From the IMG/VR virus record IMGVR_UViG_2917886563_000006: 18,870 nucleotides of DNA; one strand, given 5' to 3'. Source of the DNA: a virus. Taxonomy: Duplodnaviria > Heunggongvirae > Uroviricota > Caudoviricetes. The notes beneath the pieces were generated by a model. The model was not told the DNA's origin. It saw only the letters and a list, made by a program, of their open reading frames with translations, and ran no database searches. The position numbers and the translations under genes were made by a program. Shown here one piece after another: positions 1-18,870 of this stretch. How positions within the stretch are numbered: the first letter of the stretch is position 1; each line of letters begins with the position of its first letter.

Positions 1-183
1 AAGGTCACGAATGAACCAGGCGATAATGGCGCACATCGTTGCGTCGATTACTGTTTTTGCAAACGCACCGCCATTATATCTGCCGCGAAGGTACGCCATT
101 GCAAACGCAAGGATTGCCCCGATGCCTTGTTCCTTTGCCGCGAGAATGGCGGCTAACAGGTCATGTTTTTCTGGCATCTTCAT
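1..183 (-). CDS. S: Holin S, N-terminal 61 codons only (3' end lies beyond the window start)
   Basis: Reverse-strand translation from ATG at 183 gives [61 protein letters not shown], matching lambda S as recalled, including the dual Met1/Met3 start. Not in the ORF track because no stop falls in the window. Confidence 0.9.
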
Positions 184-480
184 GTCTTACCCCCAATAAG
201 GGGATTTGCTCTATTTAATTAGGAATAAGGTCGATTACTGATAGAACAAATCCAGGCTACTGTGTTTAGTAATCAGATTTGTTCGTGACCGATATGCACG
301 GGCAAAACGGCAGGAGGTTGTTAGCGCAACTTCTTGCCACCCGCTTTCACGAAGCCAGCCATTGAGCTGGTTTTCTTTTATGCAAAGCACACCGCACCGT
401 AGCCACAGCGGATAAGGTGATTATTTTGGTCTGTCTGGTAGTTGGTTTGATGCGCTTTCAGAAAGGTCGTGCTTAAAACG

Positions 481-509
481 CAAAAAGCCCCGAGCTATTA
501 ACTCAGGGC
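481..509 (-). terminator. Intrinsic terminator about 30-60 nt downstream of pR' (tR'-like, short late leader)
   Basis: On the - strand GCCCUGAG-loop-CUCGGGGC hairpin followed by UUUUUG. Confidence 0.5.
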
Positions 510-545
510 TTTATTTAACGAGTGCATTTATCCATCGTTGAGTCA

Positions 546-574
546 AATTTACCCAACTTTATTCAGTAAGTCAA
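546..574 (-). promoter_or_regulatory. Late promoter pR' (Q-dependent antitermination site expected to overlap it)
   Basis: Minus-strand TTGACT (574..569), 17-bp spacer, TAAATT (551..546), immediately downstream of Q; matches the lambda pR' hexamers as recalled. Confidence 0.55.
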
Positions 575-616
575 TATTATGCCGTTAATATGTTGCCATC
601 CGTGGCAATCATGCTG

Positions 617-1240
617 CTAACGTGTTACCGCATTCAAAATGTTGTCTGCAATTGACTCTTCCTTGTGGCATTGCACCACCAGAGCGTCATATAGAGGCTT
701 AACAGTGCGTGACCAGGTGGGTTGGGTAAGGTTTGGGATTAGCATCGTTACAGCGCGATATGCGGCGCTTGCTGGCATCCTGGAATAGCCGACGCCTTTG
801 CATCTTCCGCACTCTTTCTCAACAACTCTCCCCCACTGCTCTGTTTTTGCTATATCAACCGCACGGCCTGTACCGTGGCAATCTCTGCACCTTGCTCCCG
901 GCGTCGCGGCACTACGGCAATAATCCGCATAAGCGAATGTTGCGAGCACTTGCAGTACCTTTGCCTTAGTATTTCCTTCAAGCTTTGCCACGCCACGGTA
1001 TTTCCCCGATACCTTGTGTGCAAATTGCATCAGATAGTTGATAGCCTTTTGTTTGTCGTTCTGGCTGAGTTCGTGCTTACCACAGAATGCAGCCATTCCG
1101 AATCCGGCTTGTGATTGCGCCATCCCCATAGCAGCCATCACATCAGTACCGGAAAGAGAGTCAGAAGCCGTGGCCCGTGGTGCGTCGCTCATCATCGGGC
1201 TTTTTGGCGAATGAAATTTAGCTACGCTTTCGAGTCTCAT
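617..1240 (-). CDS. Q: Late gene antiterminator Q
   Basis: 207-aa ORF; sequence [19 protein letters not shown]... matches lambda Q essentially along its full length as recalled. Confidence 0.95.
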
Positions 1241-1902
1241 GCGCCTTCTCCCTGTACCTGAATCAATGTGAGGTTTCCGCAGAACACTGCTCCGGTATCG
1301 ATATACATTTGGTTGGCAAATTTAAGTGGTTTCACTGCTGGCGTATGACCAAAGATGAACGTGTCCGCGCCTTTGATTTCTTTCACGATCCCGTCTTGTG
1401 AGTTGCTGATTCGTTCGCGGTTCCAGATTACCAGCTGATGATCAACTGGCTTTCCAAACTCGTATTCATCACAAGGATAATCGGCGTGGCAGATGACATA
1501 TTTTTTACCTTTGCTCACCAGTTCGATGATTAACGGAAGTTCATCTGCTTTATGGGCAAGAGCTTTAGCCAGAATTTCTTTGTCGTAATCGAGATTAAAG
1601 AACCAGCCACCGCCATTAAGCAGCCAGTGATTGACGTTTCCACGCTCTGATAAGCCATCAATCATCATTTGCTCATGGTTTCCACGTACAGCTCGGAACC
1701 AGGGGAATGTGATTAATTCCAGACATTCGACGTTCTCTGTACCGCGATCAACCAAATCGCCAACCGAGATAAGCAGGTCTTTTTTGGTGTCGAATCCTAT
1801 CGTCTCCAGTTTTTTCATCAGGTTCGTGTAGCATCCGTGCAGATCGCCAACTACCCAAATATTTCGGTATTTGCTGCCATCAATTTTTTCGTAATAGCGC
1901 AT
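1237..1902 (-). CDS. ninI: Ser/Thr protein phosphatase NinI (lambda PPase)
   Basis: Start chosen at internal Met ([24 protein letters not shown]...), giving 221 aa; GDLHG, GDLVDRG and GNHE metallophosphatase motifs present. The ORF-track N-terminal extension is rejected. Stop overlaps the Q start. Confidence 0.9.
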
Positions 1903-2086
1903 CTCTTTCACTCCATCCGCGATGAACCATGAGAACGTCGTTGACGATGGCGTGCATTTTCCCGTCTTTATCATCAACGTATTTTCTTACCGTACCGCGA
2001 CTACATTTCAGTCTGCGTGCTACTTCTGTCTGGTTTCCGTATGCTTCAACGAGCATGTCTGGAATGGTTTTTACTGAGAACGTCAT
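1880..2086 (-). CDS. ninH: NinH
   Basis: 68-aa [40 protein letters not shown]... with an HTH-like segment; matches lambda NinH as recalled. Confidence 0.85.
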
Positions 2087-2694
2087 GCGGCCTCACTTCT
2101 GCTATTTCGCAGGTCTTTGAGTTTCTGCTGATACTCCGCCTTGATGGCCCTGCACTCTTCGACAGTCCAGCGATGGCGGCTATGGTTTGATTCGATTTCG
2201 TCTACTGCTTCCTGCCCGATGCGGCTAATCAGTTCGACGCGATACGGAACGAGATTTCCGCTTTTGTGCTGGTTGCACACCACGCATTGCTTGTGAATAT
2301 TGCGTTCATCAAATCGGAGTTGAGGTGCCGCAGCAGTTGTCCGGTAATGTCCGGCATCCCACTGAGCAGACGTGAGCGTTCCGCACGAGATACATGGTAA
2401 GTCGCGGTCTCTTTCTCTGATGAAGGCGTTTACAGCTTGTTGGGCTTGTTTAATCCAGTAACTGCGGGGCTTTAAGGCGAGTTTTCGAATCTTCAGTTTA
2501 TCTTTCTGTTTCTGCTCCTCTCGTCGTAGTTTCTTCTCTGCTGCTTTTTCCGCTTTTTCGCGTTCTTTACTTCGTCGTTCGAGTGCTATCTTGGTTCCAC
2601 ACTCTGGAGAGCACCACCACTGATTAGCGAATGCAGGGTGAAACCATTCCCGACATTCATTGTTTTTACATCGTCTTCGCGCTGGTTTAGCCAT
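2083..2694 (-). CDS. ninG: NinG (Rap recombination endonuclease)
   Basis: 203-aa ORF with Cys-rich N-terminus and basic coiled segment; matches lambda NinG as recalled; ATGA overlap with ninH. Confidence 0.9.
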
Positions 2695-2863
2695 CGTCTT
2701 CTTCCTCGTACATTGAGCTATTCGGATCGCTCATCAGTTCTGTGCAGCAGTGCTCACACACGTGAACTTCCAGCACATGCAGCTTCTGACCGCAGTTAGC
2801 GCACGTTAAAGCCCGCTCGACGCTTTCTTTCTGGTATTGAATGGATTGGGATGGGCTAAGCAT
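2687..2863 (-). CDS. ninF: NinF (58 aa)
   Basis: Hand-translated from the - strand: [58 protein letters not shown]; below the ORF-track size cutoff; overlaps the ninG start. Confidence 0.8.
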
Positions 2864-3228
2864 TATTGGATTCTCTGCATCATGAGAAAGACAATCATGG
2901 CGGCGCGGAGGGGATTTTCATGTATAGCTCGCTTAGATTTACAGTAGGCCACACCGCGTGCACCCCACTCGTCTTCATCGAGATTGATAATGCTAATCCT
3001 GTATTTTTCAATAATCGGCCATGCGTCTGCTGGGTTTGCGCATGGGTTAAAGGATCCGCGCTCAACTTCTACTTCAACTGCGTCTCCGTTTACAATGTCT
3101 CCCTCAAATGAGACAAACACCATATCGCCATTCTCACCTTCTTTGTAATCCGGTGATCCGTTATGAATGGCTTCGAATACCGCCACGTTAATTTCAAAAT
3201 CACTTAACTGTGAATAATCCATTGTCAT
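2863..3228 (-). CDS. Hypothetical acidic protein (121 aa from MTMDYSQ...), inserted between ninE and ninF relative to lambda
   Basis: Long ORF with protein-like composition; its ATG at 3228 overlaps the ninE stop (ATGA) and its stop overlaps the ninF start (TAATG). An alternative start two codons downstream (3222) has better RBS spacing. Confidence 0.6.
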
Positions 3229-3401
3229 TTCCTCGCACGATTTCTTAGCCACCGGATATCCCACAGGTGAGCCGTGTAGTTGAAGGTTTTTACGTCAGAT
3301 TCTTTTGGGATTGGCTTGCGTTTATTTCTGGAGCGTTTCGTTGGAAGATATTTGCAGTTTTCACAGATTATGTCGGTGATACTTCGTCGCTGTCTCGCCA
3401 C
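3225..3401 (-). CDS. ninE: NinE (58 aa, GTG start)
   Basis: Hand-translated: (M)[57 protein letters not shown]; AGGAGG four nt upstream of GTG; 34-nt overlap with ninD, as I recall for lambda. Confidence 0.65.
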
Positions 3402-3541
3402 ACGTCCTCCTTTTCCTGCGGTAGTGGTAACACCCCTGTTGGTGTTCTTTCACACCGGAGACACCATCGATTCCAGTAAGGCTGTCCTGGTCGAAAGCGA
3501 TCGTCTTCCTTTCGCTCTCCACATCGATAACAGTGCTTCAT
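3368..3541 (-). CDS. ninD: NinD (57 aa, Cys-rich)
   Basis: [57 protein letters not shown]; start at the internal Met so the ATG overlaps the upstream gene stop (ATGA). Confidence 0.7.
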
Positions 3542-4128
3542 GCGATCACCATTTTGCATGGTTTAATCGCCATGCCGGGAGCCAGTTCAAAATCGGAGTC
3601 GCACTGATTTCCCCACATATCCCACCCGGTCACTTTGTCGCGGCTAAATAACTCACAGCGCGGCACGTCGCCAAGCAACTTAGCTAACATGTCTCTTACG
3701 ATCGGTGGTTTTGCACTGTGCTCCATTCTCGGTGCGGTAAAGTGCTGGCATATTGAAGCGTCCATTCTCTCAGGTAACCGCCCTCGAACGGCAAACAAGC
3801 AATCCTCGCTATTTGCCCGGGTCATATGCCCCATTCCGATCGCACTGTTGCCTTTGTGCTTATTGGTTTTGTGCCAAGTAAAGCCTTTCATAGTCATCAA
3901 CCTGAATCCCCACGCCTCAATTACCTTTAGCGCTTCGGCTGGCTGTGTCGGCACCCACCACATCGCTAACAAGCAAGATTCTGGATCCGCTAAATCCCAT
4001 ACTGGCAGTCGGCAAATGTCCTGAACATTCATAACATCGTATTTATGTCCAGCACCGCGATTGCCATCGTTGGCTTTGTCGCGATATTGCCATGGCGGAT
4101 CTGCGTAAATAAGTTGGTATTTGTTCAT
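3538..4128 (-). CDS. DNA N6-adenine methyltransferase, DPPW-motif (MT-A70/Dam-like family), orphan (no cognate nuclease seen)
   Basis: 196-aa ORF with N-terminal [10 protein letters not shown] (catalytic motif IV of N6-adenine methyltransferases); occupies the position of lambda ninC between ninB and ninD. Confidence 0.8.
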
Positions 4129-4565
4129 TCAGTTTTATCTCCCCATCTCGCTTTCCACTCCAGAGCCAGTCGCGCTTCGTCTGACCACTTAACGCCATGT
4201 TCTGTACCGAATGCCTGTATAAGCTCTAATAGCTCCGCAAATTCGCTTACACGCATCCTGCTGGTTGACTGGCCTATTACCACAAAGCCATTCCCGGCAA
4301 GGTTAGGAACAACGTCTTGCTGCTTTAATGCTGCGGTAAACACACACTTCCAGCTTTCTGCATCCAGCCAGCGACCATGCCATTCAACCTGACGAGAGAC
4401 GTCACCAAGGCAAGCCCAAAGCTTTCGATTCTGGTCTAAGCTGCGGTTGCGTTCCTGAATGGTTACTACGATTGGTTTGGTTGGGTCTGGAAGGATTTGC
4501 TGGATAGCTTGAATGGCGTTCTGCTGATGGATGGGGCTTCTTAGTTCAAACGTTAGTTTCCTCAT
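4125..4565 (-). CDS. ninB: NinB (Orf recombination mediator)
   Basis: 146-aa ORF MRKLTFELRSPIHQQNAIQAIQQILPDPTKPIVVTIQERNRSLDQNRKLWACLGDV... matching lambda NinB as recalled. Confidence 0.9.
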   Translation of the reverse strand: MRKLTFELRSPIHQQNAIQAIQQILPDPTKPIVVTIQERNRSLDQNRKLWACLGDVSRQVEWHGRWLDAESWKCVFTAALKQQDVVPNLAGNGFVVIGQSTSRMRVSEFAELLELIQAFGTEHGVKWSDEARLALEWKARWGDKTE

Positions 4566-4782
4566 GGGATGAACTCCAGTGTGCGATGTTAAATTCCCAT
4601 TTAATTACCTTTGCATACCCAATTTTGAACCCATCAATACCTATCCACCGCTTGCCACTCCAATAAGCTGTACCACTTTGCTTGAAATGATGTGGATGCT
4701 TAGATTGAGTGGTCACTGTTACAGGTAAATATGGCTTCGGGTATTCCCCATTCCCTGGATAACCAGATTTAATTCTGCTCAT
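4546..4782 (-). CDS. Hypothetical protein (78 aa)
   Basis: ORF whose ATG overlaps the stop of the upstream membrane-protein gene (ATGA) and whose 3' end overlaps ninB by 20 nt; no recognisable motif. Confidence 0.4.
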   Translation of the reverse strand: MSRIKSGYPGNGEYPKPYLPVTVTTQSKHPHHFKQSGTAYWSGKRWIGIDGFKIGYAKVIKWEFNIAHWSSSHEETNV

Positions 4783-5105
4783 TGATACCCTCTCTCACTT
4801 AATCGCGCCCACGCTTCGTTAAACTCTTCTCGGGTTGCGCCGGATTTTCTTTCTTCAAACATCATGCATTCGCTGATGTCTCCCCATGACTTTGGTCGCT
4901 TTTCAGCGAACAGATCATCCCATTCGAATACCCAGCGTCCTGATTTTCGGTAGTGGTAAATGGTCAGCCATGTTGTGCTGTTCGCTGGATACCCATAGAG
5001 AACTTCGACTTTTTGATCACGGTCTTTATGCTTTTTCAGCAGGATAAAGCCAGCAACCAGCGAAGCTCCGGCAAGAATGATGATTGGAATTTGCCAGTCA
5101 GCCAC
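4779..5105 (-). CDS. Hypothetical membrane-anchored protein (108 aa, GTG start)
   Basis: Directly downstream of the tR2-like terminator, reusing a GGGGGAGAGGGAAG RBS context; N-terminal hydrophobic segment IPIIILAGASLVAGFILL followed by a charged soluble domain. Confidence 0.6.
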   Translation of the reverse strand: MADWQIPIIILAGASLVAGFILLKKHKDRDQKVEVLYGYPANSTTWLTIYHYRKSGRWVFEWDDLFAEKRPKSWGDISECMMFEERKSGATREEFNEAWARLSERGYQ

Positions 5106-5120
5106 ACTTCCCTCTCCCCC

Positions 5121-5152
5121 AAATAAAAAGGCCTGCGATTACCAGCAGGCCT
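5121..5152 (-). terminator. Intrinsic terminator, lambda tR2-like
   Basis: Minus-strand GGCCUGCUGGUAAUCGCAGGCC hairpin followed by UUUUUAUUU; sequence matches lambda tR2 as recalled. Confidence 0.7.
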
Positions 5153-5177
5153 GTTATTAGCTCAGTGATGTAGATGG

Positions 5178-6554
5178 TCATACGTCAGCCCCTTGTGCAT
5201 ATCGTCTGCCACGCGCAGCAGGTGCATTTGATGCTGTGCAAATCTGTCTGGCTTCATCCTGGTCACATGCAACAAAGTGTCCGTTGCAGAACCGCTGGTA
5301 AACCGTACCAAGCGAGCCAAAACGGTTTTTCGTCACGATGATTTCAGCAAATGGCGCGGCGCTACTGTTCTCGTCATATACCGCTTCCCGATAGAGCATG
5401 ATGATTGAGTCTGCGTCCTGTTCAATGCTTCCTGAATCACGCAAATCTGCGTTTGTCGGGCGTTTGTTTGGTCGCTTCTCAACATCGCGTGAAAGCTGAC
5501 TTAGGGAGATAACAGGCGTTTTCAGGTCTTTCGCCATCGCCTTAAGGCTTCCTGAGATGTGAGCAATTGCGAGGTCGTTGCGGTCTGCTTTCGGCTTCTC
5601 AATCAGGCCAAGATAATCCGCCATGATGAGTGACAGGTTTGGATTTTCCTGTTTGTGTCGTTCTGCGATTGAGCGTATTTCTTCGACCGATAACCGCGAG
5701 GCATCGACTACCCATACATCCAAATCTGCAAGCTGATTCATGCCGTTAGCAACACGCGCCCAGCCTTCGTCATCCATCGATGCAGGATTTCGCAGCACGC
5801 TAACCGGCATCCTCCCGGCGTTGGCAATGCTTCGCTCTGCAATCTGCAATGCGCTCATTTCCATTGAGAAAATCAATACCCCGCGCCGGACGTCAGAACC
5901 AGGAATAACGCGGCTTGCAACGCCTTCGGCAATCTTCAGCGCCAGTTCGGTTTTCCCCATACCAGGACGAGCAGCGATTATCACCAGGTCTTCCGCGTTC
6001 ATCCCTCCGGTGATGGCATCAAGTTCTTCGATTCCGGTCTTCAGGGTATCTGACTCTTCTCCGTTCCTCAGACGCCTGTCAAGCGTGTCAGTGTAGTCAG
6101 TAATGATTTCCCCTAACCGTACAGGTTTTACCTCGTCACGGGGCTTTCTGATGGCTGAAAGACGCTTTACGAGCTCGTCCATCGCCTGACTCGATGTATC
6201 GATGGTTCCGCTCTGAATTGGTTCACGCATTTCATCCATGATTTCCAGCACCAGACGGCGGTGATAGTTATCCGCGACCATTCCGGCATATCCCTTCAGG
6301 TTTGCGGCACTCGGGCAGTTTTTGCTGGTCATCAGGATTGACGTGAAATGCTCCTCTCCGCACGCCTCGGCAACCATCAGCGCGTCGATTAGGTTTCTGT
6401 TTCTCGCCTGCTTGCGGATAACCTCGAAGGCTTTCCGGTAGAGCGGAATTGAAAACGCTTCCGGCTCAAGCGTTGCCAGAACGTCACTGGCAGTTGGTGT
6501 TAATCCACCAATCAGCAGGCCACCGATAACGCTCGCTTCGATATCCTGTTTCAT
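5178..6554 (-). CDS. Replicative DNA helicase, DnaB family (phage-encoded; P22 gp12-like by size and position)
   Basis: 458-aa ORF; Walker A ARPGMGKT at residues 195-202, DnaB-like N-terminal domain; located where lambda P would be. Confidence 0.9.
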
Positions 6555-7372
6555 GCAATCCCCCTGTCTGCAAACTTCCCTTCCCGTACTCCCGTTAACG
6601 AGTCTTCCCTCAGCAGGTAATCAAAATCTGCCGTCCAGCCAGTGTCGTTGTCTCCGAAGTAAAACGGCTTGGCCTGATGTACAAACGCCCTGACATACGC
6701 TCTGAAACCGTCCACGTTTGGCGTTTTCAGTTGCGGGATGATTTTCTTCAGGCGGCGTTTGCGTTTCTCGTTGACCGCAACAGCGTGTGGCAGTCTGTCA
6801 CCGACTTCGGTGTTGTAGGCGTTCAGGAAGGATTCGTAGTCGATGCGTTCTGCCTTGCGACGTTCAGGTTTAACCTGCCCATCGCCACCCCCGTTAGGGG
6901 GTAAGGGGGTATTTGTATTTATTGTCTTTTGTATATTGTCTTTTGTGTTTAGCTGACTTGGCTTATACCCATTAGCCGACTTGGCTAATGTTTTATTAGC
7001 TGTTTTAGCTAATGTTAAGCTGTCCTGGCTAATCCACTGCGAAACCACCTTGTTCACTCCGATTTTCACGCCATCAGCAATGAGGAATTTACGCTCAATA
7101 AGCTGGCGCTTGGTAGCGCAAACATGAGTGTGATGAATACCTGTCATGGCTGCTATCTGCGTGTTTGTGAGTCGATCCATCGGCTTATTGAATCCGTATG
7201 TCTTGCGCATGATAGCGAGCATCACCTTCAACTGCCGGACAGTTAAATCAGCCATCAGCAGACTGTCGGCAATCTCGTTAGCAACGCGCATGAAACCATC
7301 TTCGGTATCTGCCACGCGATGCTCCACGACCTCCAGTTGAGGCCTGTAATCAGCTAACTTAACGACGCCCAT
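6551..7372 (-). CDS. Replication initiator, O-like (origin-binding)
   Basis: 273-aa ORF in the O position, ATGA-coupled to the helicase gene; contains the iteron/AT-rich origin within its coding sequence, as lambda O does. Confidence 0.85.
6905..7033. repeat. Replication origin: four ~18-bp iterons (6949-6966, 6972-6989, 6996-7013, 7015-7033) plus adjacent AT-rich tract (6905-6948)
   Basis: Direct repeats TTAGCTGACTTGGCTTAT / TTAGCCGACTTGGCTAAT / TTAGCTGTTTTAGCTAAT / TTAAGCTGTCCTGGCTAAT at 19-24-bp spacing, followed in the O reading direction by T/A-rich sequence. Confidence 0.65.
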
Positions 7373-7520
7373 GTTTCACTCCTGCTTTGGCTAGTCTGTA
7401 AACACCAACAAGGCGCTCTGCGAACGCCCTGTTATTTGCTGCGGCTACCACTAATCCCTCAGGTGAATCAGGGTGTCGAATCTCTTCTTTTTCCTGGTAT
7501 TTCTTACGACGTTTTGTCAT
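7359..7520 (-). CDS. Hypothetical small basic protein (53 aa) between cII and O
   Basis: Hand-translated [53 protein letters not shown]; GGGG RBS about 5 nt upstream; 3' end overlaps the O start. Confidence 0.3.
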   Translation of the reverse strand: MTKRRKKYQEKEEIRHPDSPEGLVVAAANNRAFAERLVGVYRLAKAGVKHGRR

Positions 7521-7554
7521 AATTACCCCTGTAGATTGATCCAGTCTTTCTACA

Positions 7555-7836
7555 TCAGGCCTCGAAGAATTCGCCGTTCTTCGGGGCTTTTTCTTTTGTC
7601 AGGTAATTGGCAAGCCGCTTAGTCAGCTCAGCCATTTCATCGTCTTCGATTCCGTATTCCAGAACAGCCAGCATCATGCTTACCTGCGAGAAGAAACCAT
7701 TCTTCCATCGGCTTACCTGATATTCAGGAACCCCCATCGCTCGAGCGAATGTCTTCTGCCCCATCAGTGCCAGTTTGTTCAGCAAGGCTGACTCGATGTG
7801 AGCCGCTTTCTTGCTTTTAGTTGCAATAGTACCCAT
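7555..7836 (-). CDS. cII: CII-like lysogeny transcriptional activator
   Basis: 93-aa ORF; IESALLNKLALMGQKTFARAMGVPEYQVSRWK...MLAVLEYGIEDDEMAEL aligns with lambda CII (HTH and tetramerisation region) as recalled; position between cro and O. Confidence 0.85.
   Translation of the reverse strand: MGTIATKSKKAAHIESALLNKLALMGQKTFARAMGVPEYQVSRWKNGFFSQVSMMLAVLEYGIEDDEMAELTKRLANYLTKEKAPKNGEFFEA
7559..7597 (+). terminator. Intrinsic terminator on + strand overlapping the cII 3' end (oop-like antisense RNA terminator)
   Basis: GCCTCGAAGAA-loop-TTCTTCGGGGC hairpin followed by TTTTTCTTTT on the + strand, antisense to cII; same arrangement as lambda oop/t0. Confidence 0.5.
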
Positions 7837-7912
7837 AGATAATTTCCTTAATGATTAGATAGAGTTGGCTTCGCAAAGAAACGCAAAACCATAGAGATTT
7901 GTTTCTGGTAAT

Positions 7913-7944
7913 GCCCTTTTTCAGGGCGGGGATGTGTAAGAGCA
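7913..7944 (-). promoter_or_regulatory. nutR (boxA + boxB) N-utilisation site
   Basis: Minus strand reads TGCTCTTACACA (boxA-like) then GCCCTGAAAAAGGGC (identical to lambda nutR boxB as recalled), between cro and cII. Confidence 0.75.
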
Positions 7945-7952
7945 TTAATAAC

Positions 7953-8183
7953 TTAAGCGGCCATTAATTCAGGCCAGATGCTTTCCCAATCAACCGGATG
8001 AAGGTCTTTGCGAGTCACTTCACCATTGCTGAACCTCTCAATCAGAACACAAAGTGCTGCGCCCAATTCATGATTACGGCTAAGTGCTTTCCTCAAATAG
8101 CCGATAGAAGTTCCGCACTTGGTGGCAAATTCTCTCTGCTCTTCCAGTGAAAGGGAGTTCAGATACAAGCGGAGTTCTTCCAT
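7953..8183 (-). CDS. cro: Cro-like repressor (HTH), divergent from the repressor gene
   Basis: 76-aa ORF with HTH-like segment EQREFATKCGTSIGYLRKALS; AGGAG RBS; transcribed divergently from the CI-type repressor across the operator region. Confidence 0.7.
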   Translation of the reverse strand: MEELRLYLNSLSLEEQREFATKCGTSIGYLRKALSRNHELGAALCVLIERFSNGEVTRKDLHPVDWESIWPELMAA

Positions 8184-8291
8184 TTGCTATCTCCTTCCCG
8201 TTGTTGAATAAGATGAGTTTACCTGTAGGTAAAAAGCAAATCAATACCCATAGGTTATTTACCGGCAGGTAATCAAAGATAGAATTAAATC
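8184..8291. promoter_or_regulatory. Right operator/promoter region (oR with pR toward cro and pRM toward cI)
   Basis: 14-bp palindromic sites TTACCTGTAGGTAA (8219-8232) and TTACCGGCAGGTAA (8259-8272), with a degenerate site between; candidate pR on the - strand (TTGATT 8244..8239, TAAACT 8221..8216); candidate pRM -10 TAGAAT (8280-8285) ending 6 nt before the cI ATG. Confidence 0.65.
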
Positions 8292-8978
8292 ATGGATAAA
8301 TACGAACAAAGACGACTAAGGCTGATAGAGATAAGAGACCGATTCTGTAATGGAAAGGCCTCAGAGTTGGCTCGTCGAATAGAAAGGGAACCATCATACG
8401 TTTCCAGAATGCTGTATCCGGAAGGAAAAAGCGGAAAAAAACGCATTGCTGACGATATGATGGAACTAATTGAAAAATCTTTTAATCTCCCACGCGGATG
8501 GATGGACATGCTTGCAGATGGTAAAGCTGGAGCTACGGACCATCTTGAGTTTGCGGGTAACGTTCGTGCGGGTTTTGTTCCGGTAATTGGTGAAGCCGTT
8601 TTGGGAGTTGATGGCTCAGTGGATATGATTGAATTCAGATCCGGTTGGTTAAGCATCTACAGCGGCGATAAAGATGCTTACGGTCTGAAGGTTAAGGGTG
8701 ACAGCATGTGGCCAAGGATTCAGTCAGGAGAATATGTTGTTATTGAACCAAATACGCCAGTACATCCAGGTGATGAAGTCTTTGTAAGGACCAAAGACGG
8801 TCACAACATGATAAAGATCATGAACAAAACAAGAGACGGTGATTATCAGTTTAGTAGCATAAACAGTGATCACCGCCCAATCACTCTTCCTGTTGAAGAA
8901 GTTGATAAAATGCATTTTGTTTCAGCTATTGTGAAACACACCAGGTACGTAGACCAGGACGATCTGCCAAAAGTTTGA
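8292..8978 (+). CDS. cI: CI-type prophage repressor (N-terminal DNA-binding domain + C-terminal S24/LexA-like autopeptidase domain)
   Basis: 228-aa ORF; C-terminal GDSMWPRIQSGEYVVIEPN (Ser nucleophile motif) and downstream Lys typical of S24 peptidases; position and divergent arrangement with cro. Confidence 0.9.
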   Translation: MDKYEQRRLRLIEIRDRFCNGKASELARRIEREPSYVSRMLYPEGKSGKKRIADDMMELIEKSFNLPRGWMDMLADGKAGATDHLEFAGNVRAGFVPVIGEAVLGVDGSVDMIEFRSGWLSIYSGDKDAYGLKVKGDSMWPRIQSGEYVVIEPNTPVHPGDEVFVRTKDGHNMIKIMNKTRDGDYQFSSINSDHRPITLPVEEVDKMHFVSAIVKHTRYVDQDDLPKV

Positions 8979-8992
8979 GGATAAAGCAGCAA

Positions 8993-9289
8993 ATGTTTAT
9001 ACCCGGCATAGTAGTCGCTGTTGTAATCATCTGCTTCATATGGGCAAAGTTATCTCCTGTAAGCTCTAAGCATACAGCTGAACTCATGAGGAAGAAGCAT
9101 CTTATACATGAGGCAGAATCGATAATTAAAAAGTTCAAAGGCATGTCATACGACGACATGTCATCAGAGCAGATTGCTATGTATAAATGCGCCATTGAGC
9201 GCCTTGACTACTTAAACGGACTCAAACCCAAACACACCCCAGTAGAATCAAAATTGCCGCAATGGCCAAGCAATCCAAATAGCTTCTGA
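8993..9289 (+). CDS. Hypothetical small membrane protein (98 aa) in the rex slot downstream of cI
   Basis: ATG at 8993 (ORF track starts at a TTG at 8975 overlapping the cI stop); N-terminal hydrophobic helix FIPGIVVAVVIICFIWA then a charged domain; followed by a strong terminator. Confidence 0.6.
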   Translation: MFIPGIVVAVVIICFIWAKLSPVSSKHTAELMRKKHLIHEAESIIKKFKGMSYDDMSSEQIAMYKCAIERLDYLNGLKPKHTPVESKLPQWPSNPNSF

Positions 9290-9300
9290 CATCTCCTTTC

Positions 9301-9323
9301 AGCCCGCAAAGCGGGCTTTTTTA
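9301..9323 (+). terminator. Intrinsic terminator ending the immunity (cI) transcript
   Basis: AGCCCGC-AAA-GCGGGCT hairpin followed by TTTTTT. Confidence 0.75.
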
Positions 9324-9342
9324 TATCAATCCAAAAAATTAA

Positions 9343-9427
9343 TTACCTGAAAATTCAAGCAGGTAAACTCTCACATCAATTTTATTTACCTACAGGTATA
9401 GACAGAGGTTTTACCTGTAGGTATATT
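9343..9427. promoter_or_regulatory. Left operator/promoter region (oL/pL)
   Basis: Operator-type palindromes TTACCTACAGGTAT (9387-9400) and TTACCTGTAGGTAT (9411-9424), same family as oR; candidate pL -35 TAGACA (9399-9404) and -10 TATATT (9422-9427) with 17-bp spacer, upstream of nutL and N. Confidence 0.6.
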
Positions 9428-9467
9428 TTAAGCCATCAGCAGGACGCACTGACCACCATGAAGGTGA

Positions 9468-9498
9468 CGCTCTTAAAAATTAAGCCCTGAAGAAGGGC
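9468..9498 (+). promoter_or_regulatory. nutL (boxA CGCTCTTAA, boxB GCCCTGAAGAAGGGC)
   Basis: Matches lambda nutL boxA/boxB as recalled; located between pL and N. Confidence 0.8.
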
Positions 9499-9608
9499 AG
9501 CATTCAAAGCAGAAGGCTTTGGGTAGCGCGAAATGCAGCTGCAAGACAGCAACCGTGGAGATAAGCATCACGGCGCGTTACTCAAAGCTAACTGACAGGA
9601 GAATCCAG

Positions 9609-9935
9609 ATGGATGCACAAACACGCCGCCGCGAACGTCGCGCAGAGAAACAGGCTCAATGGAAAGCAGCAAATCCCCTGTTGGTTGGGGTAAGCGCAAA
9701 ACCAGTTAACCGCCCTATTCTCTCGCTGAATCGCAAACCGAAATCACGAGTAGAAAGCGCACTGAATCCGATAGACCTTACAGTGCTGGCTGAATACCAC
9801 GAACAGATTGAAAGCAACCTGCAACGTATTGAGCGCAAGAATCAGCGCACATGGTACAGCAAGCCACGCAGTGAAATGGGGGTGACTTGTGTTGGTCGCC
9901 AGAAAATGAAATTAGGCAGCAAACCACTTATTTGA
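9609..9935 (+). CDS. N: Antitermination protein N
   Basis: Start at the internal Met (MDAQTRRRERRAEKQAQWKAANPLLVGVSAKPVNRPIL...) with AGGAGA RBS; matches lambda N including the arginine-rich motif. The ORF-track upstream extension is rejected because it would span nutL. Confidence 0.95.
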   Translation: MDAQTRRRERRAEKQAQWKAANPLLVGVSAKPVNRPILSLNRKPKSRVESALNPIDLTVLAEYHEQIESNLQRIERKNQRTWYSKPRSEMGVTCVGRQKMKLGSKPLI

Positions 9936-9943
9936 GGTGAGAT

Positions 9944-10030
9944 ATGGAAGAAGAATTTGAAGAGTTCGAAGAGCATCCTCAGGATGTGATGGAACAATAC
10001 CAGGACTATCCGTATGACTACGACTATTGA
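9944..10030 (+). CDS. Possible small acidic peptide (28 aa), overlapping the ral start
   Basis: Hand-translated MEEEFEEFEEHPQDVMEQYQDYPYDYDY; GAGG 5 nt upstream; very acidic and aromatic. Could be non-coding. Confidence 0.25.
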   Translation: MEEEFEEFEEHPQDVMEQYQDYPYDYDY

Positions 10031-10214
10031 TAAGAATCAATGGTGTGGCCAATTCAAGCGATGCAATGGATGCAAGCTGCAATCGGAATGCATGGTTAAT
10101 CCTGAAGAAATGTTTCCTGTAATGGAGGATGGGAAATATGTCGATAAATGGGCAATACGAACTACGGCAATTATTGCCAGAGAACTTGGTAAACAGAACA
10201 ACAAGGCTGCCTGA
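10014..10214 (+). CDS. ral: Restriction alleviation protein Ral
   Basis: 66-aa ORF MTTTIDKNQWCGQFKRCNGCKLQSECMV... matching lambda Ral as recalled. Confidence 0.85.
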   Translation: MTTTIDKNQWCGQFKRCNGCKLQSECMVNPEEMFPVMEDGKYVDKWAIRTTAIIARELGKQNNKAA

Positions 10215-10253
10215 TGGTGGCCTTTATTTTTGGCATAAACAACAGAGGCTAAC

Positions 10254-10523
10254 ATGGAATTTAAAGGTACTAGGAAAAATTGGCGAGAAGCCAATTTTGC
10301 AGGCTTAATTTTATTTTCACACCCGGGAATGGCCCTATCCGGTAAAGAAACAGAAGAGGCCGTAGCAAATGGAAGATTAGCTATGGCTGTACCGGATTTA
10401 CTTGAAGCACTTCAGTTATTACTTAAGCAAGCCGAAAATAGAACAACGACAACATATCCAGAATGGTATGGAGCTGTTAATAAGGCTAGCGAAGCTATCA
10501 AAAAAGCCATAGGTGATGAGTAA
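10254..10523 (+). CDS. Hypothetical protein (89 aa)
   Basis: ORF with AGAGG RBS; predicted helical; stop overlaps the ATG of the next small ORF (TAATG). Confidence 0.55.
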   Translation: MEFKGTRKNWREANFAGLILFSHPGMALSGKETEEAVANGRLAMAVPDLLEALQLLLKQAENRTTTTYPEWYGAVNKASEAIKKAIGDE

Positions 10524-10681
10524 TGAATAAGAAATACATCGTTGAAGTTATAGAGCGAGAAACGAAAGAAGTAATTAAACATTTCGAATTTGATAATTAT
10601 AGAAAAGCTGACCGCGTAGAAGAGGGATTGTTGCGACAAAGTAATCTCGAAAAATTTGATGTTGTCATGCGATGCGAATAA
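10523..10681 (+). CDS. Hypothetical small protein (52 aa), translationally coupled to the upstream ORF
   Basis: Hand-translated MNKKYIVEVIERETKEVIKHFEFDNYRKADRVEEGLLRQSNLEKFDVVMRCE; below the ORF-track size cutoff. Confidence 0.45.
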   Translation: MNKKYIVEVIERETKEVIKHFEFDNYRKADRVEEGLLRQSNLEKFDVVMRCE

Positions 10682-10820
10682 GCACCTATAGCAGATTTGC
10701 GAGTCTGCTATGTGAGCAATGTCGCTCGTAACTAAACAGGAGCCGACTTGTTCTGATTATTGGAAATCTTCTTTGCCCTCCAATGTGAGGACGATTTTTT
10801 ATCTATGAGGATATGAAAAG

Positions 10821-11189
10821 ATGTCAAACATCAAAAAATACATCATTGATTACGACTGGAAAGCGTCAATAGAAATTGAAATCGACCATGACGTAATGAC
10901 AGAGGAAAAACTTCACCAGATTAATAATTTCTGGTCAGACTCTGAATACCGACTCAATAAACACGGCGCTGTATTAAATGCTGTATTAATCATGCTGACA
11001 CAACATGCTCTGCTTATAGCAATTTCGAAAGACTTAAATGCATATGGTGTTGTTTGTGAGTTCGACTGGGATGATGGAAATGGTCAGGAAGGATGGCCTC
11101 CAATGGATGGTAGTGAAGGAATAAGAATTACCGATATCGATACATCAGGAATATTTGATTCAGATGATATGACTATCAAGGCCGCCTGA
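10821..11189 (+). CDS. ea10: Ea10-like protein (122 aa)
   Basis: Size and position in the pL operon upstream of cIII match lambda ea10 as recalled; AT-rich, acidic C-terminus. Identity is by position and size, not verified by alignment. Confidence 0.6.
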   Translation: MSNIKKYIIDYDWKASIEIEIDHDVMTEEKLHQINNFWSDSEYRLNKHGAVLNAVLIMLTQHALLIAISKDLNAYGVVCEFDWDDGNGQEGWPPMDGSEGIRITDIDTSGIFDSDDMTIKAA

Positions 11190-11264
11190 GTGCGGCTTTA
11201 CCGCATACCAATAACGCTTCACTCGAGGCGTTTTCGTTATGCAATCAAATATAAGGAGTTACCC

Positions 11265-11399
11265 ATGATGCACTTTCAGCTCGCGGGTAGCGGCGTCATG
11301 TCCGCTTTCTACCCGCACGAATCTGAATTATCACGCCGAGTTAAACAATTAATCAGAGCAGCAAAGAAACAACTGGAGGCGTTATGCGCAATGAAATAG
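11265..11399 (+). CDS. cIII: CIII-like protein (44 aa; FtsH-inhibitor family)
   Basis: AAGGAG RBS 6 nt upstream of ATG; PHESELSRRVKQLIRAAKKQL resembles the conserved amphipathic core of lambda CIII (PSESLLERITRKLRDGWKRL). The ORF-track N-terminal extension is rejected. Confidence 0.65.
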   Translation: MMHFQLAGSGVMSAFYPHESELSRRVKQLIRAAKKQLEALCAMK

Positions 11400-11536
11400 C
11401 CATCAATCACCAGATGCTTCGTGCAGCACAAAACAAAGCAGTAATAGCCCGATTTATTGGTGATTCAAAAATGTGGCTTGAAGCAAATAAAGCGATGAAA
11501 TCAGCTATCAACCTTCCGTGGTATCGCAGGAAATGA
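11384..11536 (+). CDS. kil: Kil-like small protein (50 aa)
   Basis: Hand-translated MRNEIAINHQMLRAAQNKAVIARFIGDSKMWLEANKAMKSAINLPWYRRK; GGAGG RBS; overlaps the cIII 3' end as kil does in lambda; the FIGD.KM motif resembles what I recall of lambda Kil (tentative). Confidence 0.5.
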   Translation: MRNEIAINHQMLRAAQNKAVIARFIGDSKMWLEANKAMKSAINLPWYRRK

Positions 11537-11691
11537 GTTTTACAGATAACTGGTCAGACGAAGAATTCATTCGTCAGATGAAAGAATTAATCGGTAACGA
11601 AGGAGATATTCATGTCACTTGCAACCACAGTGAAGGAGAGCAAGTTACAGAGGCGCATGTACACGCAGAAAGCTCTCTGGTATCGCCATAA
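11533..11691 (+). CDS. Hypothetical small protein (52 aa), ATGA-coupled to the kil-like gene
   Basis: Hand-translated MSFTDNWSDEEFIRQMKELIGNEGDIHVTCNHSEGEQVTEAHVHAESSLVSP. Confidence 0.4.
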   Translation: MSFTDNWSDEEFIRQMKELIGNEGDIHVTCNHSEGEQVTEAHVHAESSLVSP

Positions 11692-11790
11692 TGGTGACCG
11701 CGAAGGAATGCGGGTATGCCTTAATTTGTCCAGAGTCGAAGTATTAAACCAGCGTTATTTCCTTGGGCCATGTCCATTCTGAGGTGAATT

Positions 11791-12498
11791 ATGGATTTGA
11801 ATAAATTCGATGAGCCATTCAGCCCTGAAGATATCGAATGGCGAATACAGCAAAGCGGTAAAACACGCGATGGCAAAGTGTGGGCTATGGTGCTGGCTTA
11901 TGTCACGAACCGGGCAATCATGAAACGCCTTGACGATGTTTGTGGCAAAGCGGGATGGCGCAATGAATACCGCGATATTCCCAACAACGGCGGCGTTGAA
12001 TGCGGCATATCAATCAAGATTGATTCCGAATGGGTAACCAAATGGGATGCTGCTGAAAACACGCAGGTAGAAGCCGTCAAAGGTGGTCGTTCCGGTGCAA
12101 TGAAGCGTGCTGCCGTTCAGTGGGGAATCGGTCGGTATCTGTATAACCTTGAGGAAGGTTTCGCACAAACATCTCTCGATAAAAAGCAGGGATGGCACAG
12201 GGCAAAACTGAAGGATGGAACAGGATTTTACTGGTCTCCTCCATCGCTGCCGGGATGGGCAATGCCAGCATCTGGCAATCAACCATCACCAGAAAATACC
12301 AACCAGAAATCTCCATCGGTTGACTGCGAACAAATCCTGAAAGACTTCAGCGATTATGCATCGACAGAAACTGACAAGAAAAAACTCATAGAACGTTATC
12401 AGCATGACTGGCAATTAATGGCTGGCAATGAGGATGCGCAGGCTAAATGCGTTCAGGTAATGAACATCAGAGTTAATGAACTAAAACAGGCGGCATAA
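11791..12498 (+). CDS. Single-strand annealing recombinase, Rad52/Sak-like (tentative family)
   Basis: 235-aa ORF with GAGGTGA RBS; GGRSGAMKRAAVQWGIGRYLY resembles the conserved core I recall for phage Rad52-like annealing proteins; lies directly upstream of ssb in the position of lambda bet/exo. Confidence 0.7.
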   Translation: MDLNKFDEPFSPEDIEWRIQQSGKTRDGKVWAMVLAYVTNRAIMKRLDDVCGKAGWRNEYRDIPNNGGVECGISIKIDSEWVTKWDAAENTQVEAVKGGRSGAMKRAAVQWGIGRYLYNLEEGFAQTSLDKKQGWHRAKLKDGTGFYWSPPSLPGWAMPASGNQPSPENTNQKSPSVDCEQILKDFSDYASTETDKKKLIERYQHDWQLMAGNEDAQAKCVQVMNIRVNELKQAA

Positions 12499-13005
12499 AT
12501 GGCAAGCAGAGGAGTAAATAAGGTGATTATCCTTGGTCGGGTAGGACAAGACCCGGAAGTTCGATACTCACCATCAGGAACAGCGTTCGCTAACCTGACA
12601 ATAGCCACGTCAGAACAATGGCGAGATAAAAATACTGGCGAGCAAAAGGAATTGACTGAATGGCATCGTGTTGCTGCATCCGGGAAACTGGCTGAGGTCG
12701 TGGGGCAGTATGTGAAAAAAGGTGATCAGATTTATTTCGAGGGAATGCTGAGAACCAGAAAGTGGAAAGACCAGTCAGGGCAAGACCGTTACACAACCGA
12801 GGTTCATGTCGGAATTAATGGCGTGATGCAAATGCTTGGCGGCATTGGCGACAGCAAACAACAAGCAGCCAGCAGGCAATCACAGAAGCCACAGCAGCAA
12901 TCATCCCCAGCACAACACAACGAACCTCCGATGGATTTTGACGACGATATACCCTTTGCACCAGTAACTCTCCCCTTCCCTCGTCACGCTATTCACGCAA
13001 TTTAA
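12499..13005 (+). CDS. ssb: Single-stranded DNA-binding protein SSB (with 15-aa extension beyond the DDDIPF tip)
   Basis: OB-fold N-terminus ([34 protein letters not shown]...), Gln/Pro-rich linker and [10 protein letters not shown] motif; the ORF continues [15 protein letters not shown] before the stop. Confidence 0.9.
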
Positions 13006-13018
13006 TCAGGAGAAAACC

Positions 13019-13312
13019 ATGCCAGCGCCTCTGTATGGTGCGGACGACGCGCGCCGCTGTTCCGGCAATTCCGTATTGGAGGTGCTGGATAAATTCAGAA
13101 AAAACTACGACCTGATAATGTCGCTACCGCAGGAAACGAAAGAGGAAAAGGAATTTCGCCATTGTATATGGCTTGCAGAGAAAGAAGAACGCGAGCGAAT
13201 TTACCAGACATCAATCCGACCATTCCGCAAAGCCACATATACCCACTTCCCTGAAATTGACCCGCGCCTGCGTAATTACCGCTCACGCTATGGCGCTATC
13301 AGTAATGACTGA
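13019..13312 (+). CDS. Hypothetical protein (97 aa)
   Basis: AGGAGA RBS 5 nt upstream of ATG; protein-like composition. Confidence 0.6.
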
Positions 13313-13322
13313 GGAATTTACC

Positions 13323-13487
13323 ATGAGAGGACTTGCATACAATCCCGGCATTCTTCCGGCAGAAATGATTATTCGCCAACGCGTAAAGCCAATGCCATCG
13401 AGAGAGGAATTGCTTAAGCGAAATTCTTTTCCTTCAGTGAGTCAAAACAAATATCTGAATGCGATGTGGCGGAGTGGGAAGAAATGA
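13323..13487 (+). CDS. Hypothetical small protein (54 aa)
   Basis: GAGGAA RBS 6 nt upstream of ATG at 13323; stop overlaps the next ATG (ATGA). The ORF-track 104-aa version with upstream start is rejected. Confidence 0.45.
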
Positions 13488-13894
13488 AACAAATGTCACT
13501 AATTGAGATTGATGGATTTCTGAAAGGTAAATGCATCCCACGAGATTTAAAGGTTAACGAAACAAACGCTGAATATCTGGTGCGTAAGTTCGGTGAACTT
13601 GAAGCTAAATGCGCGGCGCTGGCGGAGGAGAATGCTGGGCTGAAAAACGCAATGGCCGTAACTCTTGAGCATGTGTCGGTCACGGACGCAGGACAGGCCG
13701 GAGTAGCTGCGATGATTATCAATGATGCCCTGCACCACAGCGAAACCCCAGCCACCGACGCTTTCTTGGCTGAAGTCCGGGCGCAGGGATTGGAGATGTT
13801 TGCACAGAAATGTAACTCAAAATCCGAACAGTCGCTTGCATCTGATATACGCGACAACTGGAAAAACTCTAACTCGGTGGCCAGTTTTGGTTGA
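13484..13894 (+). CDS. Hypothetical protein (136 aa, predicted coiled-coil segment)
   Basis: Start at the ATG overlapping the upstream stop; heptad-like segment [30 protein letters not shown]. Confidence 0.55.
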
Positions 13895-13943
13895 CCACTT
13901 CAACGTTGACCTGGCCGCCAGCGGCGTTGCCTACAAAGAGCGG

Positions 13944-14054
13944 ATGAATATACCGGTAATTGCAGAACAGGTAGCCCGTGAGCAACCGGAGAACTTGCAC
14001 ACCTATTTCATGGAACGGCTACGATACTGGCCGGCGTTGAATTACTCCACATGA
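13944..14054 (+). CDS. Possible small ORF (36 aa; alternative TTG start at 13887 gives 56 aa)
   Basis: [36 protein letters not shown]; weak RBS; its stop lies 3 nt before the left direct repeat of the cassette. Confidence 0.25.
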
Positions 14055-14092
14055 TGCGCAAGGGGCAATATCAGCATCCTCAGGGTGATGGA

Positions 14093-14151
14093 TTGTCACC
14101 CACAGAACAATTTTATCTGCTGACTTTCCACCGTTAACGCGACACAACCTT
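14093..14151. repeat. Left terminal inverted repeat of the AT-rich cassette (perfect core 14118-14151)
   Basis: 14118-14151 TGCTGACTTTCCACCGTTAACGCGACACAACCTT is the exact reverse complement of 15105-15138; an outer part (TGTCACCC..GAACAATTTTATCTGCTG) pairs imperfectly with 15168-15197. Confidence 0.85.
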
Positions 14152-14317
14152 AATATGCCACAAAGGTTTTTGTTAACGAGCTGCATCTTTTTCTTTTCTG
14201 GGTGATGATTGTTTTATAATAAACAAATAACAACATTTATTCTTGTAAAAGTAATAATATCTCTTTGGTGATCGAATTTATTGATCGCATTTCAATTAAA
14301 CAAATAAGGAGTTTTTT

Positions 14318-15019
14318 ATGCCCAAAATTACCGGTGTTCTAGTGAGCCACCATGTGTTCGATATAAAAAAAGACATGGCTAATGGTTCATTCCCGAAAAC
14401 ATTATTTCCAGGCGCGACATTTCAGATGGTGGTTGACAATGATGTTGTCAATAATAATACGTTGGACTGGAGTGTTGTCACCAATGCGGGAGACAATTCG
14501 CTGACTGTAAATCAGGACGGCGTGGTGTCATTTTCAAATGATATTGATGAAAGTTGCATTGGTAAAACATTTGTTATTTTTGCGAAGGATAAAGCCACAG
14601 GGAAAAATGTGTCATCTTATTTAATTAAACCTTATCGCTTCTTTAAACCTCGTACCGCAACGTCGGACAGATTTTACGATGCATTGTTTTGGATTGAGGA
14701 TAAAAAAGGGACTGTCCCGGCACGACGCGATATCAATAATGTCCCTTTCGATGAACTGACGGGAGAAATGTTTCATGATGTAAAACGTGAAGTGAATTCC
14801 GGGCTTTTTCAGGAATGGGGATTTTTACTGTTTAGTGGGTGGACTAATCCTGTACGTGGTGATATTGGTAGTCTCGAATCAGAAATTTTCACTTTAGAAA
14901 ATGACAGTATATTTATATCGACAGTCAACTCCCTCCCATACTCCAGAGATCTCCATGATGATATGGACTCCCAGTCTGCACAGGCTGTAGCGTTTTACGG
15001 GGAATCTGTTGTTTCCTGA
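14318..15019 (+). CDS. Hypothetical protein (233 aa), cargo of the inverted-repeat-bounded AT-rich cassette
   Basis: Strong AAGGAG RBS 6 nt upstream of ATG; long AT-rich leader (14160-14317, sampled windows about 23-32% GC) and coding region about 40% GC versus a visibly higher-GC phage backbone; no signal peptide or transmembrane segment; no recognisable catalytic motif. Confidence 0.75.
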   Translation: MPKITGVLVSHHVFDIKKDMANGSFPKTLFPGATFQMVVDNDVVNNNTLDWSVVTNAGDNSLTVNQDGVVSFSNDIDESCIGKTFVIFAKDKATGKNVSSYLIKPYRFFKPRTATSDRFYDALFWIEDKKGTVPARRDINNVPFDELTGEMFHDVKREVNSGLFQEWGFLLFSGWTNPVRGDIGSLESEIFTLENDSIFISTVNSLPYSRDLHDDMDSQSAQAVAFYGESVVS

Positions 15020-15041
15020 TGTTTTAATGAGTTTTTAATAG

Positions 15042-15072
15042 TCTCCGTCTTTTTAATTTAAAGAGACGGAGA
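15042..15072. other. Stem-loop downstream of the 233-aa ORF (possible transcription stop/RNA stability element)
   Basis: 9-bp stem TCTCCGTCT / AGACGGAGA with 13-nt AT loop; no clean U-tract on either strand, so not a canonical intrinsic terminator. Confidence 0.4.
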
Positions 15073-15104
15073 TTATCGGCTCTGCAACGTGAAGCTCAGG
15101 AACA

Positions 15105-15197
15105 AAGGTTGTGTCGCGTTAACGGTGGAAAGTCAGCAAAAGTTGTATTGCTGGCTTTTCATGCAGCCAGCAGATAAATTGTTCCGCGGGTGACAGC
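15105..15197. repeat. Right terminal inverted repeat of the AT-rich cassette (perfect core 15105-15138; outer part 15168-15197; about 29-bp insertion between)
   Basis: Reverse complement of the left repeat; the inserted segment 15139-15167 itself contains a short hairpin (TGCTGGC...GCCAGCA). Confidence 0.85.

Positions 15198-18870: not shown

Follow-up and report, generated by a model that had tools for sequence, protein, structure and literature searches.

The window, by which we mean the whole stretch of 18,870 nucleotides analysed here, is the early region of a lambda-like E. coli prophage. On its minus strand the genes run in the order cro-like, cII, O, a DnaB-type helicase gene, two small ORFs, ninB, a methylase gene, ninD, ninE, ninX, ninF, ninG and ninH, followed on the same strand by a Ser/Thr phosphatase gene, Q, a pR'-like promoter and a tR'-like terminator. 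The plus strand carries cI, N, a recombination module of the P22 type (Rad52-like, SSB, Abc2), xis/int and the host gene ybhC. A lambda-type integrase gene with an Arm DNA-binding domain and then pectinesterase-like ybhC occupy positions 16382–18870 (plus strand), and because the integrase adjoins ybhC we place the prophage at the classical lambda attachment site. Coverage of the whole window by any complete E. coli genome never exceeds 61%; the prophage is therefore an ordinary mosaic. The features around the methylase gene are these:

3538–4128, minus strand: gene for an MT-A70 family N6-adenine methyltransferase of 196 aa (from the ORF list, the sequence, Pfam, PHROGs, PADLOC, AF2/Foldseek and dN/dS)
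4090–4101, minus strand: codons for DPPW (residues 10–13), catalytic motif IV (the reverse complement, GATCCGCCATGG, encodes D P P W and was aligned to the DPPW of MTA1 by phmmer)
4139–4144, minus strand: Shine-Dalgarno-like GGGGAG within the 3' end of ninB (from sequence and ORF coordinates; putative function)
4125–4565, minus strand: ninB/orf, recombination mediator, directly upstream (Pfam NinB, E = 1.3e-54; 92% DNA identity to lambda ninB)
3368–3559, minus strand: ninD, directly downstream (Pfam NinD, E = 9.7e-40; lambda homology resumes at 3543)
5129–5152, minus strand: tR2-like intrinsic terminator separating the helicase gene from the nin region (from a terminator scan; putative role, by analogy with lambda tR2)

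The methyltransferase ORF comprises 196 codons with its ATG at 4128–4126; the coordinates and the DPPW motif given in an earlier note on this DNA were borne out, and the strand, absent from that note, is minus. The stop codon of ninB and the start codon of the methyltransferase gene share an ATGA at 4125–4128, the GGGGAG lies 10 nt 5' of the ATG, and the 3' end of the gene overlaps ninD by 22 nt. The minus strand showed no sigma-70-like site in the stretch from ninB to the methyltransferase gene. The strong terminator-like hairpin at 5129–5152, which consists of an 8-bp stem with six GC pairs and then a T-run (hairpin AGGCCTGC...GCAGGCCT followed by TTTTATTT), is intergenic between the ORF for the DnaB-like helicase (5178–6554) and the ORF at 4779–5105, which is where tR2 lies in lambda.

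Comparison with lambda, in which the gene order is NinB-NinC-NinD-NinE, indicated that the methyltransferase gene takes the place of ninC. The DNA homology to lambda (92%) ends at 4125, where the ninB stop codon meets the methylase ATG, and returns at 3543, within the methylase gene and five bases from its 3' end, so that a 581-bp cassette stands in place of the 863-bp lambda ninC segment at codon boundaries. The position between ninB and ninD that had been proposed for the gene, at the place of lambda ninC, is thus supported by breaks in homology at the ninC boundaries. Position is all that the two genes have in common: lambda NinC is a PAPS-reductase-like protein of 290 aa to which the window protein has no sequence homology, although it occupies the same slot and its gene overlaps ninB by the identical four nucleotides, ATGA. 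A further occupant is found in phage Sf101, where gp48, an NPPY Dam-type methylase, is flanked by ninB and ninD/ninE and its gene likewise shares an ATGA with ninB; its similarity to the window is limited to 17 N-terminal residues of the annotated Sf101 ORF, which overlaps ninB. In HK106 and mEp234 the slot is empty. The ninB-ninD slot is a hot spot of mosaicism, open to alternative cassettes.

Downstream of NinD the Pfam matches continue with NinE and NinX, and none of the neighbouring ORFs matched a restriction enzyme in Pfam, PHROGs or PADLOC, nor did PADLOC report any defence model. The endonuclease that a Type II restriction-modification system would place beside its methylase is therefore missing from the neighbouring genes (NinB, NinD, NinE, NinX, with no PADLOC match for other nearby ORFs), in agreement with the earlier description of the gene as an orphan. 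NinD itself was considered as a partner of the methylase and ruled out, since lambda has NinD after NinC and the protein is not methylase-specific.

Several other ORFs of the window drew our attention. Two minus-strand ORFs at the lambda ren position (4779–5105, 108 aa, phrog_5903; 4546–4782, 78 aa, phrog_29435) have no Pfam or PADLOC match. The same is true of a plus-strand ORF of 104 aa (8975–9289) that has an N-terminal hydrophobic segment and starts at the cI stop codon, at the position of lambda rex; it is a candidate for a lysogen-expressed accessory gene, for example one for superinfection exclusion. Within the leftward early operon, the 233-aa ORF at 14318–15019 (plus strand) contains an Ig-like domain, Invasin_D4 (E = 1.6e-8), an unusual feature here.

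The only Pfam match of the methyltransferase is to MT-A70 (PF05063), with residues 4–175 aligned to positions 1–172 of the 172-position profile (E = 2.2e-25, 90 bits, against a curated cut-off of 23.9 bits). PHROGs assigned the protein to phrog_359, 'DNA methyltransferase' (E = 4e-107), PADLOC to its Type II methylase model MTase_II (E = 2.5e-70), and NCBIfam gave no match for it. In phmmer searches of the PDB, Tetrahymena MTA1 was matched with its catalytic DPPW opposite that of the query (E = 6e-11), and METTL3 was matched colinearly (E = 1e-6, query residues 2–186 on METTL3 387–561). Chance does not account for matches of this strength. Residues D10, P11 and W13 are invariant among 51 homologs with identities down to 37%, all of the invariant family residues are kept, and the reading frame is intact. 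An AF2 model built on an alignment of 51 sequences (down to 37% identity, after the addition of 36 diverse representatives) had a pLDDT of 91.7 and a pTM of 0.87, whereas a shallow alignment of 28 close homologs only (68–92% identity) had led to a pLDDT of 46 and an unusable model. The top Foldseek matches of the deeper model in the PDB were the METTL3 catalytic domain (E = 7e-15, TM 0.73) and MTA1 (E = 1e-13). The full-domain profile, the N-terminal DPPW motif IV and the fold of MT-A70 enzymes are all present, and the profile-search alignment of the DPPW with methyltransferase motif IV that the earlier note had made the test of its reading was obtained with Pfam, MTA1, METTL3 and Foldseek. 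Judged by sequence and model, the protein is a stand-alone SAM-dependent MT-A70 N6-adenine methyltransferase of class beta, and it is predicted to be functional.

The choice between MT-A70-like and Dam-like families, which had been put as a question, falls by Pfam on MT-A70; the protein is not a classical Dam (alpha class), and it has no Pfam match to classical Dam or to the T1/VT2-type phage Dam (PF05869). The claim that it is an N6-adenine DNA methyltransferase stands at the sequence level as far as a DPPW adenine methyltransferase is concerned; the word 'DNA' is less certain, as the closest characterised relative, when with its partner, prefers 16S rRNA. The solved MT-A70 enzymes are all heterodimers with accessory DNA- or RNA-binding subunits (PDB match list; PMC7544214). 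METTL3-METTL14 and the ciliate MTA1-MTA9 share the fold (TM 0.70–0.76) and the DPPW catalytic motif with the window protein, but they are only 22–25% identical to it and depend on heterodimer formation with additional subunits that bind RNA or DNA; the window protein is a bare 196 aa. Its motif IV lies at the N-terminus, there is no separate target-recognition domain, and little extends beyond the catalytic core of approximately 175 aa. Among distant relatives we found fusions to ParB_N or HTH domains as well as interruptions by endonuclease domains of the HNH or LAGLIDADG type.

Strong purifying selection acts on the gene, with dN/dS values of 0.03–0.11 against copies at 74–97% protein identity, taken from comparisons with unsaturated dS. 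Near-identical genes (at least 95%) occur, one copy each, in 39 of 5,426 complete E. coli genomes; among the matches listed, all 15 E. coli copies lie between NinB and NinD and are named 'MT-A70 family methyltransferase', a name also borne by the NCBI 99%-identical protein cluster with its 228 member sequences. There are at least 577 relatives in IMG/VR, and a NinB-type gene lies directly upstream in 40 of the best 80 of these loci (34 of PF05772, six of the DUF1367 type). In a further five of these 80 (L005–L084) the upstream gene encodes a protein of 147–148 aa with a weak NinB match, which would bring the count up to 45, and in L049 a DUF1367-type gene lies downstream of the methylase. The frequent pairing with NinB could reflect a functional link or simply a gene order retained within nin regions. 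The same best 80 include 26 copies at 96% identity or more, whose neighbours are NinD, NinE or NinF, with no winged-helix (wHTH) gene, and which are nonetheless maintained by purifying selection. The wider family numbers 12,524 clusters (50% identity) at E ≤ 1e-3. Outside E. coli, gp65 of Erwinia phage vB_EhrS_59, annotated as a DNA methyltransferase/6N-adenine methylase, is 82.5% identical to the window protein and, as in the window, lies in the nin region directly 3' of a NinB/Orf-type gene. Unlike that of the window, the NinB of vB_EhrS_59 is of the DUF1367 type, and the gene downstream of gp65 encodes gp66, a winged-helix protein by eye with no Pfam match. The window gene is thus already known: it is correctly named in RefSeq, widespread, and an ordinary representative of an established family at a mosaic site that is likewise known.

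In the earlier note the target specificity was said to be unreadable from the sequence. That view is too cautious, since three characterised relatives are GATC-specific and make GATC a working prediction. The window protein is 63.6% identical over 187 residues to ORF07 of the Stx2a phage P14437, which represents the Stx-phage enzymes M.EcoGV and M.EcoPA8orf6770P. These share with it the family, the size class, a DPPW start (..LIYADPPW..), orphan status and a lambdoid prophage, and M.EcoGV is listed as methylating GATC in vivo when over-produced (Fang et al. 2012, as cited in PMC10810198; PMC6602927, Table 3). The other two characterised proteins were compared by proxy. The window protein is 45.8% identical to phiES15 gp05, which is reported to be 70% identical to p32 of Serratia phage BZS1 (PMC7556043). 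In a dam- host, BZS1 p32 rendered plasmid DNA resistant to MboI and sensitive to DpnI, and the DNA was still digested by control enzymes that respond to m6A in other contexts (PMC7556043). A homolog within the conjugation module of Enterococcus pMG2200 is 41.5% identical to the window protein and is presumably the same protein as M.EfaBMDam of Tn1549, which PMC7556043 describes as GATC-specific on the authority of Radlinska et al. 2005. The window protein thus has clear homology to the representatives or proxies of all three members of the GATC-specific MT-A70 group, at 63.6%, 45.8% and 41.5%, and GATC is the parsimonious prediction because the window protein is closer to M.EcoGV than the three are to one another. 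BZS1 p32 and M.EfaBMDam also share its Pfam family and stand-alone architecture; they differ in the more distant relationship and in gene context, the p32 gene adjoining int and the M.EfaBMDam gene lying in the conjugation module of Tn1549, whereas the window gene lies in the nin region. The DNA-related fusions (ParB_N, HTH) of distant relatives would likewise speak for DNA as the substrate. Two enzymes considered as the closest, M.EcoGII and M.EcoGIX, were discarded on inspection: M.EcoGII is a 349-aa DPPY enzyme of the beta class and not an MT-A70 protein, and M.EcoGIX is a plasmid ssDNA methylase.

GATC itself is strongly under-represented in the window, with 36 sites over the whole 18,870 nt (observed/expected 0.39), and is its second lowest 4-bp palindrome after CTAG. 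The 591-bp methyltransferase gene has five of these sites (3544, 3700, 3838, 3984 and 4098), one of them in the Asp-Pro codons of the DPPW, which amounts to 8.5 per kb versus 1.7 per kb elsewhere (Poisson P about 0.004, calculated post hoc). In the Erwinia and Enterobacter phage loci the density is 4–6 per kb. That a GATC-rich gene lies in a GATC-poor window suggests that the cassette arrived recently from a background without GATC avoidance.

The Stx-phage enzyme has a partner, the winged-helix protein PNB-2 encoded by the upstream gene, to which it binds 1:1 (Gong, Chakraborty & Koudelka 2023, PMC10810198). Because the gp7/gp6 terminator quoted by Gong et al. was found in P14437 between antB1 and ORF08, just before the latter, we identified ORF08 as PNB-2. 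Their mutagenic primer has no nucleotide-level match in P14437 (the gene was synthesised). Their reverse cloning primer maps to the end of ORF05 in P14437 (ORF at 3829–4182, primer at 4161), approximately 560 bp past the methylase stop codon, a position that we could not reconcile with the three-gene construct described, and ORF05 also looks winged-helix; the construct may have held more genes than described. Many relatives have a small winged-helix (MarR-like) gene immediately before or after the MT-A70 gene, in some cases with Pfam support and in others by eye (L002 2278–2505, L001, which is P14437, 2642–2998, L003 3085–3459, L039 3588–3875, L040 3522–3857 and L035 3585–3866). Pfam searches of the small neighbour ORFs of related loci gave a clear MarR-like wHTH match in some only, so that a wHTH partner common to the relatives is partly supported. 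The gene of the Stx phage belongs to the leftward early operon, close to int, and comes immediately after the PNB-2 gene, which is needed for the rRNA preference. The window gene, by contrast, lies in the nin region with ninB upstream of it; it matches the catalytic subunit of the Stx holoenzyme (63.6% identity), whereas the upstream wHTH gene is missing and the C-terminal tail is unrelated to that of the Stx-phage enzyme. When the whole 18.9-kb window was searched by tblastn with P14437 ORF08 and with Tyrion gp30, the winged-helix protein encoded upstream of the methylase in Tyrion, nothing better than E = 1.3 was found, and neither a PerC-like activator nor a homolog of vB_EhrS_59 gp66 was found in it.

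How the protein is read depends on how far these relatives are trusted. We think it probable, with some reserve, that it is a stand-alone, lytic-cycle, Dam-like GATC DNA methylase, for which we infer the GATC specificity, the DNA substrate, the timing of expression and the benefit. Against this stands the possibility, to our mind an unlikely one, that it is the catalytic subunit of a 16S rRNA m6A methyltransferase like M.EcoPA8orf6770P-PNB-2, which would work with a non-adjacent or unrecognised partner and alter host ribosomes during induction or lytic growth. The 63.6% identity to the Stx-phage enzyme would favour it, as the complex of that enzyme with PNB-2 favours RNA over DNA more than 13-fold, with a preference for 16S rRNA in 30S subunits (PMC10810198); so would the presence of the RNA enzyme METTL3 among the nearest solved folds and the small wHTH genes that adjoin the methylase in several related loci. 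Yet by tblastn neither PNB-2 nor the Tyrion wHTH protein has a homolog anywhere in the window, and the nin-slot copies at 96% identity or more (among the best 80 IMG/VR loci) adjoin nin genes instead. The tail suspected of binding PNB-2 is not conserved, the alignment diverging after approximately residue 176 and the window protein being 12 aa shorter, and Gong et al. state that variants without the tail occur without PNB-2 and never identified the modified rRNA base (PMC10810198). Two more distant relatives that have no partner are GATC DNA methylases (PMC7556043). That the E. coli nin-slot copies are conserved although they have no wHTH partner speaks for a catalytic protein that is of use by itself. 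Its use might also be that of a lytic m6A writer, rather than of a Dam mimic, for RNA (16S rRNA) or ssDNA intermediates without PNB-2, maybe functionally tied to the coupled NinB/Orf ssDNA recombination mediator, a reading to which we give little credence.

A DNA adenine methyltransferase of relaxed or non-GATC specificity, affording broad protection against many restriction systems as M.EcoGII or Hia5 do, is doubtful too. It would fit a protein with no recognisable target-recognition domain and barely more than the catalytic core, promiscuity is frequent among orphan methylases of phages and plasmids (PMC5778455; discussion section of PMC4659465), and a GATC methylase would be redundant in a Dam+ host. 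The non-specific enzymes, however, come from other families, M.EcoGII as described above and the Hia5 type from the alpha class (PMC5778455), whereas all three characterised members of the MT-A70 branch were scored as GATC-specific and, with BZS1 p32, the control enzymes sensitive to m6A elsewhere still cut (PMC7556043). As for function, both of the roles suggested earlier, protection of the phage genome against restriction and modulation of host genes in the lysogen, were weighed, and the former is the likelier. Orphan methylases such as Dam and CcrM are gene regulators, and the Stx-phage relative alters the spontaneous induction frequency and the virulence of lysogens (PMC10810198). Even so, we consider epigenetic regulation of host or prophage genes by this protein in lysogens very improbable, because the gene lies deep in an N-dependent pR operon, behind a tR2-like terminator and without a promoter-like site of its own. 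In lysogens, CI represses lambda pR. The prophage methylases M.EcoGI, M.EcoGII, M.EcoMIV and M.EcoMV are silent in lysogens (PMC5778455; PMC4659465). A target of GATC would already be saturated by host Dam. Least credible of all is a decaying or inert passenger gene: the near inactivity in vitro of the purified Stx-phage relative on its own (PMC10810198) could be taken to point that way, but it is opposed by the intact frame with all invariant family residues, by the dN/dS of 0.03–0.11, and by the conservation (at least 95%) across 39 genomes and dozens of prophages from IMG/VR.

The reading that we prefer, a GATC DNA methylase of the lytic cycle, would have begun with the entry of a single-gene cassette into a lambda-like prophage, where it would have displaced ninC exactly. 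Transcription from pR would have to pass the tR2-like terminator and so would need N antitermination, as expected of a delayed-early gene, and translation of the methyltransferase may be coupled to that of ninB. Because the gene lies behind this terminator in the pR operon, the protein should be produced during lytic growth and be absent from the repressed lysogen. The protein would then methylate double-stranded DNA at GATC (Dam-like m6A), as its characterised relatives do, and would maintain full GATC methylation of rapidly replicating phage DNA where host Dam falls short. Full methylation would shield the DNA against enzymes that act on unmethylated or hemimethylated GATC (restriction of the MboI/DpnII type, MutH), in E. 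coli or in other hosts. Several considerations count against the GATC reading. Specificity can change at 64% identity, and the benefit of a second GATC methylase beside E. coli Dam is questionable; PMC7556043 itself describes the part played by Dam-like enzymes of phages as poorly understood. The GATC avoidance of the prophage would lessen the need for such an enzyme, and the heterodimeric make-up of all solved MT-A70 enzymes fits poorly with one that works alone. In addition, the activity of the purified Stx-phage relative alone on dam- DNA was near background in vitro, and Gong et al. ascribe the in vivo GATC result to over-production (PMC10810198).

As an annotation, the window methyltransferase is routine, a further mosaic cassette of the lambdoid nin region. 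The slot between ninB and ninD hosts two unrelated families of DNA methylase, the Dam type and MT-A70, as well as the uncharacterised PAPS-reductase-like NinC. The substrate of the MT-A70 branch is itself a matter of disagreement, with Fang et al. and the Warsaw group scoring its members as GATC DNA methylases and Gong et al. describing a 16S rRNA methylase with a wHTH partner. The window protein, a partner-less orthologue under strong purifying selection, is a natural test case for this question of DNA versus rRNA.

What the first reader, a model, noticed from the sequence alone, without database searches (positions are those of the whole stretch)
4546..5152. Two extra genes (membrane-anchored 108-aa protein and a 78-aa ORF) inserted between the tR2-like terminator and ninB
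The tR2-like hairpin and the GGGGGAGAGGGAAG RBS context are retained, and as I recall lambda's arrangement they would normally lead straight into ninB. Here they lead instead into a GTG-initiated ORF with an N-terminal transmembrane anchor, followed by an ATGA-coupled 78-aa ORF that overlaps the ninB start by 20 nt. A recombination junction therefore lies exactly at the start codon. The membrane protein is a further candidate exclusion or immunity factor.
Basis: partly seen in the sequence, partly recalled or inferred. Interest (0 to 1): 0.45.

Follow-up and report, generated by a model that had tools for sequence, protein, structure and literature searches.

The report
Two small accessory genes before ninB
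A lambda-like prophage carries two small, real genes of unknown function slotted between a conserved terminator block and the ninB recombination gene, which is ordinary gene shuffling in this phage group and not evidence of an immunity factor.

Summary
All genes lie on the minus strand. A 76-nt block holding the lambda tR2 hairpin and the GGGGGAGAGGGAAG ribosome-binding site is 75/76 identical to lambda. It is followed by a GTG-started 108-aa ORF (4779-5105), an ATGA-coupled 78-aa ORF (4546-4782) and ninB (4125-4565, 20-nt overlap).

Both ORFs are real genes.
- ORF108 is 99% identical to Shigella phage Sf6 gene 46 (phrog_5903) and occurs in 108 of 5426 complete E. coli genomes.
- ORF78 (phrog_29435) occurs in 25 of those genomes and is never annotated there. 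It is under purifying selection (dN/dS 0.15 against an Enterobacter homolog) and has 62-aa relatives in Klebsiella phages.

The tR2 block is a known lambdoid "boundary sequence". It is present in 406 phage records, with varied genes on either side.

The two genes are independent and sit inside the repressed, terminator-gated pR operon. ORF108 relatives in strictly lytic phages lack the membrane anchor, and an Sf6 deletion that truncates gene 46 after about 15 codons is viable. The "exclusion or immunity factor" idea is therefore not supported.

Neither predicted fold matches a solved structure, so function stays unknown. This is ordinary nin-region mosaicism and of low interest.

The parts
5178..6554 (-). 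DnaB-like replicative helicase (context). Its stop codon overlaps the ATG of the mini-ORF (ATGA).
   Evidence: Pfam DnaB_C E 9.4e-78 and DnaB N-terminal domain. Coordinates.
5098..5181 (-). NinA-like 27-aa mini-ORF ([27 protein letters not shown]). It forms the conserved tR2 'boundary sequence' block.
   Evidence: The first 76 nt (window 5181-5106) are near-identical (1-2 mismatches each) to lambda, Sf6 and Oslo. The equivalent stretch in Sf6 is annotated as gene 45 (NinA-like), bsq6 boundary sequence and tR2 terminator. The block is present in 406 phage records.
5121..5152 (-). tR2-type intrinsic terminator: an 8-bp G+C-rich stem, an 8-nt loop and a TTTTATTT tail.
   Evidence: Terminator scan, identity to lambda tR2 and the RNA fold showing the hairpin.
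5107..5120 (-). GGGGGAGAGGGAAG ribosome-binding region. It serves ninB in lambda and ORF108 here.
   Evidence: Sequence read and alignment.
4779..5105 (-). ORF108, the ortholog of Sf6 gene 46 (phrog_5903). It has an N-terminal transmembrane helix and a conserved domain of about 75 aa (YGYP...WLTIYH...FEWDDLF), predicted to be cytoplasmic.
   Evidence: 99% identical to Sf6 gp46. phrog_5903 E 8.9e-76. 58 homologs and 36 clusters among 1.84 billion representatives. AlphaFold pLDDT 88.6. Annotated as a hypothetical protein in RefSeq.
4546..4782 (-). ORF78 (phrog_29435). It has a basic all-beta core of about 62 aa plus a 16-aa tail that runs through the ninB ribosome-binding site and start to a TGA inside ninB.
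   Evidence: phrog_29435 E 1.5e-57. dN/dS 0.15, with differences at codon positions 11/11/29. Klebsiella phage 62-aa homologs. 26 homologs. AlphaFold pLDDT 83.9. Unannotated in all 25 E. coli genomes that carry it.
4125..4565 (-). ninB (Orf-family recombination mediator), the downstream anchor of the region.
   Evidence: Pfam NinB E 1.3e-54, phrog_72 and alignment to lambda ninB.

Best explanation
These are two independent, real, small accessory genes of the lambdoid nin-region gene pool. They sit between a conserved boundary block (NinA-like mini-ORF plus tR2 terminator plus ribosome-binding site) and ninB.

Shown:
- The genes from helicase to ninB run helicase, mini-ORF, ORF108, ORF78, ninB. 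They are joined by overlaps of 4, 8, 4 and 20 nt.
- The region belongs to the rightward early (pR) operon of a prophage integrated next to ybhC.
- It lies downstream of tR2.

Inferred:
- Both proteins are therefore made only after induction or infection, once N antitermination reads through tR2. They are not made in the lysogen.
- The arrangement arose by homologous recombination at shared linker sequences, namely the tR2 block and the first bases of ninB. It was not a special insertion event.

ORF108 is the ortholog of Sf6 gp46. It is a single-pass inner-membrane protein, predicted N-out and C-in. Its roughly 75-aa four-strand-plus-helix domain would sit at the cytoplasmic face of the membrane.

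ORF78 is a small, strongly basic beta-barrel protein.

My committed functional guess is low-confidence, about 35%. Both would be dispensable lytic-cycle modulators that bind a host or phage factor. ORF108 would bind a target at the cytoplasmic face of the inner membrane. ORF78 would bind nucleic acid or an acidic partner. Prophage-expressed immunity or exclusion is less likely, about 10-15%.
For: Anatomy and coupling:
- The tR2 block matches lambda, Sf6 and Oslo with 1-2 mismatches in 76 nt.
- In Sf6 it is annotated as a boundary sequence and tR2 terminator.
- It occurs in 406 phage records, after ren, P, helicase or HNH genes and before varied genes.

ORF108:
- It is 99% identical to Sf6 gp46.
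- It is present in 108 of 5426 E. coli genomes.
- The family is conserved from residue 1, with invariant YGYP, WLT.YH.R and FEWDDLF motifs.
- The AlphaFold model is confident.

ORF78:
- dN/dS is 0.15.
- The ORF is intact in 9 of 9 sampled loci.
- Homologs occur in unrelated contexts in Klebsiella phages and prophages.
- The core carries a median net charge of +8 and a pI near 10.

Independence of the two genes:
- 83 of the 108 E. coli genomes with ORF108 lack ORF78.
- The Enterobacter ORF78 follows a different gene.
- Sf6 and Oslo have ORF108 without ORF78.

Expression context:
- CI, CII, O, helicase, nin genes and Q are laid out as in lambda or P22.
- No promoter-like site lies on the minus strand in 4000-5600.

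Dispensability:
- Sf6 isolate 3-7 carries a deletion of 30436-34441. This removes gene 46 from about codon 15, and the phage is viable and lyses faster (PMC5630979).

Lytic-cycle role:
- Homologs occur in T5-like, jumbo and Shuimuvirus lytic phages.
Against: - No function is known for either family.
- Topology is predicted only from charge bias and hydropathy.
- The promoter scan is a crude consensus match. It cannot exclude a weak or non-sigma-70 promoter that would express ORF108 in lysogens.
- The basic charge of ORF78 is only suggestive of nucleic-acid binding.
Confidence: 0.7

Rival explanations
1. ORF108 would be a membrane-anchored superinfection-exclusion or immunity factor that protects the lysogen, or the infected cell, from other phages.
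For: - It has an N-terminal transmembrane anchor.
- It is small and nonessential (PMC5630979).
- It sits where lambda carries ren, an exclusion-related gene.
- Many known exclusion proteins are small membrane proteins (general knowledge).
Against: - It is embedded in the repressed pR operon beyond tR2, with no promoter-like site.
- The MAD-TM-KKHKDRDQK layout predicts a cytoplasmic domain.
- 22 of 46 family representatives lack a transmembrane segment, including those of obligately lytic phages.
- It has no PADLOC match.
Confidence: 0.12
2. ORF78 would be a spurious open frame, that is, non-coding spacer between ORF108 and ninB. This is what its absence from RefSeq annotation implies.
For: No feature is annotated under it in any of the 25 E. 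coli genomes (examples). It has no Pfam family.
Against: - dN/dS is 0.15, with third-position bias, while the other two frames contain stops.
- 78-aa and 60-74-aa homologs at 43-78% identity occur in other genera and other genomic contexts.
- It matches a full-length PHROG family.
- The AlphaFold beta-barrel model is confident.
- It has the ATGA start overlap and a GAGG ribosome-binding site.
Confidence: 0.03
3. ORF108 and ORF78 would form a two-component unit, such as a membrane anchor with a soluble partner, or a toxin with its antidote. They would have been acquired together.
For: They are ATGA-coupled. All 25 E. coli genomes with ORF78 carry ORF108 immediately upstream.
Against: - Those 25 copies are 97-99% identical and so share descent.
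- 83 of the 108 genomes with ORF108 lack ORF78.
- Sf6 and Oslo have ORF108 alone.
- ORF78 homologs in Enterobacter and Klebsiella have other neighbours.
Confidence: 0.05

Closest known systems
Shigella phage Sf6 gene 46 (NP_958221) and the Sf6 tR2 / bsq6 boundary region
   Same: The tR2 block matches with one mismatch in 76 nt. The gene starts at the same GTG. The protein is 99% identical.
   Different: Sf6 follows gene 46 with genes 47-49 before ninB. The window has ORF78 instead. Sf6 gp46 is also uncharacterised.
Phage lambda ren - tR2 - ninB region
   Same: Same 76-nt tR2 and ribosome-binding block (75/76 identical), same ninB, same operon logic of N-dependent read-through.
   Different: In lambda the block leads directly into ninB. 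Here 540 nt encoding two genes intervene, and the upstream gene is a DnaB-type helicase rather than P and ren.
Lambdoid nin-region accessory gene pool (tightly packed, ATGA-coupled, nonessential genes)
   Same: Tight packing with overlapping stop and start codons, mosaic distribution and dispensability. This is described in the phage L genome paper and in PMC5630979.
   Different: None in kind. These two families simply have no assigned name or function.
Small membrane superinfection-exclusion proteins
   Same: Small size, a single hydrophobic N-terminal segment and phage origin.
   Different: ORF108 is not placed for prophage expression. Its domain is predicted to be cytoplasmic. Its family includes soluble members in lytic phages. 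No sequence or fold similarity was found.
Pfam DUF1660 (small prophage proteins with C..GH and CxxC motifs)
   Same: Distant members of the ORF108 family carry C-x4-H and C-x2-C. They give sub-threshold DUF1660 hits (P0103 E 0.0025 at 18.8 bits against a cut-off of 21.4).
   Different: The window protein lacks the Cys/His ligands (it has Y52 and S55 in place of the two Cys) and gives no DUF1660 hit. DUF1660 is itself of unknown function.

Membership tests
phrog_5903 / Sf6 gp46 family (ORF108) | Full-length sequence match to the family profile. | tested here: met
   E 8.9e-76 over 1-108 of 108. 99% identity to Sf6 gp46.
phrog_5903 / Sf6 gp46 family (ORF108) | Conserved core motifs YGYP, WLT.YH.R, FEWDDLF and RP. 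| tested here: met
   These columns are invariant in a 21-sequence alignment.
phrog_29435 (ORF78) | Full-length sequence match, with a reading frame kept under purifying selection. | tested here: met
   E 1.5e-57 over 1-78 of 78. dN/dS 0.15. Invariant GYPGN, AYWSG and VIKW motifs.
Lambda tR2 intrinsic terminator | Sequence identity of the hairpin and U-tract, at the same position upstream of the nin genes. | tested here: met
   One mismatch to lambda in the 76-nt block; hairpin and T-tract themselves identical. Terminator scan hit at 5152-5129.
Lambda tR2 intrinsic terminator | Actual termination, relieved by N. | not testable with these tools
   This needs transcription assays or RNA-seq of induced lysogens with and without N.
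Prophage-expressed exclusion / immunity factor | Expression in the lysogen, from its own promoter or from outside the repressed operons. | tested here: not met
   The gene lies inside the pR operon beyond tR2. No promoter-like site lies on the minus strand in 4000-5600. The scan is a crude consensus match, so this result is weak.
Prophage-expressed exclusion / immunity factor | Membrane localisation. | tested here: met
   Predicted transmembrane helix at residues 4-27. This is a prediction only.
Prophage-expressed exclusion / immunity factor | Homology to a known exclusion or defence protein. | tested here: not met
Classical moron (Hendrix/Juhala sense) | An autonomous unit with its own promoter and terminator. 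| tested here: not met
   No promoter-like site was found. The genes overlap their neighbours by 4-20 nt, so they are operon-embedded accessory genes.
Pfam DUF1660 | Score above the gathering threshold, with the C..H / CxxC ligands present. | tested here: not met
   The window protein gives no hit. Only distant family members reach 13-19 bits, below the 21.4 cut-off.
Pfam DUF551 (recalled resemblance for ORF78) | Profile similarity to a DUF551 protein. | tested here: not met
   hhalign probability 0.15% against a DUF551 protein from L024. No Pfam hit for any of 23 family members.

The most novel reading that the evidence does not exclude
The conserved domain of about 75 aa in ORF108 (Sf6 gp46 family) is shared by temperate and strictly lytic enterobacterial phages. 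It comes with three alternative N-termini: a transmembrane anchor, an amphipathic segment or a Cys/His knuckle. It could be an uncharacterised host-takeover or anti-defence module that acts at the cytoplasmic face of the membrane or near the replication machinery. In about 8 of 12 contexts examined, the gene lies within a few genes downstream of a helicase, primase or polymerase gene. ORF78 could be a new small basic nucleic-acid-binding barrel that has been overlooked by genome annotation.
Probability: 0.15. Interest if true: 0.5.

Novelty: already known. Interest (0 to 1): 0.18.

Why it matters
It matters little beyond annotation. The region is a clean, well-resolved example of lambdoid mosaicism at a conserved terminator and linker block.

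There are two practical points. First, ORF78 is a selected protein-coding gene that RefSeq annotation misses in all 25 complete E. coli genomes that carry it. Second, the Sf6 gp46 family is a compact, confidently folded domain with no structural relative. It is shared by temperate and lytic phages, which makes it a reasonable candidate for accessory-gene function screens.

Tried and rejected

2. Sequence searches. Profile searches of PDB sequences found nothing. PADLOC found nothing. Pfam found nothing for the ORF78 family, and only a sub-threshold FG-GAP hit for ORF108.

3. DUF551. I recalled a resemblance between ORF78 and DUF551. It was rejected by hhalign, with probability 0.15%.

4. Two-gene functional pair. 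Rejected on distribution.

5. Conserved neighbours. PF26207 and DUF7740 genes flank one family or the other in some phages, but not consistently.

6. Literature. Searches for the accession numbers, the PHROG ids and DUF1660 found nothing.

I redid it with database homologs.

Full report
**Setting**

The window is the early region of a lambdoid prophage. The rightward operon runs on the minus strand:
- CII: 7555-7836
- O-like replication protein: 6551-7372
- DnaB-like helicase: 5178-6554
- ninB: 4125-4565
- MT-A70 methyltransferase: 3538-4128
- NinE, NinX, NinG, a phosphoesterase, and Q at 617-1240

The plus strand carries a CI-type repressor, N, recombination genes, a lambda-type integrase (16382-17452) and then a host pectinesterase gene of the ybhC type. 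The finding therefore lies in the delayed-early part of the pR operon.

**Observation**

- The hairpin AGGCCTGC/TGGTAATC/GCAGGCCT is at 5152-5129, and TTTTATTT follows.
- GGGGGAGAGGGAAG is at 5120-5107.
- ORF108 is GTG-started and runs 5105-4779.
- ORF78 runs 4782-4546 and starts in an ATGA overlap with the ORF108 stop.
- ninB overlaps the end of ORF78 by 20 nt.

Alignment with lambda, Sf6 and Salmonella phage Oslo shows a 76-nt stretch (ATGACCATC ... GGGAAGT) with a single variable column; lambda and Sf6 each differ from the window by one base and Oslo by two. After it, lambda reads CATGAAAAAACT (ninB), while the window, Sf6 and Oslo read GTGGCTGAC. Similarity to lambda resumes at the CATGA of ninB.

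The conserved block is itself a 27-aa NinA-like mini-ORF (5181-5098). Its ATG overlaps the helicase stop, and its stop overlaps the ORF108 start by 8 nt. In Sf6 the same stretch is annotated as gene 45, "bsq6; boundary sequence", and as a terminator "homology to phage lambda; tR2".

**Are the ORFs genes?**

ORF108:
- It matches phrog_5903 end to end (E 8.9e-76).
- It is 99% identical to Sf6 gene 46 and 98% identical to a Salmonella phage copy.
- It is annotated as a hypothetical protein in RefSeq.
- It occurs in 108 of 5426 complete E. coli genomes.
- Homologs down to about 40% identity align from residue 1. They share invariant YGYP, WLT.YH.R and FEWDDLF motifs.

ORF78:
- It matches phrog_29435 end to end (E 1.5e-57).
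- It occurs in 25 of 5426 genomes, with no annotated feature under it in any of them.
- It is nonetheless coding. Against an Enterobacter ludwigii prophage copy (78% amino-acid identity, same length, same 20-nt overlap with ninB), dS is 0.96 and dN is 0.145. Differences fall 11/11/29 by codon position, and the other two frames are full of stops.
- It is intact in 9 of 9 sampled E. coli loci.
- Homologs of 60-74 aa occur in Klebsiella siphophages, in a small island between tail genes, and in other phage and prophage early regions.
- Those homologs end three residues after the invariant W62. The lambdoid version therefore carries a 16-aa tail (EFNIAHWSSSHEETNV). Its last six codons are simply the ninB 5' end read in another frame.

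**How the arrangement arose**

The tR2 block is found at 90% identity or better in 406 phage records. It follows ren, P, helicase or HNH genes and precedes ninB or other genes. Most matches stop at base 75-77 of the 84-nt block, which is exactly the ...GGGAAGT breakpoint.

Among E. coli prophages the shared module begins exactly at the mini-ORF ATG. Unrelated replication genes lie upstream of it (hits covering query bases 120-901).

Downstream, the partners vary:
- Sf6 diverges 6 nt before the gene 46 stop and carries genes 47-49.
- Oslo has ORF108 and then ninB, yet keeps the first roughly 17 nt of ORF78.
- The Enterobacter prophage has ORF78 behind a different gene.

This is the familiar shuffling of tightly packed, ATGA-coupled, nonessential nin-region genes (phage L genome paper; PMC5630979). 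It is one of four module boundaries, near 5181, 5106, 4780 and 4567, and not a unique insertion scar.

**What the proteins look like**

ORF108:
- AlphaFold gives pLDDT 88.6. The model has a helix at 5-27, then four strands and a C-terminal helix.
- The hydrophobic segment (WQIPIIILAGASLVAGFILL, Kyte-Doolittle 2.28) follows MAD and precedes KKHKDRDQK. The positive-inside rule therefore places the conserved domain in the cytoplasm.
- Of 46 family representatives, 24 have such an anchor. Nine instead have a C-x4-H plus C-x2-C pattern, with sub-threshold DUF1660 hits. The rest have short amphipathic N-termini.
- The copies in T5-like KookSpook, jumbo phage Goslar and IME207 have no anchor.
- The family is small, at 36 clusters in 1.84 billion representatives, and all members are short.

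ORF78:
- AlphaFold gives pLDDT 83.9 and an all-beta barrel. The tail is modelled with low confidence.
- The core is strongly basic across the family, with a median net charge of +8 and a pI near 10.

**Function**

Shown:
- Both genes are in a repressed, terminator-gated operon.
- They overlap their neighbours.
- No promoter-like site lies on their strand.
- Sf6 isolates with deletions reaching into gene 46 are viable and lyse faster. An example is isolate 3-7, with a deletion of 30436-34441 (PMC5630979).
- The two genes are distributed independently of each other.

Inferred:
- They are expressed during lytic growth only.
- They act as dispensable modulators.

My committed guess, at about 35%, is as follows. 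ORF108 tethers a binding domain to the cytoplasmic face of the inner membrane to engage a host or phage factor. ORF78 binds nucleic acid or an acidic partner. The exclusion or immunity reading gets about 10-15%, for four reasons: the expression context, the predicted topology, the anchor-less homologs in lytic phages, and the lack of any similarity to known systems.

One soft lead remains. In about 8 of 12 contexts, ORF108-family genes lie within a few genes downstream of a helicase, primase or polymerase gene. That may only reflect where accessory genes accumulate.

**Verdict**

The feature is ordinary, already-catalogued nin-region mosaicism involving two uncharacterised families. The only mildly new points are these: ORF78 is a selected gene that is systematically missing from RefSeq annotation, and the gp46 family spans temperate and lytic phages with interchangeable N-termini.

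Noticed in passing
window 5098-5181 (-); L015 199-600: The tR2 hairpin lies inside a hydrophobic 27-aa NinA-like mini-ORF. In E. coli JNE120393 a 1-nt deletion in the G/A-rich tract (GGGGGAGAGGG to GGGG-GGGGG) fuses it in frame to ORF108. The result is an annotated 133-aa protein with two hydrophobic segments.
   Followed up: partly
window 4546-4782 (-): ORF78 has no annotated feature in any of the 25 complete RefSeq E. coli genomes that carry it. It is nonetheless under purifying selection and has a PHROG family.
   Followed up: yes
L002 2900-2926 (Salmonella phage Oslo): Oslo has the ORF108 ortholog followed directly by ninB. It still keeps the first roughly 17 nt of ORF78 (ATGAGCAGAATTAAGTC), which looks like the scar of a recombination or deletion event.
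   Followed up: partly
proteins P0094, P0097-P0101, P0103, P0105, P0106, P0112: Distant members of the ORF108 family replace the transmembrane segment with C-x4-H. They carry C-x2-C where the window protein has Y52 and S55. This suggests a zinc knuckle that was lost in the anchored branch. The DUF1660 hits are weak and sub-threshold.
   Followed up: partly
L013 1497-1800 (E. coli PEC011): Here ORF78 is followed by only the first bases of ninB and then a truncated rusA pseudogene. This is a deletion that removed ninB through part of rusA but left ORF78 and its tail intact.
   Followed up: partly
window 3538-4128 (-): An MT-A70-family DNA methyltransferase directly follows ninB, with an ATGA overlap at 4125-4128. 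It sits where lambda has ninC, so this is another swapped nin module.
   Followed up: no
window 13019-14054 and 14318-15019 (+): The leftward operon carries a P22-type anti-RecBCD Abc2 homolog, a homolog of DNA polymerase III theta subunit, and a protein with an invasin D4 domain.
   Followed up: no
L006 3738-3998; L022 2702-2998; L029 2059-2582: Genes of Pfam family PF26207 (Phage_phiTE_015) sit immediately upstream of an ORF78 homolog in one phage. In others they sit immediately upstream of, or near, ORF108 homologs. These small genes appear to circulate in one shared accessory pool.
   Followed up: no

What the first reader, a model, noticed from the sequence alone, without database searches (positions are those of the whole stretch)
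8975..9325. Small membrane protein in the rex slot, co-transcribed with the CI repressor
Directly after the repressor gene, before a strong terminator and oL/pL, is a 98-aa ORF with one N-terminal transmembrane helix and a charged cytoplasmic domain. In lambda this position holds rexA/rexB, the classic lysogen-expressed abortive-infection system, and in other lambdoid phages it holds other exclusion genes. A gene here is expected to be expressed from pRM in the lysogen, which is the logic of a prophage-encoded defence or superinfection-exclusion function. This protein resembles neither RexA nor RexB.
Basis: partly seen in the sequence, partly recalled or inferred. Interest (0 to 1): 0.65.

Follow-up and report, generated by a model that had tools for sequence, protein, structure and literature searches.

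The report
Candidate prophage exclusion protein beside repressor
The small membrane-protein gene after the prophage repressor is real, and relatives sit exactly where phage P22 keeps its superinfection-exclusion gene sieA, so it is a good untested candidate for a new protein that stops other phages infecting the lysogen.

Summary
Window 8993-9289 (+) encodes a 98-aa protein with one N-terminal transmembrane helix. It starts 14 nt after the cI stop codon and is followed by a strong terminator (9301-9323) and then oL/pL. It is gp49 of phage mEp043 (PHROG 10450, function unknown). It has no Pfam, NCBIfam, PADLOC, PDB or fold match.

It belongs to a small enterobacterial prophage family with three clades.
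- Clades 1 and 3 always lie directly after closely related cI genes. In clade 3 the gap is only 3-5 nt.
- Clade 2 always converges on ejection-protein gene 16 of P22-like prophages, which is the sieA position.

In some clade 2 prophages the family ORF replaces sieA exactly. The annotated sieA promoter, the ribosome-binding site and the GTG start are 98% conserved, and homology ends right after the start codon.

The protein evolves far faster than its neighbours (dN/dS 0.27-0.71 against 0.02 for cI at equal dS), yet a conserved core persists.

Best reading: a lysogen-expressed inner-membrane protein that excludes superinfecting phages, probably at DNA entry. This is analogous to SieA and HK97 gp15 but not homologous to either. 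The function is inferred and has not been demonstrated.

The parts
7953..8183 (-). cro-like repressor gene (76 aa), divergent from cI
   Evidence: ORF. It matches the mEp043 gp51 position and is 88-91% identical to the cro genes of clade 3 modules.
8220..8271 (.). oR region with 12-bp operator palindromes TACCTGTAGGTA (8220-8231) and TACCGGCAGGTA (8260-8271)
   Evidence: Regex scan. The same palindrome recurs at oL.
8258..8285 (+). pRM-like promoter (TTTACC-16-TAGAAT) ending 6 nt before the cI ATG, so the cI transcript has little or no leader
   Evidence: Consensus scan. The role is inferred by analogy with lambda pRM.
8292..8978 (+). cI repressor (228 aa, S24 peptidase C-terminal domain)
   Evidence: Pfam PF00717 at 1.4e-17 and PHROG 4. 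100% identical to mEp043 gp50.
8977..8981 (+). GAGGA Shine-Dalgarno-like sequence overlapping the cI stop codon, 11-12 nt before the ATG (a long spacing)
   Evidence: Read from the sequence. Clade 3 has GAGGA inside the end of cI, 8 nt before GTG.
8993..9289 (+). The gene in question: a 98-aa single-pass membrane protein (mEp043 gp49 family, PHROG 10450). TM helix at residues 2-20, then a helix to about residue 48, a second helix at 58-76 and a C-terminal tail with invariant W91-P92.
9301..9323 (+). Intrinsic terminator (7-bp GC-rich stem, AAA loop, six T), the tIMM equivalent that ends the cI operon
   Evidence: dG -12.6 kcal/mol, z -3.45.
9344..9427 (+). oL/pL: long palindrome TACCTG-N10-CAGGTA (9344-9365), operators at 9387-9398 and 9412-9423, and promoter TAGACA-17-TATATT (9399-9427)
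   Evidence: mEp043 has a putative PL annotated at the equivalent place.
9609..9935 (+). Lambda-type antiterminator N, the first gene of the pL operon, which marks the far edge of the slot
   Evidence: Pfam PF11438 at 1.5e-26 and PHROG 271.

Best explanation
The gene encodes a small inner-membrane protein. A 1-3-residue N-terminus faces the periplasm, one transmembrane helix follows, and a helical domain of about 75 residues faces the cytoplasm. The repressed prophage makes it together with CI from the maintenance promoter. Its most likely job is superinfection exclusion. From the inner membrane it would interfere with the DNA-delivery step of incoming phages, most plausibly P22-like phages, whose ejection proteins gp7, gp20 and gp16 build the conduit across the envelope.

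Shown: it is a real protein family under selection; it lies at fixed positions in two prophage slots known to be expressed in lysogens; one clade replaces sieA ORF-for-ORF; it evolves quickly.

Inferred: transcription from pRM, the topology, the anti-phage function, and the step that is blocked.
For: 1. Real gene.
- Relatives at 29-43% identity give profile E-values of 1e-33 to 1e-38 and share 11 invariant residues.
- dN/dS is 0.05-0.3 between close alleles.
- The start codon varies only between ATG and GTG.

2. Linked to the repressor.
- Clade 1 follows cI in the window, mEp043, E. coli OkiPb01675 and 27 of 27 IMG/VR loci.
- All 52 of 5426 complete E. coli genomes that carry the gene also carry this cI. 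No record showed this cI without it.
- Clade 3 follows a cI that is 77-90% identical in 5 of 5 contigs, with a gap of only 3-5 nt.
- Synonymous divergence is alike in cro, cI and the gene, so the module diverged in place.

3. The sieA position.
- In 31 of 32 clade 2 loci the gene converges on P22 gene 16, with 1-17 nt between the stop codons. The exception, L003, is a rearranged remnant.
- P22 and L005/L048/L066 are 96-99% identical from the sieA/family start codon upstream. That stretch includes the annotated sieA promoter, the TAAGGAGG ribosome-binding site and the GTG start. Homology stops right after GTG.
- P22 sieA is expressed from the prophage and blocks DNA injection (PMC10883804).
- No SieA homologue or SieA motif is present in any family-bearing locus held (window, L001-L012, L014, L016).

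4. Fast evolution.
- With cI 99% identical, the protein is only 72-87% identical. With cI about 89% identical, it is 35-43% identical.
- Non-synonymous to synonymous counts are 13:5 against 1:13 for cI (Fisher P = 3e-4) and 32:26 against 5:43 (P = 1e-6).

5. Architecture.
- One TM helix, no Lys/Arg before it and 2-6 within 15 residues after it, in 19 of 19 members.
- This is the same build as HK97 gp15, a proven exclusion protein of the inner membrane (PMC3594210).

6. Known hotspot.
- The cI-N interval is a known hotspot that holds rexAB in lambda and bstA in BTP1 (PMC8585504).

7. Carriers.
- 7 of 9 sampled E. coli prophages with the cI-linked gene are P22-like.
Against: - There are no expression, localisation or phenotype data for any member.
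- There is no homology to any known exclusion or defence protein. hhalign gives probability below 1% to SieA, gp15 and HkaS. PADLOC, Pfam, NCBIfam, PDB and fold searches are empty.
- Position is circumstantial. Both slots also carry cargo of other kinds, including ClpP-like, Panacea-domain, YobH-like and secreted proteins.
- Fast evolution also fits relaxed constraint.
- The ribosome-binding site in the window is poorly spaced (11-12 nt). NCBI's pipeline leaves the gene uncalled in 39 of the 40 E. coli genomes listed.
- mEp043 and one E. coli carrier are siphoviruses, so a P22-specific target is not required by the data.
- One prophage carries both paralogues (L019 and L062), so they need not be redundant.
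- The link with gene 16 may reflect adjacency only.
Confidence: 0.48

Rival explanations
1. Abortive infection. The membrane protein is a dormant effector, comparable in role to RexB. An infecting phage triggers it, and it depolarises or permeabilises the membrane, killing the cell before progeny are made.
For: It lies in the same slot as lambda rexAB and BTP1 bstA, both abortive-infection systems (PMC8585504). It is a membrane protein expressed in the lysogen. It evolves quickly.
Against: It is a single gene with no constant partner that could act as a sensor. Neighbours differ between clades and between loci. It has only one TM helix, and its conserved residues lie in the soluble domain, not in the membrane segment. 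One clade replaces sieA, which blocks entry and is not an abortive system. There is no RexA/RexB or PADLOC match.
Confidence: 0.15
2. A lysogenic-conversion gene unrelated to phages. The small membrane protein would tune a host envelope protein such as a sensor kinase, transporter or protease, to the benefit of the lysogen.
For: Many small single-pass proteins of enterobacteria regulate membrane proteins (established knowledge). Both slots carry assorted cargo. No known defence signature was found.
Against: The family is confined to prophage immunity and sieA positions. No copy was seen outside a lambdoid or P22-like prophage. The one odd locus, L003, is a rearranged remnant. The exact swap with sieA points to an equivalent role. 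Protein change roughly 10-35 times faster than cI at equal synonymous divergence is more typical of conflict genes.
Confidence: 0.2
3. A phage life-cycle regulator. A membrane-anchored factor would act with the immunity systems, for example by affecting repressor stability, antirepressor action or FtsH-dependent CII turnover. That would explain why it travels with cI, or sits in the mnt-arc-ant immunity region.
For: It has been co-inherited with one cI/cro lineage for a long time and is probably translationally coupled to cI. The other clade sits in the immI region, often downstream of mnt.
Against: Several clade 2 copies have no mnt upstream and use the sieA promoter. A partner of a 99% conserved repressor would not be expected to change 13-28% of its residues. 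The same cI/gene module works in P22-like, HK97-like and lambda-like prophages with different late and lysogeny genes.
Confidence: 0.1
4. A spurious ORF, or the true gene is the antisense ORF 8926-9195 (89 aa).
For: NCBI's pipeline does not call the ORF in most E. coli genomes. The antisense ORF shares its third-codon positions, so the synonymous/non-synonymous count of clade 1 is the same in that frame (10:7).
Against: Only the sense frame stays open and conserved across three clades at saturated synonymous divergence. Antisense frames are broken in the other clades, with the longest open stretch 20-80 aa and never full length. The start codon, TM helix and invariant residues are all conserved.
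Confidence: 0.02

Closest known systems
P22 SieA (superinfection exclusion protein A; types A, B and C)
   Same: Expressed from the prophage. An inner-membrane protein. Clade 2 of the family occupies the same site and orientation, convergent with ejection-protein gene 16. In some prophages it uses the same promoter, ribosome-binding site and GTG start. SieA's conserved motif is also predicted to face the cytoplasm (PMC10883804).
   Different: SieA is 162-200 aa with 3-4 TM helices and the motif FxRYPxEAxxFNK. This family is about 100 aa with one TM helix and lacks the motif. hhalign probability is 0.7%, and tblastn and the motif search found nothing. The window copy lies after cI, not beside gene 16.
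HK97 gp15 (moron-encoded exclusion protein, YebO-like)
   Same: A small protein with an N-terminal TM helix that has no preceding positive charge, followed by a charged helical tail. It is expressed from the prophage and followed by its own terminator. It blocks DNA entry at the inner membrane (PMC3594210).
   Different: 62 aa against 98 aa. No sequence relation (hhalign 0.7%). gp15 lies in the tail operon with its own promoter. This gene rides on the cI operon and has a larger conserved soluble domain.
Lambda RexA/RexB
   Same: Same genome position: after cI, before tIMM and oL/pL, and transcribed with cI in the lysogen. RexB is an inner-membrane protein.
   Different: Rex is a two-gene abortive-infection system with a four-TM RexB. 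Here there is one gene with one TM helix and no Pfam RexA/RexB match.
BstA (BTP1 and relatives)
   Same: A single gene directly downstream of the prophage repressor that shares its promoter and defends the lysogen (PMC8585504).
   Different: In that paper BstA localises to sites of phage DNA replication and acts by abortive infection, with its own aba self-immunity element. It is not described there as a membrane protein. No PADLOC or Pfam hit links it to this family.
HK620/HK630 HkaS
   Same: A small membrane protein of unknown function in the same cI-tIMM slot.
   Different: 122 aa, with three hydrophobic segments by eye (not computed), and unrelated (hhalign 0.3%).

Membership tests
PHROG 10450 / mEp043 gp49 family (function unknown) | Full-length sequence match to the family profile | tested here: met
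   E = 7.8e-55 over residues 1-98 of 98. 97% identical to mEp043 gp49.
Lambda RexA/RexB | Sequence membership in the RexA or RexB families | tested here: not met
   No Pfam family at E <= 1.
Lambda RexA/RexB | Two-gene operon with a four-TM RexB | tested here: not met
   Only one ORF lies between cI and the terminator. It has one hydrophobic segment.
Lambda RexA/RexB | Position after cI, before tIMM and oL/pL | tested here: met
P22 SieA | Sequence homology to SieA type A, and the FxRYPxEAxxFNK motif shared by all three types | tested here: not met
   hhalign probability 0.7%. tblastn with P22 SieA found nothing in any family locus. The motif is absent.
P22 SieA | 160-200 aa with 3-4 transmembrane helices | tested here: not met
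   97-114 aa with a single hydrophobic segment in 19 of 19 members.
P22 SieA | Location between genes 16 and 9 of a P22-like prophage | tested here: not met
   The window copy follows cI. The feature is met by the clade 2 paralogues only.
P22 SieA | Blocks DNA injection by P22-like phages, with escape mutations in gp16 and gp20 | not testable with these tools
   Needs plating, K+ efflux and escape-mutant experiments as in PMC10883804.
HK97 gp15 / YebO | Sequence similarity to gp15/YebO | tested here: not met
   hhalign probability 0.7%.
HK97 gp15 / YebO | Small protein with an N-terminal single TM helix and a charged C-terminal tail | tested here: met
   This is a resemblance in architecture only.
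Moron (independent promoter-gene-terminator unit) | Own promoter and own terminator | tested here: inconclusive
   The terminator is present. There is no room for a promoter in the 14-nt gap after cI, or in the 3-5 nt gap in clade 3, so the gene rides on the cI operon. Clade 2 copies do have their own upstream promoter region, the sieA one.
Known anti-phage defence systems (PADLOC-DB 2.0) | Match to any defence-system protein model | tested here: not met
   No families at E <= 10.

The most novel reading that the evidence does not exclude
This is a new, sequence-unrelated class of superinfection-exclusion protein. It would be a 100-residue single-pass protein whose cytoplasmic helical domain disables the ejection-protein conduit of P22-like phages. 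It would be interchangeable with SieA at the level of the ORF and mobile between the two immunity regions (after cI in immC, beside gene 16 in immI). It would be locked in an arms race with gene 16, with which it is swapped as one unit.
Probability: 0.35. Interest if true: 0.65.

Novelty: new member of a known kind. Interest (0 to 1): 0.55.

Why it matters
Prophage genes that block other phages shape which phages can spread in E. coli and Salmonella, and they matter for phage therapy. Only a few proteins that block DNA entry are known (SieA, gp15, Imm), and none is understood in molecular detail.

This family is a compact new candidate. It has a clear soluble domain, 11 invariant residues, and natural variants that range from near-identical to 30% identical. 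Clade 1 is in 52 and the N7-type paralogue in 57 of 5426 complete E. coli genomes, and most annotations miss the cI-linked copy.

Because one clade replaces sieA exactly, the published SieA assays and escape-mutant logic can be applied to it directly. If it targets gp16 or gp20, it would give a second, simpler probe of how P22-like phages build their DNA conduit.

The result also shows that cargo can occupy both the cI-downstream slot and the sieA slot. That helps in reading other unknown genes found at those positions.

Tried and rejected
Searches that found nothing:
- Pfam, NCBIfam and PADLOC scans of the protein, and Pfam on 15 members.
- A profile search of PDB sequences, where the best E-value was 0.7.
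- An AlphaFold2 model (pLDDT 77.9: a long helix, a helical hairpin and a tail) searched against BFVD and PDB with Foldseek. No match had E < 1.
- An Rfam scan of the whole window.

- The afdb50 fold library was not available.

Host of clade 3:
- Genome-contig scans with A3 and P0033 found nothing.
- Clade 3 is also absent from complete E. coli genomes and from the phage collection. Its host genus is therefore unknown.

Ideas tested and rejected:
- Homology to SieA, HK97 gp15 and HK620 HkaS.
- One copy per prophage. A single IMG/VR contig holds both a clade 1 and a clade 2 copy (L019 and L062).
- HkaS also occupying the sieA slot.
- The antisense ORF 8926-9195 as the real gene.

Not resolved:
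- The exact source genome of the window was not found. The best E. coli match covers 61%, so the virion type of this particular prophage is unknown.
- Correlation between family divergence and gp16 divergence exists, but it cannot be separated from physical linkage.

Full report
**1. What is in the window**

The window is the early region of a mosaic lambdoid prophage. Its best overall matches are HK544, HK446 and HK97, each covering about 40%. It ends with a lambda-type integrase and the host gene ybhC.

The immunity region is 98.8% identical to that of coliphage mEp043. On the + strand it reads:
- cro at 7953-8183 (minus strand);
- oR with 12-bp palindromes at 8220 and 8260;
- a pRM-like promoter at 8258-8285;
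- cI at 8292-8978 (S24 peptidase);
- the ORF at 8993-9289;
- a terminator at 9301-9323 (dG -12.6 kcal/mol, z -3.45);
- oL/pL at 9344-9427, with the same palindromes;
- a lambda-type N gene at 9609-9935.

The start is the ATG at 8993, not the TTG at 8975. Every distant relative begins M-[YFW]-I-[PS] there. Close relatives have either ATG or GTG at this codon.

**2. It is a real gene**

The ORF is annotated as hypothetical gp49 in mEp043 and matches PHROG 10450, of unknown function, at 7.8e-55. NCBI's pipeline leaves it uncalled in 39 of the 40 E. coli genomes listed, so its reality had to be tested.
- An exhaustive phmmer search found relatives at 33-43% identity. Profile searches raised the family to about 30 distinct proteins with E-values of 1e-33 to 1e-51.
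- Eleven positions are invariant across 19 diverse members: I3, K34, I38, E40, A41, M56, C66, A67, L71, W91 and P92.
- Near-identical alleles show 10 synonymous and 7 non-synonymous polymorphic sites, P = 5e-4 against neutrality.
- Close pairs in the other clade give dN/dS of 0.05-0.20.
- The antisense ORF 8926-9195 shares wobble positions and gives the same 10:7 count. It is not open in the other clades, so it is rejected.

**3. The protein**
- All 19 members have one hydrophobic stretch at residues 1-21 and no second one.
- None has a Lys or Arg before that stretch. All have 2-6 within the next 15 residues.
- By the positive-inside rule, the N-terminus faces the periplasm and the rest faces the cytoplasm. 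This is an inference; no topology predictor or experiment was available.
- AlphaFold2 with a 15-sequence alignment gives moderate confidence (pLDDT 77.9). It predicts a helix at 5-48 that continues out of the membrane, a second helix at 58-76 and an extended tail.
- The invariant residues lie almost entirely outside the membrane segment. The soluble domain is therefore likely the working part.
- Nothing similar was found in Pfam, NCBIfam, PADLOC, PDB sequences, PDB folds or BFVD.

**4. Where the family lives**

This is the main result. The family has three clades, and each has a fixed address.

*Clade 1* (at least 96% identical to the window):
- It has the cro<-|cI->gene->N layout in the window, mEp043, E. 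coli OkiPb01675 and 27 of 27 IMG/VR loci.
- The gene and this cI allele were each found in 52 of 5426 complete E. coli genomes. No record showed the cI without the gene.

*Clade 3* (35-43% identical):
- It has the same layout in 5 of 5 contigs.
- The gene starts 3-5 nt after the cI stop, and the Shine-Dalgarno sequence lies inside cI.
- That spacing leaves no room for a separate promoter or terminator.

*Clade 2* (29-37% identical):
- It lies in P22-like prophages in 31 of 32 loci.
- There it converges on ejection-protein gene 16, with only 1-17 nt between the stop codons. It sits between genes 16 and 9 and often downstream of mnt.
- This is the position of sieA in P22.
- The exception, L003, is a rearranged prophage remnant next to T6SS genes.

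**5. An exact swap with sieA**
- P22 and three clade 2 loci (L005, L048, L066) are 96-99% identical over 422-723 bp that end at the sieA/family start codon.
- The shared stretch contains the annotated sieA promoter, the TAAGGAGG ribosome-binding site and the GTG start. Similarity stops one base after GTG.
- The other boundary lies about 100 bp into gene 16. The exchanged unit is therefore most of gene 16 plus the exclusion gene.
[quoted passage not shown] Escape mutations map to gp16 and gp20 (PMC10883804).
- That paper also reports that only 22 of 66 P22-like phages carry sieA, which leaves room for other cargo at the site.
- None of the family-bearing loci held at that stage contains a SieA homologue or its motif.
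- The family is not SieA. It has one TM helix instead of three or four, is about 100 aa instead of 162-200, and hhalign probability is 0.7%.

**6. Rate of evolution**

Between the window and clade 3 modules, cro is 88-91% identical and cI 77-90% identical. The family protein is only 35-43% identical. Synonymous divergence is alike in the three genes, so the module diverged in place and was not pieced together from separate parts.

| Comparison | dS in cI | dS in the family gene |
|---|---|---|
| L071 vs L073 | 0.09 | 0.08 |
| L071 vs L074 | 0.37 | 0.59 |

Comparisons with the window are saturated for all three genes.

dN/dS is 0.27-0.71 for the family gene against 0.02 for cI. Non-synonymous to synonymous counts are 13:5 against 1:13 (Fisher P = 3e-4) and 32:26 against 5:43 (P = 1e-6). 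A conserved core with fast change around it fits a protein in conflict with phage partners. Relaxed constraint cannot be excluded.

**7. Carriers**
- Of nine E. coli prophages sampled with the cI-linked gene, seven are P22-like, one has an HK97-type head and one is a Rac-like remnant.
- mEp043 itself is a lambda-like siphovirus that also carries cor.
- The 16-9 slot of five P22-like carriers is empty, holds only mnt, or holds unrelated cargo.
- One IMG/VR prophage carries both a clade 1 and a clade 2 copy (L019 and L062).
- The N7-type paralogue is present in 57 of 5426 complete E. coli genomes.

**8. Interpretation**

The best-supported reading is a lysogen-expressed inner-membrane protein that excludes superinfecting phages, most likely at DNA entry and most plausibly phages with P22-type ejection proteins.

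The argument rests on position. The family occupies two independent slots known to be expressed in lysogens, and in one case shares the sieA promoter and start codon. It also rests on architecture, which is like HK97 gp15, and on evolutionary rate. The cI-N interval is already known as a hotspot that holds rexAB and bstA (PMC8585504).

None of this is a functional test. The rivals are abortive infection, a host-directed conversion function, and a role in immunity regulation. The spurious-ORF reading is refuted.

**9. Novelty and verdict**

The kind of thing is familiar: a prophage accessory gene in the rex slot that probably serves in exclusion. The protein family itself is uncharacterised and unrelated to known exclusion or defence proteins.

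Its presence in both the cI-downstream slot and the sieA slot did not appear in the papers searched here. That search was limited: it covered SieA, HK97 gp15, rex-slot hotspots and mEp043, with four papers opened.

I rate it a new member of a known kind, with interest 0.55. It is a well-founded and directly testable candidate, but not a surprise in principle.

Noticed in passing
window 8993-9289; E. coli RefSeq genomes: NCBI's annotation pipeline leaves this conserved gene uncalled in 39 of the 40 E. coli genomes listed, so about 630 nt between cI and N are unannotated. The N7-type paralogue is called as a hypothetical protein.
   Followed up: partly
L015 2862-3224 (+) in phage P22; also L005 4821-5186, L088 7687-8052, L048, L051, L065, L066, L068: A 121-aa ORF with an HExxH motif (AHECAH) is 99-100% conserved immediately upstream of, and divergent from, sieA in P22 and the family gene in E. 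coli prophages. It is not annotated in the P22 RefSeq record and overlaps the annotated sieA promoter region.
   Followed up: partly
L076 4420-4788 (phage HK620 hkaS; also HK630): HK620 carries an unrelated 122-aa membrane protein of unknown function (three hydrophobic segments by eye) in the same slot between cI and tIMM. It is another uncharacterised membrane protein co-transcribed with a repressor.
   Followed up: partly
L019 and L062 (IMG/VR contig IMGVR_UViG_2563366933_000009, 38.1 kb): One P22-like prophage carries both paralogues, one after cI and one beside gene 16, at about 37% identity. This suggests they have different specificities and are not redundant.
   Followed up: no
window 9944-10030 (+): A 28-codon, very acidic and aromatic ORF (MEEEFEEFEEHPQDVMEQYQDYPYDYDY) with a GAGG ribosome-binding site lies between N and ral and overlaps the ral start. 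Whether it is coding was not tested.
   Followed up: no
window 14318-15019 (+): A 233-aa protein with an invasin D4 (Ig-like) domain (Pfam 1.6e-8) lies in the leftward early/accessory region near xis-int. This is unusual cargo for that position.
   Followed up: no
L016 3960-3996 (phage N7, upstream of its family gene): An inverted repeat with 11-bp arms (GCTGCATGATT ... AATCATGCAGC) lies about 20 nt before the ribosome-binding site of the N7 paralogue, replacing the P22-type sieA promoter region. It could be an operator or a terminator of the upstream genes.
   Followed up: no
L085-L088 and L017 (16-9 slot of E. coli P22-like prophages): The slot between gene 16 and the tailspike gene is a cargo hotspot. 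It holds a YobH-family protein, a 122-aa protein with a signal-peptide-like N-terminus found in three prophages, a ClpP-like protease, a Panacea-domain protein, a Rap1a/Tai-family protein and an IS903B, or it is empty.
   Followed up: partly
window 9324-9608 compared with mEp043 (L001 about 4100-4567) and IMG/VR loci L018-L044: The distance from the family gene to N varies by up to about 160 bp among otherwise near-identical immunity modules. The mEp043 match spans about 158 bp more than the window. A mosaic junction therefore lies within the oL/pL-nutL leader.
   Followed up: no
window 16382-18870: A lambda-type integrase (arm-binding domain, Pfam 7e-33) is followed by the host gene ybhC, so this prophage sits at the lambda-type attachment site. 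No complete E. coli genome in the collection holds this exact prophage; the best match covers 61%.
   Followed up: partly

Follow-up and report, generated by a model that had tools for sequence, protein, structure and literature searches.

Gene content between ral and ea10

The window, which is the whole stretch of 18,870 nucleotides that was analysed, carries cI, N, orf28, ral, ORF89, ORF52, ea10, cIII, kil, a Rad52-like gene, SSB, Abc2 and further genes up to int. The prophage is lambdoid, and this order from cI to int confirms the pL operon, here on the plus strand, that had been proposed in an earlier annotation made from the letters alone (hereafter the sequence-only reading). The cI-type repressor gene (8292-8978, Peptidase_S24) is followed by N (9519-9935), orf28 (9944-10030) and ral (10014-10214; Pfam Ral, E = 6e-47), and an ea10-like gene encoding a DUF2528 protein (E = 9e-46) lies at 10821-11189. 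Between ral and the ea10-like gene there are two small plus-strand genes with ATG starts, ORF89 (10254..10523), which encodes an 89-aa protein of the Y8K6/XkdD family, and ORF52 (10523..10681), which encodes a 52-aa mini-protein. The TAA stop codon of ORF89 (10521-10523) and the ATG of ORF52 (10523-10525) have one A in common, at position 10523, and the coordinates, the flanking genes and the TAATG overlap given previously were all confirmed. The AT-rich character attributed to this stretch holds only mildly, with a GC content of 0.38-0.41 at the ORF89/ORF52 region versus 0.44-0.52 farther off, and ea10 is as AT-rich as the pair.

ORF89 and ORF52 are accessory genes of an optional insert of 467 bp in the delayed-early pL operon. 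The insert (10247..10713, plus strand) was delimited by alignment with VT2-Sakai and with the ral-ea10 gap of lambda, and comprises both genes and a hairpin, HP1. Its left flank is the 3' end of ral, where a terminator-like hairpin with a 9-bp stem and a T-rich tail lies over the ral stop codon (10203..10224, plus strand) and is followed by TATTTTTGG; hairpin and TATTTTTGG, together with GGCATAAACAACAGA, form a conserved left junction that is also found in lambda, VT2-Sakai, APC_JM3.2 and mEp213. The right flank starts at GAGCAATGTCGC. Lambda and VT2-Sakai possess both flanks with only about 43 bp between them, which include a hairpin of their own. Among 5426 complete E. coli genomes the flanks were found in 2231, ORF52 with its hairpin in 90, and the full 89-aa variant of the Y8K6 gene in seven. 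The order of the locus is thus ral, the optional insert (Y8K6 gene, swappable mini-gene and hairpin), PreS/tL2a and ea10.

A simple consensus scan, which a weak promoter can escape, found no sigma-70-like promoter on the plus strand between 9427 and 11300. Since neither gene has a promoter-like site to itself and ral is followed by a terminator-like hairpin, expression of ORF89 and ORF52 is expected only upon induction or infection, when both proteins would be made from the N-antiterminated pL transcript and from no other.

Families, conservation and predicted folds of the two proteins

Contrary to the sequence-only reading, in which neither protein matched a recognisable family, both belong to catalogued ones. 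ORF89 matches phrog_1273 (E = 2.1e-14), as does orf78 of phage P22 (E = 1.2e-15), and was assigned to the Pfam family PF27050, named Phage_P22_Y8K6, through its homologues. PF27050 is precomputed on 66 out of 66 of these, one of which is 97% identical to ORF89. The empty Pfam scan of ORF89 itself is explained by the model set that was scanned, a Pfam copy without PF27050. In RefSeq, the homologue encoded at a locus with 98.8% DNA identity bears the name 'XkdD/Y8K6 family phage-associated protein'. The position agrees with that of P22 orf78 too, ORF89 being located in the early-left operon between the N/ral and the gene 17/ea10/cIII genes.

The Y8K6 family is characterised by a core, L-x-x-A-x-P-D-L-L-E-A-L, and a C-terminal tail, A-I-x-K-A-x-G-x-E. 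Both are present in ORF89, the core as the conserved helix LAMAVPDLLEAL (family form LIAAAPDLLEAL) and the tail as AIKKAIGDE (family form AISKALGEE). Residues L42, A45, P47 and L49 are invariant among 39 sequences, and ORF89 has V in place of the nearly invariant A46. In the AF2 model (pLDDT 74), helices 34-61 and 68-86 form a confident C-terminal helical hairpin, and the variable N-terminus (1-33) is modelled with low confidence; this short N-terminal part is shared with Enterobacter prophages.

ORF52 matches phrog_6949 over its full length (E = 3.2e-40, residues 1-52 on profile positions 1-52 of 52), and two distant members of its family (P0083 and P0094) match the same profile. Identical proteins, 100% over the 52 residues, are encoded by mEp043 (gp045), mEp213 (gp048) and APC_JM3.2 (gp49). 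Most phrog_6949 copies start with MM, giving 53 aa and an ATGA overlap, and the window copy has a single M and the TAATG overlap. A profile search retrieved 229 small relatives of 49-100 aa from phage-like contigs, down to 30-40% identity, and none of the 229 carries a Pfam family. A FlaG/YvyC identity, suggested by the JGI label of a few relatives, was dropped, the similarity being confined to a short beta-hairpin.

The sequence-only reading had named a 52-aa frame not kept intact in homologous regions as what would refute it. This refutation fails: of 80 IMG/VR loci encoding ORF52, its motif was found in 78, and 76 of these retain the full frame. Its variable sites fall at codon positions 1, 2 and 3 in the numbers 17, 11 and 42. 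Compared with the most distant relatives at the DNA level, pS is nearly saturated (0.8-0.9) and pN is 0.05-0.13, and pN/pS amounts to 0.06-0.17; these substitution patterns point to strong purifying selection on ORF52. The AF2 model shows a compact beta-beta-alpha-beta fold with a pLDDT of 93. A chance ORF in AT-rich DNA could be suspected from a length of only 52 codons, and in some genomes a single PGAP CDS ('hypothetical protein') lies under the 606-nt match. However, the full-length family match, the 229 relatives, the low pN/pS at saturated synonymous sites and the confident fold already refute this explanation, to which we attach practically no probability. Both ORF89 and ORF52 are genuine genes, as is seen from the family matches, the selection on ORF52, the AF2 models and the annotated CDSs in RefSeq/GenBank, where they already figure as hypothetical proteins of catalogued families.

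Searches for function returned little for either protein. Scans of both against Pfam, NCBIfam and PADLOC gave FlaG (E = 0.02), ScpA (E = 0.03) and ACP (E = 0.04) as the sole hits, all far below the cut-offs, and no toxin, antitoxin or defence family matched in these three collections at E <= 1. Profile sequence searches of the PDB gave nothing with both proteins. Fold searches found generic helical hairpins and alpha+beta halves only; with ORF89, Foldseek against the PDB retrieved nothing but such hairpins (best E = 0.24), and against BFVD only uncharacterised small phage proteins were retrieved. Literature searches on Y8K6/XkdD, orf78 and the PHROG families yielded nothing about either protein.

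The proposal of a stoichiometric pair, toxin-antitoxin-like or inhibitory, was not borne out by these searches, by the absence of a promoter-like site of its own in the consensus scan or by the independent assortment of the two genes described below. A toxin-antitoxin-like or abortive-infection module of the prophage would share with type II toxin-antitoxin operons two small ORFs that are adjacent or overlapping, and nothing further argues for it. Unlike such operons, ORF89 and ORF52 have neither a toxin or antitoxin fold or domain nor, in their models, a DNA-binding domain for autoregulation. Moreover, they have no promoter-like site of their own in the consensus scan, they lie in a lytic operon that the lysogen keeps repressed, and their partners are freely exchanged, as is not expected of an obligate unit. 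The same slot in P22 also holds orf78 with a DUF551 gene. We consider a toxin-antitoxin role extremely improbable, and this reading of the pair can be dropped.

Hairpin HP1 and the PreS segment

The stem-loop noted previously at 10688-10711 is real and extends over 10687..10712 on the plus strand. This hairpin, HP1, has 11 base pairs in its stem and the loop UGCG, and folding of the 150-nt region gives z = -2.6. The weak terminator reported after it also exists, as a tL2a-type intrinsic terminator (10776..10800, plus strand) that reads CCTC-CAATGT-GAGG followed by ACGA and TTTTTT, and that the consensus scan left unlisted because of its weakness. However, these elements are not the 3' end of the gene pair itself: the terminator is the tL2a of a small RNA, PreS, and marks its 3' end, and HP1 lies just 5' of that RNA.

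In lambda, the RNA formerly called LPR1 has been renamed PreS; this sRNA depends on Hfq, measures about 88 nt (68 nt when processed), is encoded between ral and ea10 and has its 3' end at the terminator tL2a (10.1101/2024.10.31.621285). It is produced in the lytic cycle, when it activates the translation of dnaN and acts as a repressor of alaS, properties that are reported for lambda only (10.1101/2024.10.31.621285). Positions 10714-10800 of the window agree with the segment between ral and ea10 of lambda in 85 of 87 nucleotides and end in the same hairpin and U-run, and this agreement is within the at least 92% similarity to lambda LPR1 by which PreS is recognised (10.1101/2024.10.31.621285). 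On the strength of this match we regard positions 10713..10800 (plus strand) as a homologue of the published sRNA, made up of HP2, HP3, a single-stranded UUCUGAUUAUUGG and tL2a, with a 5' end placed from the 88-nt size. Both differences from lambda fall in the terminator hairpin, where one of them, a G>A change in the stem, removes the outer pair; folding of the 88-nt stretch gives z = -3.0. Unlike PreS of lambda, the window copy is preceded by the ORF89-ORF52 insert and by a different HP1. A permissive Rfam search of positions 9000-12000, PreS segment included, matched no family.

The same series of elements follows the cargo gene in related phages: HP1 with 11-12 bp, HP2, HP3, a single-stranded UUCUGAUUA and a terminator just 5' of the next gene. 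Independent folds of lambda, P22, ST104, SI8, MII_001 and the loci L071-L084 and L095-L099 all have HP1 in this position, with stems that differ in sequence. The stem occurs as TATAGCAGATT in the window and as AATGACCATTT, GTGTATTCATTC, GATAGCTAATTC and GATAGCCGATTC elsewhere, with the pairing kept, and its G·U pairs are formed on the plus strand only. A covariance model of HP1 and HP2 (R1) scored 60-79 bits on the plus strand of Enterobacter/Cronobacter-type loci and 33 bits on the window and P22, and in two loci (L081 and L083) it detected a further copy behind the next cargo gene; its alignment mixes in weaker minus-strand matches of the palindromic HP1. When the hairpin region was aligned with plain MAFFT, RNAalifold retrieved HP2 only, because differences in loop length shift HP1 and HP3 out of register, and the conservation of HP1 is therefore based on the independent folds and the covariance model. 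The sequence CGCTCGTAAC in HP2 could be taken for a boxA-like element; this was rejected because its bases co-vary with those they pair with and other phages have a different sequence here.

HP1 adjoins the inferred 5' end of PreS on its 5' side and the stop codon of ORF52 lies 5 nt before HP1. With a structurally conserved HP1 after every type of cargo gene, this proximity could suggest that the insert acts mainly in cis, the translation of ORF89 and ORF52 tuning the processing, stability or termination of PreS and the proteins themselves being of minor importance. However, the strong purifying selection on ORF52 at the amino-acid level and the confident protein folds argue against such a role, and lambda makes PreS with no gene at this position. 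A mainly cis-acting insert thus seems very unlikely.

Stop/start junction, partner exchange and possible roles

Within the last codons of ORF89, direct reading of the sequence finds a Shine-Dalgarno-like AGGTGA for ORF52 (10511..10516, plus strand), and in other Y8K6 variants the equivalent tail reads GGGGAGGAG TGATG. The stop/start overlap described in the sequence-only reading is indeed a conserved trait, kept in about 60 independent contigs as TAATG or TGATG, or as ATGA where the second gene starts with MM. Among 67 diverse loci, the next ORF overlaps the Y8K6 gene by 4 or 1 nt in 45. Moreover, the last 30 nt or so of Y8K6 genes are conserved at the nucleotide level, third codon positions included, with the consensus GC-N-GC-N-ATCAGCAAGGCTCTGGGGGAGGAGTGATG, which is constant across phages of Salmonella, Enterobacter and E. 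coli irrespective of the downstream gene. This tail encodes ...AISKALGEE and a stop codon, and contains a GGAGG-type Shine-Dalgarno sequence a few bases 5' of the next ATG.

Coupled expression had been deduced from the overlap. The overlap is conserved, as said, but the RNA of the ORF89/ORF52 junction has no significant structure (folding, z = +0.35), so that the start of ORF52 is accessible without upstream translation. The same folding result led us to discard an occluded start as the basis of strict translational coupling. Coupling between the two genes is possible and is not enforced; ORF52 would be translated by ribosomes that have just terminated on ORF89 or by others that initiate anew at AGGTGA.

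The two genes also assort independently of each other. A near-invariant ORF52 stands behind 10 clusters of Y8K6 proteins (clustering at 80% identity) that are 32-78% identical to each other and differ in their N-terminal and central segments. Conversely, the small genes that follow Y8K6 genes, again overlapping them by 1 or 4 nt, are of at least eight unrelated kinds: phrog_6949 in this window, DUF551/phrog_924 in P22 and Enterobacter phage MII_001, a 70-aa phrog_2201 gene that is common in E. coli prophages, a 42-aa phrog_11224 gene in ST104 and SI8, a 50-aa phrog_23691 gene, a 62-aa gene starting MKVKITAS, a 72-aa gene starting MKNESAF and an 81-aa gene starting MEGCDNND, the last with a gap of 0 nt. 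Almost identical ST104-type Y8K6 genes are paired either with the 42-aa gene or with ORF52. In loci L079-L082, homologues of ORF52 with a Shine-Dalgarno sequence of their own lie 34 nt behind a DUF551 gene, an 81-aa gene or a small Zn-ribbon-like gene; distant relatives of ORF52 are found among rows of other small phage genes, none of them next to a PF27050 gene, and in several loci ORF52 is kept behind a truncated Y8K6 frame. ORF89 and ORF52 are thus not an obligate pair. Co-occurrence elsewhere, which had been put forward as a check on the pair, is seen in 62 of 68 E. coli-type loci, where a Y8K6 gene precedes ORF52, many of these loci being close relatives and not independent; both genes, however, also occur with other neighbours. 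From the figure of 62/68 it is conceivable that there is a loose functional link, and ORF89 and ORF52 may be connected through the conserved Y8K6 core.

These data bear directly on the possibility of an obligate stoichiometric complex, in which Y8K6 would be, for example, an adaptor or chaperone and the overlap would match the amounts of the two proteins. The conservation of the overlap in about 60 loci and the frequent co-occurrence would be expected of such a complex, and the core helix and tail, which are invariant across variants, could in principle offer a common docking surface. However, the same tail is joined to many unrelated small genes, identical ORF52 proteins accompany widely divergent Y8K6 variants, and ORF52 persists behind genes of other families and behind truncated Y8K6 frames, while distant phages carry it in the complete absence of Y8K6; the unstructured junction, moreover, leaves its start independent of upstream translation. 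An obligate complex therefore appears unlikely. Partner swapping shows the overlap to be a trait of the Y8K6 tail and of tight gene packing in phages, and no sign of a two-protein machine.

The arrangement has a close counterpart in P22, where orf78 and orf87 occupy the same position, after ral and before the gene 17/ea10 slot. As in the window, the first gene belongs to phrog_1273/PF27050, the second starts on the last base of the stop codon of the first, and the HP1-HP2-HP3-terminator RNA region lies downstream. Unlike ORF52, P22 orf87 encodes an unrelated DUF551 protein of 67 aa, and the N-terminal half of orf78 differs from that of ORF89. Given the order ral, orf78, orf87 and gene 17 in P22, the pair of the window is the local version of an arrangement long annotated in a model phage. 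Little changes, then, in what is known of the region, as the genes fall in catalogued families, the P22 layout is decades old and the downstream RNA is a published sRNA.

As a whole explanation, we think it probable that ORF89 and ORF52 are two separate, genuine accessory genes whose overlap comes from the Y8K6 tail and each of which acts alone on a host factor. At the same locus, related phages carry genes for Ral, a protein of the PF25705 Gad1 family (L096), gene 17 and a pentapeptide-repeat protein (ST104) and an HNH protein (SI8), and these neighbours suggest a small host-factor-binding role for each protein. Judging from this neighbourhood, each would most likely be a small binder that neutralises or modulates a host factor, in counter-defence or host takeover, with no need of the other.

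A more specific proposal goes further, in that the Y8K6 tail and HP1 would delimit a cargo slot of the pL operon into and out of which lambdoid and P22-like phages swap tiny genes by homologous recombination, the cargo consisting of single-protein inhibitors of host defences or functions and Y8K6 serving as an aca-like marker. In its full form we regard this as rather unlikely. Judging from mosaic patterns, the Y8K6 tail and the hairpin/PreS segment probably act as joints for homologous recombination through which the small downstream gene is exchanged. In acr-aca operons a variable small anti-defence gene stands beside a conserved marker gene. The likeness is one of layout only, a conserved Y8K6 gene standing beside highly variable tiny genes in a locus rich in counter-defence; unlike in acr-aca operons, the conserved gene is the first of the two and lacks a helix-turn-helix. 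We know of no member of the Y8K6/cargo set with anti-defence activity.

The lead worth keeping from this locus is that the Y8K6 tail is a fixed junction for many different tiny genes in a region rich in counter-defence. If these mini-genes are inhibitors of host factors, the Y8K6 junction would be a cheap route to more of them. As a separate observation, an unrelated Zn-ribbon-like gene ends in the same tail, ...AKAIGEEE, which fits the Y8K6 tail as a portable junction.

Boundaries of the insert and its reading frames

The left junction of the insert that carries ORF89 and ORF52 between ral and PreS is marked by a terminator-like hairpin overlapping the ral stop codon (window 10203-10224; 9-bp stem, then TATTTTTGG), which is kept in lambda, VT2-Sakai, APC_JM3.2 and mEp213, also where the upstream gene is not ral. 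A small Zn-ribbon-like gene (CDVC...CHEC) that is unrelated to Y8K6, the family of ORF89, has the same ...AKAIGEEE tail at its end in two related loci (L080 1221-1382 and L081 2291-2452), which suggests that non-homologous genes share this sequence as a portable junction; the shorter copy in L082 (2817-2954) does not carry it.

On the minus strand, two ORFs with TTG starts overlap ral/ORF89 (85 aa, 10037-10294) and ORF89/ORF52 (75 aa, 10412-10639); both would encode hydrophobic, low-complexity polypeptides. They are most likely spurious, since the pattern of codon-position variation favours the plus strand frames.

Hairpin HP1 and the PreS homologue

Directly 5' of PreS lies the hairpin HP1 (window 10687-10712). 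Its counterparts are found in lambda (L089 615-642, minus strand), in P22 (L101, about 1343-1368, minus strand) and in the related loci L071-L084, L085-L087 and L095-L099. Many phages have a stem of 11-12 bp at this position but with a different sequence, and the changes are apparently compensatory, with G·U pairs limited to the plus strand. A second copy of HP1 together with the next hairpin, HP2, follows a 41-aa MEISKEQ gene, the next small cargo gene 3' of ORF52, in L081 (3341-3391) and L083 (3338-3387). Thus, successive mini-genes can each be punctuated by the HP1-HP2 module. In L079 the terminator directly adjoins HP1-HP2, without the third hairpin, HP3.

Lambda PreS/LPR1 is an Hfq-dependent sRNA, for which the published account gives a conservation of at least 92% identity (10.1101/2024.10.31.621285). 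Its homologue in the window (10713-10800, plus strand, 3' end at the terminator tL2a) shares 85 of 87 positions with lambda. The two substitutions fall within the terminator hairpin, and one makes the stem shorter. Rfam (release 15) gave no match over this segment. More divergent PreS-like regions (P22, ST104 and an Enterobacter phage) likewise retain HP2 and HP3 as well as the UUCUG(A/G)UUA stretch, which is single-stranded, so that conservation reaches further than the identity of at least 92% given in the published account (10.1101/2024.10.31.621285).

Mosaic make-up of the pL operon

The slot after Y8K6 and its cargo gene is filled by ea10 in the window, as in lambda, whereas related prophages have a coiled-coil protein of ~322 aa, assigned to PF25705 (Gad1, anti-Gabija family) in L096 (3133-4107) and annotated only as "coiled-coil domain-containing protein" in L001 (3600-4568). 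Upstream, orf28 begins 8 bp after N (9935-9944), whereas in lambda this interval holds a ~680-bp segment, with sieB on the opposite strand, that is missing here. The recombination module (11791-13312) shows that the pL operon is mosaic, because it consists of a Rad52/22-family protein, SSB and the P22-type anti-RecBCD protein Abc2 instead of lambda exo/bet/gam. A 233-aa ORF (14318-15019) has a weak match to the Ig-like domain Invasin_D4 (E 1.6e-8), uncommon for the early-left part of a lambdoid genome.

What the first reader, a model, noticed from the sequence alone, without database searches (positions are those of the whole stretch)
12499..13005. SSB with a 15-residue extension past the normally C-terminal DDDIPF tip
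In characterised bacterial and phage SSBs the acidic ...DFDDDIPF motif is the extreme C-terminus and is the docking site for partner proteins. Here the reading frame continues for [15 protein letters not shown] before the stop. This could be a real variant (a masked or regulated tip), a point mutation that removed the stop, or a sequencing error. Any of these would change SSB-partner interactions.
Basis: partly seen in the sequence, partly recalled or inferred. Interest (0 to 1): 0.45.

Follow-up and report, generated by a model that had tools for sequence, protein, structure and literature searches.

The report
Phage SSB with a conserved capped tip
The 15 extra residues after the DDDIPF tip of this prophage single-stranded-DNA-binding protein are not an error: they are a conserved, selected cap found in a large family of mobile-element SSBs, and they bury the C-terminal Phe that bacterial SSBs normally use to dock partner proteins.

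Summary
Window 12499-13005 (+) encodes a 168-aa SSB ending ...[26 protein letters not shown]. It is neither a sequencing error nor a recent stop-loss.

Evidence that the tail is a real family feature:
- Viable phages (HK75, mEpX2, mEp235, ECP1, CP-1639, Salmonella epsilon34) encode the same tail. About 5% of complete E. coli genomes match the ssb-tail-abc2 stretch, and every such record inspected encodes the tail.
- 109 of the 120 best protein homologues, from at least eight enterobacterial genera, have exactly 15 residues after IPF.
- The tail is nearly as conserved as the OB fold (entropy 0.47 vs 0.35 bits; linker 1.47).
- dN/dS is about 0.18 with synonymous sites saturated.
- The tail is predicted disordered, so it is a short linear motif.

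In Sf6-type phages an HNH-like endonuclease gene sits exactly between IPF and the tail. It gives the SSB a canonical stop and reads into the tail itself. The tail is native to the SSB, because only about 8 of 77 endonuclease-family clusters carry it.

The same cap occurs beside Rad52-like, ERF, RecT and Sak4-like recombinases. Different short caps after DDDIPF occur in SSB paralogues of Pseudomonas, Rhizobiales, Psychrobacter, Vibrio and others.

One extra glycine on E. coli SSB abolishes chi and DnaG binding, so the cap most likely blocks canonical host docking and supplies a new C-terminal motif. That function is inferred, not shown.

The parts
11791..12498 (+). Rad52/Rad22-family single-strand annealing protein gene. 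Its stop TAA (12496-12498) abuts the ssb ATG, in the same frame.
   Evidence: Pfam PF04098 E=5.1e-26; PHROG 1097 E=6.8e-130; ORF list.
12499..13005 (+). ssb gene, 168 codons plus stop: the capped-tip SSB.
   Evidence: The phage HK75 CDS has the same length and is 98.7% identical at the nucleotide level.
12499..12834 (+). OB-fold ssDNA-binding/tetramerisation domain (residues 1-112).
   Evidence: AF2 model pLDDT 82-91 over residues 11-100, strands E8-113; Pfam SSB residues 6-104; mean entropy 0.35 bits.
12835..12924 (+). Q/S/P-rich intrinsically disordered linker (about residues 113-142).
   Evidence: pLDDT 29-39; mean entropy 1.47 bits, the most variable segment.
12925..12957 (+). Acidic tip [11 protein letters not shown] (residues 143-153). 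In canonical SSBs this is the extreme C-terminus.
   Evidence: Sequence; aligned to the terminal residues of E. coli SSB 1eqq; entropy 0.16 bits; F147, P152 and F153 invariant.
12958..13002 (+). 15-residue cap [15 protein letters not shown] (residues 154-168). Family motif: [AS]-P-[VIAL]-[TGS]-L-[PQT]-[FY]-[PSG]-[RKS]-H-x-[IVM]-[HY]-[AVL]-[IL]-COOH.
   Evidence: Present with exactly 15 residues in 109 of 120 homologue clusters; entropy 0.47 bits with P155 and L158 invariant; dN/dS about 0.18; disordered in the AF2 model.
12960..13018 (+). Mosaic boundary. From here on, the DNA is shared (96-99% identity) with phages in which the upstream ORF is an HNH-like endonuclease (Sf6 gp26 type) instead of the SSB.
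   Evidence: Megablast hits starting at query position 462 (= window 12960) in Sf6, IME10, N7 and CurroJimenez; boundary mapping against CP-1639.
13008..13012 (+). AGGAG ribosome-binding site of abc2. It lies after the ssb stop, so the tail codons are not needed for it.
   Evidence: Read directly from the sequence.
13019..13312 (+). abc2 (anti-RecBCD protein 2) gene.
   Evidence: Pfam PF11043 E=6e-63; PHROG 656.

Best explanation
This is an intact ssb gene in the PL-operon recombination module (annealase - ssb - abc2) of an HK97/HK022-like lambdoid prophage. It belongs to a large clade of enterobacterial mobile-element SSBs whose acidic DDDIPF tip is naturally followed by a conserved 15-residue peptide.

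Shown here: the cap is native to the SSB; it is under purifying selection as a peptide; it has a fixed length; it lies on a disordered linker; and it is independent of which recombinase family sits next door.

Inferred: the cap removes the free alpha-carboxylate of the terminal Phe and continues the chain, so it prevents the canonical insertion of IPF-COOH into the SSB-Ct pockets of host partners such as chi, DnaG, ExoI, RecQ and PriA. ssDNA coated by the phage SSB would then be insulated from the host SSB interactome. The cap itself would provide a new, host-clade-specific C-terminal motif that recruits a different partner or controls protein turnover. This motif is portable, because an inserted endonuclease gene also reads into it.

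In Sf6-type phages, a mobile HNH-like endonuclease cassette has inserted exactly at the IPF|cap junction. It supplies the SSB with a canonical stop and borrows the cap.
For: Real and widespread:
- Same 168-aa product in phages HK75, mEpX2 and epsilon34; 170-171-aa SSBs with the identical tail in CP-1639 and ECP1.
- 269 of 5426 complete E. coli genomes match at least 80% of the 602-nt ssb-tail-abc2 query.
- 109 of 120 best homologue clusters, from E. coli, Salmonella, Klebsiella, Citrobacter, Enterobacter, Kluyvera, Pluralibacter and Phytobacter, have exactly 15 residues after IPF.

Selected as a peptide:
- Entropy is 0.47 bits for the tail, against 1.47 for the linker and 0.35 for the OB fold.
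- pS 0.68, pN 0.26, dN/dS about 0.18 on codons that the search did not constrain.

Linear motif: pLDDT 29-39 for residues 115-168.

Native to the SSB:
- Only about 8 of 77 endonuclease-family clusters have the tail; the others stop 5-14 residues after the CxxCH..WH motif.
- The PHROG endonuclease profile matches gp26 only to residue 143.
- Sf6 carries about 461 nt in place of 15 nt of CP-1639, with 97% and 100% identical flanks, and those 15 nt cannot be derived from the Sf6 sequence by deletion.

Not annealase-specific: the same cap sits beside Rad52-like (window), ERF (L149, L181, L195), AAA_24/Sak4-like (L188, L160) and RecT (L166, L236) genes.

Masking: adding a single Gly to E. coli SSB abolishes detectable binding to chi and DnaG and impairs growth (PMC3045619; PMC3632105).
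Against: - No experiment or structure addresses the capped protein itself. Masking is extrapolated from SSB+Gly.
- The acidic tip remains almost invariant even though it is internal, so it must still do something. A purely 'dead tip' model does not explain that.
- Sf6-type phages, and the ECO3183 prophage region, carry an uncapped version of the same SSB; Sf6 itself is a viable phage, so the cap is dispensable at least there.
- No partner for the cap was identified. The resemblances to clamp-binding or ClpX-type C-terminal signals are impressions only.
Confidence: 0.6

Rival explanations
1. The extension is an artefact or a recent lesion: a sequencing error, or a point mutation that destroyed the stop after DIPF in this particular prophage.
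For: A 15-codon read-through is about what random sequence would give after loss of a stop. One close relative (ECO3183, 97% identical) does stop after IPF.
Against: Identical or conservatively varied 15-residue tails occur in independent phage isolates and in over a hundred homologue clusters from at least eight genera. dN/dS is about 0.18. In ECO3183 the DNA downstream of the stop is unrelated: the match ends at query position 459 and an integrase gene follows. In L258/L259 the same canonical-ended SSB sequence is followed by an endonuclease cassette.
Confidence: 0.01
2. The tail belongs to the HNH-like endonuclease (Sf6 gp26 type). The capped SSB arose when an in-frame deletion removed the endonuclease gene and fused ssb to the last 14 endonuclease codons. 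The tail is then a passenger.
For: The last 14 residues of the window SSB and of Sf6 gp26 are identical, and the DNA from window 12960 onward is shared. Deletion chimeras in this locus do exist (P0281, P0284, P0294, P0323).
Against: Most members of the endonuclease family lack the tail (about 69 of 77), and the PHROG profile stops at residue 143. Capped SSBs are far more diverse than tail-bearing endonucleases, and their tails diverge along with the SSB lineages. The 15 nt GAAATCCCCTTTGCA at the CP-1639 junction cannot be produced by deleting the Sf6 sequence. Endonucleases carry the local tail variants, HAIYAI and [13 protein letters not shown].
Confidence: 0.04
3. The 45 nt are conserved as DNA or RNA: a mosaic 'boundary sequence' that promotes module exchange, or a signal for expression of the downstream gene. 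Its translation would be incidental.
For: Among E. coli, Shigella and Salmonella phages the 45 nt are nearly identical even where the ssb core differs by 12-23%. The segment sits exactly at a mosaic junction and lies upstream of two alternative genes, abc2 or the exonuclease.
Against: Across genera, synonymous sites in the tail are saturated (pS 0.68) while the peptide and its length are kept. There is no promoter or terminator signal above shuffles and no Rfam family. The abc2 RBS lies after the stop.
Confidence: 0.05
4. The cap is a private docking site for the cognate annealing protein encoded immediately upstream, replacing the host-type tip as the SSAP-SSB handshake.
For: The ssb gene is always directly downstream of a recombinase gene and abuts it here. 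HK620 SSB needs its last six residues to stimulate Sak4 (PMC5928155). SSB C-terminal tails are regarded as determinants of SSAP compatibility (PMC12054835).
Against: Essentially the same cap is found next to four unrelated recombinase families: Rad52-like, ERF, RecT and AAA_24/Sak4. Uncapped SSBs coexist with the same Rad52-like gene in Sf6-type phages. The cap is also carried by the endonuclease.
Confidence: 0.15
5. The cap is a regulatory pro-peptide or degron. Either it is clipped to expose a canonical IPF-COOH tip when needed, or its hydrophobic C-terminus (aromatic-small-aliphatic-COOH) targets the SSB, and the endonuclease, for proteolysis, limiting a potentially toxic protein.
For: The canonical tip is kept intact under the cap. 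The cap works as a portable C-terminal tag on two unrelated proteins. Caps in other clades also end in hydrophobic or small residues such as ...YAI...HVI...LAGA...EWAA and ...SVM. The resemblance to ssrA- or MuA-type ClpX signals rests on my own recollection and was not tested.
Against: No protease site or degron was tested. Very short caps such as APEWR do not fit a common degron pattern. Nothing here shows processing.
Confidence: 0.15

Closest known systems
E. coli chromosomal SSB (PDB 1EQQ/4MZ9) and canonical bacterial SSBs
   Same: OB-fold domain about 70% identical by eye in the alignment (to 7f2n, a close E. coli-type SSB; not computed), a disordered Q/P-rich linker, and the identical acidic motif [11 protein letters not shown].
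   Different: In canonical SSBs the IPF is the extreme C-terminus, and its alpha-carboxylate is part of the docking determinant. Here 15 conserved residues follow it. Also, Phe60 of E. coli SSB is Ser in this clade (alignment).
Engineered E. coli SSB+Gly (Naue et al. 2011, 2013)
   Same: An SSB whose IPF is no longer C-terminal.
   Different: It is artificial, with a one-residue extension. It loses chi and DnaG binding and grows poorly. The natural cap is 15 residues, conserved and selected.
Shigella phage Sf6 gp27 (SSB) plus gp26 (endonuclease)
   Same: Same recombination module and the same SSB clade. gp26 ends with the same 14 residues, [14 protein letters not shown]. The Sf6 GenBank record already notes that gp26 shares 14 contiguous residues with an 'E. 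coli SSB'.
   Different: The Sf6 SSB ends canonically (NFDDSDIPF*), and the tail is attached to the endonuclease instead.
Phage HK620 SSB (HkaK/Abc1 slot) with Sak4 (Hutinet et al. 2018)
   Same: A phage SSB encoded between the annealase and abc2. Its C-terminal residues are functionally required for the cognate recombinase.
   Different: HK620 SSB is a distant SSB that ends in NDYPPF, a free tip-like terminus. It has no cap and a different recombinase family.
Freestanding homing endonuclease genes of phages (for example T-even seg/mob genes; from general knowledge)
   Same: The gp26-type gene shows presence/absence polymorphism at one precise site between conserved genes, altered flanking codons on the occupied allele, and a rich set of local deletion chimeras.
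   Different: Cleavage and homing have not been shown. Unusually, the inserted ORF has no stop of its own and reads into the host gene's last 14 codons.

Membership tests
Bacterial-type SSB (Pfam PF00436) | N-terminal OB-fold ssDNA-binding domain | tested here: met
   PF00436 E=2.8e-36 over residues 6-104; AF2 OB fold with pLDDT 82-91; PDB 7f2n E=3.8e-59.
Bacterial-type SSB (Pfam PF00436) | Disordered linker followed by an acidic amphipathic motif D-D-D-I-P-F | tested here: met
   pLDDT below 50 for residues 115-168; [11 protein letters not shown] at residues 143-153.
Bacterial-type SSB (Pfam PF00436) | The IPF motif is the extreme C-terminus, with a free alpha-carboxylate used for partner docking | tested here: not met
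   15 residues follow F153. The importance of the free terminus is shown in PMC3045619 and PMC3632105.
Bacterial-type SSB (Pfam PF00436) | Homotetramer formation and ssDNA binding | not testable with these tools
   Only the sequence correlates are visible: W41, W55-H56 and W89 are conserved, while the F60 equivalent is Ser.
Capped-tip mobile-element SSBs, enterobacterial 15-residue type (grouping proposed here) | Exactly 15 residues after [DN]FDD[DE][IV]PF that match [AS]P[VIAL][TGS]L[PQT][FY][PSG][RKS]Hx[IVM][HY][AVL][IL] | tested here: met
   The window tail [15 protein letters not shown] fits the motif. 109 of 120 homologue clusters share the length and the motif.
Capped-tip mobile-element SSBs, enterobacterial 15-residue type (grouping proposed here) | Located in a phage or mobile-element recombination module next to a recombinase gene | tested here: met
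   A Rad52-like gene is upstream and abc2 is downstream.
Homing-endonuclease cassette (the Sf6 gp26-type ORF; absent from the window itself) | Precise presence/absence polymorphism at a single site with conserved flanks | tested here: met
   About 461 nt replace 15 nt, with 97% and 100% identical flanks. 29 occupied loci all sit at the same junction.
Homing-endonuclease cassette (the Sf6 gp26-type ORF; absent from the window itself) | Recognisable nuclease catalytic motif and demonstrated site-specific cleavage of the empty allele | tested here: inconclusive
   PHROG 2340 'endonuclease' E=2.6e-47 and CxxC...HH...CxxCH motifs, but no Pfam hit. Cleavage is not testable here.

The most novel reading that the evidence does not exclude
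Capping of the SSB tip is a general, previously undescribed strategy of mobile elements across Proteobacteria. Prophage, plasmid and ICE SSB paralogues keep the host-like DDDIPF but follow it with short caps specific to the host clade. Examples are the 15-residue AP.TLPFPRH.IH.I in Enterobacterales, 14-residue APxGLQYP... in Vibrio and Alteromonas relatives, APLHHLAGA and APISRLLLNII in Pseudomonas, APEWR in Rhizobiales, and APHFDGQF in Psychrobacter. These caps would switch the protein from the host SSB interactome to a different, host-specific target, for example to shield recombination intermediates from SSB-stimulated host nucleases, to hijack a host factor, or to evade defences that monitor SSB.
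Probability: 0.35. Interest if true: 0.8.

Novelty: new variant of a known kind. Interest (0 to 1): 0.6.

Why it matters
The free C-terminal ...DDDIPF-COOH of bacterial SSB is treated as the universal hub through which more than a dozen replication, repair and recombination proteins are recruited. A single added glycine is enough to break it.

A large family of mobile-element SSBs keeps the hub motif but buries it under a conserved cap. This implies one of two things: a second, unrecognised mode of SSB-partner communication, or a deliberate way for phages to coat ssDNA with an SSB that host enzymes cannot read.

This bears on three areas:
- how phage recombination modules work and how to port them for recombineering, where SSB-tail compatibility is the known bottleneck;
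- possible dominant-negative effects of prophage SSBs on host replication;
- annotation, because these genes are currently labelled simply 'ssb'.

The endonuclease cassette that splits the SSB from its cap and adopts the cap itself is also a neat natural experiment, showing that the peptide is a portable tag.

Tried and rejected
- **Sequencing error or stop-loss:** rejected on comparative grounds.
- **Origin by deletion of the endonuclease gene:** rejected by boundary mapping and by the tail's distribution in the endonuclease family.
- **cis-acting DNA/RNA element:** no promoter or terminator excess, no Rfam family in the whole window, and synonymous sites are saturated across genera.
- **Folded or intramolecularly docked tail:** the AF2 model built from a 52-sequence alignment leaves residues 115-168 at pLDDT 29-39. 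No fold search was worthwhile.
- **Solved structures:** no PDB chain extends past the IPF, and the tail peptide finds only SSB tips and myosin constructs carrying an SSB-tip tag.
- **Same-slot proteins in P22 (Abc1) and HK97 (gp40):** neither has this tail.
- **Literature:** full-text searches for junction strings (DIPFAP, IPFAPV, PFPRHAI and others) and for SSB C-terminal extensions in prophages found no description of natural capped tips.
- **Representative-library search:** this gave many truncated or frameshifted representatives and only a rough estimate of how common caps are.
- **Clamp-binding-like (PVTLPF vs QLxLxF) or ClpX-type C-terminal signal:** I considered both for the cap. They are unverified resemblances from memory and are not claimed.
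- **Co-folding the SSB with the Rad52-like protein:** not attempted, because only a single-chain, single-sequence input would have been accepted.

Full report
**1. The observation**

The window has an ATG-initiated ORF at 12499-13005 (+) encoding 168 residues that end ...[29 protein letters not shown].
- Residues 6-104 match Pfam SSB at E=2.8e-36.
- The best solved relatives are a close E. coli-type SSB (7f2n) and E. coli SSB itself (1eqq). Their alignments end exactly at query residue 153, the Phe of IPF.

The gene sits in a lambdoid PL-operon recombination module.
- A Rad52/Rad22-family annealase gene (11791-12498) ends with a stop that abuts the ssb ATG.
- abc2, the anti-RecBCD gene, follows at 13019-13312.
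- The window as a whole is the early region of an HK97/HK022-like prophage. It is about 97% identical to HK544, HK446 and mEp213 over about 40% of its length.

**2. Not an error, not a recent stop-loss**

- Megablast finds ssb CDSs annotated as such in phages HK75, mEpX2, mEp235 and Huey (97.8-98.7% identity), in Salmonella phages epsilon34 and g341c (88%), and, in a diverged ssb lineage (about 77%), in ECP1. CP-1639 matches only over the 3' end of ssb, the tail and the start of abc2.
- 269 of 5426 complete E. coli genomes match at least 80% of the 602-nt ssb-tail-abc2 query.
- Translation of six of these (HK75, mEpX2, epsilon34, ECP1, CP-1639 and the window) gives the identical tail [15 protein letters not shown], even where the ssb core and linker differ. 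HK75, mEpX2 and epsilon34 are 168 aa like the window; CP-1639 and ECP1 are 170 and 171 aa.
- In a search of 5.8 billion proteins, 109 of the 120 best clusters have exactly 15 residues after [DN]FDD[DE][IV]PF. They come from E. coli, Salmonella, several Klebsiella species, Citrobacter, Enterobacter, Kluyvera, Pluralibacter, Phytobacter and an uncultured Caudoviricetes genome.
- The tails vary conservatively. Examples are [60 protein letters not shown] and SPVGLQYGKHRVYAL.

**3. Selection acts on the peptide**

- In an alignment of the 109 capped sequences, mean column entropy is 0.35 bits in the OB fold, 1.47 in the linker, 0.16 in the tip and 0.47 in the tail. P155 and L158 are invariant. F160, P161, R162, H163, I165 and I168 are at least 92% conserved.
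- For an unbiased DNA sample I scanned one genome per species for DDDIPF[A/S]P codons, leaving the other 13 tail codons free.
- Among 15 distinct enterobacterial-type tails, pS = 0.68 (near saturation), pN = 0.26 and dN/dS is about 0.18.
- The near-identity of the 45 nt among E. coli and Salmonella phages therefore reflects recent sharing at a mosaic boundary. The family-wide constraint is on the peptide and its length.
- There is no promoter or terminator excess at the site and no Rfam match in the window. The abc2 Shine-Dalgarno lies after the ssb stop.
- AlphaFold2 with a 52-sequence alignment gives a confident OB fold (pLDDT 82-91) and leaves residues 115-168 at pLDDT 29-39.

The cap is therefore a short linear motif on a flexible linker.

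**4. Where the tail comes from: an endonuclease cassette at the IPF|cap junction**

- Many phages that lack this ssb still match the window from position 12960 onward, which is exactly where the extension begins.
- In Sf6 the order is annealase, SSB gp27 (ending NFDDSDIPF*), gp26 (159 aa) and abc2. gp26 ends ...[20 protein letters not shown]. The Sf6 GenBank note already records that gp26 shares 14 contiguous residues with an 'E. coli SSB'.
- gp26 matches PHROG 2340 'endonuclease' (E=2.6e-47), but only over residues 1-143.
- In 29 loci with such an ORF, the upstream SSB always stops right after IPF.
- Boundary mapping against CP-1639 (same ssb lineage, no endonuclease) shows that Sf6 has about 461 nt in place of the 15 nt GAAATCCCCTTTGCA (E-I-P-F-A). 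The flanks are 97% and 100% identical. The cassette brings its own S-D-I-P-F-stop for the SSB and has no stop codon of its own. Those 15 nt cannot be generated by deleting the Sf6 sequence.
- In the endonuclease family, only about 8 of 77 clusters carry the tail. The rest end 5-14 residues after the CxxCH..WH motif.
- A lineage only 47% identical to gp26 (P0292) sits at the same junction, behind a window-type SSB that ends NFDDEIPF*, and carries the variant tail ...HAIYAI.
- A Cronobacter relative (P0274) sits after an ERF-linked SSB and has no tail.

The cap is therefore native to the SSB. The endonuclease is a mobile insertion that splits the SSB from its cap and adopts the cap. The one canonical-ended close relative, ECO3183, has exactly the SSB sequence of the L258/L259 endonuclease-bearing form, followed by unrelated DNA.

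**5. What the cap is not**

It is not a handshake specific to one annealase fold. Essentially the same cap occurs in four settings:
- after Rad52-like genes (window; L129, L135);
- after ERF genes (Proteus L149, Atlantibacter L181, Kluyvera L195);
- after AAA_24/Sak4-like genes (Enterobacter L188, Trabulsiella L160);
- after RecT genes (Tatumella L166, Providencia L236).

The proteins in the same slot in P22 (Abc1) and HK97 (gp40) lack it.

**6. A wider pattern**

The same genome scan returned about 100 SSB-like ORFs, each with a Q/P/G-rich linker and DDDIPF, whose frame continues into short extensions specific to the lineage:

| Lineage | Cap after DDDIPF | Length |
|---|---|---|
| Pseudomonas | APLHHLAGA-type | 9 |
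| Pseudomonas / Stutzerimonas | APISRLLLNII | 11 |
| Rhizobiales and other alphaproteobacteria | APEWR / APEVR | 5 |
| Psychrobacter | APHFDGQF | 8 |
| Paenalcaligenes | APLLARCEYVI | 11 |
| Competibacteraceae | APHLRGGEWAA / APVLKGAEYLA | 11 |
| Gallionella | APHGKNGAGVSWSAM | 15 |
| Vibrio, Pseudoalteromonas, Rheinheimera, Oceanisphaera | APxGLQYP... | 14 |

- About 24 chance matches were expected for the whole database, so most of these hits are real.
- The contexts I inspected look like mobile elements, with recombinases, exonucleases, RdgC, methyltransferases and integrases nearby.
- Among the best 150 representatives of 50%-identity clusters, 67 end canonically and about 10-13 carry short caps. 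The rest are truncated or frameshifted.
- I found no paper describing natural capped SSB tips.

**7. Mechanism**

Shown: the cap is real, selected, disordered, native to the SSB, portable to another protein, and independent of the neighbouring recombinase family.

From the literature:
- The C-terminal Phe and its carboxylate are docking determinants.
- SSB+Gly loses detectable binding to chi and DnaG and grows poorly.
- Phage SSB C-termini can be required by their recombinases.
- SSB tails are considered key to annealase compatibility.

Inferred:
- The cap blocks the canonical docking mode, so ssDNA covered by the phage SSB is not read by the host SSB interactome.
- The cap supplies a different C-terminal signal, which tracks the host clade.

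Whether that signal recruits a host factor, recruits a phage factor, or sets protein half-life is open. The strict retention of the acidic tip under the cap argues that tip and cap work together, or that the tip's intramolecular role is retained.

**8. Verdict**

- The finding is real, but the 'anomaly' framing is wrong. This gene is an ordinary member of a common, unstudied variant class of SSB.
- Novelty lies in recognising the cap as a conserved, selected feature, with a broader family of caps across Proteobacteria, and in the endonuclease cassette that exploits it.
- Confidence that the cap is a genuine family feature: about 0.97.
- Confidence in the masking-plus-new-signal mechanism: about 0.5-0.6.

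Noticed in passing
L002 2067-2546 (Sf6 gp26); also L004, L020, L025, L132-L134, L258-L259 and about 20 other loci: An HNH-like endonuclease ORF (155-160 aa) is inserted exactly between the SSB IPF codon and the cap. It has no stop codon of its own and reads into the SSB's last 14 codons. The upstream SSB then ends ...DDSDIPF* or ...DDEIPF*. This looks like a homing-endonuclease cassette whose occupied allele differs from the empty allele at the likely target site.
   Followed up: yes
L136-L255 (genome-contig scan), e.g. L174, L142, L157, L159, L139, L155, L208: SSB paralogues with DDDIPF followed by short caps specific to the host clade occur across Proteobacteria: APLHHLAGA, APISRLLLNII, APEWR, APHFDGQF, APLLARCEYVI, APxGLQYP... 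and others. They sit in contexts that look like mobile elements.
   Followed up: partly
L005 2016-2564, L006 2016-2564, L004 2554-3102, L135 5514-6065: An Rv2179c-like 3'-5' exonuclease gene (PF16473, E=1.3e-73) is an optional insert between the capped ssb and abc2. Its start follows the ssb stop within about 10 nt (TAAGGACTTACATG).
   Followed up: partly
Proteins P0281, P0284, P0294, P0323, P0330, P0333: Chimeric products from this locus: an SSB N-terminus fused to the endonuclease C-terminus plus tail, and an endonuclease N-terminus fused to the Rv2179c-like exonuclease. The region is evidently prone to deletions between short homologies.
   Followed up: no
L258 2060-2527: A second, unrelated HNH_3 endonuclease gene is inserted between the Rad52-like gene and ssb in one E. 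coli prophage, so two endonuclease genes flank the same ssb.
   Followed up: no
window 12676-12684 (residues 60-62, 'AAS'): The position equivalent to Phe60 of E. coli SSB, one of the aromatic ssDNA-stacking residues, is Ser in this SSB and in the clade consensus (...WHRVVISGK...). W41, W55 and W89 are kept.
   Followed up: no
window 12496-12501: The Rad52-like gene's stop (TAA) is immediately followed by the ssb ATG in the same reading frame (TAAATG). This suggests translational coupling. The same arrangement is seen in HK75, Sf6, epsilon34, L129 and L135.
   Followed up: partly
window 14318-15019 (+): A 233-aa ORF downstream of the recombination module has no PHROG match at E<=0.001.
   Followed up: no
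L003 (E. coli ECO3183) 2501-4368: A 97%-identical ssb ends canonically (NFDDEIPF*) and is followed after about 160 nt by two integrase genes instead of abc2. This is probably a truncated derivative of the endonuclease-bearing form seen in L258/L259.
   Followed up: partly

Follow-up and report, generated by a model that had tools for sequence, protein, structure and literature searches.

The tip of the invasin and intimin adhesins is a textbook extracellular receptor-binding module. In invasin, the D4-D5 module is sufficient for integrin binding, which needs Asp811, Asp911 and the Cys907-Cys982 disulfide (PMC3539135). Here, we analyse a 233-aa prophage gene whose product corresponds, as a stand-alone protein, to the two-domain receptor-binding 'superdomain' of such inverse-autotransporter (type Ve secretion) adhesin tips. 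The domains belong to a well-known family; their leaderless stand-alone architecture on a prophage, free of the disulfide Cys, is undescribed in the searchable literature, where no paper mentions Invasin_D4/PF21764 and none combines inverse autotransporter, C-type lectin and prophage.

The window (the whole stretch of DNA that was analysed, 18,870 nt) spans the early region of an HK97/HK022-like lambdoid prophage that occupies the lambda attachment site beside ybhC. NCBI assembly GCA_004745245.1, contig PDHX01000015.1 (locus L013), equals it at 100% identity over 14,553 bases. Its genes and the remnants that flank the 233-aa gene are arranged as follows:

Minus strand, in order: Q, nin genes, DnaB-type helicase, replication initiator, cII, cro
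Plus strand, in order: cI, N region, Rad52-type annealing protein, ssb, abc2, DUF2737, Ea22-like gene
After the Ea22-like gene: 233-aa ORF, orf104, orf123 (the 114-aa gene in the contig's own annotation), xis, int, ybhC
13895-14054, plus strand: P1-type hot remnant (DNA polymerase III theta homologue; PF06440, E=5.6e-22), truncated at both ends
15186-15318, plus strand: P1-type humD (UmuD'-like) remnant without start codon, with a 12-nt deletion and truncated; 83% identity

Both flanks are 97-98% identical to related E. coli prophages and to phage Huey. This homology ends near 13644 (with short 41-nt matches up to 13788) and restarts at 15670-15717, and the ORF therefore occupies a hypervariable accessory region, with the recombination genes on one side and xis-int on the other. 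The insertion has a GC content of 0.33-0.42 vs about 0.5 in the flanks, in line with the first-pass annotation, which had placed the protein in a prophage moron. As an insert of deviant base composition between genes that are neighbours in related phages, it has the position and composition of a moron. The hot remnant is 89% identical to DNA of a P1-like plasmid over 13902-14023, and hot and humD are neighbours in the P1-like plasmid.

The ORF itself is present where it had been annotated, and its product divides into two domains:

14318-15019, plus strand: ORF of 233 aa plus stop, encoding a leaderless stand-alone invasin D4-D5-like protein
14318-14632, plus strand: Ig-like domain of the invasin D4 type, residues 1-105 (PF21764; phmmer/hmmsearch against 1cwv; pLDDT)
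14633-15016, plus strand: C-type-lectin-like domain equivalent to invasin D5 and intimin D3, residues 106-233

The ATG follows 8 nt after AAGGAG, a strong Shine-Dalgarno sequence, and an in-frame stop (TAA, 14297-14299) 18 nt before the ATG rules out an N-terminal extension. As claimed earlier, the protein carries no leader, transmembrane segment or catalytic motif: no signal peptide or membrane segment was found by hydropathy (Kyte-Doolittle maximum mean 0.79 over 15 residues and 0.67 over 19), and no enzymatic family by Pfam, NCBIfam, PHROGs or PADLOC, the latter three giving zero matches of any kind. It is acidic (32 D+E vs 21 K+R) and has one Cys (C80, in D4). Having no enzymatic part, it would be able to work only by binding.

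Profile and structure comparisons agree on the fold. Invasin_D4 (PF21764) covers residues 23-101 (E=1.6e-8; 35.4 bits, above the gathering cut-off of 27) and is the sole significant Pfam family, with one sub-threshold match besides, to Cadherin_pro (E 0.18). A phmmer search of PDB sequences pairs residues 2-74 with residues 302-366 of the invasin chain 1cwv_A, which places the start of the ORF exactly at the invasin D3/D4 boundary. With a family profile (hmmsearch), the match to 1cwv stretches to residues 4-108 (E=8.5e-8), and the D5 motif is weakly matched in the right order (GLYQEWG...GW vs GTLWGEWG...W in invasin); the motif GL(F/Y)QEWG...GW is conserved in the lectin-like domain of the family. 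The AlphaFold2 model, for which 15 family sequences were used, has a mean pLDDT of 74, with 87-94 over residues 31-100 (mostly >90 over 41-100), 75-82 over residues 1-30 and <50 over residues 141-174. In this model, the N-terminus forms strand A of the Ig domain, and the lectin-like C-terminal domain is packed on the last Ig domain, as in the superdomain. Foldseek matches the model to 1cwv (E=1.8e-12, TM 0.66) and intimin (E=1.6e-7, TM 0.56), all other matches having TM <0.3.

The profile and AlphaFold/Foldseek checks proposed in the first-pass annotation thus lead to a known family, Invasin_D4 with an invasin D5/intimin D3-like fold. The Ig-like, beta-rich N-terminus described there is real and spans residues 1-105 rather than 30-100 (Pfam, PDB phmmer). 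Its Big_2-type identity was rejected, as Pfam gives no Big_2 match at E<=10 and Invasin_D4 instead, and the C-terminal 130 residues that had been left unassigned can be assigned to a D5 domain by Foldseek and the family profile. The remark that a leaderless protein with such a fold is unusual stands. We hold the fold assignment and the reality of the gene with high confidence.

Ig-like domains are common on phage capsids and tails, and virion proteins are normally leaderless. The protein could accordingly be a virion decoration or accessory protein, and its Ig-like domain does show weak Foldseek matches to phage Big_2, neck-whisker and tail proteins. The viral matches, however, cover one domain only at a TM of about 0.25 (about 0.24 for phage Big_2 proteins), the gene lies in the early left region and not in the late operon, and homologues are found on a plasmid and in non-phage islets, with no PHROG match and no tblastn match in sequenced phages. 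A virion role is thus extremely improbable.

Next, we consider the D5 disulfide. In an alignment with canonical homologues, obtained by an exhaustive profile search, both disulfide Cys columns are occupied by I/V and F/S in all leaderless members, whereas the canonical homologues all keep the two Cys, one in a W-C-x-x-x-G context and one in V-C near the C-terminus. A hydrophobic leader is found at the start of the canonical short homologues P0047 and P0029 and likewise of the 442-aa P0025, which is secreted and also retains both disulfide Cys. Leader loss and disulfide loss therefore go together. Both Cys are also replaced in two other leaderless lineages, P0028 (Citrobacter amalonaticus) and P0024. 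As judged from these alignments, the combined loss points to folding in a reducing compartment, and the concerted loss of both Cys in three leaderless lineages would indicate adaptation. According to Pfam, the 233-aa protein contains no beta-barrel translocator, periplasmic domain or Big_1-type stalk, and no neighbouring gene supplies a barrel. Since the protein is leaderless and disulfide-free, the bacterial cytoplasm is the most likely place for it to fold and work, and we regard it as probably a cytoplasmic, non-enzymatic binder.

The family is narrowly distributed. A word-indexed search gave 14 clusters of 156-233 residues (218-233 in 13 of them) at 40-94% identity, and every cluster with a named source is from Escherichia. 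The 90% cluster of the window protein has 36 members from E. marmotae, unclassified Escherichia and a few entries labelled E. coli, nearly all annotated as 'hypothetical protein', and the exact window protein is encoded on 16 contigs of Escherichia spp. When one genome per GTDB species was searched, the family appeared in Escherichia sp. E1V33 (three copies and a fragment), E. ruysiae and E. whittamii only. DNA of the two main clades has no copy in 5,426 complete E. coli genomes, and tblastn with the window protein found no match in 50,697 phage or 72,556 plasmid records. The family is confined to cryptic-clade Escherichia, even though the prophages that carry it share 97-98% identity with E. 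coli prophages.

The ORF is intact in 11 divergent loci, which answers the earlier question whether it is disrupted in all related sequences. Overall dN/dS is 0.1-0.5 and differs along the protein:

Residues 1-105, D4: dN/dS 0.13-0.23
Residues 106-175, first half of D5: dN/dS 0.05-0.67
Residues 176-220, variable segment of D5: dN/dS about 0.5-1.9 (most pairs)
14843-14977, plus strand: hypervariable segment of the lectin-like domain, residues 176-220, recognised by identity and dN/dS

Between the major lineages, amino-acid identity is 0.30-0.51 in residues 176-220 vs 0.63-0.85 in D4; dS is not elevated in this segment, and conservation returns in the last strand (AQAVAxYG). Such a combination of constant scaffold and hypervariable lectin patch would be expected of a binding protein under changing ligand pressure, and binding specificity may reside in the hypervariable lectin loops. 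A variable protein of a diversity-generating retroelement (DGR) was considered and rejected: there is no direct repeat of 14843-14977, and the Pfam annotations of contig L013 include no reverse transcriptase domain.

An RGD tripeptide (residues 180-182; 14855-14863) lies within the variable lectin segment. Leaderless proteins can exit the cell by lysis or holin-type export. The protein might be an extracellular host-cell-binding factor acting in lysogenic conversion, which leaves the cell when the prophage induces lysis or through a holin-type or another non-classical route and binds a eukaryotic receptor much as invasin D4-D5 binds beta1 integrins, possibly via RGD 180-182. This would suit its correspondence to the part of invasin that suffices for binding integrins (PMC3539135) and its location on a prophage, which makes release by lysis available. 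On the other hand, it has no leader, and both Cys of the integrin-recognition disulfide are gone while short leader-bearing homologues keep them. The position of invasin Asp811 aligns to Lys17, with Asp15 and Asp19 close by; D5, where the Asp911 counterpart would lie, can be aligned to invasin at fold level only. RGD is restricted to the clade of at least 94% identity, the sister clade having HGA or HGE, and chromosomal and plasmid copies have no lysis module nearby. We therefore consider an extracellular role unlikely.

Alternatively, the ORF could be a non-functional relic, namely a captured, decaying 3' fragment of an inverse-autotransporter gene. Degenerate or truncated copies do exist (P0004, P0016, P0017, L022, L023), the overall dN/dS is fairly high (0.3-0.5 in several pairs), and the neighbouring hot and humD are themselves remnants. 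Moreover, some copies are frameshifted in a homopolymer:

14365-14371, plus strand: poly-A tract A7, codons 16-18

In L024, L025, L027 and L028, this tract is A8, which shifts the frame and leads to a stop at codon 21. The NCBI products of 214 aa and 197 aa (P0074, P0076), of otherwise identical sequence, start at Met20 or Met37, N-terminal truncations that an upstream frameshift would yield. The A7/A8 difference and the short annotations may be phase variants, decay or sequencing errors. Against a relic stand the precise start at a domain boundary behind a strong Shine-Dalgarno sequence, a stand-alone architecture that is kept down to 40% identity and in at least five genomic contexts, the low dN/dS of D4 and the concerted Cys loss in three leaderless lineages. 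Furthermore, the nearest full-length adhesins in the profile search are distant (E about 1e-25 or weaker), and the family is for this reason not a recent gene fragment. The 233-aa ORF is a selected gene and not a fragment, and a relic is very unlikely.

The gene moves together with its 5' region:

14206-14317, plus strand: 5' non-coding region moving with the gene, with invariant TATAA (14215-14219) and TAAnATC (14255-14261), then AAGGAG
15038-15076, no strand assigned: strong hairpin 19 nt after the stop codon (-29.8 kcal/mol, z=-4.9)

About 110 nt 5' of the ATG are conserved across 9 aligned family members down to 40% protein identity, and 79% identity to L005/L008 begins at 14206. A consensus scan of 14206-14317 found no consensus sigma-70 site. 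From its conservation, this region is likely to hold a promoter of the gene's own, which makes the earlier description of the ORF as 'independently expressed' plausible. The hairpin 15038-15076 is likely a transcript end or stabiliser, with no clear U-tract. A hairpin in the 5' UTR (14268-14288) was rejected as a conserved RNA element, its energy being no better than that of shuffled sequences and RNAalifold giving no consensus. Small hairpins are seen at the same place of the 5' UTR in several relatives. Rfam has zero matches over 13800-15500.

The identical protein occurs in at least six different lambdoid prophages with differing immunity regions, recombination modules, integrases and integration sites, and the block around it (hot remnant, gene, humD remnant, orf104, orf114) is constant. 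Distant members are found in a DLP12-like prophage, within the nin region and running against its genes (L006), at a chromosomal DLP12-type site between ybcH and an emrE-like gene, on a Rep3 plasmid contig and in an islet beside a tyrosine recombinase. For the Citrobacter protein P0028 and for P0024 from a Logan contig, the context is a single-gene islet that adjoins IS elements or the gene of a secreted Ig protein, and it offers no informative partner. The gene and about 110 nt of its own 5' region are thus a low-GC cassette that travels among lambdoid prophages, prophage remnants, an integrase islet and a plasmid of cryptic-clade Escherichia.

These contexts also bear on the possibility of an early phage accessory protein for host take-over or anti-defence, which would be transcribed from PL with the abc2/ea genes, would bind and block a host protein, for instance a defence or repair factor, and would itself have nothing to do with ADP-ribosyltransferase (ART) toxins. 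The gene is co-oriented with the PL operon and lies between abc2/DUF2737/Ea22-like and xis-int, in the hypervariable region of HK97/HK022-like phages. The flanking genes of this accessory region encode host-protein binders (abc2 and the hot and humD remnants in which the gene is embedded), and hot and humD products bind host replication or SOS proteins. The missing consensus promoter would suit transcription from PL, and fast-evolving binding loops would fit an arms race. Nevertheless, relatives lie outside phage operons (plasmid, chromosomal islets) or opposite to the nin genes (L006), the cassette is inverted relative to PL in L026, the conserved 5' region moves with the gene, and no homologue is found in the 50,697 sequenced phage genomes. 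An early accessory function is therefore doubtful.

The window copy is framed by inverted repeats:

14084-14151, no strand assigned: left arm, the inner 34 nt (14118-14151) a perfect complement of the right arm
15105-15204, no strand assigned: right arm, the inner 34 nt (15105-15138) perfect, with a 33-nt insertion relative to the left arm

The arms extend over about 70-100 nt (68-100 nt) around the perfect 34-nt repeat. The right arm enters the humD remnant with its outer part, and its sequence recurs, inverted, as the left arm. The two arms can be aligned to each other over 102 nt (89-90% identity) in L014, L016 and L028, and also in L030. The segment 14084-15195 is inverted between the same flanks in IMG/VR contig L026, with the ORF intact, and in metagenome contig L010 the right end of the cassette is joined to the inverted hot flank, consistent with inversion; the repeat-bounded segment thus exists in both orientations. 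The place of the 33-nt block varies: the window has it in the right arm only and L026 in the left arm only, and both arms carry it in L014 and L016, as read directly, and in L028, as indicated by the 102-nt arm alignment. The crossovers have therefore fallen at more than one point. The cassette itself encodes no recombinase, the window recombinases being lambda-type Int and Xis only, and the arm exchanges look like recurrent general recombination and not like a dedicated switch of the Hin/Gin or Fim type. A hix-like half-site is apparent by eye at the left junction; no invertase is present. A family-wide MITE-like carrier was rejected, since no flanking inverted repeat surrounds the relatives in L003, L005, L006, L007, L020 and L021; the inverted repeats belong to this one hot-humD insertion site. 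A scan of metagenomes with the 34-nt core gave no matches. Expression might be switchable in the population through cassette inversion between the inverted repeats and A7/A8 slippage. An ON/OFF poly-A tract with inversion is typical of host-interaction loci, which would count in favour of an extracellular role.

A possible partner gene is found in the sister clade. Its members, 70% identical, have a Scabin-like ART gene 60 nt downstream and co-oriented (L005, L008, L037, L038); these toxin-linked copies all belong to one islet lineage and represent a single evolutionary context. The ART has 422-424 residues, no leader and a Scabin-like core (PF22596, E=7e-13), with PDB matches to ScARP, Scabin, TreX and pierisin. 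It also carries extra beta-rich N- and C-terminal domains, which are a trait of exported toxins. Between L005 and L037, the D5 variable segment is 75% identical vs 94-96% in the rest of the protein, and dN/dS is about 0.6 for ART residues 191-250. The comparison of L005 with L008 shows conservation of both regions. This co-divergence of D5 and ART on one branch (L037) would be compatible with contact between the regions or, given the higher dS of the ART gene, with mosaic recombination. No D4-D5 gene precedes an ART homologue of 43% identity, whose contig is short and IS-disrupted. PADLOC gave no match for the ART, orf104 or orf123, and no toxin gene lies next to the window copy.

Because the sister-clade gene (70% identity) precedes a Scabin-like ART gene by 60 nt in the same orientation, the D4-D5 protein is a candidate neutraliser, akin to an immunity protein or antitoxin, of Scabin/pierisin-type ARTs, a speculative assignment that we put forward tentatively and with the odds against it. 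Against it, immunity genes are mostly found 3' of the toxin gene, and the extra domains of the ART resemble those of exported toxins. On the immunity reading, the lysogen would be protected by the window copy as an orphan. Pierisin/MTX-type ARTs are normally joined to lectin-type cell-binding domains, and the adjacent ART can also be read in favour of an extracellular role, in which the sister-clade protein might be the cell-binding partner of the leaderless toxin.

Taken as a whole, a leaderless D4-D5 cytoplasmic binder that is a candidate ART-toxin neutraliser is our best explanation, to which we give a probability of about 0.5. In its boldest form, which we think has a small chance of being right, the family would represent an unrecognised class in which an adhesin-tip fold is re-purposed as a cytoplasmic, disulfide-free recognition module that neutralises DNA-targeting Scabin/pierisin-type ARTs or another conflict effector, with orphans spread by prophages among cryptic-clade Escherichia and phase-varied by inversion and poly-A slippage.

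A fold that is kept while export signal and disulfide are lost suggests a scaffold recruited for an intracellular or lysis-released role, none of which has been described. The scaffold carries fast-evolving binding loops and is coupled in one clade to an uncharacterised ART toxin. Finding its ligand would define a new toxin-immunity or host-interaction pair, give a function to proteins labelled almost entirely as hypothetical and make a small, two-domain, Cys-poor binding scaffold available.

Among the closest known systems is D4-D5 of Yersinia pseudotuberculosis invasin (1cwv), with an overall identity of about 20-22%. Invasin has a signal peptide, LysM, beta-barrel and D1-D3 stalk, whereas the window protein is without all of these, is borne on a prophage and is probably cytoplasmic; where invasin has Cys907-Cys982 and Asp811, the disulfide is absent and Lys occupies the Asp811 position. 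The Tir-binding D2-D3 module of EPEC/EHEC intimin (1f00/1f02) is 12% identical to the window protein, which, unlike intimin, has no export machinery, disulfide, Tir or LEE context. Similar in architecture are the short secreted proteins P0047 (252 aa, lipoprotein-like) and P0025 (442 aa, two D4-D5 units), which are stand-alone or tandem and, like the window protein, have no beta-barrel; they bear N-terminal leaders and both disulfide Cys, whereas the window family has neither. The C-type-lectin-fold proteins of DGRs (Mtd, TvpA) likewise combine a lectin scaffold, variability in the C-terminal ligand-binding part and association with phages. In contrast to these, the present family has no reverse transcriptase or template repeat, and its variability is found between lineages and is not generated in situ. 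Finally, the immunity proteins and antitoxins of ART toxins (Tri1 for Tre1, ParS for ParT, DarG for DarT) differ from the present family in that the D4-D5 gene lies upstream of the toxin, has no sequence or fold kinship to known immunity families and is partnerless in the window. They resemble it in being small, cytoplasmic and of a non-enzymatic or binding type; their genes adjoin the ART toxin and have orphan copies on mobile elements, just as the sister-clade gene is co-oriented with a Scabin-like ART.

Comparison of contigs shows that both orientations of the ~1.1-kb cassette between the inverted repeats (window 14084-15204) are found in nature. The orientation seen in the window is common to about 12 other loci, while an IMG/VR contig (L026, 6120-7231) carries the cassette inverted between the same flanks, the truncated hot and humD genes, and a metagenome contig (L010) probably carries it inverted as well. 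The repeat arms themselves are mosaic: a 33-nt block containing a hairpin lies in the right arm, the left arm or both, depending on the locus. No invertase gene was found near the cassette. The features adjoining it are:

13895-14054, remnant of hot (homologue of the pol III theta subunit, phage P1 type), on one side of the cassette
15186-15318, remnant of humD (UmuD'-like, phage P1 type), on the other side
15356-15670, orf104, beginning MAKSAAERKADQRAKQ and carrying a C-terminal CxxC...CxC cluster

Upstream of the invasin-like gene, the non-coding region at 14206-14317 is conserved even among relatives with only ~40% protein identity, and an alignment of the 5' regions of nine family members reveals the invariant blocks TATAA, AAATnA and TAAnATC. 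This region does not fit the sigma-70 consensus and may therefore act as a promoter or operator that depends on a regulator. Within the gene, codons 16-18 hold a poly-A tract (14365-14371) that is A7 in the window and keeps the frame; four loci (L024, L025, L027 and L028) have A8, which shifts the frame and leads to a stop at codon 21. Two NCBI protein records of the same sequence (P0074 and P0076) are N-terminally truncated calls of 214 and 197 aa and fit an A8-type frameshift. The A7/A8 difference could be ON/OFF variation by strand slippage, a sign of decay, or a sequencing error in the homopolymer.

The lectin domain contains a hypervariable segment, inside which an RGD motif is located (residues 180-182, window 14855-14863). 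RGD is limited to the clade of at least 94% identity; the ~70%-identical sister clade has HGA or HGE instead. Escherichia sp. E1V33 harbors four family members in one genome (L017, L018, L019 and L023), namely copies of 100%, 71% and 44% identity and one 65% fragment, suggesting that paralogues with different variable loops have accumulated. In cryptic-clade Escherichia, the sister gene is located in an integrase-associated islet and is directly followed by a gene for a leaderless ADP-ribosyltransferase-like protein of 422-424 aa:

L005, 8760-10034
L008, 1067-2335
L037, 2200-3471

This protein has a Scabin/ScARP-like ADP-ribosyltransferase core between β-rich N- and C-terminal domains, and its residues 191-250 evolved fast on one branch.

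Elsewhere in the window, the PL operon includes a conserved accessory gene upstream of cIII/kil:

10821-11189, DUF2528 protein (Pfam E=8.6e-46)

The block of hot remnant, cassette and humD remnant moves together with orf104 among different lambdoid prophages, and orf104 accompanies the block every time. Searches of Pfam and PADLOC returned no match for orf104. There is partial overlap between orf104 and the humD remnant's reading frame. Within a lambdoid prophage, the two phage P1-type remnants enclose the cassette; on a P1-like plasmid (L009), hot and humD are intact and lie side by side.
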